The notes beneath the pieces were generated by a model. The model made no database searches and had not been told where the DNA came from. It saw only the letters and a program-made list of their open reading frames with translations. Shown one piece after another: positions 1 through 41,973 of a stretch of 41,973 nt of DNA. Location: positions 1 to 41,973 of the forward strand of contig JAQUKH010000025.1 in the NCBI GenBank assembly GCA_028719205.1, read 5' to 3'. A program made the position numbers and the translations under genes. Position 1 is the stretch's first letter. Each line of letters opens with the position of its first letter. This DNA is from a bacterium. Lineage in GTDB: Bacteria; JACRDZ01; JAQUKH01.

Positions 1-104
1 TGGAATTGATATCAAAAATAGCGATGGAAAAAGGATTAAAATTTGCAATACGCGAGGGAGGCCGGACGATCGGTGCCGGAGTTATTGCGGAAATTTTGGA
101 GTAA
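1..104 (+). CDS. tuf: Elongation factor Tu, C-terminal end (partial)
   Basis: Frame from position 3 reads [33 protein letters not shown], the EF-Tu C-terminus; directly upstream of rpsJ. Confidence 0.96.
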
Positions 105-107
105 AAT

Positions 108-413
108 ATGGCTGAAAAAATAAGAATAAAATTAAAAGCGTTTGATCACCGTTTACTGGATCAGTCAGTAAAGGAAATAGTGAAAACGGTTAAAAAAACT
201 GGTGCCAGGATTTCCGGGCCAGTGCCTATGCCGACAGAAATTAACCGTTGGACTGTTTTGCGTTCGCCTCATGTTGATAAGAAAAGCAGAGAACAATTTG
301 AGATGAGAACGCATAAACGAGTGGTTGATATACTTGATCCGAATCCGCAAACAGTAGATGCTTTGATGAAGCTGGATTTAGCAACTGGTGTGGATGTTGA
401 GATCAAGTCGTAA
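108..413 (+). CDS. rpsJ: 30S ribosomal protein S10
   Basis: [15 protein letters not shown]...[14 protein letters not shown] motif. Confidence 0.99.
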
Positions 414-473
414 ATTTAATTTTTAAATATGATTAATGTTAGAAAACAATTATTTAAATTGGAGTGACAAACA

Positions 474-1172
474 ATGTCTTTAGGTCTATTAGGTAAAAAA
501 TTGGGTATGACCCAAATTTTTGATAAAGATGGGAAAATAACCGGAGTAACTGTAATTGAGGCTGGTCCCTGTTATGTAGTTAAAAATATAACAGACGAAA
601 AAGACGGGTATAGGGCTGTTCAAGTTGGATATAAACCTGTAAAAGAATCTAAATTGGATAAACCACAGCTCGGGCATTTAAAAAAGAGTGGAGTTCAACC
701 GTTGAAACATTTACATGAATTTATTGTGAACAAGGGTGAAACAGCGGAAGTTGGAAGCCAACTGAAGATTGATAATTTGTTCAAAAGCGGTGACTTTGTT
801 GATATTGTAGGAAAATCACGAGGTAAGGGTTTTGCGGGTGTTGTTAAGAAGTATCATTTTAAAGGTGGTAAGGAAAGCCGAGGTTCTAATTTCCATAGAG
901 CTCCCGGATCGATAGGTGCGAATACTTTCCCAGGAAGAGTATGGAAAGGGAAAAAATTACCCGGTCATATGGGAGATGCTAAAATTACAACGATCGGGCT
1001 TTATATTGTTCAAGTGGATTTGGAAAATAATTTTATAATGGTAAAAGGATCAGTCGCGGGTGCTCCGGGCGGGTTAGTTATAATCCAAAAAAGCAAAAGA
1101 GATAAAAAGGTCAAACTGACACAAAAAAATATAGAAGATAAAAAAGGTAAAAAACCAACTGTTAAGAAATAA
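474..1172 (+). CDS. rplC: 50S ribosomal protein L3
   Basis: GKKLGMTQIF, HRAPGSIG, GKKLPGHMG; operon position. Confidence 0.99.
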   Translation: MSLGLLGKKLGMTQIFDKDGKITGVTVIEAGPCYVVKNITDEKDGYRAVQVGYKPVKESKLDKPQLGHLKKSGVQPLKHLHEFIVNKGETAEVGSQLKIDNLFKSGDFVDIVGKSRGKGFAGVVKKYHFKGGKESRGSNFHRAPGSIGANTFPGRVWKGKKLPGHMGDAKITTIGLYIVQVDLENNFIMVKGSVAGAPGGLVIIQKSKRDKKVKLTQKNIEDKKGKKPTVKK

Positions 1173-1201
1173 ATTTAACTAAATATATCGAGGCATTATT
1201 T

Positions 1202-1825
1202 ATGGAAAAAATTAGCATTTTAAATCAAAGCGGTAAGCAGGTCGGTGAGTTAAAACTGAATAAAGATATTTTCTCCGGTCCTGTTAATAAAACAGTTCTT
1301 GCTGACTCAGTTAAGGCATATCTTAATAATCAGCGGCATGGAACGTCTGATACTAAAGTTCGCAGTGAAGTGCGTGGTGGTGGGCGTAAGCCTTGGAAGC
1401 AAAAAGGAACCGGAAGCGCGAGGGTTGGGAGTATCCGGTCACCGCTTTGGCGTGGTGGAGCAATAATATTCGGGCCGCATCCGCGATCCTTAAGTTATCA
1501 GCTCCCAAAGAAGGTTAAAAAAATAGCTATAAAATCGGCCTTGACAGACAAGTTAATTAGTGGTAAAATTAAAGTTTTAGATGATATTGTATTTGAACAG
1601 CCAAAAACAAAATCAGGTTTAGGATTATTAAAAGCCTTAAATGTATCCGGTAAAATATTATTGATCTTAGCTGATAAGACTGAAAATGTTGTAAAATCTA
1701 TGCAAAATATCAGCGGGGTTAACATAATTTATACGAATTCTATTTCGGTTTATTCTTTAGTGAATTGTGATGAGATTGTTACAACTGCAAAAGCATTGAA
1801 AAATATAGAGGAGCTTCTAGGATGA
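1202..1825 (+). CDS. rplD: 50S ribosomal protein L4
   Basis: GGGRKPWKQKGTGSAR motif. Confidence 0.99.
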   Translation: MEKISILNQSGKQVGELKLNKDIFSGPVNKTVLADSVKAYLNNQRHGTSDTKVRSEVRGGGRKPWKQKGTGSARVGSIRSPLWRGGAIIFGPHPRSLSYQLPKKVKKIAIKSALTDKLISGKIKVLDDIVFEQPKTKSGLGLLKALNVSGKILLILADKTENVVKSMQNISGVNIIYTNSISVYSLVNCDEIVTTAKALKNIEELLG

Positions 1826-2112
1826 AATATATTCCGCAATCAATAATTGTAAGGCCGGTTATTACTGAAAGAGCTACAGAAATGCGGGATAAGAACAATA
1901 AGTATTTGTTTGAGATATCAACTCAAGCTAATAAACAGGAAGTAAAGGCTGCAATTGAGGAACTCTTTAAAGTTAAAGTTGAAAGCGTTAATATCCTGAA
2001 CGTTTTGGGAAAATTCCGCAGGATTCGCGGAAAGCTTGGTAAAAAATCGGATTGGAAAAAAGCGTTTGTTACCTTAAAAGAGGGAAATAAAATAGATATA
2101 GCTGGAGCATAA
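1822..2112 (+). CDS. rplW: 50S ribosomal protein L23
   Basis: RPVITE...WKKAFVTL; operon position. Confidence 0.98.
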
Positions 2113-2114
2113 AT

Positions 2115-2951
2115 ATGGGAATAATTCAATATAAACCAACTTCACCTGCAAGAAGGGCCATGAGTGTGCAGGATTTTTCAGAGCTTACTAAAAAGCGTCC
2201 GGAAAAATCATTAACTACTTCCAGTAGAAGAATTAACGGGCGTAATAATCAAGGCAGGATAACTATTCGTTATCGCGGCGGCGCGCACAAAAAATTGTAT
2301 CGCGTTATGGATTTCAAAAGGGATAAATATAATATTCCGGCCTGCGTAACTGCTATAGAGTATGATCCTAACAGGACAAGCTGGATCGCGCTTTTGAATT
2401 ATCGTGATGGAGAAAAAAGGTATATTGTAGCTCCGAATGGGCTTAAGGTTGGGGATAATGTTGTATCAGGAAAAGGCTCAGAAGTAAAACTCGGGAATTA
2501 TTTACCTTTGAGAGAGATACCCTTGGGGACTGATATACACAATTTAGAAATAAAAATAGGTAAAGGCGGGCAGCTTGGCCGCAGCGCCGGTTGCGCAATA
2601 AATTTAATGGCTAAAGAAGGCGATTACGCGCAAGTTAAAATGCCGTCAGGTGAGATTCGATTTATTCATCTTGATTGTTGCGCGGCAATAGGCCAGGTTA
2701 GCAATACGGACCATATGAATGTATCTATTGGTAAAGCGGGCAGATCCCGTTGGCTTGGAAAACGGCCTCATGTCCGTGGTGTAGCAATGAACCCGATTGA
2801 TCATCCATTAGGTGGAGGAGAGGGAAAAACATCGGGCGGAAGGCATCCATGTTCCCCATGGGGCCAGCTTGCTAAAGGATATAAAACCAGAAGAAATAAA
2901 AGAACAACAAATATGATTATTAGAAGAAAAAGCAAAAAGGAGAGGGGCTAA
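2115..2951 (+). CDS. rplB: 50S ribosomal protein L2
   Basis: [32 protein letters not shown]. Confidence 0.99.
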
Positions 2952-3239
2952 ATGTCGCGCTCTATAAAAAAAGGTCCATTTGTGGATCCAAATGTATTAG
3001 CAAAGATAGAAAAAATGAATAAATCCGGTAAAAAAGAGGTAGTTAAGACTTGGTCTCGCTCTACTACTATTATACCGGAATTAGTTGGATTTACTTTTGC
3101 TGTCCATAATGGTAAAAAATTTATTCCGGTTTATTTGACAGAAAATATGGTGGGACATAAGCTTGGGGAGTTTTCCCCTACCAGGACGTTCAAGGCGCAT
3201 GGTTCCGCTCATGTAGATAAAGCCACTGCATTAAAATAA
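2952..3239 (+). CDS. rpsS: 30S ribosomal protein S19
   Basis: [21 protein letters not shown]. Confidence 0.99.
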
Positions 3240-3245
3240 TAATAA

Positions 3246-3278
3246 TGTAGGGGCGGGCAATTCATGATTGCACCTACA
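3246..3278. repeat. GTAG-type REP-like palindrome in the rpsS-rplV spacer
   Basis: TGTAGG...GCAAT-TCATG-ATTGC..CCTACA hairpin beginning GTAGGGGC; a related element lies at 25661-25686. Confidence 0.6.
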
Positions 3279-3298
3279 ATTAAAATTCAGGAGAAATA

Positions 3299-3691
3299 AT
3301 GGCAGAGATTGCTATAGCTAAAGTAAAGAACATTAGGGCGATTCCTTATAAGGCCAGACAAGTAGTTGATCTGGTTAGAGGGAAAAACATAGATGAGGCT
3401 ATTAACACTGTAAGTTTTATGCCGCATGCTGCAGCCCGGATTGTAAAGAAATTATTAAAGTCCGCGTTGGCTAATGCAGGCCAGCGTAAAGGAATTAATA
3501 AAGAAAATTTGTTTATAGAAAAAATATTTGTAGATGGTGGCCCGACGCTCAAAAGAGTCAGACCTGCCTCAATGGGCAGATCTATGACTGTGTTAAAGAG
3601 GATGTCACATATTACAGTTGTTTTGGGCGAAAAAGAAAAGAAGCAAAATAGGAGGAAACGTGGGGCAGAAGACACATCCAATAGGGTTTAG
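3299..3691 (+). CDS. rplV: 50S ribosomal protein L22
   Basis: [26 protein letters not shown]-terminal tail overlaps the rpsC start. Confidence 0.98.
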
Positions 3692-4304
3692 GTTAGGGTT
3701 CATAAAGGATTGGGATTCCCGTTGGTTCGCTAAGAAAGGGTATGCTGATTTATTGCATGAAGATATTAAGATCCGGGGTGCCATAAAGAAAAGGTTATAT
3801 CATGCAGGAATTCCTAAAGTAAGGATCGAACGGGCATCAAAAAAAGTGAAGGTAGATATTTTTGCGGCAAGGCCCGGAATTGTAATTGGAAAACAAGGTT
3901 CAGAGGTTGAAAAGCTGAAAAAAGATTTACAGCAATTAACAGGTAAGCAGGTTACTATAAATATTCAGGAAGTTAAAGATGTTAATCAGAATGCCCAGTT
4001 GATAGCGGAAAATATTGCTTCGCAAATTGAAAAAAGAATAAGTTACCGCAGGGCGATGAAAAAGTCGGTAGATTTGGTTTTGAAATCGGGTGCGTTAGGG
4101 GTTAAGATCATGTGCGGCGGAAGATTAAACGGCGCAGAAATTGCCAGAAATGAGTGGTATTTGCGCGGTAGAGTGCCGCTTCATACTTTACGTGCGGATA
4201 TTGATTATGGACTCGCAGAATCACATACTACGTATGGGCTTATTGGAATAAAAGTCTGGGTTTTTAAGGGCGAAATTTTAGATACCAAAAATATTAATTT
4301 ATAA
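3660..4304 (+). CDS. rpsC: 30S ribosomal protein S3
   Basis: GTG start at 3660 after [31 protein letters not shown]. Confidence 0.98.
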
Positions 4305-4325
4305 TAAGTATAGGAGAGAGATACA

Positions 4326-4739
4326 ATGTTAATGCCTTCAAGGGTTAAATATAGGAAAAGGCAAAAAGGAAGGTTAACCGGCAAGGCGACAAGCGGAGCT
4401 GAGGTTAATTTTGGCGAATATGGGCTTAAGTCAATGGAGCCGTATTTGCTTACCGATAGGCAGATTGAAGCTTCCCGTATAGCAATTACACACTTTATTA
4501 AACGAGGCGGCAGGGTTTGGATCAGGATTTTTCCGGATAAGCCAATTACAAAAAAACCGGCTGAAACAAGAATGGGTAAGGGTAAAGGAATGGTAGAATA
4601 CTGGGTTGCGGTAATAAAACCCGGTAGAATTTTGTTTGAATTGGGAGGAGTGACTGAAGATATCGCCAAACAGGCCTTAAGACGCGCGGCTTTTAAATTA
4701 CCGTTTAAAACCAAGTTCGTTTCGAGGGATAAATTTTAA
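4326..4739 (+). CDS. rplP: 50S ribosomal protein L16
   Basis: [18 protein letters not shown]. Confidence 0.99.
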
Positions 4740-4758
4740 AAATTATAAGGAGTTATAA

Positions 4759-4971
4759 TTGAAACCCGTTGATTTTAGAAATATGACAAAAGAAGAATTA
4801 GATAGTAAATTGAAAGAGGAAAGACAGGCTCTTTTTAATTTAAAATTTCAAGCTACTATCGGGCAAGTGGAAAATCGGCTGAAGTTAAGAACAGTTCGTC
4901 GTGATATAGCTCGTATGTTGACAATTATGAGAGAAAAAGAGATAAAGGAGAGTAAGCATGCCTCTAGGTAA
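4759..4971 (+). CDS. rpmC: 50S ribosomal protein L29
   Basis: LFNLKFQ...VRRDIARMLT; TTG start after GGAG. Confidence 0.97.
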   Translation: MKPVDFRNMTKEELDSKLKEERQALFNLKFQATIGQVENRLKLRTVRRDIARMLTIMREKEIKESKHASR

Positions 4972-5230
4972 AAGGAAGGAATTTGTTGGTCTGGTTAAGA
5001 GTGACCGGATGGAGAAGACAGTTGTTGTTCGATGTACGAGGAGATGCAGCGACCGGGTTTACGGAAAAGTTTTAAATAAGTATTCTAATTTTATGGCTGA
5101 AAATCCTGATAATAAGGCTAAGATCGGGGATAAGGTAAGAATTATTGAAACCAGGCCATTAAGCAGAAATAAACGGTGGTTTGTTGTTGAAATTTTAGAA
5201 AAGAAACTGGCAACAGGAGACAGTAAATGA
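4958..5230 (+). CDS. rpsQ: 30S ribosomal protein S17
   Basis: [21 protein letters not shown]. Confidence 0.98.
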
Positions 5231-5595
5231 TCCAACCTAGAGCAATGTTAACTGTAGCGGATAATTCCGGCGCAAAAATAATTCAATGTATAAAAGTTCT
5301 GGGCGGCACCAGAAAACGGTATGCATATATCGGGGATATTATTGTGGCAGCGGTAAAAGAGGCTATACCGGGCGGAACAGTGAAAAAAAGTGAAGTTGTT
5401 AAAGCTGTAATTGTCAGAACGGCCGGCATATCTGCCAGGAAAGACGGTTCTTTTATTCGTTTTGACAATAATGCCGCGGTAATTATTAATGATCAGCTTG
5501 AACCCAGGGGAACAAGAATTTTTGGCCCTGTAGCCAGAGAGTTAAGAGACAAACAATTTATGAAAATTATTTCTTTGGCGCCAGAGGTGCTGTAA
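5227..5595 (+). CDS. rplN: 50S ribosomal protein L14
   Basis: [27 protein letters not shown]. Confidence 0.99.
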
Positions 5596-5603
5596 GGAGA
5601 AAG

Positions 5604-5927
5604 ATGGCAATGGGTATTAGAAAAAATGATAATGTGGAAGTAATTTCAGGAAAAGAAAAAGGCAGAAGAGGAAGGGTGCTGAAAGTATTGCCTAAAACAC
5701 AGCGGGTAATGGTTGAAAATGTGAATTTGGCAAAAAAACATACGCGTCCTACTCAAGAAAATCCTCAGGGAGGAATAGTAAAAAAAGAACTTACATTAGA
5801 TGCGTCTAATGTGATGTTAGTATGCAATAAATGTGATGAGCCGAAGCGGATAGCGCATAAAGTGATCAGTGCAGGCAATAAGGTTCGTGTGTGCAGGGAA
5901 TGCGGAGAAATGTTTGAAACAAAATAA
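5604..5927 (+). CDS. rplX: 50S ribosomal protein L24
   Basis: KOW-type VISGKEKG motif; two C-terminal CxxC pairs. Confidence 0.98.
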
Positions 5928-5941
5928 ATTTAAGGGAAAAT

Positions 5942-6484
5942 ATGGCAAGATTAAAAGAAAAATATAAAAAAGAAATATCGTTAGCAATGAAGGATAAGTT
6001 CAAGTATAAAAATATAATGCAAATTCCAAAGCTGGAAAAAATTGTTATTAATATGGGGCTTAGTGAAGCGCTTCAGAATCCGAAGGTAATGGATGTCGCG
6101 GTTCAGGAGTTGACATTAATAAGCGGCCAGAAACCTTCAATCAGAAGGGCTCGAAAATCAATATCTAATTTTAAATTGCGTGCAGGTGTTCCCATAGGGT
6201 GCATGGTTACTTTGCGTGGAGACAGAATGTATGAATTTTTTGATAGATTTGTAAATGTTGTTCTTCCAAGGGTCAGGGATTTTCGAGGCGTTAATGGTAA
6301 AAAATCTTTTGATGGAAAAGGGAATTATAGTATTGGAATGAAAGAACAGATAATTTTTCCTGAAATTGAATATGATAAAGTAGATAAAATCAGGGGAATG
6401 GACATTACTTTTGTGACAAATGCAGATTCAGATGATGAGGCTATGGCGTTGCTTAGAATGTTAGGAATGCCATTTAAGGATTAA
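5942..6484 (+). CDS. rplE: 50S ribosomal protein L5
   Basis: [27 protein letters not shown]. Confidence 0.99.
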
Positions 6485-6499
6485 TGGAAGGAAAAGAAT

Positions 6500-6685
6500 A
6501 TGGCAAAAACATCAGTAGTTGAAAGATCAAAAAGAGTACCAAAACATAAGATACATAAACACAACAGATGCCGAATTTGCGGACGCCCGCGTGGATATTT
6601 GAGAAAGTTTGATATGTGCCGAATTTGTTTTCGAAAGTTGGCGCTTTGCGGTCAGGTTCCAGGGGTTACAAAGGCGAGTTGGTAA
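6500..6685 (+). CDS. rpsN: 30S ribosomal protein S14 (short zinc-binding type Z)
   Basis: 61 aa; [10 protein letters not shown]...MCRICFR...PGVTKASW. Confidence 0.98.
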
Positions 6686-6707
6686 TGAAGATTAGGAGGA
6701 ATAAATA

Positions 6708-7106
6708 ATGCCGATAACGGATCCAATTGGTGATATGTTAACATGTATACGAAATGCAAGTAAGGTTCATAAGGTAAAAGTGGATGTTGCTTCATCTCGC
6801 GTAAAAGAACAGATTGCCAAGGTTTTAAAAGAAGAAAGATATATCAAAAATTTCGAGAAAGTCAAAGAAGGTCCTGGGTCTGTTTTAAGAATCACTTTGC
6901 TGTATACTCATGATAAGCAGGGAATTATTAGTGGAATTAGAAGATTAAGTTCCCCGGGTTTAAGAGTATATTGTAACAAAACAAGTTTATCCAAAGGGTT
7001 TAAGGGACTGGGAATGACTATTATTTCAACCTCAAAGGGAATTATGAGTGACAAAATGGCGAGAAGAGAAAATGTCGGGGGAGAGGCCATTTGTTATGTT
7101 TGGTAA
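6708..7106 (+). CDS. rpsH: 30S ribosomal protein S8
   Basis: TDPIGDMLTCIRNA, SPGLRVY, STSKG. Confidence 0.99.
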   Translation: MPITDPIGDMLTCIRNASKVHKVKVDVASSRVKEQIAKVLKEERYIKNFEKVKEGPGSVLRITLLYTHDKQGIISGIRRLSSPGLRVYCNKTSLSKGFKGLGMTIISTSKGIMSDKMARRENVGGEAICYVW

Positions 7107-7121
7107 AGGAGCGAAAATACG

Positions 7122-7679
7122 ATGTCAAGAATAGGTAAAACACCGATAGCAATTAGTTCTGAAGTTAAAGTGCAATTAGAAAATAATATTTTAACTGTTC
7201 AGGGCCCAAAGGGAAAATTATCTCAAGAACTATCAAAAGGGATAAATTTTAAGTTGGAAGATAAAAAAATAGTTTTGACAAGAGATAATGATGATAAAAC
7301 GGGAAGATCCCTTCATGGTTTAATGAGGAGTTTAATTGCTAACATGGTAAAAGGTGTGACAGAGGGTTACAAGAAGGAATTAGATATTATAGGTGTTGGT
7401 TTCAGGGCTCAGGTAAAGGATAAAAAATTAATAATGCAATTGGGATTTAGTCATCCTATTGAATATCCGGCGCCGAATGGAATAAATTTATCCGTAGATG
7501 AAAAAGGCACCAGGATCACAGTTTCAGGCTTTGATAAGCAATTAGTAGGTGAAACTGCTGCAGTAGTAAGAAGATTTAAAGAGCCTGAACCTTATAAAGG
7601 CAAAGGTATAAGATATGTTAATGAGTATGTACGTAAGAAAGCGGGTAAAGCGGCGGCTGGAGCGGGCGCGGCGAAGTAA
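7122..7679 (+). CDS. rplF: 50S ribosomal protein L6
   Basis: MSRIGK, PEPYKGKGIRY. Confidence 0.99.
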   Translation: MSRIGKTPIAISSEVKVQLENNILTVQGPKGKLSQELSKGINFKLEDKKIVLTRDNDDKTGRSLHGLMRSLIANMVKGVTEGYKKELDIIGVGFRAQVKDKKLIMQLGFSHPIEYPAPNGINLSVDEKGTRITVSGFDKQLVGETAAVVRRFKEPEPYKGKGIRYVNEYVRKKAGKAAAGAGAAK

Positions 7680-7726
7680 GAAAAAATAAATCAAATTTTG
7701 AAAAAATTAAATTAAGGTAATAAAAA

Positions 7727-8092
7727 ATGAGTAACATAAAAAAAATTACACCAAGAGAAGCAAGTCATAAAAAGATTAGGCAAAAAATAAAGGGAAATGA
7801 AGGACGTCCCCGATTAAATGTATTTCGTTCCACAAAACATATTTATGCCCAGATCATTAATGATGAAACCGGGAAAACTTTAGTTACTGTTTCTTCATTA
7901 TCCCCCAAATTAAAGGATAAGATAAAAACTGGCGGGGATATTCAAGCCGCTAAAGTGGTTGGCGAAGAAATAGCGGGTTGTGCGTTGGAAATGGGTATAA
8001 AAAAGGTAGTTTTTGATAGGGGCGGTTATGTATTTCATGGCAGGGTAAAGGCTTTAGCAGAATCTGCTAGAGGTAAAGGATTGGATTTTTAA
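7727..8092 (+). CDS. rplR: 50S ribosomal protein L18
   Basis: [22 protein letters not shown]. Confidence 0.99.
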
Positions 8093-8116
8093 TAAAAATC
8101 TATAAAGGGGTAGAAA

Positions 8117-8608
8117 TTGGATAAAGCACAAGATGTTCAATTGATAGAGAGAATAGTTAGAATTACTCGTACTGCCAAAGTTGTTAAAGGTGGAAGAAGG
8201 TTTGGTTTTAGCGCGTTAGTAGTTGTTGGTAATGGTTATGGCAAGATCGGCAAAGGATTAGGTAAGGCGAATGAGGTACCGGATGCTATTAGAAAAGCAT
8301 TAGAGCAGGCAAAGAGAAATATGATCGATATCCCTATTAAAGGGGCGACTATTCCATTCCGTATGGATGGATTAGCTCTTGCTACTAAAGTTATATTAAG
8401 GCCGGCTGCGCCAGGAACCGGAGTTATCGCGGGCGGTGCTGTACGGGCTGTTCTTGAGGGATTGGGAGTACAGGATATTTTAACAAAGGTTATTGGCTCC
8501 AGTAATGCCCTTAATATCGTTGACGCTACTTTTAATGCCTTAGAAACTATTAAAAATTTAGAAGAGATTGCAAAAGTTCGCAAGAACTCAATTGAGGATG
8601 TAAAATAA
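8117..8608 (+). CDS. rpsE: 30S ribosomal protein S5
   Basis: KVVKGGRRFGFSALVVVG, PGTGVIAGG. Confidence 0.99.
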   Translation: MDKAQDVQLIERIVRITRTAKVVKGGRRFGFSALVVVGNGYGKIGKGLGKANEVPDAIRKALEQAKRNMIDIPIKGATIPFRMDGLALATKVILRPAAPGTGVIAGGAVRAVLEGLGVQDILTKVIGSSNALNIVDATFNALETIKNLEEIAKVRKNSIEDVK

Positions 8609-8609
8609 A

Positions 8610-8792
8610 ATGGCTAAACAAATAAAATTAACTTTAATAAAAAGTATTATTGGCACAACCCCTAAACAAAGAAAGATCGTTCAATCGCTCGGTTTAAGGA
8701 ATATGCATCAGGAAGTAGTTCATCAAGATTCATTAATAATACGCGGTATGGTTAATAAAATACCCCATATGTTAAAGGTTTTGGAAATATAA
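8610..8792 (+). CDS. rpmD: 50S ribosomal protein L30
   Basis: KSIIG...LGLR...IRGM; lies between rpsE and rplO. Confidence 0.97.
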   Translation: MAKQIKLTLIKSIIGTTPKQRKIVQSLGLRNMHQEVVHQDSLIIRGMVNKIPHMLKVLEI

Positions 8793-8803
8793 GGAGCAAT
8801 ATA

Positions 8804-9247
8804 GTGAAACTGGAAGAATTAGGCAAGTGGGGGAGTCCACGAAAAAAAAGAAAATTACTTGGAAGAGGTCCCGGTTCCGGTCATGGGAAAACATCATGCA
8901 AAGGGCATAAGGGGCAGAAAGCGCGTTCGGGTGGAAGTATTTGTCCTGGTTTTGAAGGTGGGCAGATGCCGTTGGTACGAAGGCTTCCCAAACGCGGTTT
9001 TACGAGTTTAGATAAAAAAGAGTATGTTGTTATAAACTTGAAAGATTTAAATAAATTTGAAAAAGGGACAAAGATAACACCTGAATTGCTGATGGAAAAA
9101 GGTTTCTATAAAAAAAATGATTCTAAAATAAAAATTTTGGGCATGGGAGAGTTGAAAAATCCATTGGATTTAAAAGCTCACAGTTTCAGCAAAGATGCGC
9201 AAGAAAAAATAAAAAGTGCCGGCGGTACTTTTGAGATAATTAAATAA
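8804..9247 (+). CDS. rplO: 50S ribosomal protein L15
   Basis: GRGPGSGHGKT, GFEGGQMPL. Confidence 0.99.
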   Translation: MKLEELGKWGSPRKKRKLLGRGPGSGHGKTSCKGHKGQKARSGGSICPGFEGGQMPLVRRLPKRGFTSLDKKEYVVINLKDLNKFEKGTKITPELLMEKGFYKKNDSKIKILGMGELKNPLDLKAHSFSKDAQEKIKSAGGTFEIIK

Positions 9248-9248
9248 T

Positions 9249-10559
9249 ATGCTAAAAGGTTTCCAGAATGTATTACAACTTGAAGATTTAAAAAAGAGAA
9301 TCGGTTTTACGATTCTCTTATTGGCTGTTTACAGGCTAGGATCCCATATCCCTACTCCGGGGATTGATGGGCAGGCTTTAAGCGCTTTTTTTAAACAATC
9401 CAGTAAAGGATCGCTTTTAGGTATGTTTGATCTTTTTGCCGGAGGCGGGTTAAAGCGGGCTACGATTTTTGCTTTGGGAGTAATGCCGTATATTAACGCG
9501 TCGATCATTACGGAGCTTCTCTCAACCGTAATTCCTCATTTGGAAAGCTTAAAAAAAGAAGGGGAAGAGGGACGAAAAAAAATCATTCAATATGTGAGAT
9601 ATTTTACAATTGTACTGGCAATGGTTCAGTCTTTTGGTATAAGTTTCTGGCTGGAATCTTTAAAAAGCGAAGCAGGGATGGTTGTTACTAACCCTGGTTT
9701 AGGGTTTAAAATTTTAACGATAATAACCTTATCTTCCGGTACTGCCTTTATAATGTGGCTGGGTGAACAAATTACTGAGCGCGGTATAGGAAACGGGATT
9801 TCTCTGATTATTTTTATAGGTATTATTTCAGAAATGCCGGGTGCGTTAATAAAGAGTGTTCAGTTAATAAAAGGCGGACAGATAAACATTATAATTGCTT
9901 TAGTGATACTTGTGTTAATGGTTCTTGTTATTGGGGCAGTTGTTGTTCTTGAGAGCGCTCATCGGAAGGTTCCGATTCAATACGCAAAAAGAATAGTTGG
10001 AAGAAAAGTTTACGGTGGTCAGTCAACACATCTTCCTTTGAGGGTTGATCAGTCAGGTGTTATTGCTGTTATTTTCGCGTCTTCTGTGATTATTTTCCCT
10101 GCAACTATTGCGGAATTTACGCATATCGGAATTTTAGTGAAAATAGCAGGGTGGATAAATTATGGAACTTTTTTGCATACATTATTATTTGTTGGTTTGA
10201 TCATTTTCTTTTGTTATTTTTATACGGCAGTTACGTTTAATCCAAGTGATATCGCGGAAAACATAAAAAAATCCGGCGGATATATTCCGGGGATACGCCC
10301 CGGTAAACCTACGGCTGAATACATTGATTTTATTTTGACGCGTATTACATTAGCTGGCGCTTGCGGAGTTGCGGCTTTAGCCGTATTACCAAGTTTTCTA
10401 ACACAAGGGCTGAATGTGCCTTTTTATTTTGGCGGTACTACAATTTTAATTGTTGTGGGAGTTGCATTAGATTTGATGCGTCAAATTGAATCTCATCTTT
10501 TAATGCGTAATTATGATGGATTCATGAAAAAGGGAAAGCTAAAGGCAAGAGGTAACTGA
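9249..10559 (+). CDS. secY: Preprotein translocase subunit SecY
   Basis: FALGVMPYINASI, WLGEQITERGIGNG, IPGIRPG; multiple TM segments. Confidence 0.99.
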   Translation: MLKGFQNVLQLEDLKKRIGFTILLLAVYRLGSHIPTPGIDGQALSAFFKQSSKGSLLGMFDLFAGGGLKRATIFALGVMPYINASIITELLSTVIPHLESLKKEGEEGRKKIIQYVRYFTIVLAMVQSFGISFWLESLKSEAGMVVTNPGLGFKILTIITLSSGTAFIMWLGEQITERGIGNGISLIIFIGIISEMPGALIKSVQLIKGGQINIIIALVILVLMVLVIGAVVVLESAHRKVPIQYAKRIVGRKVYGGQSTHLPLRVDQSGVIAVIFASSVIIFPATIAEFTHIGILVKIAGWINYGTFLHTLLFVGLIIFFCYFYTAVTFNPSDIAENIKKSGGYIPGIRPGKPTAEYIDFILTRITLAGACGVAALAVLPSFLTQGLNVPFYFGGTTILIVVGVALDLMRQIESHLLMRNYDGFMKKGKLKARGN

Positions 10560-10583
10560 TATTAAGTAATATTTACTGTTTAA

Positions 10584-11252
10584 GTGAAGGGAGAGGTTTT
10601 GCAGGTTATTATGCTTGGAGCCCCAGGTGTTGGTAAAGGAACACAGGCCAGTCTTTTGGCACAGGGACAAGGAGTACCTCATATTTCAGCAGGTGATATT
10701 CTTCGTCAGGAAATGAAGTCTGAGACTAACTTAGGGCGTGAGGCTAAAAGTTTTGTTAATCAGGGGAAATTAGTGCCTGATGAGCTTATAATTAATATTA
10801 TAAAGAATACGATAAATGGTAGAAATTATCAAAAAGGCTTTATCCTTGATGGTTTTCCACGAACAATCGTTCAGGCGAAAGCGCTGGATAGCCTTTTACA
10901 GGAATTAGGCAAAAAGATAGATGTTGCGATCAATATTAATGTTTCAAATGATGAAATTGTTAAGAGGCTTTCGGGAAGAAGAGTTTGTGAAAATTGTAAG
11001 GAAAATTTTCACATAGAGTTTAAAGCGCCAAGAGTAATGAATAAATGTGATCGTTGCGGTGGAAGGCTTGTTATCCGTGATGACGATAAACCGGAGACAA
11101 TAAAGAATAGATTAGAAGTGTATAAAAATATGACTGAGCCCTTAATTGATTATTATGAAAAAAAAGGGCTTTTGGAAAATGTATCCGGTAATAAAAGTAT
11201 ATTAGAGATTAAGCGGGATATTGAAGAGGTTATAAGAAAAAAAGGACAATAA
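10584..11252 (+). CDS. adk: Adenylate kinase (zinc lid type)
   Basis: GAPGVGKGTQ P-loop, LDGFPRT, CxxC...CxxC lid; exact start uncertain. Confidence 0.98.
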   Translation: MKGEVLQVIMLGAPGVGKGTQASLLAQGQGVPHISAGDILRQEMKSETNLGREAKSFVNQGKLVPDELIINIIKNTINGRNYQKGFILDGFPRTIVQAKALDSLLQELGKKIDVAININVSNDEIVKRLSGRRVCENCKENFHIEFKAPRVMNKCDRCGGRLVIRDDDKPETIKNRLEVYKNMTEPLIDYYEKKGLLENVSGNKSILEIKRDIEEVIRKKGQ

Positions 11253-12001
11253 TGATTCCACTTAAAACTGTGGAAGAGATAAAACATATTCGTGAAAGTG
11301 GATTAATAGTTGCGGGTGTGCTGGATAAATTGAGTAAGGCTATTGAGCCTGGGATAAAGACGATAGATCTGGACAGAATAGCGAGTGATTTTATACATTC
11401 TAAAAAAGCTGAGTCAGCGTTTTTAGGTTTTAAGGGTTTTCCGAAAAGTATATGTGTATCCATTAATAACGAAGTTATTCACGGTATACCGAATAGCCGT
11501 ATGGTAGAAGCAGGGGATATTGTAAGTTTGGATGTTGGGGTGTTTAAAGACGGATATTATGCTGACGCGGCGGTAACTGTAGCATTTGGAGAAATTAAAG
11601 CTGACGCGGAAAGGCTTGTAAATACAACGAGAGAGGCTCTTGCAAAAGGTATTGAAAAGTCGGTTACGGGTAACAGGCTGGGGGATATTTCCTGGGCGGT
11701 TCAGTATTACACTGAAAAATCCGGTTTTTCAATAGTAAGGCAGTTTGTCGGCCATGGGATCGGTAGACAGCTTCATGAAGAACCTCAAATACCTAATTTT
11801 GGGAGCCCGGGACAAGGCCCTAAATTGAAAGAGGGAATGGTATTGGCTATAGAGCCAATGGTAAATTTTGGCGGGTATGAGGTAGAGATTTGTAATGATG
11901 GATGGACTGCTGTTACTAAAGACAGAAGTTTATCGGCTCATTTTGAACATACTGTGGCGATTACAAATAACGGGCCTGTGATTATGACAAGCCTTGAATA
12001 G
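11252..12001 (+). CDS. map: Methionine aminopeptidase type I
   Basis: HGIP, GHGIG...HEEP, IEPM, SAHFEHT. Confidence 0.99.
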   Translation: MIPLKTVEEIKHIRESGLIVAGVLDKLSKAIEPGIKTIDLDRIASDFIHSKKAESAFLGFKGFPKSICVSINNEVIHGIPNSRMVEAGDIVSLDVGVFKDGYYADAAVTVAFGEIKADAERLVNTTREALAKGIEKSVTGNRLGDISWAVQYYTEKSGFSIVRQFVGHGIGRQLHEEPQIPNFGSPGQGPKLKEGMVLAIEPMVNFGGYEVEICNDGWTAVTKDRSLSAHFEHTVAITNNGPVIMTSLE

Positions 12002-12020
12002 CAGGTAGTTAAAGGAGAAA

Positions 12021-12239
12021 ATGGCTAAAGAAAAAGCTGTTGAAGTTGAAGGTAAAGTATTAGATGCCTTGCCTAATGCTATGTTCCGTGTCGAGCTGAA
12101 GAATGGGCATAAAATGTTAGCTCATATTTCAGGAAAAATGAAAATGCATTTTATCCGAATTCTTCCCGGAGATAAGGTGTTGGTTGAATTGTCACCTTAT
12201 GATTTAAGCAGAGGAAGAATTACATATAGATATAAATAG
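12021..12239 (+). CDS. infA: Translation initiation factor IF-1
   Basis: [24 protein letters not shown]. Confidence 0.99.
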
Positions 12240-12248
12240 GAAATAACC

Positions 12249-12362
12249 ATGAAAGTAAGATCATCAGTAAAACCGATTTGTGAGAAGTGTAAGATAATCA
12301 GAAGAAAACGTGTAGTTAGGGTTATTTGTAAAAATCCTAAACACAAACAGAGACAGAAATAG
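12249..12362 (+). CDS. rpmJ: 50S ribosomal protein L36 (not in ORF track)
   Basis: Manual translation [37 protein letters not shown]. Confidence 0.98.
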
Positions 12363-12409
12363 ACGTGTAGTGCATTAAAGCATTGCGCAAAGAAAGGAGA
12401 CTGTGGAAT

Positions 12410-12790
12410 ATGGCGAGAGTCGCGGGAATAGATATACCACGTGATAAAAGAGTAGAAATAGCTTTGACTTATATATATGGCGTTGGAAGAAATACAGCTA
12501 AAGATGTTTTACAAAAAGCTAAGGTTAATCCTGACACACGGGTGAAAAATTTAACAGAACTAGAGGCAGCCAAAATTAATGAAATAATTTCAAGAGAATA
12601 TAAAGTTGAGGGTGAAATCAGGACTGCCGTTGCTATGAATATTAAGAGATTGATGGATATTGGTTCTTATCGGGGGATCAGACATAGAAAAGGATTACCC
12701 TTACGCGGTCAGCGGACACGTACAAACGCGAGAACAAGAAAAGGCCCTAGAAGAACAATGGGGATAAAGAAAGGTAAAATTGAAAAATGA
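12410..12790 (+). CDS. rpsM: 30S ribosomal protein S13
   Basis: ATG at 12410 after [26 protein letters not shown]. Confidence 0.99.
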
Positions 12791-13158
12791 GTACTAAAAA
12801 AGAAAAAAAAGATATCAGAAACGGAATAGCTCATATTCATTCAACATTCAATAATACTATAGTAACTATTACTGATTTACAGGGGAACGTAATTTGCTGG
12901 TCGAGTGCCGGGATTACAGGTTTCAGTGGTTCGAGAAAAAGTACCCCTTTCGCTGCTCAGAAGGCTGCGGAAAACTGCGCGCAAAAGGCCGCAGGGCATG
13001 GGATGAAAAAGATCGATGTTTTCGTAAAAGGCCCCGGTGCGGGAAGGGAATCTGCTATACGCGCCCTTCAAACAGCAGGGATAGAGATAAGTTTAATAAA
13101 AGATGTAACACCAATTCCTCATAATGGATGTCGTCCACCGAAGAGAAGAAGGGTGTAA
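12787..13158 (+). CDS. rpsK: 30S ribosomal protein S11
   Basis: [24 protein letters not shown]. Confidence 0.99.
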
Positions 13159-13169
13159 TAGGAGATTTA

Positions 13170-13802
13170 ATGGCAAGATATATAGCTTCGGATTGTAAAT
13201 TATGTAGAAAAACAGATTATAAATTGTTTTTAAAAGGCAGCAGATGTTATTCGGATAAGTGCGCTTTGGAAAAACGAAAGACTATTCCCGGACAACATGG
13301 CGCGAGTAAGGGTAAGAAAAAAACATCTGAATATGGTTTACGGCTTAAGGAAAAACAGCGTTTAAGATTTACTTACGGGCTTTTAGAAAAACAATTCAGT
13401 AATTATTTTGATAAAGCTGCTAAAGCAAAAGGGGTTAAAGGTGAGAATCTTTTGTTACTGTTAGAAAGACGCCTGGACAATATAGTTTTTAAATTAGGAT
13501 TTGCTGTTTCCAGAATAGAGGCGAGACAATTAGTCACACACGGTCATTTTTTAGTTAATAAAAAGAAAGTAAGTTTCCCTTCATATTCAATGAAAGTGGG
13601 AGATGTTGTTGAAGTAAAAGAGAAGTCAAAAGAAAATATCAGAATTAAAGATGGTTTGGAGTTGTTGGGAAAACGCGGGGAAGCTCCGTGGCTGGAATTG
13701 AATAAGGAACAGTTAAGCGGGATTGTAAAATATTTCCCTGCAAGAGATGAGATGGGTATTCAGATACAAGAGAAATTGGTTGTAGAATTTTATTCGCGTT
13801 AA
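13170..13802 (+). CDS. rpsD: 30S ribosomal protein S4
   Basis: ATG at 13170 after GGAG; MARY...CKLCR, LERRLDN, VEFYSR. Confidence 0.99.
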   Translation: MARYIASDCKLCRKTDYKLFLKGSRCYSDKCALEKRKTIPGQHGASKGKKKTSEYGLRLKEKQRLRFTYGLLEKQFSNYFDKAAKAKGVKGENLLLLLERRLDNIVFKLGFAVSRIEARQLVTHGHFLVNKKKVSFPSYSMKVGDVVEVKEKSKENIRIKDGLELLGKRGEAPWLELNKEQLSGIVKYFPARDEMGIQIQEKLVVEFYSR

Positions 13803-13830
13803 TTGTTTTCCAAAAAAGGAGATAATATAA

Positions 13831-14832
13831 ATGGAAAAAACACTTTGGAAAGGCATGGAGCGGCCAAGGAAGGTAGTAGTTGATCAGGAAACCTTGACTC
13901 CAACCTATGGAAAGTTTATTGCAGAACCTTTCGAAAGAGGTTACGGACTTACAATTGGGAATTCACTTCGCAGGGTATTAATATCGTCTCTTCCGGGAGC
14001 AGCGGTGGTTTCTGTCAAATTTGATGGAGTCACACATGAATTTACCACAATTCCTGAAGTTAAAGAGGATGTTACTGATATAATTTTAAATCTTAAAGAA
14101 TTGATCCTTTGTTTGGATGGAACGGGCCCTGTGAATATTAGTTTAAATGCCCATGGGGAAGGAGAAGTTAAAGCCAAGGATATAAAAATACCTTCTTCTG
14201 TAGTGATAATTAACCCTGAATTGCATATTGCCACGCTGGGTAAAAAAGGAAAGCTGAATTTAGAAATGACGGTGGATGTCGGCCGTGGTTATATTCCCGC
14301 GGAACTTAATAAAAAAGAAGGCCAGGCTCTTGGGGTTATTCCCATAGATTCTCTTTTTTCACCTGTTAAGAAGGTAACTTTTGAAGTACAGAAGACCAGG
14401 ATCGGTCAGATGACAGATTATGACCGTGTAGTTTTAGAAATATGGACAAACGGCAGTATTAAACCGGAAGATGCGTTAGGATACGCTGCCAAGATAGTAA
14501 AAGACCACATGTCTGTTTTTATTAATTTTGAAGAAAAAGAAGAAGTGATATCCAATGAAAAAGATGAGGATAAGAAGCTTAACGAAATGCTGGATCAGAG
14601 CGTGGAAGAGTTAGAGCTTTCCGTGCGTGCGGCAAATTGCTTAAGAAATTCAGAAATTAAAACCATCAGGGATCTGGTCGGCAGAACAGAAATGGATATG
14701 CTGAGATTCAGAAATTTTGGAAGAAAATCCTTAAACGAAATAAAAGAACTTTTGATTGCTATGGGTCTTTCTTTTGGTATGAAAATAGATGAAAAAAATA
14801 AGAAAAAGAAAGAAAAAGTAAAAGAGGAGTAA
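13831..14832 (+). CDS. rpoA: RNA polymerase alpha subunit
   Basis: EPFERGYGLTIGNSLRR, LELSVRAANCL, NFGRKSL. Confidence 0.99.
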   Translation: MEKTLWKGMERPRKVVVDQETLTPTYGKFIAEPFERGYGLTIGNSLRRVLISSLPGAAVVSVKFDGVTHEFTTIPEVKEDVTDIILNLKELILCLDGTGPVNISLNAHGEGEVKAKDIKIPSSVVIINPELHIATLGKKGKLNLEMTVDVGRGYIPAELNKKEGQALGVIPIDSLFSPVKKVTFEVQKTRIGQMTDYDRVVLEIWTNGSIKPEDALGYAAKIVKDHMSVFINFEEKEEVISNEKDEDKKLNEMLDQSVEELELSVRAANCLRNSEIKTIRDLVGRTEMDMLRFRNFGRKSLNEIKELLIAMGLSFGMKIDEKNKKKKEKVKEE

Positions 14833-14834
14833 CT

Positions 14835-15185
14835 ATGCGACATCGCAATAATAAACGAAGATTAGGAATTAAACCTGCGCATCGGACCGCAATGCTTAGA
14901 AATATGGTTACTTCATTTTTGGAACATGAAGAAATTGTTACTACTACAGCAAAGGCTAAGGAGCTTAGGCGAATAGCGGAAAAGATGATCACTTGGGGTA
15001 AAGCTAACAACTTAAGCGCCAAACGGGAAGTAATGCGTGTTGTCAGAAGCGAAGATGTTATGCGGAAGCTTTTTGAGACAATAGCACCGCGTTTCGCGAC
15101 CCGTATGGGAGGTTATACGCGAATTATAAAAATTGGTGCCCGTTTGGGGGATGCCACTGAAATGGTTATGATTAAATTAGTGTAA
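14835..15185 (+). CDS. rplQ: 50S ribosomal protein L17
   Basis: MRHR, TTTAKAKE, GGYTRI. Confidence 0.99.
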   Translation: MRHRNNKRRLGIKPAHRTAMLRNMVTSFLEHEEIVTTTAKAKELRRIAEKMITWGKANNLSAKREVMRVVRSEDVMRKLFETIAPRFATRMGGYTRIIKIGARLGDATEMVMIKLV

Positions 15186-15215
15186 AATAACAACCTTTTC
15201 TTATAATTAATTTTA

Positions 15216-15253
15216 AGGGCCTGTAATTTAAAAAGTTACAGGCTTTTTATTTT
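15216..15253 (+). terminator. Intrinsic terminator of the ribosomal operon
   Basis: Stem GCCTGTAA (15219-15226) / TTACAGGC (15236-15243) followed by a T-rich tract. Confidence 0.8.
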
Positions 15254-15265
15254 GGTGTATAATCT

Positions 15266-16177
15266 ATGTGCATGATTACTCCAAACTGGTTCAATTATTT
15301 TTTATCTTACTATTTTGAAACCCGTTTTTTGAGCCGCAAAAAACCGGTTTTAGCGGGATTTAAACTTACGCATAAATGTAACCTGGCATGCCGTCACTGT
15401 CCTTTCTGGAGGCGGCAGTATAACGAGATGCTGAAATTTGATCAGGTTGTTGATATACTGCATAAACTTTATCAGACAGGTGTCCGTATTGTGATTTTTG
15501 AGGGAGGAGAACCCTTTTTGTGGGAAGATGGAAAATATAACCTCAACGACGTGATCGCAGAGGCGAAAAAAATATTTTTTAGTGCAGGCGTTACTACAAA
15601 TGGAACATTTCCTATAGAGATCCCTTTGGCAAACACAGTTTGGGTTAGTTTTGACGGTTTAAAAGAGACGCATAATTATATCCGGGGAAAACAAATATTT
15701 GATGATGTAATAAAAAATATAAAATTGTCACCTCATCCGAATATTTACGCGAGTGTTACTATTAACAGTATAAATGTGAAGGAGATACCGGAGCTTGTAA
15801 AGTATTTGAGTAAACTAGTAAAAGGAATAACGATTCAATTCCATTATCCTTATGATGAAGTGGATGATCTGATGGTGGTAAGGGATGACCGGCATTGGGT
15901 TTTGGATGAATTGATAAAACTTAAAAAAGCAGGGTTTCGCGTAGCTGATTCATATAGCGCTTTAGAGGCATTGAAAGAAAATAAATGGAAGTGCCATGAC
16001 TGGATGCTTGCGGATGTTGATCCGGATGGGAAAATAAATCTGGGATGTTATGTCAAAAACCGTGGCAAGGTCAGCTGCCGGGATTGCGGTTTCGCCGCGC
16101 ACACTGAAATTTCTCTCGCGTATGATCTAAATATTGAGGCTATTAAGGTTGGATGGAAGATATTTAAATATCAGTAA
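15266..16177 (+). CDS. Radical SAM protein with Cys-rich C-terminal domain
   Basis: CNLACRHC (CxxxCxxC), GGEP, TTNG; C-terminal C...C...CRDC; start may be ATG 15272. Confidence 0.9.
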   Translation: MCMITPNWFNYFLSYYFETRFLSRKKPVLAGFKLTHKCNLACRHCPFWRRQYNEMLKFDQVVDILHKLYQTGVRIVIFEGGEPFLWEDGKYNLNDVIAEAKKIFFSAGVTTNGTFPIEIPLANTVWVSFDGLKETHNYIRGKQIFDDVIKNIKLSPHPNIYASVTINSINVKEIPELVKYLSKLVKGITIQFHYPYDEVDDLMVVRDDRHWVLDELIKLKKAGFRVADSYSALEALKENKWKCHDWMLADVDPDGKINLGCYVKNRGKVSCRDCGFAAHTEISLAYDLNIEAIKVGWKIFKYQ

Positions 16178-16197
16178 AAGTGGACTCTATAATTTCT

Positions 16198-16323
16198 ATG
16201 GAATATAATCCTGATATATCTTACAGAAAATCAAATAGATTAAGAGAATATAACTATTCCCAAAATGGAGCGTATTTTATAAGCATGTGCGTCAAAGATA
16301 GAAACAAGAACCGAATATATTAA
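16198..16323 (+). pseudogene. Truncated N-terminus of a REP-associated tyrosine transposase (RAYT, Y1/IS200 superfamily)
   Basis: Manual translation MEYNPDISYRKSNRLREYNYSQNGAYFISMCVKDR... resembles the RAYT N-terminal pattern R.S.RL..YDYS..GAYF.T.C...R; stops after 41 aa. Confidence 0.7.
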
Positions 16324-16329
16324 CCGAAA

Positions 16330-17058
16330 ATGAATAATGATAAATTTGACAAAATAGCACGATATATTTCTTTTGAAAGATTTGAGGATATATGCAGTAA
16401 AGGACTTTTTCTTGCAAATGTCACTTTGTTTGATGATGAGCAAGAAGGATATATAGCAGTAAAGAGCATGTTCCCCAACATTGATAATAGAAGCTTAAAA
16501 AACATAGAAATAATGAAAAGTTATTTCTATGTAAACTCTTGGTACACAGGAGAAGAAGATTCTAAAGCAATGAGGAGTCGATATGGAGAAATTTGCATTG
16601 AAACATCTTCGGAACAACTTAAAAACATCTGCAGGAGGTATGGGGAAAATAACCCAACTCATAATATTATTATTGCTAAGATACAATATGTAAATCCGTC
16701 TGATAATAAAATTGGCAATAAAAATCCAAATTGGGAGTGGGATTATTGGTGTGAGAAGAAAAATAATCCACAGTGTGGATATAATTTTTGCAGTATAAAA
16801 ACACTTCAGGGCTTATTTTTTAAATATGATATCTTTTCTTATGAGAAAGAAATTAGATTGATATGTGATTCATTTATGGGGAACAATCAAGGTGTTGCTT
16901 TTAAGAATGCTAAAAATGGGGTGCGAATACCCTTTAATAGCAATTTTTTATCTAGAATCGTTTTATCTGCCGATAAGTTTACACTTATGAAAGATCGTGT
17001 GGAGGAAGTATTAAAAAAATACGGGTACGAATCCGAGATCGTATGTTCGAATCTGTAA
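16330..17058 (+). CDS. DUF2971-like hypothetical protein
   Basis: Pattern RY...F....LFL...FDD..EG, SW...S.AM..RY and K...FSYEKEIRL; family assigned by eye. Confidence 0.55.
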   Translation: MNNDKFDKIARYISFERFEDICSKGLFLANVTLFDDEQEGYIAVKSMFPNIDNRSLKNIEIMKSYFYVNSWYTGEEDSKAMRSRYGEICIETSSEQLKNICRRYGENNPTHNIIIAKIQYVNPSDNKIGNKNPNWEWDYWCEKKNNPQCGYNFCSIKTLQGLFFKYDIFSYEKEIRLICDSFMGNNQGVAFKNAKNGVRIPFNSNFLSRIVLSADKFTLMKDRVEEVLKKYGYESEIVCSNL

Positions 17059-17198
17059 AAATGGGGATATATGAGAAGGAAAAACAGTTTTTAAAAAAAA
17101 GCAGACGTCAATTAATCTAGGATTTTGGCTAACACTGGACTCGGGCCACTTGCCTTCCTTCTCGGTTAGCTCAAACGTTGTGTGGAGAAAGGACAAAC

Positions 17199-17580
17199 GT
17201 GGCATATTGCACTTATTGTGGCAAACCTGAACCGAATACAGTAGATCACATTCCGCCGATATGTCTTTTTCCCTTACCGCGGCCTTCGAATCTTGTAACC
17301 GTGCCATGTTGTCTCGACTGCAACAAAGACACATCCAAAGATGATGAATACTTTCGGATGATGCTGGTAATGCGGCGTGATGTAAAGCATCCAGCCGTAC
17401 CGAAACTTTTGGATACAGTTCATCGAGGACTTGGCAAACCTCGGAAGCGAGGCATGCTTTATGGGTTGCTTCGAAGTATGCGGTCAGTGTCCGTAAAAAC
17501 GCATGCTGGTCTCTACATCGGTCGTGCTATGGCATATGATGTAGATTTGGAACGTCTAGGCCGAGTTGCCGACCGCATTG
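17199..17580 (+). pseudogene. HNH-type endonuclease gene, 5' part (interrupted by IS110)
   Basis: GTG at 17199 after AAAGGA; CTYC...DHIPP...VPCCLDCN zinc-finger/HNH motif; frame broken at the IS left junction. Confidence 0.85.
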
Positions 17581-17692
17581 ATAATATAAAGGCCCCCTTA
17601 TAAAACAGGCTTGATACGGGAAATATTTACCCGTATCATCCTAATTAGTGGATCCTGTGCATGGAGCACGGATAATAAAAAAGGGGGCTTTT

Positions 17693-18745
17693 ATGAACTT
17701 TTATAACGCTCAAAAATCATTTTACTGCGGAATTGACCTGCATTCAAGAAATATTTATATCTGCCTAATGGATAAAGACCGGAAAATATTAGTCCACAGA
17801 CAGCTTAAAAGCAGAGCTACTGATATTCTCATTAAAATATTTGAACCATATAAGCATGATCTGGTTGTTGCCGCTGAATCTACTTTCGCCTGGTATTGGC
17901 TTGCGGACTTCTGCGCGGAAAATAATATCGAATTTATTTTAGGCCATGCTTTATATATGAAAGCCATTCATGGAGCTAAAGCAAAAAATGATCGAATAGA
18001 TTCTGAGAAAATAGCTCTGCTGGCGCAAGGTGGTATGTTTCCTTTATCATATGTCTATCCAAAAGAGAAAAGAGCTTTACGAGATCTATTAAGAAGAAGG
18101 CTTCATTTTGTTAATATCAGAGCCAAATTATTCGCTCATGTTCAGATCGTCAATTACCAGAACAATAATGAATCCTTAAAAAAACTCAGCAATAATAAAT
18201 CTATCCGCCCGGATATTCCTTCTTTCTTTTTCGATGAAGATATTAAAAAATCCATAGAAGCCGATCTGGAAACAATTGCTTATTTTGATAACATCATCCC
18301 TAAATTAGAGTGGCATATTCTATCTAAAGTTAAACAACAATATCAAAAAGAACTTTCTATTCTTTCTTCCGCCAGAGGTATGGGAGACATCATTGCATTA
18401 ACCATTCTTTTTGAAATTGACACTATAAACAGGTTCGAATCCGTTCAGGATTTCGCTTCTTATTCCAGAGTAGTTAAATGTCAGCATAGCTCTGCGGGTA
18501 AAATATGCGGCTCAGGCGGATCCAAAATAGGCAATCCTTATCTTAAAAGGGTATTCTCTGAAGCCGCCTGCCTTATGGCAACCTATAATCCCTCAATTAA
18601 AAAGTATCTCGATAAATTAAAACGCAAACACCATAATAGAAAGGCTTTAATAATTTTAGCTCACAAAATAGCTAAAGCTGTTTACTATATGCTGAAAAGG
18701 GAGACTGTATTTGATATAAATAAATTTTTAGAAAATAATAATTAA
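17693..18745 (+). CDS. IS110-family DEDD recombinase/transposase (350 aa)
   Basis: GIDLH, AAEST, KNDRIDS (DEDD); C-terminal HSSAGK serine loop and KIGNPYLK; ATG at 17693 after AAGGGGG. Confidence 0.96.
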   Translation: MNFYNAQKSFYCGIDLHSRNIYICLMDKDRKILVHRQLKSRATDILIKIFEPYKHDLVVAAESTFAWYWLADFCAENNIEFILGHALYMKAIHGAKAKNDRIDSEKIALLAQGGMFPLSYVYPKEKRALRDLLRRRLHFVNIRAKLFAHVQIVNYQNNNESLKKLSNNKSIRPDIPSFFFDEDIKKSIEADLETIAYFDNIIPKLEWHILSKVKQQYQKELSILSSARGMGDIIALTILFEIDTINRFESVQDFASYSRVVKCQHSSAGKICGSGGSKIGNPYLKRVFSEAACLMATYNPSIKKYLDKLKRKHHNRKALIILAHKIAKAVYYMLKRETVFDINKFLENNN

Positions 18746-18747
18746 TA

Positions 18748-19160
18748 TTGGATCCTGACGGTGATTTCCGGCTTCTAACTGGAGCAAAAATACAGCAGCT
18801 TACATTAAGTCCGTAATAAATAATTAAAATTCATGAAACTTATAAGCGCTTTGGGCAGCTCTTTCGCATTGATTGAAACACCGTCAGCGTCCATATATTT
18901 TACATGAAGCAATATATGATTCTATTACGTTGTTCTGCGCCTTCCCCGAGCCCGATTGATACTGGCCGGCATATTTTACGCCGAGCTCCTTTTTTGAATG
19001 GGACGGTATGAGGCCGTATGATATTATTCTCTGGGCCGCACGGATACAGGCTGTTATGCCTCTGTGCTGTCGTTATAAGTTTAAATTATTAATTTATGCT
19101 TATAGCTATTGAGCCCCTATAGGTGTTTAGAGCAGACACGTAAAGTGTTTTAGCCTCACT
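18748..19160 (+). ncRNA. Putative bridge/seek RNA of the IS110 element
   Basis: Two stem-enclosed regions carry segments matching the target (18772-79, 18865-71) and the donor junction (19021-28, 19118-25); boundaries approximate. Confidence 0.75.
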
Positions 19161-19280
19161 TGAGAATAAGTTGGAAATTAACGTGATAGATGATTATTGT
19201 GCTTGTGATCTTTCTACTTATGATCACTTTACCAAAAAGATTTTCCTTAATCTATTTTTGGTTAGGAGCTATTTTTTTGC

Positions 19281-19304
19281 TTGACACCGGGGGCCTTATA
19301 GGTG
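19281..19304 (+). promoter_or_regulatory. Outward-facing -35 half of the IS circle-junction promoter
   Basis: TTGACA at 19281-86; joining the right end to the left end gives TTGACA-17nt-GATAAT. Confidence 0.85.
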
Positions 19305-19615
19305 TTAAAGGACTGTTCTTTAAAGAATTTGGTACACGCTTGCCGGATACCCACGGAGTTCGATCATTTGCAGAGTCCGGTCTCACAGAGGTTGATTCAA
19401 ATTTGCGATTGACCATCGGGCAAACTGTAGCAACGCTTGTGTCAAAGTTGCCGAGGGTTATTGTGGATGGAGTGTTTGAATATTGGGTTCAGGCTACAGC
19501 AGAGGATCCGGCAACAACCGTTTGGTTGATGCGCTTTTATGCCGTAGAGTCATTTCTTTGTATCACTGCGCCTAATGTGAAGCCGGCTGGTGATTGTAGC
19601 GTTAAATATGGATAG
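19304..19615 (+). pseudogene. HNH-type endonuclease gene, 3' part
   Basis: VKGLFFKEFGTRLP... continues in frame from ...RVADRI once the IS is excised. Confidence 0.85.
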
Positions 19616-19814
19616 TTTGAAAACTTGAGATACAAATTTCCCCCTCATTTAAATTCTAATATTAAGCGGAGTTTAGAAGGTAAATTCTGCAAATACTGAA
19701 GGAATTTTCTTATATTATTCAATATAAGAAACTTATTAAGCAAAAAAAGTGAGTTTTATAGTATAATATTTGGGTAAATAATGTTGTTTTTCAATTTTTA
19801 AGGCAGGAAAAATT

Positions 19815-20111
19815 ATGTTAACGACAGATACTATTCAAAATAAATTAAAAGAGCATAAAAAATATATTAACGAAAATTATCATATAACAAATATTGGTAT
19901 TTTTGGGTCATATGTTAAAAATATGCAAGAAGAAAAAAGTGATATTGATATTTTGGTGCAATTTAAAAAAGGGCATAAAGGCTTTTTTAATTATGTGAGG
20001 TTAAAACATTATCTTGAAAATATTTTCGGGAAAGAAGTAGATCTGGTTATGAAAGATGCTGTTAAATCGGGATTGAAAAAGAGGATATTTAAAGAGGTGA
20101 AGTATGTCTAA
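19815..20111 (+). CDS. Minimal nucleotidyltransferase (MntA-like antitoxin)
   Basis: GS-X10-DxD motif (GSYVKNMQEEKSDID); 98 aa; overlaps the HEPN gene. Confidence 0.92.
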   Translation: MLTTDTIQNKLKEHKKYINENYHITNIGIFGSYVKNMQEEKSDIDILVQFKKGHKGFFNYVRLKHYLENIFGKEVDLVMKDAVKSGLKKRIFKEVKYV

Positions 20112-20466
20112 AGATGATAGGGAGTATACTTTATTTATTAGGGATATAATAACGGCTATTAGGAAAATAGAGAAATATACCAATAAATTAACTTATAAGC
20201 AATTTAGCAAAAATGAAATGGTAGTTGATGCGGTTGTGCGGAACTTTGAAATAATTGGAGAATCTATAAGTAATATTCCTCTGGATATTCAAAAAAAATA
20301 TCCGGATGTAGAGTGGAAAGAAGCTAAAGAATTCCGAAATGTCTTAATTCATAATTATTTTGGTATTAATCTGGAATCTGTTTGGGATACAATTGAAAAA
20401 GATATTCCTGCCTTAAAGAAACACATCAAGAAATTATCTAAAGAAATAGATTTAGTAGAAAAGTAG
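20104..20466 (+). CDS. HEPN/DUF86 RNase toxin (HepT-like)
   Basis: DAVVRNFEIIGE and R-X4-H-X-Y motif (RNVLIHNY). Confidence 0.92.
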   Translation: MSKDDREYTLFIRDIITAIRKIEKYTNKLTYKQFSKNEMVVDAVVRNFEIIGESISNIPLDIQKKYPDVEWKEAKEFRNVLIHNYFGINLESVWDTIEKDIPALKKHIKKLSKEIDLVEK

Positions 20467-20572
20467 GTATATTTAGGGAGTCGTAATCCAAAATTATTGG
20501 ATACGAACGCCAAATTGATTAGGTGTTAATAAATTATTTGGATTTGCAAACAGTAAAAATAGAGGGTAAATA

Positions 20573-21658
20573 ATGATCTTAGAAAAGCTTGGGAAAATTG
20601 AAGAAAATTACAAGGATATTAATGCGAGGATTTCGGATCCGGCGACGATCTCGAACAGGGCGGAGTTCCAGCGGCTCGCAAAAATGCAAAAAGACCTGGA
20701 ACCTTTAGTGTTGAGTATTCAGGCATTGAAAAAAATTGAAAATGATATAAAGGAGACAAGAGAAATAATTGAGGATAAAACCTCTGATAAAGAAATGGTT
20801 TTAATGGCGGAGGCGGAGCTTTTAGACCTGGAGGGAAAAAAAGCGGAACTGAGTAAAGAGGTTAAAATAATGCTTTTGCCGAAAGACGCTAACGACGAGA
20901 AAAACGTTATTGTTGAAATGCGCGCGGGGGCGGGGGGGGATGAATCGGCGCTTTTCGTGAGCGAACTTTTCAGGATGTATTCCCATTATGCCGAACGGCA
21001 GCGCTGGAAAATTGAGATCTTAAGCAGCAGCCCTATCGGGATTGGCGGATTAAAAGATATTGTTTTTAATATTATAGGAAAAGGTGTTTACAGTAAATTA
21101 AAATATGAAAGCGGGACACACCGTGTCCAGCGCGTTCCGGTTACAGAGGGAAGCGGGCGGATACATACTTCCACGGCAACAGTGGCTATTCTTCCCGAGG
21201 TTGAAGAAGTGGAGCTGGAAATCAAGCCTGAAGAATTGAAGATCGATATATGCCGCGCGGGCGGGGCAGGCGGCCAGCATGTAAATACCACGGATTCCGC
21301 GGTCAGGATCACGCATCTGCCTTCCGGACTAGTTGTTTCGTGCCAGGATGAGCGGTCCCAGCATAAAAATAAAGCTAAGGGGATGAAGATATTACGCGCG
21401 AGGCTTATGGAGCAAATGATCGAAAAGAAAGAAAATGAAAGGGCCTCAGAGAGAAGGACTCAGATAGGAACTGGAGACAGGAGCGAGAAAATAAGAACTT
21501 ATAATTTTCCTCAAAACAGGCTTACGGACCATCGTATAAAAGTTACACTTTATAAATTACAGGCGATCATGGAAGGCGATCTGGATGAGTTAATAGCTTC
21601 TCTGACCGCTTATGACCATGATGAACAAATGAAGAAAATGGGAGAGGATGTAAAATAA
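20573..21658 (+). CDS. prfA: Peptide chain release factor 1
   Basis: GGQ motif, PVT tripeptide, RTYNFPQNR. Confidence 0.99.
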   Translation: MILEKLGKIEENYKDINARISDPATISNRAEFQRLAKMQKDLEPLVLSIQALKKIENDIKETREIIEDKTSDKEMVLMAEAELLDLEGKKAELSKEVKIMLLPKDANDEKNVIVEMRAGAGGDESALFVSELFRMYSHYAERQRWKIEILSSSPIGIGGLKDIVFNIIGKGVYSKLKYESGTHRVQRVPVTEGSGRIHTSTATVAILPEVEEVELEIKPEELKIDICRAGGAGGQHVNTTDSAVRITHLPSGLVVSCQDERSQHKNKAKGMKILRARLMEQMIEKKENERASERRTQIGTGDRSEKIRTYNFPQNRLTDHRIKVTLYKLQAIMEGDLDELIASLTAYDHDEQMKKMGEDVK

Positions 21659-21659
21659 A

Positions 21660-22532
21660 TTGAAGATAATATTGGAAGAAGAATTAAAAAAAGGGTCAGA
21701 ATATTTATTACGGGCCGGCATTAAACAGTACCGGCTGGAAGCGGAAATCCTTTTGAGCCACATTCTCAAGATCTCGAGGCAAAAGCTTTACATCCAGAAT
21801 GAAATGGAGATAATGGATAGGGATTATGCCGGTTGGATGTCACTTCTGGCTGAAAGAAAAACACTGAAACCTATCGCGTATATCTTAGGCCGGAAGGAAT
21901 TTATGTCGATGGATTTTTTAGTGGATGAAAATGTTTTGATTCCGAGGCCTGAGACTGAATTTATTATAGAAAAGATATTGGAAATAATAAAGGATAAAAA
22001 AATATTTCCTTGGTGGATCGTTGACCTTGGGACAGGCAGCGGCAATATCACAGTAAGCTTGTTGAATTCTTTGACTGAAAGTTTAGTCTTTGCTATAGAT
22101 ATATCGGATAATGCCTTAACGGTCGCGAAAAAAAATGCCGAAAAGTATAAAGTCGAAAACAGGGCGGTATTTTTCCAGGGAGATTGGTTTGCGCCTCTTG
22201 AGGAAAAACACCTGGAAGAGAAAATGGATTTTATTGTTTCTAATCCTCCTTATTTAACGAAAGGTGAGATGAATTCCCTGCCGCCTGATGTGGAGTATGA
22301 ACCTAAGATCGCGCTGGATGGGGGCGATGAAGGGATGAATTTTTATGAAGGGATCATTAATAACAGCCTTCGGTTTTTAAAAAAAGGAGGGTATCTTTTT
22401 TTAGAGATCGGTATCAGGCAAAAAAAGAATATTATTGATATAATAAAAAGATCCGAGGGATATTCTGATGTTGAAGTAATAAAAGATTACGCGGGTTACG
22501 ATCGTATTATTTTCACAAAGAAAAGGATTTAA
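21660..22532 (+). CDS. prmC: Release factor glutamine methyltransferase
   Basis: LIPRPETE, DLGTGSG, SNPPY; follows prfA. Confidence 0.97.
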   Translation: MKIILEEELKKGSEYLLRAGIKQYRLEAEILLSHILKISRQKLYIQNEMEIMDRDYAGWMSLLAERKTLKPIAYILGRKEFMSMDFLVDENVLIPRPETEFIIEKILEIIKDKKIFPWWIVDLGTGSGNITVSLLNSLTESLVFAIDISDNALTVAKKNAEKYKVENRAVFFQGDWFAPLEEKHLEEKMDFIVSNPPYLTKGEMNSLPPDVEYEPKIALDGGDEGMNFYEGIINNSLRFLKKGGYLFLEIGIRQKKNIIDIIKRSEGYSDVEVIKDYAGYDRIIFTKKRI

Positions 22533-23801
22533 ATGGATAAAATTGTTATTAACGGCGGGAAAAAATTAGAGGGTGAAGTTTCTATAAGCGGGTCGAAAAA
22601 CGCGGCCTTGCCCATTATTGTCGGGGTGCTGTTATCAAGCGGAAAAACCCGTTTGGAAAATATTCCGCATTTAAAAGATATTGATACCATTCTTGAGGTT
22701 ATTCGTTACCTTGGCGCGAAAGCGGATTTTATTGATAGGCATACCCTTGAAATTGACGGTAAAAATCTGGATAAAGAAATTGCCCCGTATAATTTAGTTA
22801 AAACAATGCGCGCGTCATTTTTGGTTATTGCGCCGCTTTTGGCGAGGCTTGGCAAAGCTAAGGTATCATTACCCGGCGGATGCGCGATAGGCGCAAGGCC
22901 TGTTAATTTTCATATAAAAGGATTAAAGCAGTTAGGGGTCGATATCGAAGTAGAGGAAGGTTATGTCATTGCGAAAACTAAGGGTTTGCGGGGCGCGAAG
23001 ATCTATCTTGATTTCCCGAGTGTAGGCGCGACTGAAAATCTGATAATAGCGGCTTGTTTAGCTAAAGGTGAGACTATAATTGAAAATGCCGCGTGTGAGC
23101 CGGAAATCGAAGATCTGATTAATTTTCTTTCTCTCATGGGCGCGAAAATTGAAGGCGTGGGGAAAAATGTGATACATATACAAGGTGTCAATAAATTAAA
23201 TCCGGTCAATTACAAAATAATACCCGATAGGATCGAAACCGGAACATTTATGATCGCCGCTGGAATAACTAAAGGCCGGATCAAAATAAATAACGCGGTT
23301 CCAGGGCATAATGAGGCGCTGGAGAAAAAGCTTTTGGAAGTAGGAATGGATATCTCAAAAGGTAAAGACTATTTTCTTGTTAAGGGAGATGGAATATTAA
23401 AGGCAGTAGATATTAAAACAATGCCTTATCCGGGTTTCCCGACAGATATACAGGCGCAGATGATGGCGTTAATGACTGTCACGCCCGGAAAAAGCGTGGT
23501 AAATGAAACGGTTTTTGAAAATCGTTTTATGCATGTTTCAGAACTTAACCGGATGGGGGCTAAGATAGAGGTTAACGGGCATCAGGCGATCGTTGAGGGT
23601 GTTCCCTATTTAAGCGGTGCGCCTGTTCTGGCGTCGGATCTTCGGGCCAGCGGAGCGCTTATTCTGGCGGGCCTTGTCGCGAAAGGGCGTACCGAGATAA
23701 AACGTGTTTATCATCTTGACAGGGGATATGAAAATATAGAAAAAAAATTTTCTTTGTTAGGCGCGGAAATCCGGCGGGAAAAAGATATAGATCTATTTTA
23801 A
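22533..23801 (+). CDS. murA: UDP-N-acetylglucosamine 1-carboxyvinyltransferase
   Basis: GSKNAALP, LPGGCAIGARP, PGFPTD. Confidence 0.99.
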   Translation: MDKIVINGGKKLEGEVSISGSKNAALPIIVGVLLSSGKTRLENIPHLKDIDTILEVIRYLGAKADFIDRHTLEIDGKNLDKEIAPYNLVKTMRASFLVIAPLLARLGKAKVSLPGGCAIGARPVNFHIKGLKQLGVDIEVEEGYVIAKTKGLRGAKIYLDFPSVGATENLIIAACLAKGETIIENAACEPEIEDLINFLSLMGAKIEGVGKNVIHIQGVNKLNPVNYKIIPDRIETGTFMIAAGITKGRIKINNAVPGHNEALEKKLLEVGMDISKGKDYFLVKGDGILKAVDIKTMPYPGFPTDIQAQMMALMTVTPGKSVVNETVFENRFMHVSELNRMGAKIEVNGHQAIVEGVPYLSGAPVLASDLRASGALILAGLVAKGRTEIKRVYHLDRGYENIEKKFSLLGAEIRREKDIDLF

Positions 23802-23810
23802 GGGGTATTA

Positions 23811-25097
23811 ATGGAACTTATTAAAATCAAAACAATAAATGATTGGAAGAATGTTTGCGGTACGTTCCGGCAAAAAAACAAAGATACAAAAAAAGAAGAA
23901 TCAATAGTCCGGAAAATATTAAATGATGTCCAGGATCAAGGAGATAAAGCATTAGTTTTATATTCGCGAAAATTTGATCATCCGAAATTCAGTGTCCGGT
24001 CAATTAAGCTCGGCCATAAAGAAATATCTCAGGCTAAAAAGAATGTCCCGCAGGATTTTATTAAAACCCTGGAAAATGCCGTCAAAAATATAACGGAATT
24101 TCATCGTGAAGAAAAGAGAAGGATCCTTTCATGGGAAAAGAAAAAAAAGGATAGTTTTGTCGGACAAAGAGTTATTCCTATCGAGAAAATCGGTGTTTAT
24201 GTGCCGGGCGGCAGGGCGCCTCTTTGTTCCACAGTTTTAATGAATGTTATCCCCGCGAAAATAGCAGGTGCCGATAAAATAATTTTATGTACCCCATTTG
24301 GGAAAGACGGGAAGATAAATCCTTATATTTTACTGGCGGCTGATCTTTTAGGGATAAAAGATGTATATTGCCTGGGAGGGGCACAAGCGATAGGCGCGAT
24401 GGCTTATGGTACAGAAACTGTACCGAAGGTTGATAAGATCGTAGGGCCCGGAAATATATATGTGGCGCTGGCGAAAAAAATGGTTTTTGGAAATGTCGGA
24501 ATTGATTCCTTTGCCGGCCCAAGCGAGGTTCTAATTATTGCTGATGATTCGGCTGATCCTAGATTTGTGGCGGCGGATCTTTTATCCCAGGCGGAACATG
24601 ACCCGGATGCCCAGTCAGTTTTAATAACAAATTCTTTACTATTAGCTAAATCCGTTAAGAAGGAAATAAATATTCAAAAAGAGTTTTTGTCCAGAAAGAG
24701 TATCATAGACGTTTCTCTTAAAAAGAATGGGATGGTGATTGTTGTTGAAGATCTGGACCAGGCGATTGAATTATCCAACCTCAAAGCGCCGGAACATTTA
24801 GAGCTGATGGTTAAAAATCCATCGGATTTATTAAAAAAGGTAAAAAATGCGGGAGCGGTTTTCCTTGGGGCGTATACACCGGAATCTGTGGGTGACTACT
24901 GGGCGGGCCCTAATCATGTCCTTCCAACCGGCGGTACGGCACGTTTTTCTTCAAGTTTAAGCGTTTATGATTTTATCAAACGGACAAATTATATGTCATA
25001 TTCCAAAAAAGCATTGGATAAAATTAATATAGAAGTTTCAAAAATCGCGGAAGTCGAAGGCCTTACTGCCCATGCAAATTCAGTGAAGATAAGATAA
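23811..25097 (+). CDS. hisD: Histidinol dehydrogenase
   Basis: [27 protein letters not shown]. Confidence 0.98.
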
Positions 25098-25121
25098 AAA
25101 ATAATAAAAGAAAATACAACA

Positions 25122-25643
25122 ATGAGCAAAATAGCCCTATTCACGGATGTAAGTATAGATCCAAAATCAAAGATAGGGTTTGGCGCTTATTTAGTTATTC
25201 CGGAATCGGATTTAAGTGAGAATTCATTTGATACGATCAAAGATGAAGTGAAAGTCCGGAAATTTGAATCGACTTCATCAACTAAGTTAGAGATCGAAAC
25301 TGTTTTGTGGGCATTGGAGGAATTAGAAAAAAGTTATAAGATAAAAGATATAGAATGTAATTTATTGATATATACGGATTCTCAATGTATTGACGGTTTG
25401 TTAAACCGGAGGAACAGGTTAGAATATTTTGGGTTTAAAAGTTCAAGAACGAAAAATGAATTACACCATGCTATTCTTTATCGAAAGTTCTACGATCTTA
25501 GTGATCGGATAAAATTTGAAATCGTAAAATTAAAAGGCCATTCAAAAGTAGTTTCAAAAGATTTATTACATAAAATATTCTCAAATGTGGACAAGGGAGC
25601 CAGAAAGGCTTTAAGGGAATATCTGGAAAACACAATTAAATAA
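25122..25643 (+). CDS. Ribonuclease H-like protein
   Basis: FTD, LE, YTDSQ, KGH and VDK spacing typical of the RNase HI fold. Confidence 0.8.
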   Translation: MSKIALFTDVSIDPKSKIGFGAYLVIPESDLSENSFDTIKDEVKVRKFESTSSTKLEIETVLWALEELEKSYKIKDIECNLLIYTDSQCIDGLLNRRNRLEYFGFKSSRTKNELHHAILYRKFYDLSDRIKFEIVKLKGHSKVVSKDLLHKIFSNVDKGARKALREYLENTIK

Positions 25644-25660
25644 TAATTTAAATAAAAAAA

Positions 25661-25686
25661 GGGCAGACACAGGGGTCTGCCCCTAC
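25661..25686 (-). repeat. GTAG-type REP palindrome, probably also a terminator between convergent genes
   Basis: Minus strand reads GTAG-GGGCAGAC-CCCTGT-GTCTGCCC followed by a T run. Confidence 0.7.
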
Positions 25687-25707
25687 AAAAATAAATAAAT
25701 TACTGAA

Positions 25708-25929
25708 TTATACCGCTATTACTTCTTTTACTGACGGTACTTCCTTTTTTAATATTTTTTCTACCCCGTTCTTTAAAGTCATCTGGCTCATGGGGCAGCA
25801 TCCGCAGGCGCCGGTTAATTTTACCTTTACTTTACCGTCGGAGGTTACTTCAACCAATTCTATATCTCCGCCGTCAGCTTTAAGCATGGGCCTTATTTTA
25901 TTCAAAGCAGCTTCAACTTTTTCTTTCAT
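25708..25929 (-). CDS. NifU C-terminal/Nfu-type Fe-S carrier
   Basis: IRPMLKADGGDIELV, GACGCCPMS; ATG at 25929 with GGAGG upstream. Confidence 0.93.
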   Translation of the reverse strand: MKEKVEAALNKIRPMLKADGGDIELVEVTSDGKVKVKLTGACGCCPMSQMTLKNGVEKILKKEVPSVKEVIAV

Positions 25930-25951
25930 TTTGTCCTCCAATGTTTAGACC

Positions 25952-26019
25952 TTTATATTATAGTTAGCGGTATTTGTCAAGTATTTTTTTCTTGACAAGA
26001 ATATTACTAAGAGTATAAT
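25952..26019. promoter_or_regulatory. Back-to-back sigma70 promoters for the nfu and ogg genes
   Basis: Plus strand TTGACA(25992)-16-TATAAT(26014); minus strand TTGACA(25980-75)-17-TATAAA(25957-52). Confidence 0.75.
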
Positions 26020-26041
26020 AATCCCAAGTTAATAAGGCTTT

Positions 26042-26701
26042 TTGGGGTGTGAGATCTTTAATAAAGATTTGGTTAATAAGTTAAAAAAAGATTATCTTTT
26101 GCAAAAAAATAAGATAACGGCAAGAATAAGAGATTTCGATTCAATAGGCAAGAATGGAAATAATAAGGGTATTTTTGTTGAGCTCGTTTTTTGTATATTA
26201 ACACCTCAGTCTAAGGCGAAGTCCTGCTGGGCAGCAGTAGAACGTCTTTTAAAAAATGAACTGCTGTGGAAAGGAACACAAGTTCAAATCGTTAATGAAT
26301 TAAGTGGAGTAAGATTTAAGTACAAAAAGGCCGAGTATATTATTGAGGCAAGAAATAATTTTTTCAACCGCATACCTCTTAAGTCCACACTTGATGACTT
26401 TCCTGATAATATTGAAACTAGAGATTATATAGTAAATAATATAAAAGGTATTGGTTATAAAGAGGCAAGCCATTTTTTACGAAATATTGGAAAAGGGCAA
26501 GACCTTGCAATACTTGACAGGCATATACTAAAAAATCTTGTTATTTATAATGTGATAAATGAGGTTCCTGGTTCTATAACAAAAAATAAATATTTTGAAA
26601 TAGAAAATAAAATGATAAAGTTTTCTAAAAAGGTTGGAATACCGGTTATGCATTTAGATCTTTTGTTTTGGTCTAAGGAAACAGGTGAAATATTTAAATA
26701 A
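26042..26701 (+). CDS. ogg: 8-oxoguanine N-glycosylase/DNA lyase (Ogg2-type)
   Basis: ELVFCILT, KGIGYKEASHFLRN, AILDRHIL, C-terminal Lys; start uncertain. Confidence 0.9.
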   Translation: MGCEIFNKDLVNKLKKDYLLQKNKITARIRDFDSIGKNGNNKGIFVELVFCILTPQSKAKSCWAAVERLLKNELLWKGTQVQIVNELSGVRFKYKKAEYIIEARNNFFNRIPLKSTLDDFPDNIETRDYIVNNIKGIGYKEASHFLRNIGKGQDLAILDRHILKNLVIYNVINEVPGSITKNKYFEIENKMIKFSKKVGIPVMHLDLLFWSKETGEIFK

Positions 26702-26794
26702 GGAGGTGGGAGAAAAGTTAGTTGTTTTTTGCAATGAGTTTTATTAAATTTCTCTTGTGTTTAAAAGAGAGCAATGAGAAAAAGGAGATTTGGA

Positions 26795-27061
26795 ATGGCA
26801 AGTACTAGACTTTATGTAGGAAATTTGAAGTATTCTACAACAAATGAACAGTTACAAGAAATATTTTCTGTCTATGGTGAAGTAAAACAAGTCAATATAA
26901 TTGAAGGCAAAGGTTTTGGTTTTGTTGAAATGTCAAATGAAGAAGAAGCTGAAAAAGCAAAAACTGCATTGAATGGAACTGATTTTTTAGGCAGGACACT
27001 AAAGATCGATGAAGCTCATCCACCGAAAGAAAGACAACCAAGAAGGGATTTCAGAAGCTAA
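26795..27061 (+). CDS. RRM RNA-binding protein
   Basis: RNP2 LYVGNL, RNP1 KGFGFVEM; ATG at 26795 after AAGGAG. Confidence 0.95.
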   Translation: MASTRLYVGNLKYSTTNEQLQEIFSVYGEVKQVNIIEGKGFGFVEMSNEEEAEKAKTALNGTDFLGRTLKIDEAHPPKERQPRRDFRS

Positions 27062-27104
27062 TATCTGAAATTCTTATTTGAATAAATGATAGTTTGATGT
27101 AAAT

Positions 27105-27140
27105 AAAGGGGAAATCTTTAATTAGATTTCTCCTTTTTTT
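27105..27140 (+). terminator. Intrinsic terminator
   Basis: AAAGGGGAAATCT / AGATTTCTCCTTT stem followed by a T run. Confidence 0.85.
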
Positions 27141-27161
27141 ATTTCTTATAACATTTTTATC

Positions 27162-27190
27162 TTGACAAATAGGTTTTTGTTTATTATAAT
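27162..27190 (+). promoter_or_regulatory. Consensus sigma70 promoter of the sulfur operon
   Basis: TTGACA(27162)-17nt-TATAAT(27185). Confidence 0.88.
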
Positions 27191-27219
27191 ATCACTAAAA
27201 CGATAGGAGTAGTAGTGTT

Positions 27220-27663
27220 ATGAGGCTTTCAACAAAAGGACAATATGGTACCAGGGCGATGCTTGAATTGGCTCTTTATAAAGAGGGCCCATTATTGCTG
27301 AGAACTATTGCAAAAAATCAGGATTTATCTGAAAGATATCTTGAGAGGATAATGACTGACTTAATTTCAGCGGGTCTTGTAAGAAGTTTAAGAGGGAAAT
27401 GCGGAGGTTTTATTTTGGCAAAACCCCTGGATGAAATTAAGTTAAGCCACATTATTCAGGCAACAGAGGGATCAATCAGCCCGGTTGATTGTTTGGATGA
27501 TCCTAAATCATGTAAGCGTGTTAAATATTGTGTGACTTATGATATCTGGGGAAGATTGAAAGATGAAATGCAAAAGGTGCTTGATTCAATAACCTTGGCT
27601 GATATGGTCCAAATGCAAAAGAAAAAAACTAAAGAATTAGAAAAAGAAATGTATTACATCTAA
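27220..27663 (+). CDS. Rrf2-family regulator (IscR/CymR-like, three Cys)
   Basis: MRLSTKGQYG, YLERI, S.RG..GGF.LA, C-X6-C-X5-C. Confidence 0.95.
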   Translation: MRLSTKGQYGTRAMLELALYKEGPLLLRTIAKNQDLSERYLERIMTDLISAGLVRSLRGKCGGFILAKPLDEIKLSHIIQATEGSISPVDCLDDPKSCKRVKYCVTYDIWGRLKDEMQKVLDSITLADMVQMQKKKTKELEKEMYYI

Positions 27664-27675
27664 TAAGGAGAAAAA

Positions 27676-28374
27676 ATGACGGAAGATTTAGAGCAAAAAA
27701 CACCGCAGGAAATAATCAAGTGGGCGCTTGAAAAATATCAAAACAAGGTTGCCCTGGCTTCAAGTTTTGGGGCAGAGGATGTAGTTTTGATAGATATGCT
27801 GGTAAAAGTTGCAAAAGAGAATGATCTGGGGGATGTGGAAATTTTTACGTTGGATACCGGCAGGCTGCCTGAAGAGACATATAAATTGATGGATAAAATA
27901 AGAGAAAAATATGGTGTAAATCTGGAAGTTTATTTTCCTGATACAAAAGCTGTGGAGGATATGGTCTATGAGCATGGATTTAATTTGTTTTACAAGAGTA
28001 TTGATTTAAGAAAATTATGCTGCAAAGTCAGAAAAGTTGATCCTTTAAACCGCGCGTTGAAAGGTTTAGACGCATGGATTTGTGGGTTAAGAAAAGAACA
28101 GTCTGTGACAAGGTCTGAAGTTAAAAAAGTTGAATTTCCTAAAGACGGTAAAGGGATAGTTAAAATAAATCCACTAACTGATTGGACGGAAAAAGATGTA
28201 TGGAATTACATAAAAAGGAATGACGTGCCATATAATGAACTTCATGATAAGAATTATCCAAGTTTAGGTTGTGGGCCTTGTACCAGGTCTATTAAACCGG
28301 GCGAGGATGTAAGAGCTGGCAGGTGGTGGTGGGAAAGCCCGAACAAGAAGGAATGTGGATTACATAGTAAGTAA
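27676..28374 (+). CDS. cysH: Assimilatory APS reductase (Fe-S type)
   Basis: SFGAED, LDTG, CC...CGPC cluster ligands, KECGLH. Confidence 0.95.
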
Positions 28375-28382
28375 GCAAAGAC

Positions 28383-28457
28383 AAGTCACAAGTTTCAAGT
28401 CACAAAGTCACAAGAAAAAAAAGTATGTTACTGGTGACGTGGGGACTTGTGCACTGG
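28383..28457. repeat. Tandem heptamers (AAGTCAC) with degenerate inverted copies
   Basis: AAGTCAC at 28383, 28397 and 28405, AAGTTTC at 28390; GTGACTT-like copies at 28427-28457. Confidence 0.7.
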
Positions 28458-28481
28458 AGGCTTTTTATAAAAGGAGCTAAA

Positions 28482-29636
28482 ATGATTCTACCTCATGGTG
28501 GTAAGTTAACAAATTGTGTCAAAATTGGAGATGAAAAAGAAAAGCTTATAAAAAAATCGAAACATTTAAAAAAAATTCACCTCACTCCAAGGGAAATATC
28601 TGATCTGGAGATGATTGCTATTGGTGGATTTAGTCCGTTAGATGGATTTATGAGAAAAAAGGACTATCACAATGTAATAGAGTATAACCGGTTGGTTACG
28701 GGGTTGCCTTGGACTATTCCTATTACTCTAGCGGTTAATAAAGAAGAAGCAGATACTCTTAAAGAAGGCGAAGATGCCGCGCTAGTTGATGCTTCCGGAA
28801 AAGTGCTTGCTATTCTTCATTTGGATGAAAAATATGAATATGACAAAAAAAAAGAGGCCAGATTGGTCTATGGTACAGAGGAAGCAGTCCATCCGGGCGT
28901 AAAAATAGTTTATGAGCAGGGAGAAGTTCTTTTAGCCGGTAAAGTCAGTGTTATAGAATGCCCTAAACATAATGATTTTATAAACTATAGATTAAATCCT
29001 GCTGATACACGGAGGATCTTTAAAGAACGCGGATGGAAAAGGGTTGTCGGCTTTCAGACAAGAAATCCTGTTCATCGGGCGCATGAATATATTTTAAAGT
29101 GCGCGCTGGAGGTGGTTGACGGGTTACTGCTTCATCCTATTGTCGGAGAAACCAAGAGCGATGATATTCCGGCGGATACACGGATGAAATGTTATGAGGT
29201 TTTATTGGAAAAATATTACCCGAAAGAAAGAGTTCTTTTAGCGGTGAATCCGGCGGCAATGAGATACGCGGGCCCGAAAGAAGCGATTTTCCATGCCATT
29301 GTCCGGAAAAATTACGGCTGTACGCATTTTATAGTCGGCAGAGATCATGCCGGTGTTGGAAATTATTATTCTCCTTTCGCGGCTCAGGATATCTTTGATG
29401 AGTTCTCGCATGATGAGATCGGTATAATCCCGCTTCGGTTCGGGAACAGTTTTTATTGTAAAAAATGTGAAGGAATAGTTTCTGAAAAGACTTGTCCTCA
29501 TCCAAAAGAAGAACACTTTTCTCTTAGCGGGACAAAAGTAAGGGATCTATTGAGAAACGGCGAGATGCCGCCGGTTGAATTTACGAGGCCGGAAATCGCG
29601 AAAATTTTGATCGGATGGGCGAAAAATCTGGCATAG
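28482..29636 (+). CDS. sat: Sulfate adenylyltransferase
   Basis: [31 protein letters not shown] at 28482 after AAGGAG. Confidence 0.98.
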
Positions 29637-29658
29637 GGCAAAGAGCATGGAGCATAGA
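29631..29658 (+). repeat. Four tandem degenerate heptamers (GCAWRGR)
   Basis: GCATAGG GCAAAGA GCATGGA GCATAGA. Confidence 0.7.
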
Positions 29659-29665
29659 GGGAAAA

Positions 29666-30067
29666 ATGATGGAGATTAAGAAAGAATTTATAGCCCAAAT
29701 TATGGAACAGGCAAAAAAGGGGCGTCCCAAAGAGGTTTGCGGAATTATCGCGGGTAAAGAAGGTACGGTAAAAAAAATATATGAAATGGCAAATGTTTCA
29801 GAGACTCCGGAAACATTTTATTTTATGGATTCACAGGAGCAGTTTAAGGTATTAAAGGATATGCGAAATTCAGGGATAGAGATGCTGGGGATCTATCATT
29901 CTCATCCGGCATCCAGGGCTTATCCTTCAGAAGAAGATTGCAGGATGTGCTTTTATCCTGATGCGTTTTACATGATAATTTCGCTTAAGAATTTTGACAG
30001 GCCGGAAATTGGCGCGTTTAAAGTAAATGGGAACAAAATTACTGAAGAAAGATTGGAGATCGTATGA
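29666..30067 (+). CDS. JAMM/MPN+ (M67, Mec-like) metallopeptidase
   Basis: EVCG and YHSHP...PSEED JAMM motif. Confidence 0.93.
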   Translation: MMEIKKEFIAQIMEQAKKGRPKEVCGIIAGKEGTVKKIYEMANVSETPETFYFMDSQEQFKVLKDMRNSGIEMLGIYHSHPASRAYPSEEDCRMCFYPDAFYMIISLKNFDRPEIGAFKVNGNKITEERLEIV

Positions 30068-31590
30068 GCGATAAAATAAATGTTGAAGAATTAAAAAGAG
30101 GCGGAGTTGTAAAGTTAAAAGAAAAAGGGTTATTTTCTGTCTGGGTTAAAACTTATTGCGCTAATCTTAATTCAAAGCAATTAAAAAAAGTTGCGGAATT
30201 GAGCGAAAAATACGGGCGCGGCATTATCCTGTTTTCTACACGGCAGATTCCGATCATTCCTTTTGTAAAGCTTGAGGATATTGATGCCATAAAAAGAGAG
30301 CTGAAAAAAGTTGAGGTAGGCCTTGACAGGTGCGGGCCGAGGATCCGGAACATAAATGTCTGCTATGAAGATAGTATCTGCAAAGACGCTATAAGTAATT
30401 CTTTGCTTTTAGGTGAAAAGCTGGAAAAATATTTTGATGACCCGATACTTCATAAAACAAAAATTGGTATTTCCGGATGTTCCAGAGACTGTATTGCCGC
30501 AAGGGTTTTAAATGATCTATGTTTTATCAGCGTGGGGAAGAACGGCCTTTATGACGCGTATCTGGGCGGCAAGCTTGGATTAAAACCATTTATCGGTTTA
30601 AAAATGGCCGGGCCGATTTCGGAGGATAATTGTATTAAATTTGTTGATAATTATTTTAATTTAATGAAGAGAGAAGGGAAAGACAAGGAACGCTCAGCGG
30701 ATATAATAAACAGGCTTGGCAAAGAGGCAGTTCAAAAAGACGTTTTAAAGGACCTTGATAAAATTGATATTTCAAAAATAAAATGTTCAACGCATGTTGA
30801 GGATAAACAATTTGATAAAGTAATTCTGAAAATTAAGGCAACCTGCGGTGAGCTTACAGCAAAACAGGTTAAAAATATATCAGATGTGGCAGAAAAATAC
30901 GGAAATGGATTTATACATTTTACGATCTATGGTTCGCCGGAAGTACCGGGTATAGACAAAAACAATATTGAAAAGATAAGGCTGGAACTTTTAAAGGAAA
31001 ATGTGGAGATACTTGATAAGGGTATTGATAATATACAGACATGTTTTGGGGGGTATTGTGTTAAAGGAGTATTTGATACTCAGTCTTTGTTAAAAAAAGT
31101 AGATAGATCAATTGGAGAATCCGGTTTAAAAAATCAGGATATAAAAATATCCGCGTCCGGCTGCCCCAGTTCCTGCGGGATTTCATACCTTTCCGATATC
31201 GGATTTTTAGGGGTAGTTGAACCTGTGATAGATGAGGGTAAATGCAGCGGATGTGGTATTTGCGAAAAAAACTGCAAGGTTAAGGCAATAAAGATCATTA
31301 ATAAAATAGCCTTTGTTGATAAAACAAAATGCAGTTATTGCGGAGAATGTATCAAAAGCTGCCCTGTTGATGCTGTCCAGGCAAAAAGAGCGGGAATAAA
31401 AATGCTGGCTGGCGGGGCTTACGGCAAAGAAACAGCATTAGCGGAGCCTATCGCTGAGTTTTTATCCGAAGAGAAGGCATTAAACATTACAAAAAATTGT
31501 TTACAAATAATAAAAGAAAGAAATATCAAATTAAGAACAATAATTAACGAAGTAGGGCTCGATAAGTTTAAAAAAATGGTTTTAAAATAG
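30064..31590 (+). CDS. Sulfite/nitrite reductase-like siroheme protein with two modules and a 2x[4Fe-4S] ferredoxin insert
   Basis: Module 1 CYEDSIC...SGCSRDC; module 2 CFGGYC...SGCPSSC; two CxxCxxCxxxC motifs; repeated AE..EKYG.G half-domain. Confidence 0.85.
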   Translation: MSDKINVEELKRGGVVKLKEKGLFSVWVKTYCANLNSKQLKKVAELSEKYGRGIILFSTRQIPIIPFVKLEDIDAIKRELKKVEVGLDRCGPRIRNINVCYEDSICKDAISNSLLLGEKLEKYFDDPILHKTKIGISGCSRDCIAARVLNDLCFISVGKNGLYDAYLGGKLGLKPFIGLKMAGPISEDNCIKFVDNYFNLMKREGKDKERSADIINRLGKEAVQKDVLKDLDKIDISKIKCSTHVEDKQFDKVILKIKATCGELTAKQVKNISDVAEKYGNGFIHFTIYGSPEVPGIDKNNIEKIRLELLKENVEILDKGIDNIQTCFGGYCVKGVFDTQSLLKKVDRSIGESGLKNQDIKISASGCPSSCGISYLSDIGFLGVVEPVIDEGKCSGCGICEKNCKVKAIKIINKIAFVDKTKCSYCGECIKSCPVDAVQAKRAGIKMLAGGAYGKETALAEPIAEFLSEEKALNITKNCLQIIKERNIKLRTIINEVGLDKFKKMVLK

Positions 31591-31599
31591 GAGAATTTT

Positions 31600-32061
31600 A
31601 TGGCTGTAAAATTGATAGTCAGCGGAAAACCGGAAGACTTTGAAAGTGAATTGACCATATTGGAATTTTTAAATAAAAAAAATATTTGGGTTGATATGGT
31701 TACTGTTGAGGTTAATGATAAGATCATTCCGAAGCAGGATTATCAAAAGGTGTCCTTAAAGGAAAACGACAGGGTAGAAACAGTGTTTTATATGGGCGGC
31801 GGCATGGTTGATATTAAAATTAATGAAAAACTTGATATCCGCGGGGTGCTTTGTCCCATGAATTTTGTTAAGACGGTTTTAAAGCTGGAACAAATGCAGG
31901 ATGAAGAAATATTAGAGGTTTTACTCGATGACGGTGATCCGATCGCGAATGTACCGCGGAGTGTGAAGGAAGAAGGTCATGAGATCGTGGCAGTTGATAA
32001 AATGGAGAATGGATTCAGGCTATTAATTAGAAAGAAACTCCCCCTTGATCCCCCTCTTTAA
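31600..32061 (+). CDS. ThiS-like sulfur carrier fused to a TusA/SirA-like domain
   Basis: ...NDRVETVFYMGGG (aa 66-68) followed with no stop by LDIRGVLCPMN. Confidence 0.88.
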   Translation: MAVKLIVSGKPEDFESELTILEFLNKKNIWVDMVTVEVNDKIIPKQDYQKVSLKENDRVETVFYMGGGMVDIKINEKLDIRGVLCPMNFVKTVLKLEQMQDEEILEVLLDDGDPIANVPRSVKEEGHEIVAVDKMENGFRLLIRKKLPLDPPL

Positions 32062-32084
32062 TTAAAGAGGGGGGTGGGGGAGTT
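32036..32084. repeat. GC-rich palindromic element
   Basis: AACTCCCCC..CCCCCTCTTT-AATT-AAAGAGGGGG..GGGGGAGTT. Confidence 0.8.
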
Positions 32085-32097
32085 AAAGGAGTTTAAT

Positions 32098-33321
32098 ATG
32101 TCTTTTGTAAAAGGATTGAAATGCAGAGAATGCGGAAGGTTGTTTCCGAAAGAGCCGCTTTATGTTTGCGAGTATTGTTTCGGGCCGTTGGAATTGGATT
32201 ATGATTATCCGCTGATAAAGAAAAAACTTAATAAAGAAGTAATCGAGTCGCGCGCGAAAAATCTTTGGAGATATAAAGAATTACTGCCTGTTGACGGAAA
32301 CCCGATAGTCGGGCTTGATTCAGGTTTTACGCCTCTGGTAAAGGCTCATAATCTTGCAAAAAGATTAGGAGTGAAGGAATTATATATTAAAGATGATTCG
32401 GTATGCCATCCAACATTATCTTTTAAAGACAGAGTAGTATCGGTCGCGATCACAAAGGCTAAGGAATTTGGTTTTGATACTGTCGCATGCGCTTCCACGG
32501 GTAATCTGGCGAATTCGGTTTCGGCGCAGGCCGCGAAAGCGGGAATGAAATGTTTTGTTTTTATCCCGTCTGACCTTGAGGCCGGAAAAGTGATAGCCTC
32601 GCTTATTTACGCGCCTAAGGTCATATCGGTAGAAGGCAATTATGATGAGGTCAACCGCCTTTGCACGGAAATAGCGGCTAAATATAAATGGGCGTTTGTT
32701 AATATTAATATAAGGCCGTATTACGCGGAAGGGTCGAAAACATTCGCGTACGAAATTGCGGAACAGCTGGGTTGGAAAGCTCCTAAGCATATTATTTCGC
32801 CCGCGGCAGGAGGTTCGTTAATAACGAAAATTTATAAGGGCCTGCATGAATTAAAAAAACTGGATTTAATTAATGATGTTCCTACAAAAATTTACGCTGC
32901 CCAGGCAAAAGGCTGCGCGCCGATCGTAAACGCGATAAAAGAAGGAAGTGAAATTATAAAGCCGGTAAAGCCGGATACGATAGCCAAATCACTGGCGATC
33001 GGTAATCCAGCGGACGGTTATTACGCGTATAAAACAGTTATTGAAAGCGGCGGTTTCGCGGATGACGCGACGGATGAAGAAATAGTTGAGGGAATAAAAT
33101 TACTTGCTTCGACGGAAGGGATATTCACGGAGACCGCGGGCGGAGTTACAGTCGCTGTAACTAAAAAATTAATTGAATCAGGCAGGATCCCGAAGGATGA
33201 GTCAATTGTAATTTCGATCACAGGGAACGGATTAAAAACACAGGAGGCGGTTTTAGGCAAAGCGGGGAATGTTTTCAGGATAAAACCGGATATTGATTCT
33301 TTTGAAAAAACGTTATATTAA
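32098..33321 (+). CDS. Threonine synthase-like PLP enzyme
   Basis: N-terminal CxxC...CxxC, PTLSFKDR (PLP Lys), ASTGN, ITGNGLK; ATG at 32098 after AAGGAG; substrate uncertain. Confidence 0.9.
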   Translation: MSFVKGLKCRECGRLFPKEPLYVCEYCFGPLELDYDYPLIKKKLNKEVIESRAKNLWRYKELLPVDGNPIVGLDSGFTPLVKAHNLAKRLGVKELYIKDDSVCHPTLSFKDRVVSVAITKAKEFGFDTVACASTGNLANSVSAQAAKAGMKCFVFIPSDLEAGKVIASLIYAPKVISVEGNYDEVNRLCTEIAAKYKWAFVNINIRPYYAEGSKTFAYEIAEQLGWKAPKHIISPAAGGSLITKIYKGLHELKKLDLINDVPTKIYAAQAKGCAPIVNAIKEGSEIIKPVKPDTIAKSLAIGNPADGYYAYKTVIESGGFADDATDEEIVEGIKLLASTEGIFTETAGGVTVAVTKKLIESGRIPKDESIVISITGNGLKTQEAVLGKAGNVFRIKPDIDSFEKTLY

Positions 33322-33327
33322 GGAGAT

Positions 33328-34431
33328 ATGATGAGTATAAAAATAAGAGTTCCAACCCCATTGCAGGTTTTAACTAAAAATCAGTCAGAAATAGAAAGTG
33401 CCGGAGAAGATATTAAAGGCCTGATCGATAATCTTGAAACGCAATATCCGGGTATTAAGCAGAGATTATGTGATGAAAGCGGTAAAATTAGAAGGTTTAT
33501 AAACTTTTTTGTGAATGAGCAGGATATCAGATTTTTGCAGGGCGACAGGACAAAATTAAATGACGGTGATATAGTCTCTATCATTCCGGCGATCGCAGGC
33601 GGCGAACATCAAAACAAAAGAGTAAAAGAATTAACAGATTCACAGATCGAAAGATACAGCAGACAGATAATTTTACCCGAGGTGGGCGGCGCCGGCCAAT
33701 TGAAATTACTTTCCGCGAAGGTTTTAATAATCGGGTGTGGAGGATTAGGTTCTCCCTGCGCATATTATCTGGCAAGCGCGGGTATCGGGAAAATTGGCCT
33801 TGTTGACGGCGATAAGGTTGAATTAAATAATCTTCAGCGCCAGATCATTCATTTTACAAAAGATGTGGGAAAGCTAAAGGTAGAGTCCGCTAAAGAAAAA
33901 TTAAAGGCAATTAATCCGGACATTGATGTGGTTACCTATCCTTTGAGGGTCAATTCACAAAACATTCTGGATATAATAAAAGATTATGATATCGTTGTTG
34001 ATGGAAGCGATAATTTCCCGACACGATATTTAGTTAACGATGCCTGTATAATGGCTAAAAAACCGTTTTCACACGCCGGAATTTTAAGGTTTGAAGGACA
34101 GGCTATCACGATAATCCCTAATGAAGGGCCTTGCTACCGCTGTCTTTTTCCGGATCCTCCTCCTCCGGGTATGGTGCCTTCCTGTTCACAGGCAGGAATT
34201 TTGGGCGGGGTCGCCGGTATTTTAGGAGAGATCCAGGCTACAGAGGTTTTAAAATTCATTTTAGGGAAAGGTGAATTATTGCTCGGCAAACTTCTTGTAT
34301 TCAATGCCCTGAAGATGGATTTCAGAAAACTGAATATTCAAAGAAATCCCGGTTGTCCGATTTGCGGAAATAAACCTACCATAACTGAGTTGATAGATTA
34401 TGAATTATTCTGCAGCGCGAGAAAAGAGTAA
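33328..34431 (+). CDS. CysO/MoaD-like ubiquitin-fold carrier fused to a MoeB/ThiF E1-like adenylyltransferase
   Basis: ...VSIIPAIAGG (aa 91-92) then RYSRQ, GCGGLG, NLQRQ, CYRC...CPIC; no stop or internal ATG at the junction. Confidence 0.92.
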   Translation: MMSIKIRVPTPLQVLTKNQSEIESAGEDIKGLIDNLETQYPGIKQRLCDESGKIRRFINFFVNEQDIRFLQGDRTKLNDGDIVSIIPAIAGGEHQNKRVKELTDSQIERYSRQIILPEVGGAGQLKLLSAKVLIIGCGGLGSPCAYYLASAGIGKIGLVDGDKVELNNLQRQIIHFTKDVGKLKVESAKEKLKAINPDIDVVTYPLRVNSQNILDIIKDYDIVVDGSDNFPTRYLVNDACIMAKKPFSHAGILRFEGQAITIIPNEGPCYRCLFPDPPPPGMVPSCSQAGILGGVAGILGEIQATEVLKFILGKGELLLGKLLVFNALKMDFRKLNIQRNPGCPICGNKPTITELIDYELFCSARKE

Positions 34432-34468
34432 AAACGTTAATATATATGTTTAAAATAGGGAGGAAGTT

Positions 34469-34723
34469 ATGTCTGAGAAAAAAATGTCGAAGAAAATAGT
34501 CAAATTAGTGTTTCCTCAGAAATTAATTAAAGAGCCTGTTACATACCTGATGGCAATAAAATATGGTATTATTCCCAATATACGCAGGGCAAAGGTTACA
34601 GAGACCGTCGGAGAACTGATTCTTGAGTTGGAAGGAGAAGCAAAGAATATAGAAAAAGGGGTAAAATATCTGCTTGAGTCAGGTGTGGATGTTGAACCTA
34701 TTGAGGGAGATATTGTAGATTAA
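34469..34723 (+). CDS. Stand-alone NIL domain protein
   Basis: L.FP..LI.EPV...PNIRRA.V....GELILEL.G pattern. Confidence 0.8.
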   Translation: MSEKKMSKKIVKLVFPQKLIKEPVTYLMAIKYGIIPNIRRAKVTETVGELILELEGEAKNIEKGVKYLLESGVDVEPIEGDIVD

Positions 34724-34732
34724 AAAAAGATA

Positions 34733-34761
34733 TTTACATTGATCCGCGGTTTTATTATAAT
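34733..34761 (+). promoter_or_regulatory. Putative sigma70 promoter
   Basis: TTTACA-17nt-TATAAT. Confidence 0.6.
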
Positions 34762-34772
34762 GAACATCTATT

Positions 34773-35561
34773 ATGAGAAATAAAACTGTAAATCTTTTTT
34801 TAATATTTTTGCTGGTTTTTACCTTTAAGTTGTTCGCGGAGGAAAAAGAAAATAAGTTACTGGAGGTAATTTCTCCTCCGCCCGCGCGTTCGGCGATGAT
34901 ATTAATCCCCGCGGGTGAATTTGTAATGGGATATGATAGCGGGAATTCAGATGAAAATCCGGTACATAAAGTCAATTTAAGCGCGTATTATATAGATAAA
35001 TATGAGGTTAACAACAGGGAATATCAGAAATTTGTAAGAGAAACTGATTATCCTCCTCCTGAGATCTGGAACAGTAAAGAATATAAAATTTTTAGTAAGC
35101 CGGATAAACCTGTAGTAGGTGTTAGCTGGGAAGACGCGTATAATTACGCTTCATGGGCGGGGAAAAGGCTTCCTACGGAAGCTGAGTGGGAAAAGGCGTG
35201 CAGAGGAGACAGCAGTTTATTGTATCCGTGGGGAGATAAAAAACCCGACAAGAGTTTAGGCAATTTCTGCAGTGACAAAACGGAAGACGTGAAATCTTTT
35301 CCTGAAGGTGTAAGCCCTTACGGCGTTTACAATATGCTTGGGAATGTATGGGAATGGTGTAATGACTGGTATGATGAAAATTATTACAAAGACTCTGTTT
35401 ATCAAAATCCATCCGGCCCCAAAATTACCGGCCGCCGCGTTTTGCGCGGAGGTTCCTTCTTATGTTCATTGGACATTTTACGCGCGACACTTCGAGGATA
35501 TGCCGATCCAAAAGATAAAACCATTTATTGCGGTTTTCGCTGCGCGAAAGATGTAAAATAA
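34773..35561 (+). CDS. Exported FGE-sulfatase (SUMF1-like) domain protein
   Basis: Signal peptide; RLPTEAEWEKA, GNVWEW, RGGS, GFRC; lacks the second catalytic Cys of true FGE. Confidence 0.9.
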   Translation: MRNKTVNLFLIFLLVFTFKLFAEEKENKLLEVISPPPARSAMILIPAGEFVMGYDSGNSDENPVHKVNLSAYYIDKYEVNNREYQKFVRETDYPPPEIWNSKEYKIFSKPDKPVVGVSWEDAYNYASWAGKRLPTEAEWEKACRGDSSLLYPWGDKKPDKSLGNFCSDKTEDVKSFPEGVSPYGVYNMLGNVWEWCNDWYDENYYKDSVYQNPSGPKITGRRVLRGGSFLCSLDILRATLRGYADPKDKTIYCGFRCAKDVK

Positions 35562-35594
35562 AAAATTGGTTTCCTGATCCTAAAATGGTTTTAT

Positions 35595-38500
35595 ATGTCT
35601 GACGTGTTTAAGGATTTTCTTGATAAGCTGAGTTTGCTTCAAAATGTTTCTGAGAGGAAAGAATTAAATATCAGCGGGTTTTACGGAAGTTCGCCTGCTT
35701 ACTTTTTTTCTCTTATGGGGCGGAGCCTGCCCTCCGGTTTTAAAAAACCTGTCGTTTTTATTTTTTCCCAGCCGGAAGAAGCTGAAAATTTTTATCTGGA
35801 TCTTCTTACTTTTTATGAAAAGGATAAAATATTATTTTTCCCCGATTGGGAAATCCTGCCTTTTGAGGATTTGCCTGTGCATCCGGATATTATCAGCGAC
35901 CGTGTTTCCGCTCTTTCAAAAATTTTGGACAATAAAACCTATTTTTTAGTTACAAGCGTACCGGCGATTTTTTCCAAAACACTTTCTTTTGACGGCCTGG
36001 TCAGCAAAATTAAACATATCAAAGAAAAATCCCAATTAAATTTTGATCAGTTCCTTGCCTTTTTAACTGCAGCGGGTTATGAAAGAGAAAATCTGGTTGA
36101 AAAAAGAGGTCAGTGGAGTGTTCGTGGAGGAATAGTGGATTTTTTCCCGCCGGGAAAAGACTCCCCTGTCCGTATTGAATTTCTGGGAGATCTTATAGAA
36201 AGCATAAGGGAATTTGATTCAGATACGCAAAAAACAGCAAAGAGGATCCTGGATATCACTGTTTTACCCGTTAATGAGCTTATGGAAGATGGGGAGGCTT
36301 CTGACTTGTTTTCTTATTTATCAGGGGAAACCATTTTTTATTTTGCTGATAATAGAAAGATCAAAGAGAAGCTTTTGGAATTTGAAGAGTTGATCAGAGA
36401 AGGCGAAAAAAATGCCGCGAATTCAGAAAGGAAGAATTATCTATCACTGAATGAATTAGAAAATAAACTGGAAAATTTTTCCAAAATAATATTCCAGCCT
36501 CTGGCGGAAAAAAATAATGATATTTTTTGTTTTGATTTTATGCCGTTAGAGCCGTTTTTAGGTAAGGTGGATGATCTTGAAAACAAGCTGCAAAGGTGGC
36601 ATAGAAATCAATATAAAGTGGATATATTTTGTGATAATGAAGGCCAGAAAGAAAGATTAAGGGAACTATTAAGCAGTGACCTTTCGGGTTCGGGTTTTAT
36701 AAATATCAAGATCGGGAGAATAGCCCGCGGATTTAAGTCGGATTTTTTGCGGCAGGTAGTTTTTAGCGAGGATGAGATCTTTGGCAGGTATCGCCGGAGG
36801 GCAAGATATTCAGAAAAAAAATCCATGCCTTTTTCTACCGACCTTTCTGATTTGAAAATAAGCGATTATGTTGTTCATAATAACCATGGTATTGGGATTT
36901 ATGAAGGATTAAATCGTTTAACAATTGACGGCCGTGAGTCAGATTATGTGACTATTACCTACGAAGGGAATGATAAGCTTTACCTGCCGGTTGATCAGAT
37001 CGGGCTTGTAAAAAAATATATAGGTTCGGAGGGAAGCATCCCTGACTTATCAAAATTGGGCGGGCAGAATTGGGAAAAGACAAAAAAGAAAGTAAAAGAA
37101 AAAATAGCCACGCTGGCAATTGAACTTTTGGAGATCTATACCCTCAGGCAGAACATGGAAGGTTTTGCCTTTGCGGGTGATTCAGAATGGCAGAGGGAAT
37201 TTGAGGCGTCGTTTATTTATGAAGAGACAAAAGATCAGTTAACGGCGATCGAGGACATCAAACGCGATATGGAAGATAAAAAGCCTATGGACCGTCTTCT
37301 ATGCGGAGATGTGGGTTATGGTAAAACAGAAGTGGCGATGCGGGCGGCATTTAAGGCTGTAATGGATAATAAACAGGTTGCGGTCTTAGTTCCGACTACG
37401 CTTCTCGCGGAACAGCATTTTAATACTTTCAGGGAGCGAATGGCGGATTATCCCGTGAAAATTGAAATGTTAAGCAGGTTTCGTTCAGCTTCGGAACAGA
37501 AACTTATAATAGAAATGCTGAAAAAGGGAGAAGTAAACATCATTATAGGTACTCATCGCCTGATCCAGAAAGACATTGAGTTTAAAGACCTGGGCCTCGT
37601 TATTATTGATGAAGAACACCGCTTCGGAGTGAAACATAAAGAGCAGCTTAAAAAATTAAGAAAAAATGTGGATATTCTGGCTATGACCGCGACACCGATT
37701 CCCAGGACCCTGCATCTTTCCCTGTCATCAACGAGGGATATAAGTTTGATAAATACTCCTCCTGAAGGCAGGTTCCCGGTAAAAACTTTTGTTGAGCCGT
37801 ATAACGTGAAAATTATATCCATGGCCATAAGAAGGGAGTTAAACCGGCAGGGACAGATATTTTTTGTTCATAACTGTATTGAAGACCTGGAAGGAATTTC
37901 AGAAAAAATAAAGGAATTATGCCCTGCAATTAAAATAGGGACAGCGCATGGCCAGATGAATGAAAATGAATTGGAAAAGGTAATGGTCAAATATTTAAAC
38001 CATGAATGTGACCTCTTGCTTTCCACAACCATCATTGAATCAGGGCTTGATATCTCAAACGCGAATACAATTATTATAGACCACGCTGAAGATTTTGGCC
38101 TCGCGCAGCTTTATCAGTTAAGGGGGCGTGTCGGAAGATCTCATCATCAGGCGTATTGCTATCTTTTTTTTGACGCGGATAAAAAGATCTCCGAAGAGGC
38201 GGAGAAAAGGCTGCAGGCCATTTTTGATTTTACCGAGTTAGGGTCGGGTTTTAAGATCGCGATGAAGGATCTTGAGATACGTGGCGCGGGTAATCTTCTT
38301 GGTTCGCAGCAGCATGGCCATATTTCAGAGATAGGTTTTGAATTGTATTGCGAACTCTTAAAAGAGAGCGTTGAGGAACTGAAAGGGAATAAGATCGAAG
38401 AGGCGGAAATTACAGAAGTAAATCTGAAAATTCCCGCGTATTTTTCAGAAAATTACATTCCTGATGAGCATCAGAAGCTGATCTTATATCAGAGATTAGC

Positions 38501-38861
38501 GTTATGCGGCAGTGAAGAAGAATGGAGATCGATAAAAAATGAGCTGGAAGACCGTTTTGGAACGATTCCAAAGGAGGGTGAAAATCTTCTTTCAATAATC
38601 CGGATAAAAATACTAATGCGGGAGGCCGGAATAATTTATACAGGAGAAAAACCGAAGGGATTGATCCTTAGATTCAGTTCAAAGTTTAAATTTTTATTGA
38701 AAGAAGTTTCTGATATTTTCGCGAACTCAATATGGAAAAAAAATATTGAGGTCTTATCTTCTGAACCGATCGTTTTAGAACTGAAAACAGATATCCCTAA
38801 TGGGAAAGAAAGACTTGATATCCTGGAGAAAATTCTGATATTTTTGATGAAAAAATTGTGA
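35595..38861 (+). CDS. mfd: Transcription-repair coupling factor
   Basis: VRGGIVD, CarD-like HGIG, GDVGYGKT, DEEH, QLRGRVGR, DLEIRGAGN. Confidence 0.99.
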   Translation: MSDVFKDFLDKLSLLQNVSERKELNISGFYGSSPAYFFSLMGRSLPSGFKKPVVFIFSQPEEAENFYLDLLTFYEKDKILFFPDWEILPFEDLPVHPDIISDRVSALSKILDNKTYFLVTSVPAIFSKTLSFDGLVSKIKHIKEKSQLNFDQFLAFLTAAGYERENLVEKRGQWSVRGGIVDFFPPGKDSPVRIEFLGDLIESIREFDSDTQKTAKRILDITVLPVNELMEDGEASDLFSYLSGETIFYFADNRKIKEKLLEFEELIREGEKNAANSERKNYLSLNELENKLENFSKIIFQPLAEKNNDIFCFDFMPLEPFLGKVDDLENKLQRWHRNQYKVDIFCDNEGQKERLRELLSSDLSGSGFINIKIGRIARGFKSDFLRQVVFSEDEIFGRYRRRARYSEKKSMPFSTDLSDLKISDYVVHNNHGIGIYEGLNRLTIDGRESDYVTITYEGNDKLYLPVDQIGLVKKYIGSEGSIPDLSKLGGQNWEKTKKKVKEKIATLAIELLEIYTLRQNMEGFAFAGDSEWQREFEASFIYEETKDQLTAIEDIKRDMEDKKPMDRLLCGDVGYGKTEVAMRAAFKAVMDNKQVAVLVPTTLLAEQHFNTFRERMADYPVKIEMLSRFRSASEQKLIIEMLKKGEVNIIIGTHRLIQKDIEFKDLGLVIIDEEHRFGVKHKEQLKKLRKNVDILAMTATPIPRTLHLSLSSTRDISLINTPPEGRFPVKTFVEPYNVKIISMAIRRELNRQGQIFFVHNCIEDLEGISEKIKELCPAIKIGTAHGQMNENELEKVMVKYLNHECDLLLSTTIIESGLDISNANTIIIDHAEDFGLAQLYQLRGRVGRSHHQAYCYLFFDADKKISEEAEKRLQAIFDFTELGSGFKIAMKDLEIRGAGNLLGSQQHGHISEIGFELYCELLKESVEELKGNKIEEAEITEVNLKIPAYFSENYIPDEHQKLILYQRLALCGSEEEWRSIKNELEDRFGTIPKEGENLLSIIRIKILMREAGIIYTGEKPKGLILRFSSKFKFLLKEVSDIFANSIWKKNIEVLSSEPIVLELKTDIPNGKERLDILEKILIFLMKKL

Positions 38862-38878
38862 TACAATATTAAATTATT

Positions 38879-39262
38879 ATGAATCAGGAAGAAAAAAAGA
38901 AAAACAGAAAATTATTTATACTTTGGCTGATCTTATTTTTAATTGTATTTCTGGCGTTTAAATTTCATATAGATAAAAAAATAACGGCTTCCATGGTTAT
39001 TCTATACGGGTTGATTACGCCTGTGTTTTATGGTATTATTTCAGTGCTTGGTGTGTGGTTAGCCGCGGTGCCATGGATAGGGCCTATTATAATTAAAATA
39101 ATAAGTATTCCTGTTTTTTGGATTTTACATGGTGCCGCGTATTTGGGTTCTCTGATTTTTGTGGCAAAGGGGGAATCTAAAAAGGCTATTGATGCCAGAG
39201 TAATTACTTTAGTTTTTCTTAGCGGGTTTCTTTTGGGATATATTATCAGTAAAATATTCTGA
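38879..39262 (+). CDS. Hypothetical membrane protein
   Basis: Three to four hydrophobic segments. Confidence 0.75.
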   Translation: MNQEEKKKNRKLFILWLILFLIVFLAFKFHIDKKITASMVILYGLITPVFYGIISVLGVWLAAVPWIGPIIIKIISIPVFWILHGAAYLGSLIFVAKGESKKAIDARVITLVFLSGFLLGYIISKIF

Positions 39263-39282
39263 TTAATAAAAATGGAGGAAAA

Positions 39283-39714
39283 ATGAAGAGATTTTATATT
39301 CTGATTGCTGTCAGTTTTTTTGTTATTGCGGCTGTAAATAAAATCTGTTTATCAGAAGATAAAAAAGGCAATATTTCTAATAGTACGCAGATAGTTATTG
39401 AACATGACACTGCTGTTAATGAGGAAAATATGACACAGGCGGAATGGGAAGAAAGGGAGCGAAATCTCGCGGATAAGGCTCTATTTGAAAAGAAATGCGG
39501 AAAATGTCATTCTATAGATCGGCCGCTTTCTTATAAAAAGACACTTAAAGAATGGAATGCGACAGTTGACAAAATGCAAAAAAAGGATCTTACGTGGATT
39601 TTGCCCGCGGAAGCCGTAACTATTGCTGATTATTTATTTAAAATAAATGGAATAAAAGAAAAGGAAGAGGGAATAAAACCGGATACAACTTTTCAACTGA
39701 AAAAGATAAAATAA
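39283..39714 (+). CDS. Exported monoheme c-type cytochrome-like protein
   Basis: Signal peptide, single CGKCH, downstream W..TV.KM. Confidence 0.8.
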   Translation: MKRFYILIAVSFFVIAAVNKICLSEDKKGNISNSTQIVIEHDTAVNEENMTQAEWEERERNLADKALFEKKCGKCHSIDRPLSYKKTLKEWNATVDKMQKKDLTWILPAEAVTIADYLFKINGIKEKEEGIKPDTTFQLKKIK

Positions 39715-39765
39715 GTTTAGGTGCTTTATTGTGTCACAGTTCCTTAAGGCAAATTGGATTTAATT

Positions 39766-41409
39766 ATGAGGAAAAACCTGAAAACTCAGGAAGGTTATTT
39801 TTGTCTGATGTTACACGCCCATTTGCCTTTTGTGCGTCATCCGGAGGAAGAACATTTCCTGGAAGAAAATTGGCTTTATGAGGCAATAACAGAAACATAT
39901 ATCCCGTTAATAATTGCCTTTGATAAACTGGTAGAAGAAGGCGTTGATTTCCGGATAACAATGTCTCTGACCCCGCCGCTTGTTTCAATGCTTACGGACC
40001 CGCTTTTACAGAATCGCTATATTCGTCACCTGAAAAAATTGATCGAACTGTCGCATAAAGAAATAAGCCGTACAGAATATGACCCTAAATTTCATAAACT
40101 CGCGCTTATGTATAACGGGCGTTTCAATGAAACAATGGATGTGTTTGTTAATAAGTATAACAAGGATATTGTTTCCGCGTTCAGGAAATTTCAGGATCTG
40201 GGAGTGCTTGAAATTGTGGCTTCATGCGCGACCCATGGTTTTTTGCCAAATCTTAATATTAATATTTCGGATGTTAAAGCGCAGATACTTGTCGGTGTTG
40301 AAAATTACATAAAAACATTTAAAAAAAAGCCAAAAGGTTTCTGGCTGCCGGAATGCGGATATTACGCGGGTGTGGATGAAGTTCTTAAAGAGGCCGGGAT
40401 AAAATATTTTTTTCTTGATTCACACGGTATAATGAACGCGGACCCCAGGCCGCGATATGGTGTTTACGCGCCGCTTTTTTGTCCTTCAGGCGTCGCGTGT
40501 TTCGGCCGCGATTTCGAGTCGTCGAAACAGGTATGGAGTTCAAAGGAAGGCTATCCCGGGGATCCGGATTATCGCGAATATTACAGGGATATCGGCCATG
40601 AACTGGATTATGATTATATAAAACCATATATTCATAATTTAGGTTTCAGGATCAATACAGGCATGAAATATTGGCGGATAACAGGTCCAACAGAACTTAA
40701 AGAGGTTTATCTGCCTGACGCGGCACGGGAAAAAGCCGCTGTGCATGCCGGTAATTTTATGTTTAACAGAGAGAGACAGATAGAACATCTTTCAGCTCAT
40801 ATGGACAGGAAACCTATTATTATTGCTCCTTATGATGCCGAACTTTTCGGGCATTGGTGGTTTGAAGGCCCGATTTTTATAGAATATCTGATAAGAAAAA
40901 TCGTTTTTGACCAGAAAACAGTTGGTTTAATTACACCTTCGGAATATATAGAAGAGTATCCGGTCAATCAGATGTCTCTTCCTTCAGCTTCAAGCTGGGG
41001 ATATAAGGGTTATGGTGAGGTATGGCTTGATGCTTCAAATGACTGGTTATATCCGCATCTTCATGAAGCGGGCCGAAGGATGGCGGAGCTTAGTAAAAAA
41101 TTTTCTTCACATTTAAATAAAAATAATTTAATAAAACGGGCATTGAATCAGGCAGGAAGAGAATTATTATTAGCCCAGTCAAGCGATTGGCCATTCATAA
41201 TGAAAACCGGAACGATGGTACCTTACGCGGAAAAAAGATTTAAACAGCATATCAGCCGGTTTAATAAGATCTATAATGATCTGCTGAATAAAAATATTGA
41301 TAAAAACTGGCTGGAAGAAGTTGAATCCAGGGATAATATATTCGGCAATATTGATTGCGCGAAATATTATTCAAATAAAATAAAAAAGGAGGTATTATGC
41401 AGGACATAA
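39766..41409 (+). CDS. GH57 1,4-alpha-glucan branching enzyme-like protein
   Basis: HAHLP, WLPECGY, YDAELFGHWWFEG, AQSSDW; start uncertain. Confidence 0.92.
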   Translation: MRKNLKTQEGYFCLMLHAHLPFVRHPEEEHFLEENWLYEAITETYIPLIIAFDKLVEEGVDFRITMSLTPPLVSMLTDPLLQNRYIRHLKKLIELSHKEISRTEYDPKFHKLALMYNGRFNETMDVFVNKYNKDIVSAFRKFQDLGVLEIVASCATHGFLPNLNINISDVKAQILVGVENYIKTFKKKPKGFWLPECGYYAGVDEVLKEAGIKYFFLDSHGIMNADPRPRYGVYAPLFCPSGVACFGRDFESSKQVWSSKEGYPGDPDYREYYRDIGHELDYDYIKPYIHNLGFRINTGMKYWRITGPTELKEVYLPDAAREKAAVHAGNFMFNRERQIEHLSAHMDRKPIIIAPYDAELFGHWWFEGPIFIEYLIRKIVFDQKTVGLITPSEYIEEYPVNQMSLPSASSWGYKGYGEVWLDASNDWLYPHLHEAGRRMAELSKKFSSHLNKNNLIKRALNQAGRELLLAQSSDWPFIMKTGTMVPYAEKRFKQHISRFNKIYNDLLNKNIDKNWLEEVESRDNIFGNIDCAKYYSNKIKKEVLCRT

Positions 41410-41973
41410 TCGACGGCCTTCCGAATATAACAGGAATTGATATAAGAAAATGTTTGCCTTCCCGTGAACCTGTTTTTGCGCCAATTTCAAATATAAAGTT
41501 TAAAAATATTCAATCGGGTTTTGGTGTAGCGCTCCATATGCATCAGCCTACAATACCCGCGTCTGCGGATGACCTGAAGAACGCGGAATTAATTTCTAAC
41601 CTGAAATATATGATGGACCATCAAAACATAGGCGATAATCATAACGCGCCGGTTTTTTTAGATTGCTATTCAAGAATGTCTGATATTATCAGGGAGTTCG
41701 TGGGGCAGGGTCATAATCCCCGTATTATGCTTGATTATTCAGGGAACCTTTTATGGGGAATCCCCCAGATGGGCGAAGGCAGGGTTATAGATAATCTAAA
41801 ACTTGTTACAACTGATAAAAAATATCACCGGTATGTGGAATGGTTAGGGACTACATGGTCTCATGCGGTTGTCAGTTCCACGCCTGTGCCTGATATTGAA
41901 CTTCATATAATGGCATGGAGGTCCCATTTCGCGTCAATATTCGGTATGGAAGCGATAAAAAGGGTAAAGGGTT
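41397..41973 (+). CDS. Second GH57-family protein (partial, runs off the window)
   Basis: ATG at 41397 after AAGGAGG; MQDIIDGLPN...ALHMHQP...MLDYSGNLLWG. Confidence 0.8.
   Translation, partial: MQDIIDGLPNITGIDIRKCLPSREPVFAPISNIKFKNIQSGFGVALHMHQPTIPASADDLKNAELISNLKYMMDHQNIGDNHNAPVFLDCYSRMSDIIREFVGQGHNPRIMLDYSGNLLWGIPQMGEGRVIDNLKLVTTDKKYHRYVEWLGTTWSHAVVSSTPVPDIELHIMAWRSHFASIFGMEAIKRVKG

Follow-up and report, generated by a model that had tools for sequence, protein, structure and literature searches.

A candidate bispecific bridge RNA downstream of the recombinase gene in an IS1111-type element from an uncultured bacterium

The non-coding region that follows the recombinase gene of an IS1111-type element, apparently intact, very probably encodes a bispecific bridge (seek) RNA of about 390 nt (positions 18746-19139, + strand). 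The element lies in a stretch of 41,973 nucleotides of DNA, here called the window, from an uncultured bacterium. All four guide segments that can be read from the region covary with their DNA partners across relatives that share 44-87% of their protein sequence and differ greatly in G+C content. Coordinates are those of the window, and all features are given on the + strand.

The insertion sequence belongs to the IS1111 group of the IS110 family. It spans positions 17581-19302 (1.72 kb) and interrupts an HNH-like gene, with CGCAT-TG-TTAAAGG as the insertion site. At the left junction the sequence is ...GCCGACCGCAT-TG-ATAATATA-AAGGCCCCC..., that is, ...CGCAT-TG-ATAATAT..., where the left copy of the TG core (17579-17580) closes the target flank CGCAT-TG. 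At the right junction it is ...GGGGGCCTT-ATAGG-TG-TTAAAGGACTG..., that is, ...TATAGG-TG-TTAAAGG, with the right core copy at 19303-19304. At the left end, the terminal extension ATAATATA (17581-17588), the putative right-donor half-site, is followed by the subterminal repeat AAGGCCCCC (17589-17597). At the right end, the exact 9-nt inverted repeat of this block, GGGGGCCTT (19289-19297), is followed by the terminal extension ATAGG, the putative left-donor half-site, which together with the right core copy occupies 19298-19304. The subterminal repeats are conserved in relatives. They measure 9 bp, within the 7-17 bp that characterize IS1111 elements, and lie 8 nt (left) and 5 nt (right) inside the core copies.

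TG and TT are both common to the two junctions, and either reconstruction of the empty site preserves the host reading frame. Using the N-terminal part of the interrupted protein as query, we identified full-length homologues of 236-259 aa. All nine aligned homologues carry two residues between R-I/M and G-L/I-F/Y, and one of them reads RIVKGLFF. Counting TG once yields ...DRI-VK-GLFF, which fits all nine. TT as the core would leave one residue too few in comparison with the same homologues and was ruled out. Because two residues are found in nine of nine homologues, as in the reconstruction with a single TG, we take CGCAT-TG-TTAAAGG to be the empty site, which is also the site and the core that a preliminary description of the window had proposed.

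A single ORF, intact and on the + strand, lies between the two 9-nt repeats. It encodes 350 aa (17693-18745), counted from the ATG that aligns with the M-x-F-Y start of the relatives. The product contains the Pfam domains PF01548 (DEDD_Tnp_IS110, E 1.3e-13) and PF02371 (Transposase_20, E 5.3e-17), and it reaches 189 bits with the NCBIfam model NF033542, 'IS110 family RNA-guided transposase', for which the cut-off is 140. Judged by its sequence, the protein is an intact DEDD recombinase of the IS110 family, as previously described. Its similarity to the IS621 structure 8wt6 was marginal (E 7e-4) and restricted to the C-terminal domain. Literature searches found no solved structure for the IS1111-type group. 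The gene is preceded by 112 nt of non-coding DNA and followed by 560 nt, a layout also found in 50 relatives.

A search with the recombinase sequence located relatives at 26 places in species genomes (44-56% identity) and at 104 in metagenome contigs, the best 80 of the latter being retained. The clade numbers more than 100 loci with recombinases 42-87% identical to that of the window, includes plasmid copies in cultured Vibrio campbellii and Pseudoalteromonas, and has TG (or NG) as its core. The metagenome loci include L029 (87% recombinase identity), L030 (75%) and L032 (56%). Both ends were placed in 50 elements on the basis of a terminal TTGAC and an inverted repeat of 8 nt or more; one of these, L021, was left out because its ends had been paired falsely. 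In all elements with both ends, the non-coding region measures about 420-820 nt, TTGAC is found immediately interior to the right repeat, and the left tip carries GATA(A/C)T. As a separate observation, an inverse integron attC core was present within 170 nt of the relatives in 9 of 35 cases; our own estimate for chance is about 4.6, so that this count is suggestive only.

The preliminary description had pointed out matches to both junctions in two parts of the non-coding region. The first is enclosed by the stem CTGACGGTG (18755-63) / CACCGTCAG (18879-87), with a short inner GAGC/GCTC stem, and contains the antisense segment CTTCTAAC (18772-79), which forms six Watson-Crick pairs, one wobble and one mismatch with GTTAAAGG, and the sense segment CGCATTG (18865-71). 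The second contains the complementary letters TGAGGC (19009-14) and GCCTCA (19153-58), the antisense segment ATATTATT (19021-28), which forms seven Watson-Crick pairs and one wobble with GATAATAT, and the sense segment TATAGGTG (19118-25). We found all motif coordinates and antisense pair counts to be correct. The two sense segments are also where they had been placed, but they are longer than described: the match to the left junction extends over 9 nt, CGCATTGAT (18865-73), and that to the right junction over 10 nt, TATAGGTGTT (19118-27).

The significance of these matches in the window alone was assessed with 3000 dinucleotide-preserving shuffles of the 560-nt non-coding region. The 9-nt match to the left junction was equalled in 244 shuffles (8%) and the 10-nt match to the right junction in 19, and no shuffle contained both. 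The antisense matches in the window alone were no better than chance, with a 7-nt exact match in 2376 and a 6-nt match in 2843 of the 3000 shuffles. What supports the antisense guides is therefore their placement in conserved loops and their covariation in relatives. An Rfam scan of positions 17400-19500 returned nothing better than E 1, only chance-level snoRNA and sRNA matches, and no bridge-RNA family was among the seven sub-threshold matches listed.

Covariance models were built from relatives only, excluding the window; the model of module 1 draws on 19 sequences and that of module 2 on 13. In the 42-kb window, each model had exactly one match, at 18746-18898 for module 1 (75.1 bits, E 7e-16) and at 18931-19139 for module 2 (127.7 bits, E 4e-31). 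A covariance model of homologous right ends had been suggested as a check on the proposed RNA. At 17 further loci that had not contributed to model building, matches were found just 3' of the recombinase gene, in 15 cases for module 1 and in 16 for module 2. These loci include plasmids of Vibrio campbellii ATCC BAA-1116 and Pseudoalteromonas sp. Neither model matched at E <= 0.01 in the element from a Pseudomonas aeruginosa plasmid, the best plasmid relative from that species, whose protein is 33% identical and whose IS name is not annotated.

Module 1, the putative target-binding module (18746-18898), is delineated by the minimum free energy (MFE) fold, compensatory changes and the covariance model. 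The MFE fold forms the closing helix 18755-63/18879-87, and the module further comprises the extra pairs U18767-A18876 and C18768-G18875, an inner helix 18781-85/18858-62, and between them an internal loop of 12 x 12 nt (18769-80 / 18863-74). Compensatory changes were found for all 18 consensus pairs in 20 sequences; the closing stem noted earlier is therefore real, and it covaries. Guides buried in stems had been named as an observation that would speak against a guide function. Because the loop in the window measures 12 x 12 nt, the target guides are not buried. The scaffold recurs in relatives. It consists of the closing helix, a 5' strand that finishes with an invariant AAC and then UGG, the inner helix, whose apical part varies, and a 3' strand that finishes with U(U/G)GAUUGG.

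The two loop strands would serve as the target guides. The right-target guide CUUCUAAC (18772-18779) is complementary to the top strand G-TTAAAGG, and its AAC is invariant in the family. The left-target guide (18865-18873) consists of CGCAU, the core UG and AU, and accounts for the 9-nt identity to the left junction. The invariance of AAC and of UUGAU in the family explains the near-universal insertion at T-(T/G)G-TT.

In order to compare the target-loop strands with the insertion sites, we used 40 elements in which the invariant motifs that served as anchors were both present. They represent 35 unique insertion events, with 32 usable right flanks and 32 usable left flanks. Eight elements lacked the anchors (L007, L046, L060, L061, L063, L064, L087 and L103), and L013 was left out because its right flank is a duplication. 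The five positions beside AAC of the right-target guide matched the right flank at 89 of 160 positions (64.7 expected), and in the 32 events none of 20,000 permutations scored as high; these permutations preserve composition but not phylogeny, and kin are not independent. This result also holds with 25 unique guides. For the left-target guide, the four positions beside the core matched the left flank at 70 of 128 positions (48.1 expected), again with 0 of 20,000 permutations as high; with five positions p was 3.5e-4, under the same reservation about kin. Both target-loop strands thus track the flanks, the covariation with insertion sites that the preliminary description had asked for. Matches wane beyond about 5-6 nt from the core. 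Exact examples are L007 with ATGCCTAA, L009 with TGTCCAACT and L005 with GGCGTGGAT. Between the window and L029, the 5' strand of the target loop is identical at only 8 of 12 positions, compared with 17 of 18 in the closing helix, and the first variable base of the right flank, A in the window and G in this 87% identical relative, tracks the guide.

At two of its eight positions, the right-target guide does not fit the occupied site exactly (one mismatch and one wobble), and the left-target guide matches it by just 5 nt plus the core. This raises the question of whether the RNA architecture is real for the family while the copy in the window is a dead relic that arose by off-target insertion, a reading that we regard as unlikely. 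It would be in keeping with a site that is off the guide-spelled target at 2 of 14 positions, and with the presence of one copy in a 92.7%-complete assembly, where a 28-nt fragment is all that was otherwise found and the module-2 covariance model identifies this copy alone. Contigs of four DNA runs over positions 17200-19650 showed neither the empty site nor the circle junction, although the lack of a junction there does not speak against a circular intermediate. Against a relic speak the intact ORF, the two perfect repeats and the presence of either half of the putative junction promoter. Moreover, the genome contains no site with zero or one mismatch to the guide-spelled 14-mer, and its 18 sites with two mismatches compare with 19 for a reversed control. 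Because no site in the genome is closer than two mismatches, the occupied site is as good as any. The sequencing runs also yielded two observations of a different kind: two groundwater runs contain relatives of the element that are roughly 93-94% similar, and one contig from a DNA run is almost exactly the size of the element (17578-19306).

Module 2 (18931-19139), the putative donor-binding multiloop, was delineated by an RNAalifold consensus and by the covariance model. In the consensus of 14 sequences, its closing helix is UCUGC (18934-38) / GCAGA (19132-36), the GCAGA strand coming directly after the left-donor guide. This helix is conserved; covariation is no proof of it, because four of its five pairs never vary. 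The adjacent helix GCCUU (18939-43) / GAGGC (19010-14) is paired in 100% of cells, with compensating variants CCCUU/AAGGG, CCCUC/GAGGG and GCCUU/GAGGC. For the module-2 scheme as a whole, 100% of 193 cells were paired, compared with 34-54% when the partners were slid. The pairing TGAGGC/GCCTCA, which had been thought to close this region, was found in 69.5% of cells across 14 relatives, compared with 35-45% after sliding. The earlier closure is thus probably wrong, and TGAGGC instead pairs upstream with GCCUU. The same bases cannot serve both pairings, and TGAGGC/GCCTCA may represent an alternative or tertiary contact.

The donor guides probably lie in single-stranded stretches of the multiloop closed by UCUGC/GCAGA, so that, in this model, they too would escape burial in stems. 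The right-donor guide AUAUUAUU (19021-19028) is complementary to the left-end sequence G-ATAATAT. The left-donor guide (19118-19127) consists of UAUAGG, the core UG and UU, and provides the 10-nt identity to the right junction. The guides of both modules follow the order right-target, left-target, right-donor, left-donor, as previously proposed, which agrees with the order in IS1111 seekRNAs as given in the text of PMC11187229.

The donor test comprised 23 distinct donors, with 18 elements skipped for missing anchors or ends. The left-donor guide equalled the element's own right end at 107 of 138 positions (83.0 expected; 0 of 20,000 permutations). Most elements have a copy of the right end, made up of five bases, the core and TT, at a distance of 130-360 nt upstream of that end, and each of the right-end variants ATAGG, ATAGA, ATGAG, ACAGG, ATAAG and TTAGG has its counterpart in the RNA. 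For the right-donor guide, the complementarity of its window to the element's own left end was 150 (135.6 expected, p = 1e-4). Of the four guides this one is the weakest: L029 shares the left end of the window's element, yet its RNA segment differs at 8 of 19 positions.

The weakness of the right-donor guide in the window and in L029 bears on the possibility that module 1 alone is an RNA guide, in the form of a short seekRNA. The protein would then recognize the ends through the subterminal repeats, and the segment 19118-27 would matter as a pseudo-end in the DNA. Siddiquee et al. (PMC11187229) describe a 70-100 nt seekRNA with target matches alone as sufficient for ISEc11, and their text leaves recognition of the ends open. 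In addition, the right end of L013 is joined straight to a TG within the element that precedes the right-end copy by 21 nt, and this joint gives a perfect 195-bp tandem duplication, so that DNA in this part of the non-coding region was used as a recombination partner. However, both donor strands track the ends over the 23 distinct donors, and they are single-stranded within the conserved multiloop. Donor-binding loops, often multi-loops, are also predicted in IS1111 elements in the text of Durrant et al. (PMC11208160), and for IS621 the donor loop is stated to be needed for efficient insertion (PMC13626964). We therefore consider a guide function limited to module 1 to be quite improbable. Scarcely credible is the idea that the matches arose by chance in an AT-rich untranslated tail with another role, such as mRNA stability or termination: although, in the window, two of the four matches do not exceed chance, the 9-nt left match recurs in 8% of shuffles and Rfam has no family here, the two sense matches did not occur jointly in any of 3000 shuffles, and in relatives the four segments covary with flanks or ends, as do the helices around them.

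Between the two regions of the preliminary description lies a conserved arm that had been overlooked. This arm, which we refer to as arm B, is the first branch of the multiloop (18939-19014), with GCCUU/GAGGC as its basal helix, an apical hairpin formed by CGGC (18967-70) and GCCG (18980-83), and an internal loop with the 5' strand GAUUGAUAC (18954-62) and a 3' strand at 18984-99. The apical hairpin covaries, with CGGC/GCCG in the window, CAACG/CGTTG in L029 and GCGTG/CACGC in L030. The strands of the internal loop end in (A/U)AC followed by UG and in UUUGA(A/G)UGG, which are the short motifs of the target loop. Unlike the target loop, the loop of arm B is well conserved: the window and L029 agree at 10 of 10 and at 14 of 16 positions.

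We considered whether the loop of arm B could be a second target loop and rejected this, as its strands did not covary with the flanks (p 0.07-0.94 in 20-22 events) and the site that it spells out was absent from 14 loci. In the genome, this site had 23 matches, compared with 22 for a reversed control. The null result for arm B at the same time provides a negative control for the covariation method. Comparison by eye of the loop with the subterminal repeats revealed no complementarity. Arm B might be a third recombinase-binding loop, either a fossil or fixed, so that bridge recombination would here take a three-loop form, a speculative reading of the sequence that we hold to be decidedly unlikely. 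If it were true, the RNA of this clade would seat an extra recombinase dimer; alternatively, the loop would be a built-in decoy that regulates assembly or directionality.

The bispecific bridge RNA that we favor suggests the following mechanism. In module 1, the 5' strand CUUCUAAC would pair, on the right target flank, with the top strand and the core G, and the 3' strand CGCAU-UG would pair with the bottom strand of the left flank and the core. This 3' strand would continue into AU, corresponding to the first two bases of the left end of the element. In module 2, the strand after the first arm, AUAUUAUU, would pair with the left end, to which it is complementary, and the strand before the closing helix, UAUAGG-UG, which copies the right end and the core, would continue into UU, corresponding to the two bases with which the right target flank begins. 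By analogy with IS621 and ISEc11, recombinase dimers on both modules would bring the target and the circular donor together, with strand exchange at TG. The AU and UU dinucleotides would, as in IS621, be handshake guides favoring insertion. Each would gain pairing only after strand exchange. Such a configuration is reported to favor insertion for the handshake guides of IS621 in the text of PMC13626964.

Joining of the ends would also assemble a putative promoter. Its -35 half, TTGACA (19281-19286), lies at the right end, where TTGAC is conserved in all relatives listed, and GATAAT, made up of the core G and positions 17581-85, would be the -10 element. As read from the window, the joint would give TTGACA-17 nt-GATAAT. 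The function of this arrangement as a junction promoter is inferred from the family, and by analogy with IS621 and ISEc11 it would drive expression of both the recombinase and the RNA. Within the element, promoter-like sites were not above expectation (10, compared with 6.8 +/- 2.7 in shuffles), and a terminator scan found none.

The hallmarks of IS1111 elements in print, subterminal repeats, a long downstream non-coding region and a DEDD recombinase (PMC11187229; PMC11208160), are all present here. As described in the text of PMC11187229, the seekRNA elements ISEc11, ISPa11, ISKpn4 and ISPst6 resemble the element in their DEDD recombinase of about 340-350 aa and their subterminal repeats, in the long non-coding region downstream of tnp and the junction promoter, and in a top-strand match located 5' of the bottom-strand match. 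The target of ISPst6, CGATTTGAACGCATTGTTAG (Table 1, PMC13604230), contains the guide-spelled target of the window, CGCATTGTTAG. The lengths differ, with 82-96 nt for short and 148-172 nt for long seekRNAs in the same text (PMC11187229), compared with modules of about 390 nt here. The crossover differs as well, being TG|TT beside the GTTAG motif here and AA*CG in the IS1111 seekRNA elements described there.

The IS621 bridge RNA (Durrant 2024; Hiraizumi 2024) is alike in having two modules, each with one guide per DNA strand around a 2-nt core, according to the text of PMC11208160, and in a handshake-like dinucleotide after the 3' guide (PMC13626964) as well as a promoter formed by joining of the ends. 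The layout of 5' guide, 3' guide and two further bases becomes equal once the DNA strands are renamed. In contrast, as far as these texts describe it, the IS621 RNA lies 5' of the gene, whereas the RNA lies 3' of it here, and the guide order is mirrored; its donor guides are in an internal loop rather than a multiloop; and it has 177 nt and a CT core, compared with about 390 nt and a TG core. The IS1111 bridge RNAs that Durrant et al. predicted with covariance models (PMC11208160) share the location at the right end, a comparison that draws on the text and the legend of Extended Data Fig. 10 only.

The RNA-guided class became known in 2024 (Durrant 2024; Siddiquee 2024), and the element is an expected further member of it, as which it is well supported. 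The architecture had been suggested to be possibly new. This can be upheld only weakly, and multi-loop donor binding in IS1111 elements is already noted by Durrant et al. (PMC11208160). What is unusual here is the predicted RNA of about 390 nt with three modules, including an arm that resembles the target loop and is apparently non-programmable.

The finding leaves knowledge of the mechanism unchanged. It adds an apparently intact candidate RNA-guided recombinase from an uncultured bacterium and defines a clade with a long, three-module predicted bridge RNA. The comparative set, with its guide positions, loop boundaries and cases of natural reprogramming, could seed experiments on IS1111-type elements.

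Among relatives of the IS1111-group element at 17581-19302, base 1 of the core differs from copy to copy where the right junction lies (TG, GG, AG or CG), and the left-donor guide of the RNA and the left junction read TG in most cases. In the relative L005, for example, the end reads ATAAG-GG versus ATAAG-TG in the guide. This pattern suggests that a mismatch at core position 1 is tolerated.

The donor-binding multiloop of the bridge RNA has a conserved arm at 18939-19014. Motifs of the target loop, ..AC|UG and UUUGA-UGG, recur in the internal loop of this arm. In a comparison among relatives, the internal loop did not vary with the flanks.

In a relative on the Desulfopila sp. IMCC35008 chromosome (L013, 4374-4763), the 3' part of the non-coding region downstream of the recombinase gene is present as a perfect tandem duplication of 195 bp (195/195 identical). 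Here ATAGA-TG, the first of the two right ends, runs without a gap into an internal TG located 21 nt 5' of the right-end copy in the RNA, and the true flank follows the second copy of the duplication. In two other relatives, on metagenome contigs (L033, 1498-1911, and L034), the target-binding and donor-binding modules are spaced about 600 nt apart. The gap between them holds a 137-aa helix-turn-helix ORF (HTH_23, E 9e-11; HTH_29), which is a passenger gene within the bridge-RNA region.

The left end of the element carries a palindrome, GATACGGG-N9-CCCGTATC (17613-17637), with the start codon on one side and the repeat on the other. It overlaps a promoter-like TTGATA-17-TATCAT, and relatives have a hairpin at the matching position (e.g., GCATAC...GTATGC in L005). 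The region 3' of the donor module (19160-19280) contains a conserved motif, GAGAAU-AAGUUGGAA, which takes the form GAGAAAU..AAGUCGGAA in relatives, and a run of seven T directly 5' of the -35 box of the putative junction promoter, kept in the four closest relatives. These features could be the 3' end of the RNA or an UP element.

The element splits a host gene (17178-17580 and 19303-19615) from a family of proteins of about 240 aa, with a CxxC...CC..C motif and unnamed homologues; the HNH_5 match of the protein is weak and under the cut-off (E 8e-4). Directly downstream (19815-20466), two overlapping genes form a toxin-antitoxin pair of the MNT-HepT type; one encodes a nucleotidyltransferase (PF01909, E 3e-15), the other a HepT-like RNase (PF01934, E 6e-30). 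The same genome also encodes a second intact IS110-family recombinase (221 bits; contig C35, 2414-3388), plus a broken recombinase gene that carries two TAG stops in frame (contig C43, 11804-12378).

The guides at 18865-71 and 18772-79 together spell the target CGCATTGTTAG, which is included in the published attC target of ISPst6 as printed (PMC13604230). Many relatives have insertion sites resembling G|TTRRRY (flanks of L007, L008, L009, L047, L048 and L053). An inverse core 29-140 nt upstream in 9 of 35 cases, against a chance estimate of about 4.6 (within 170 nt), is suggestive only. The clade may target integron attC-like sites, with a crossover point that differs from that of ISKpn4 and ISPst6.
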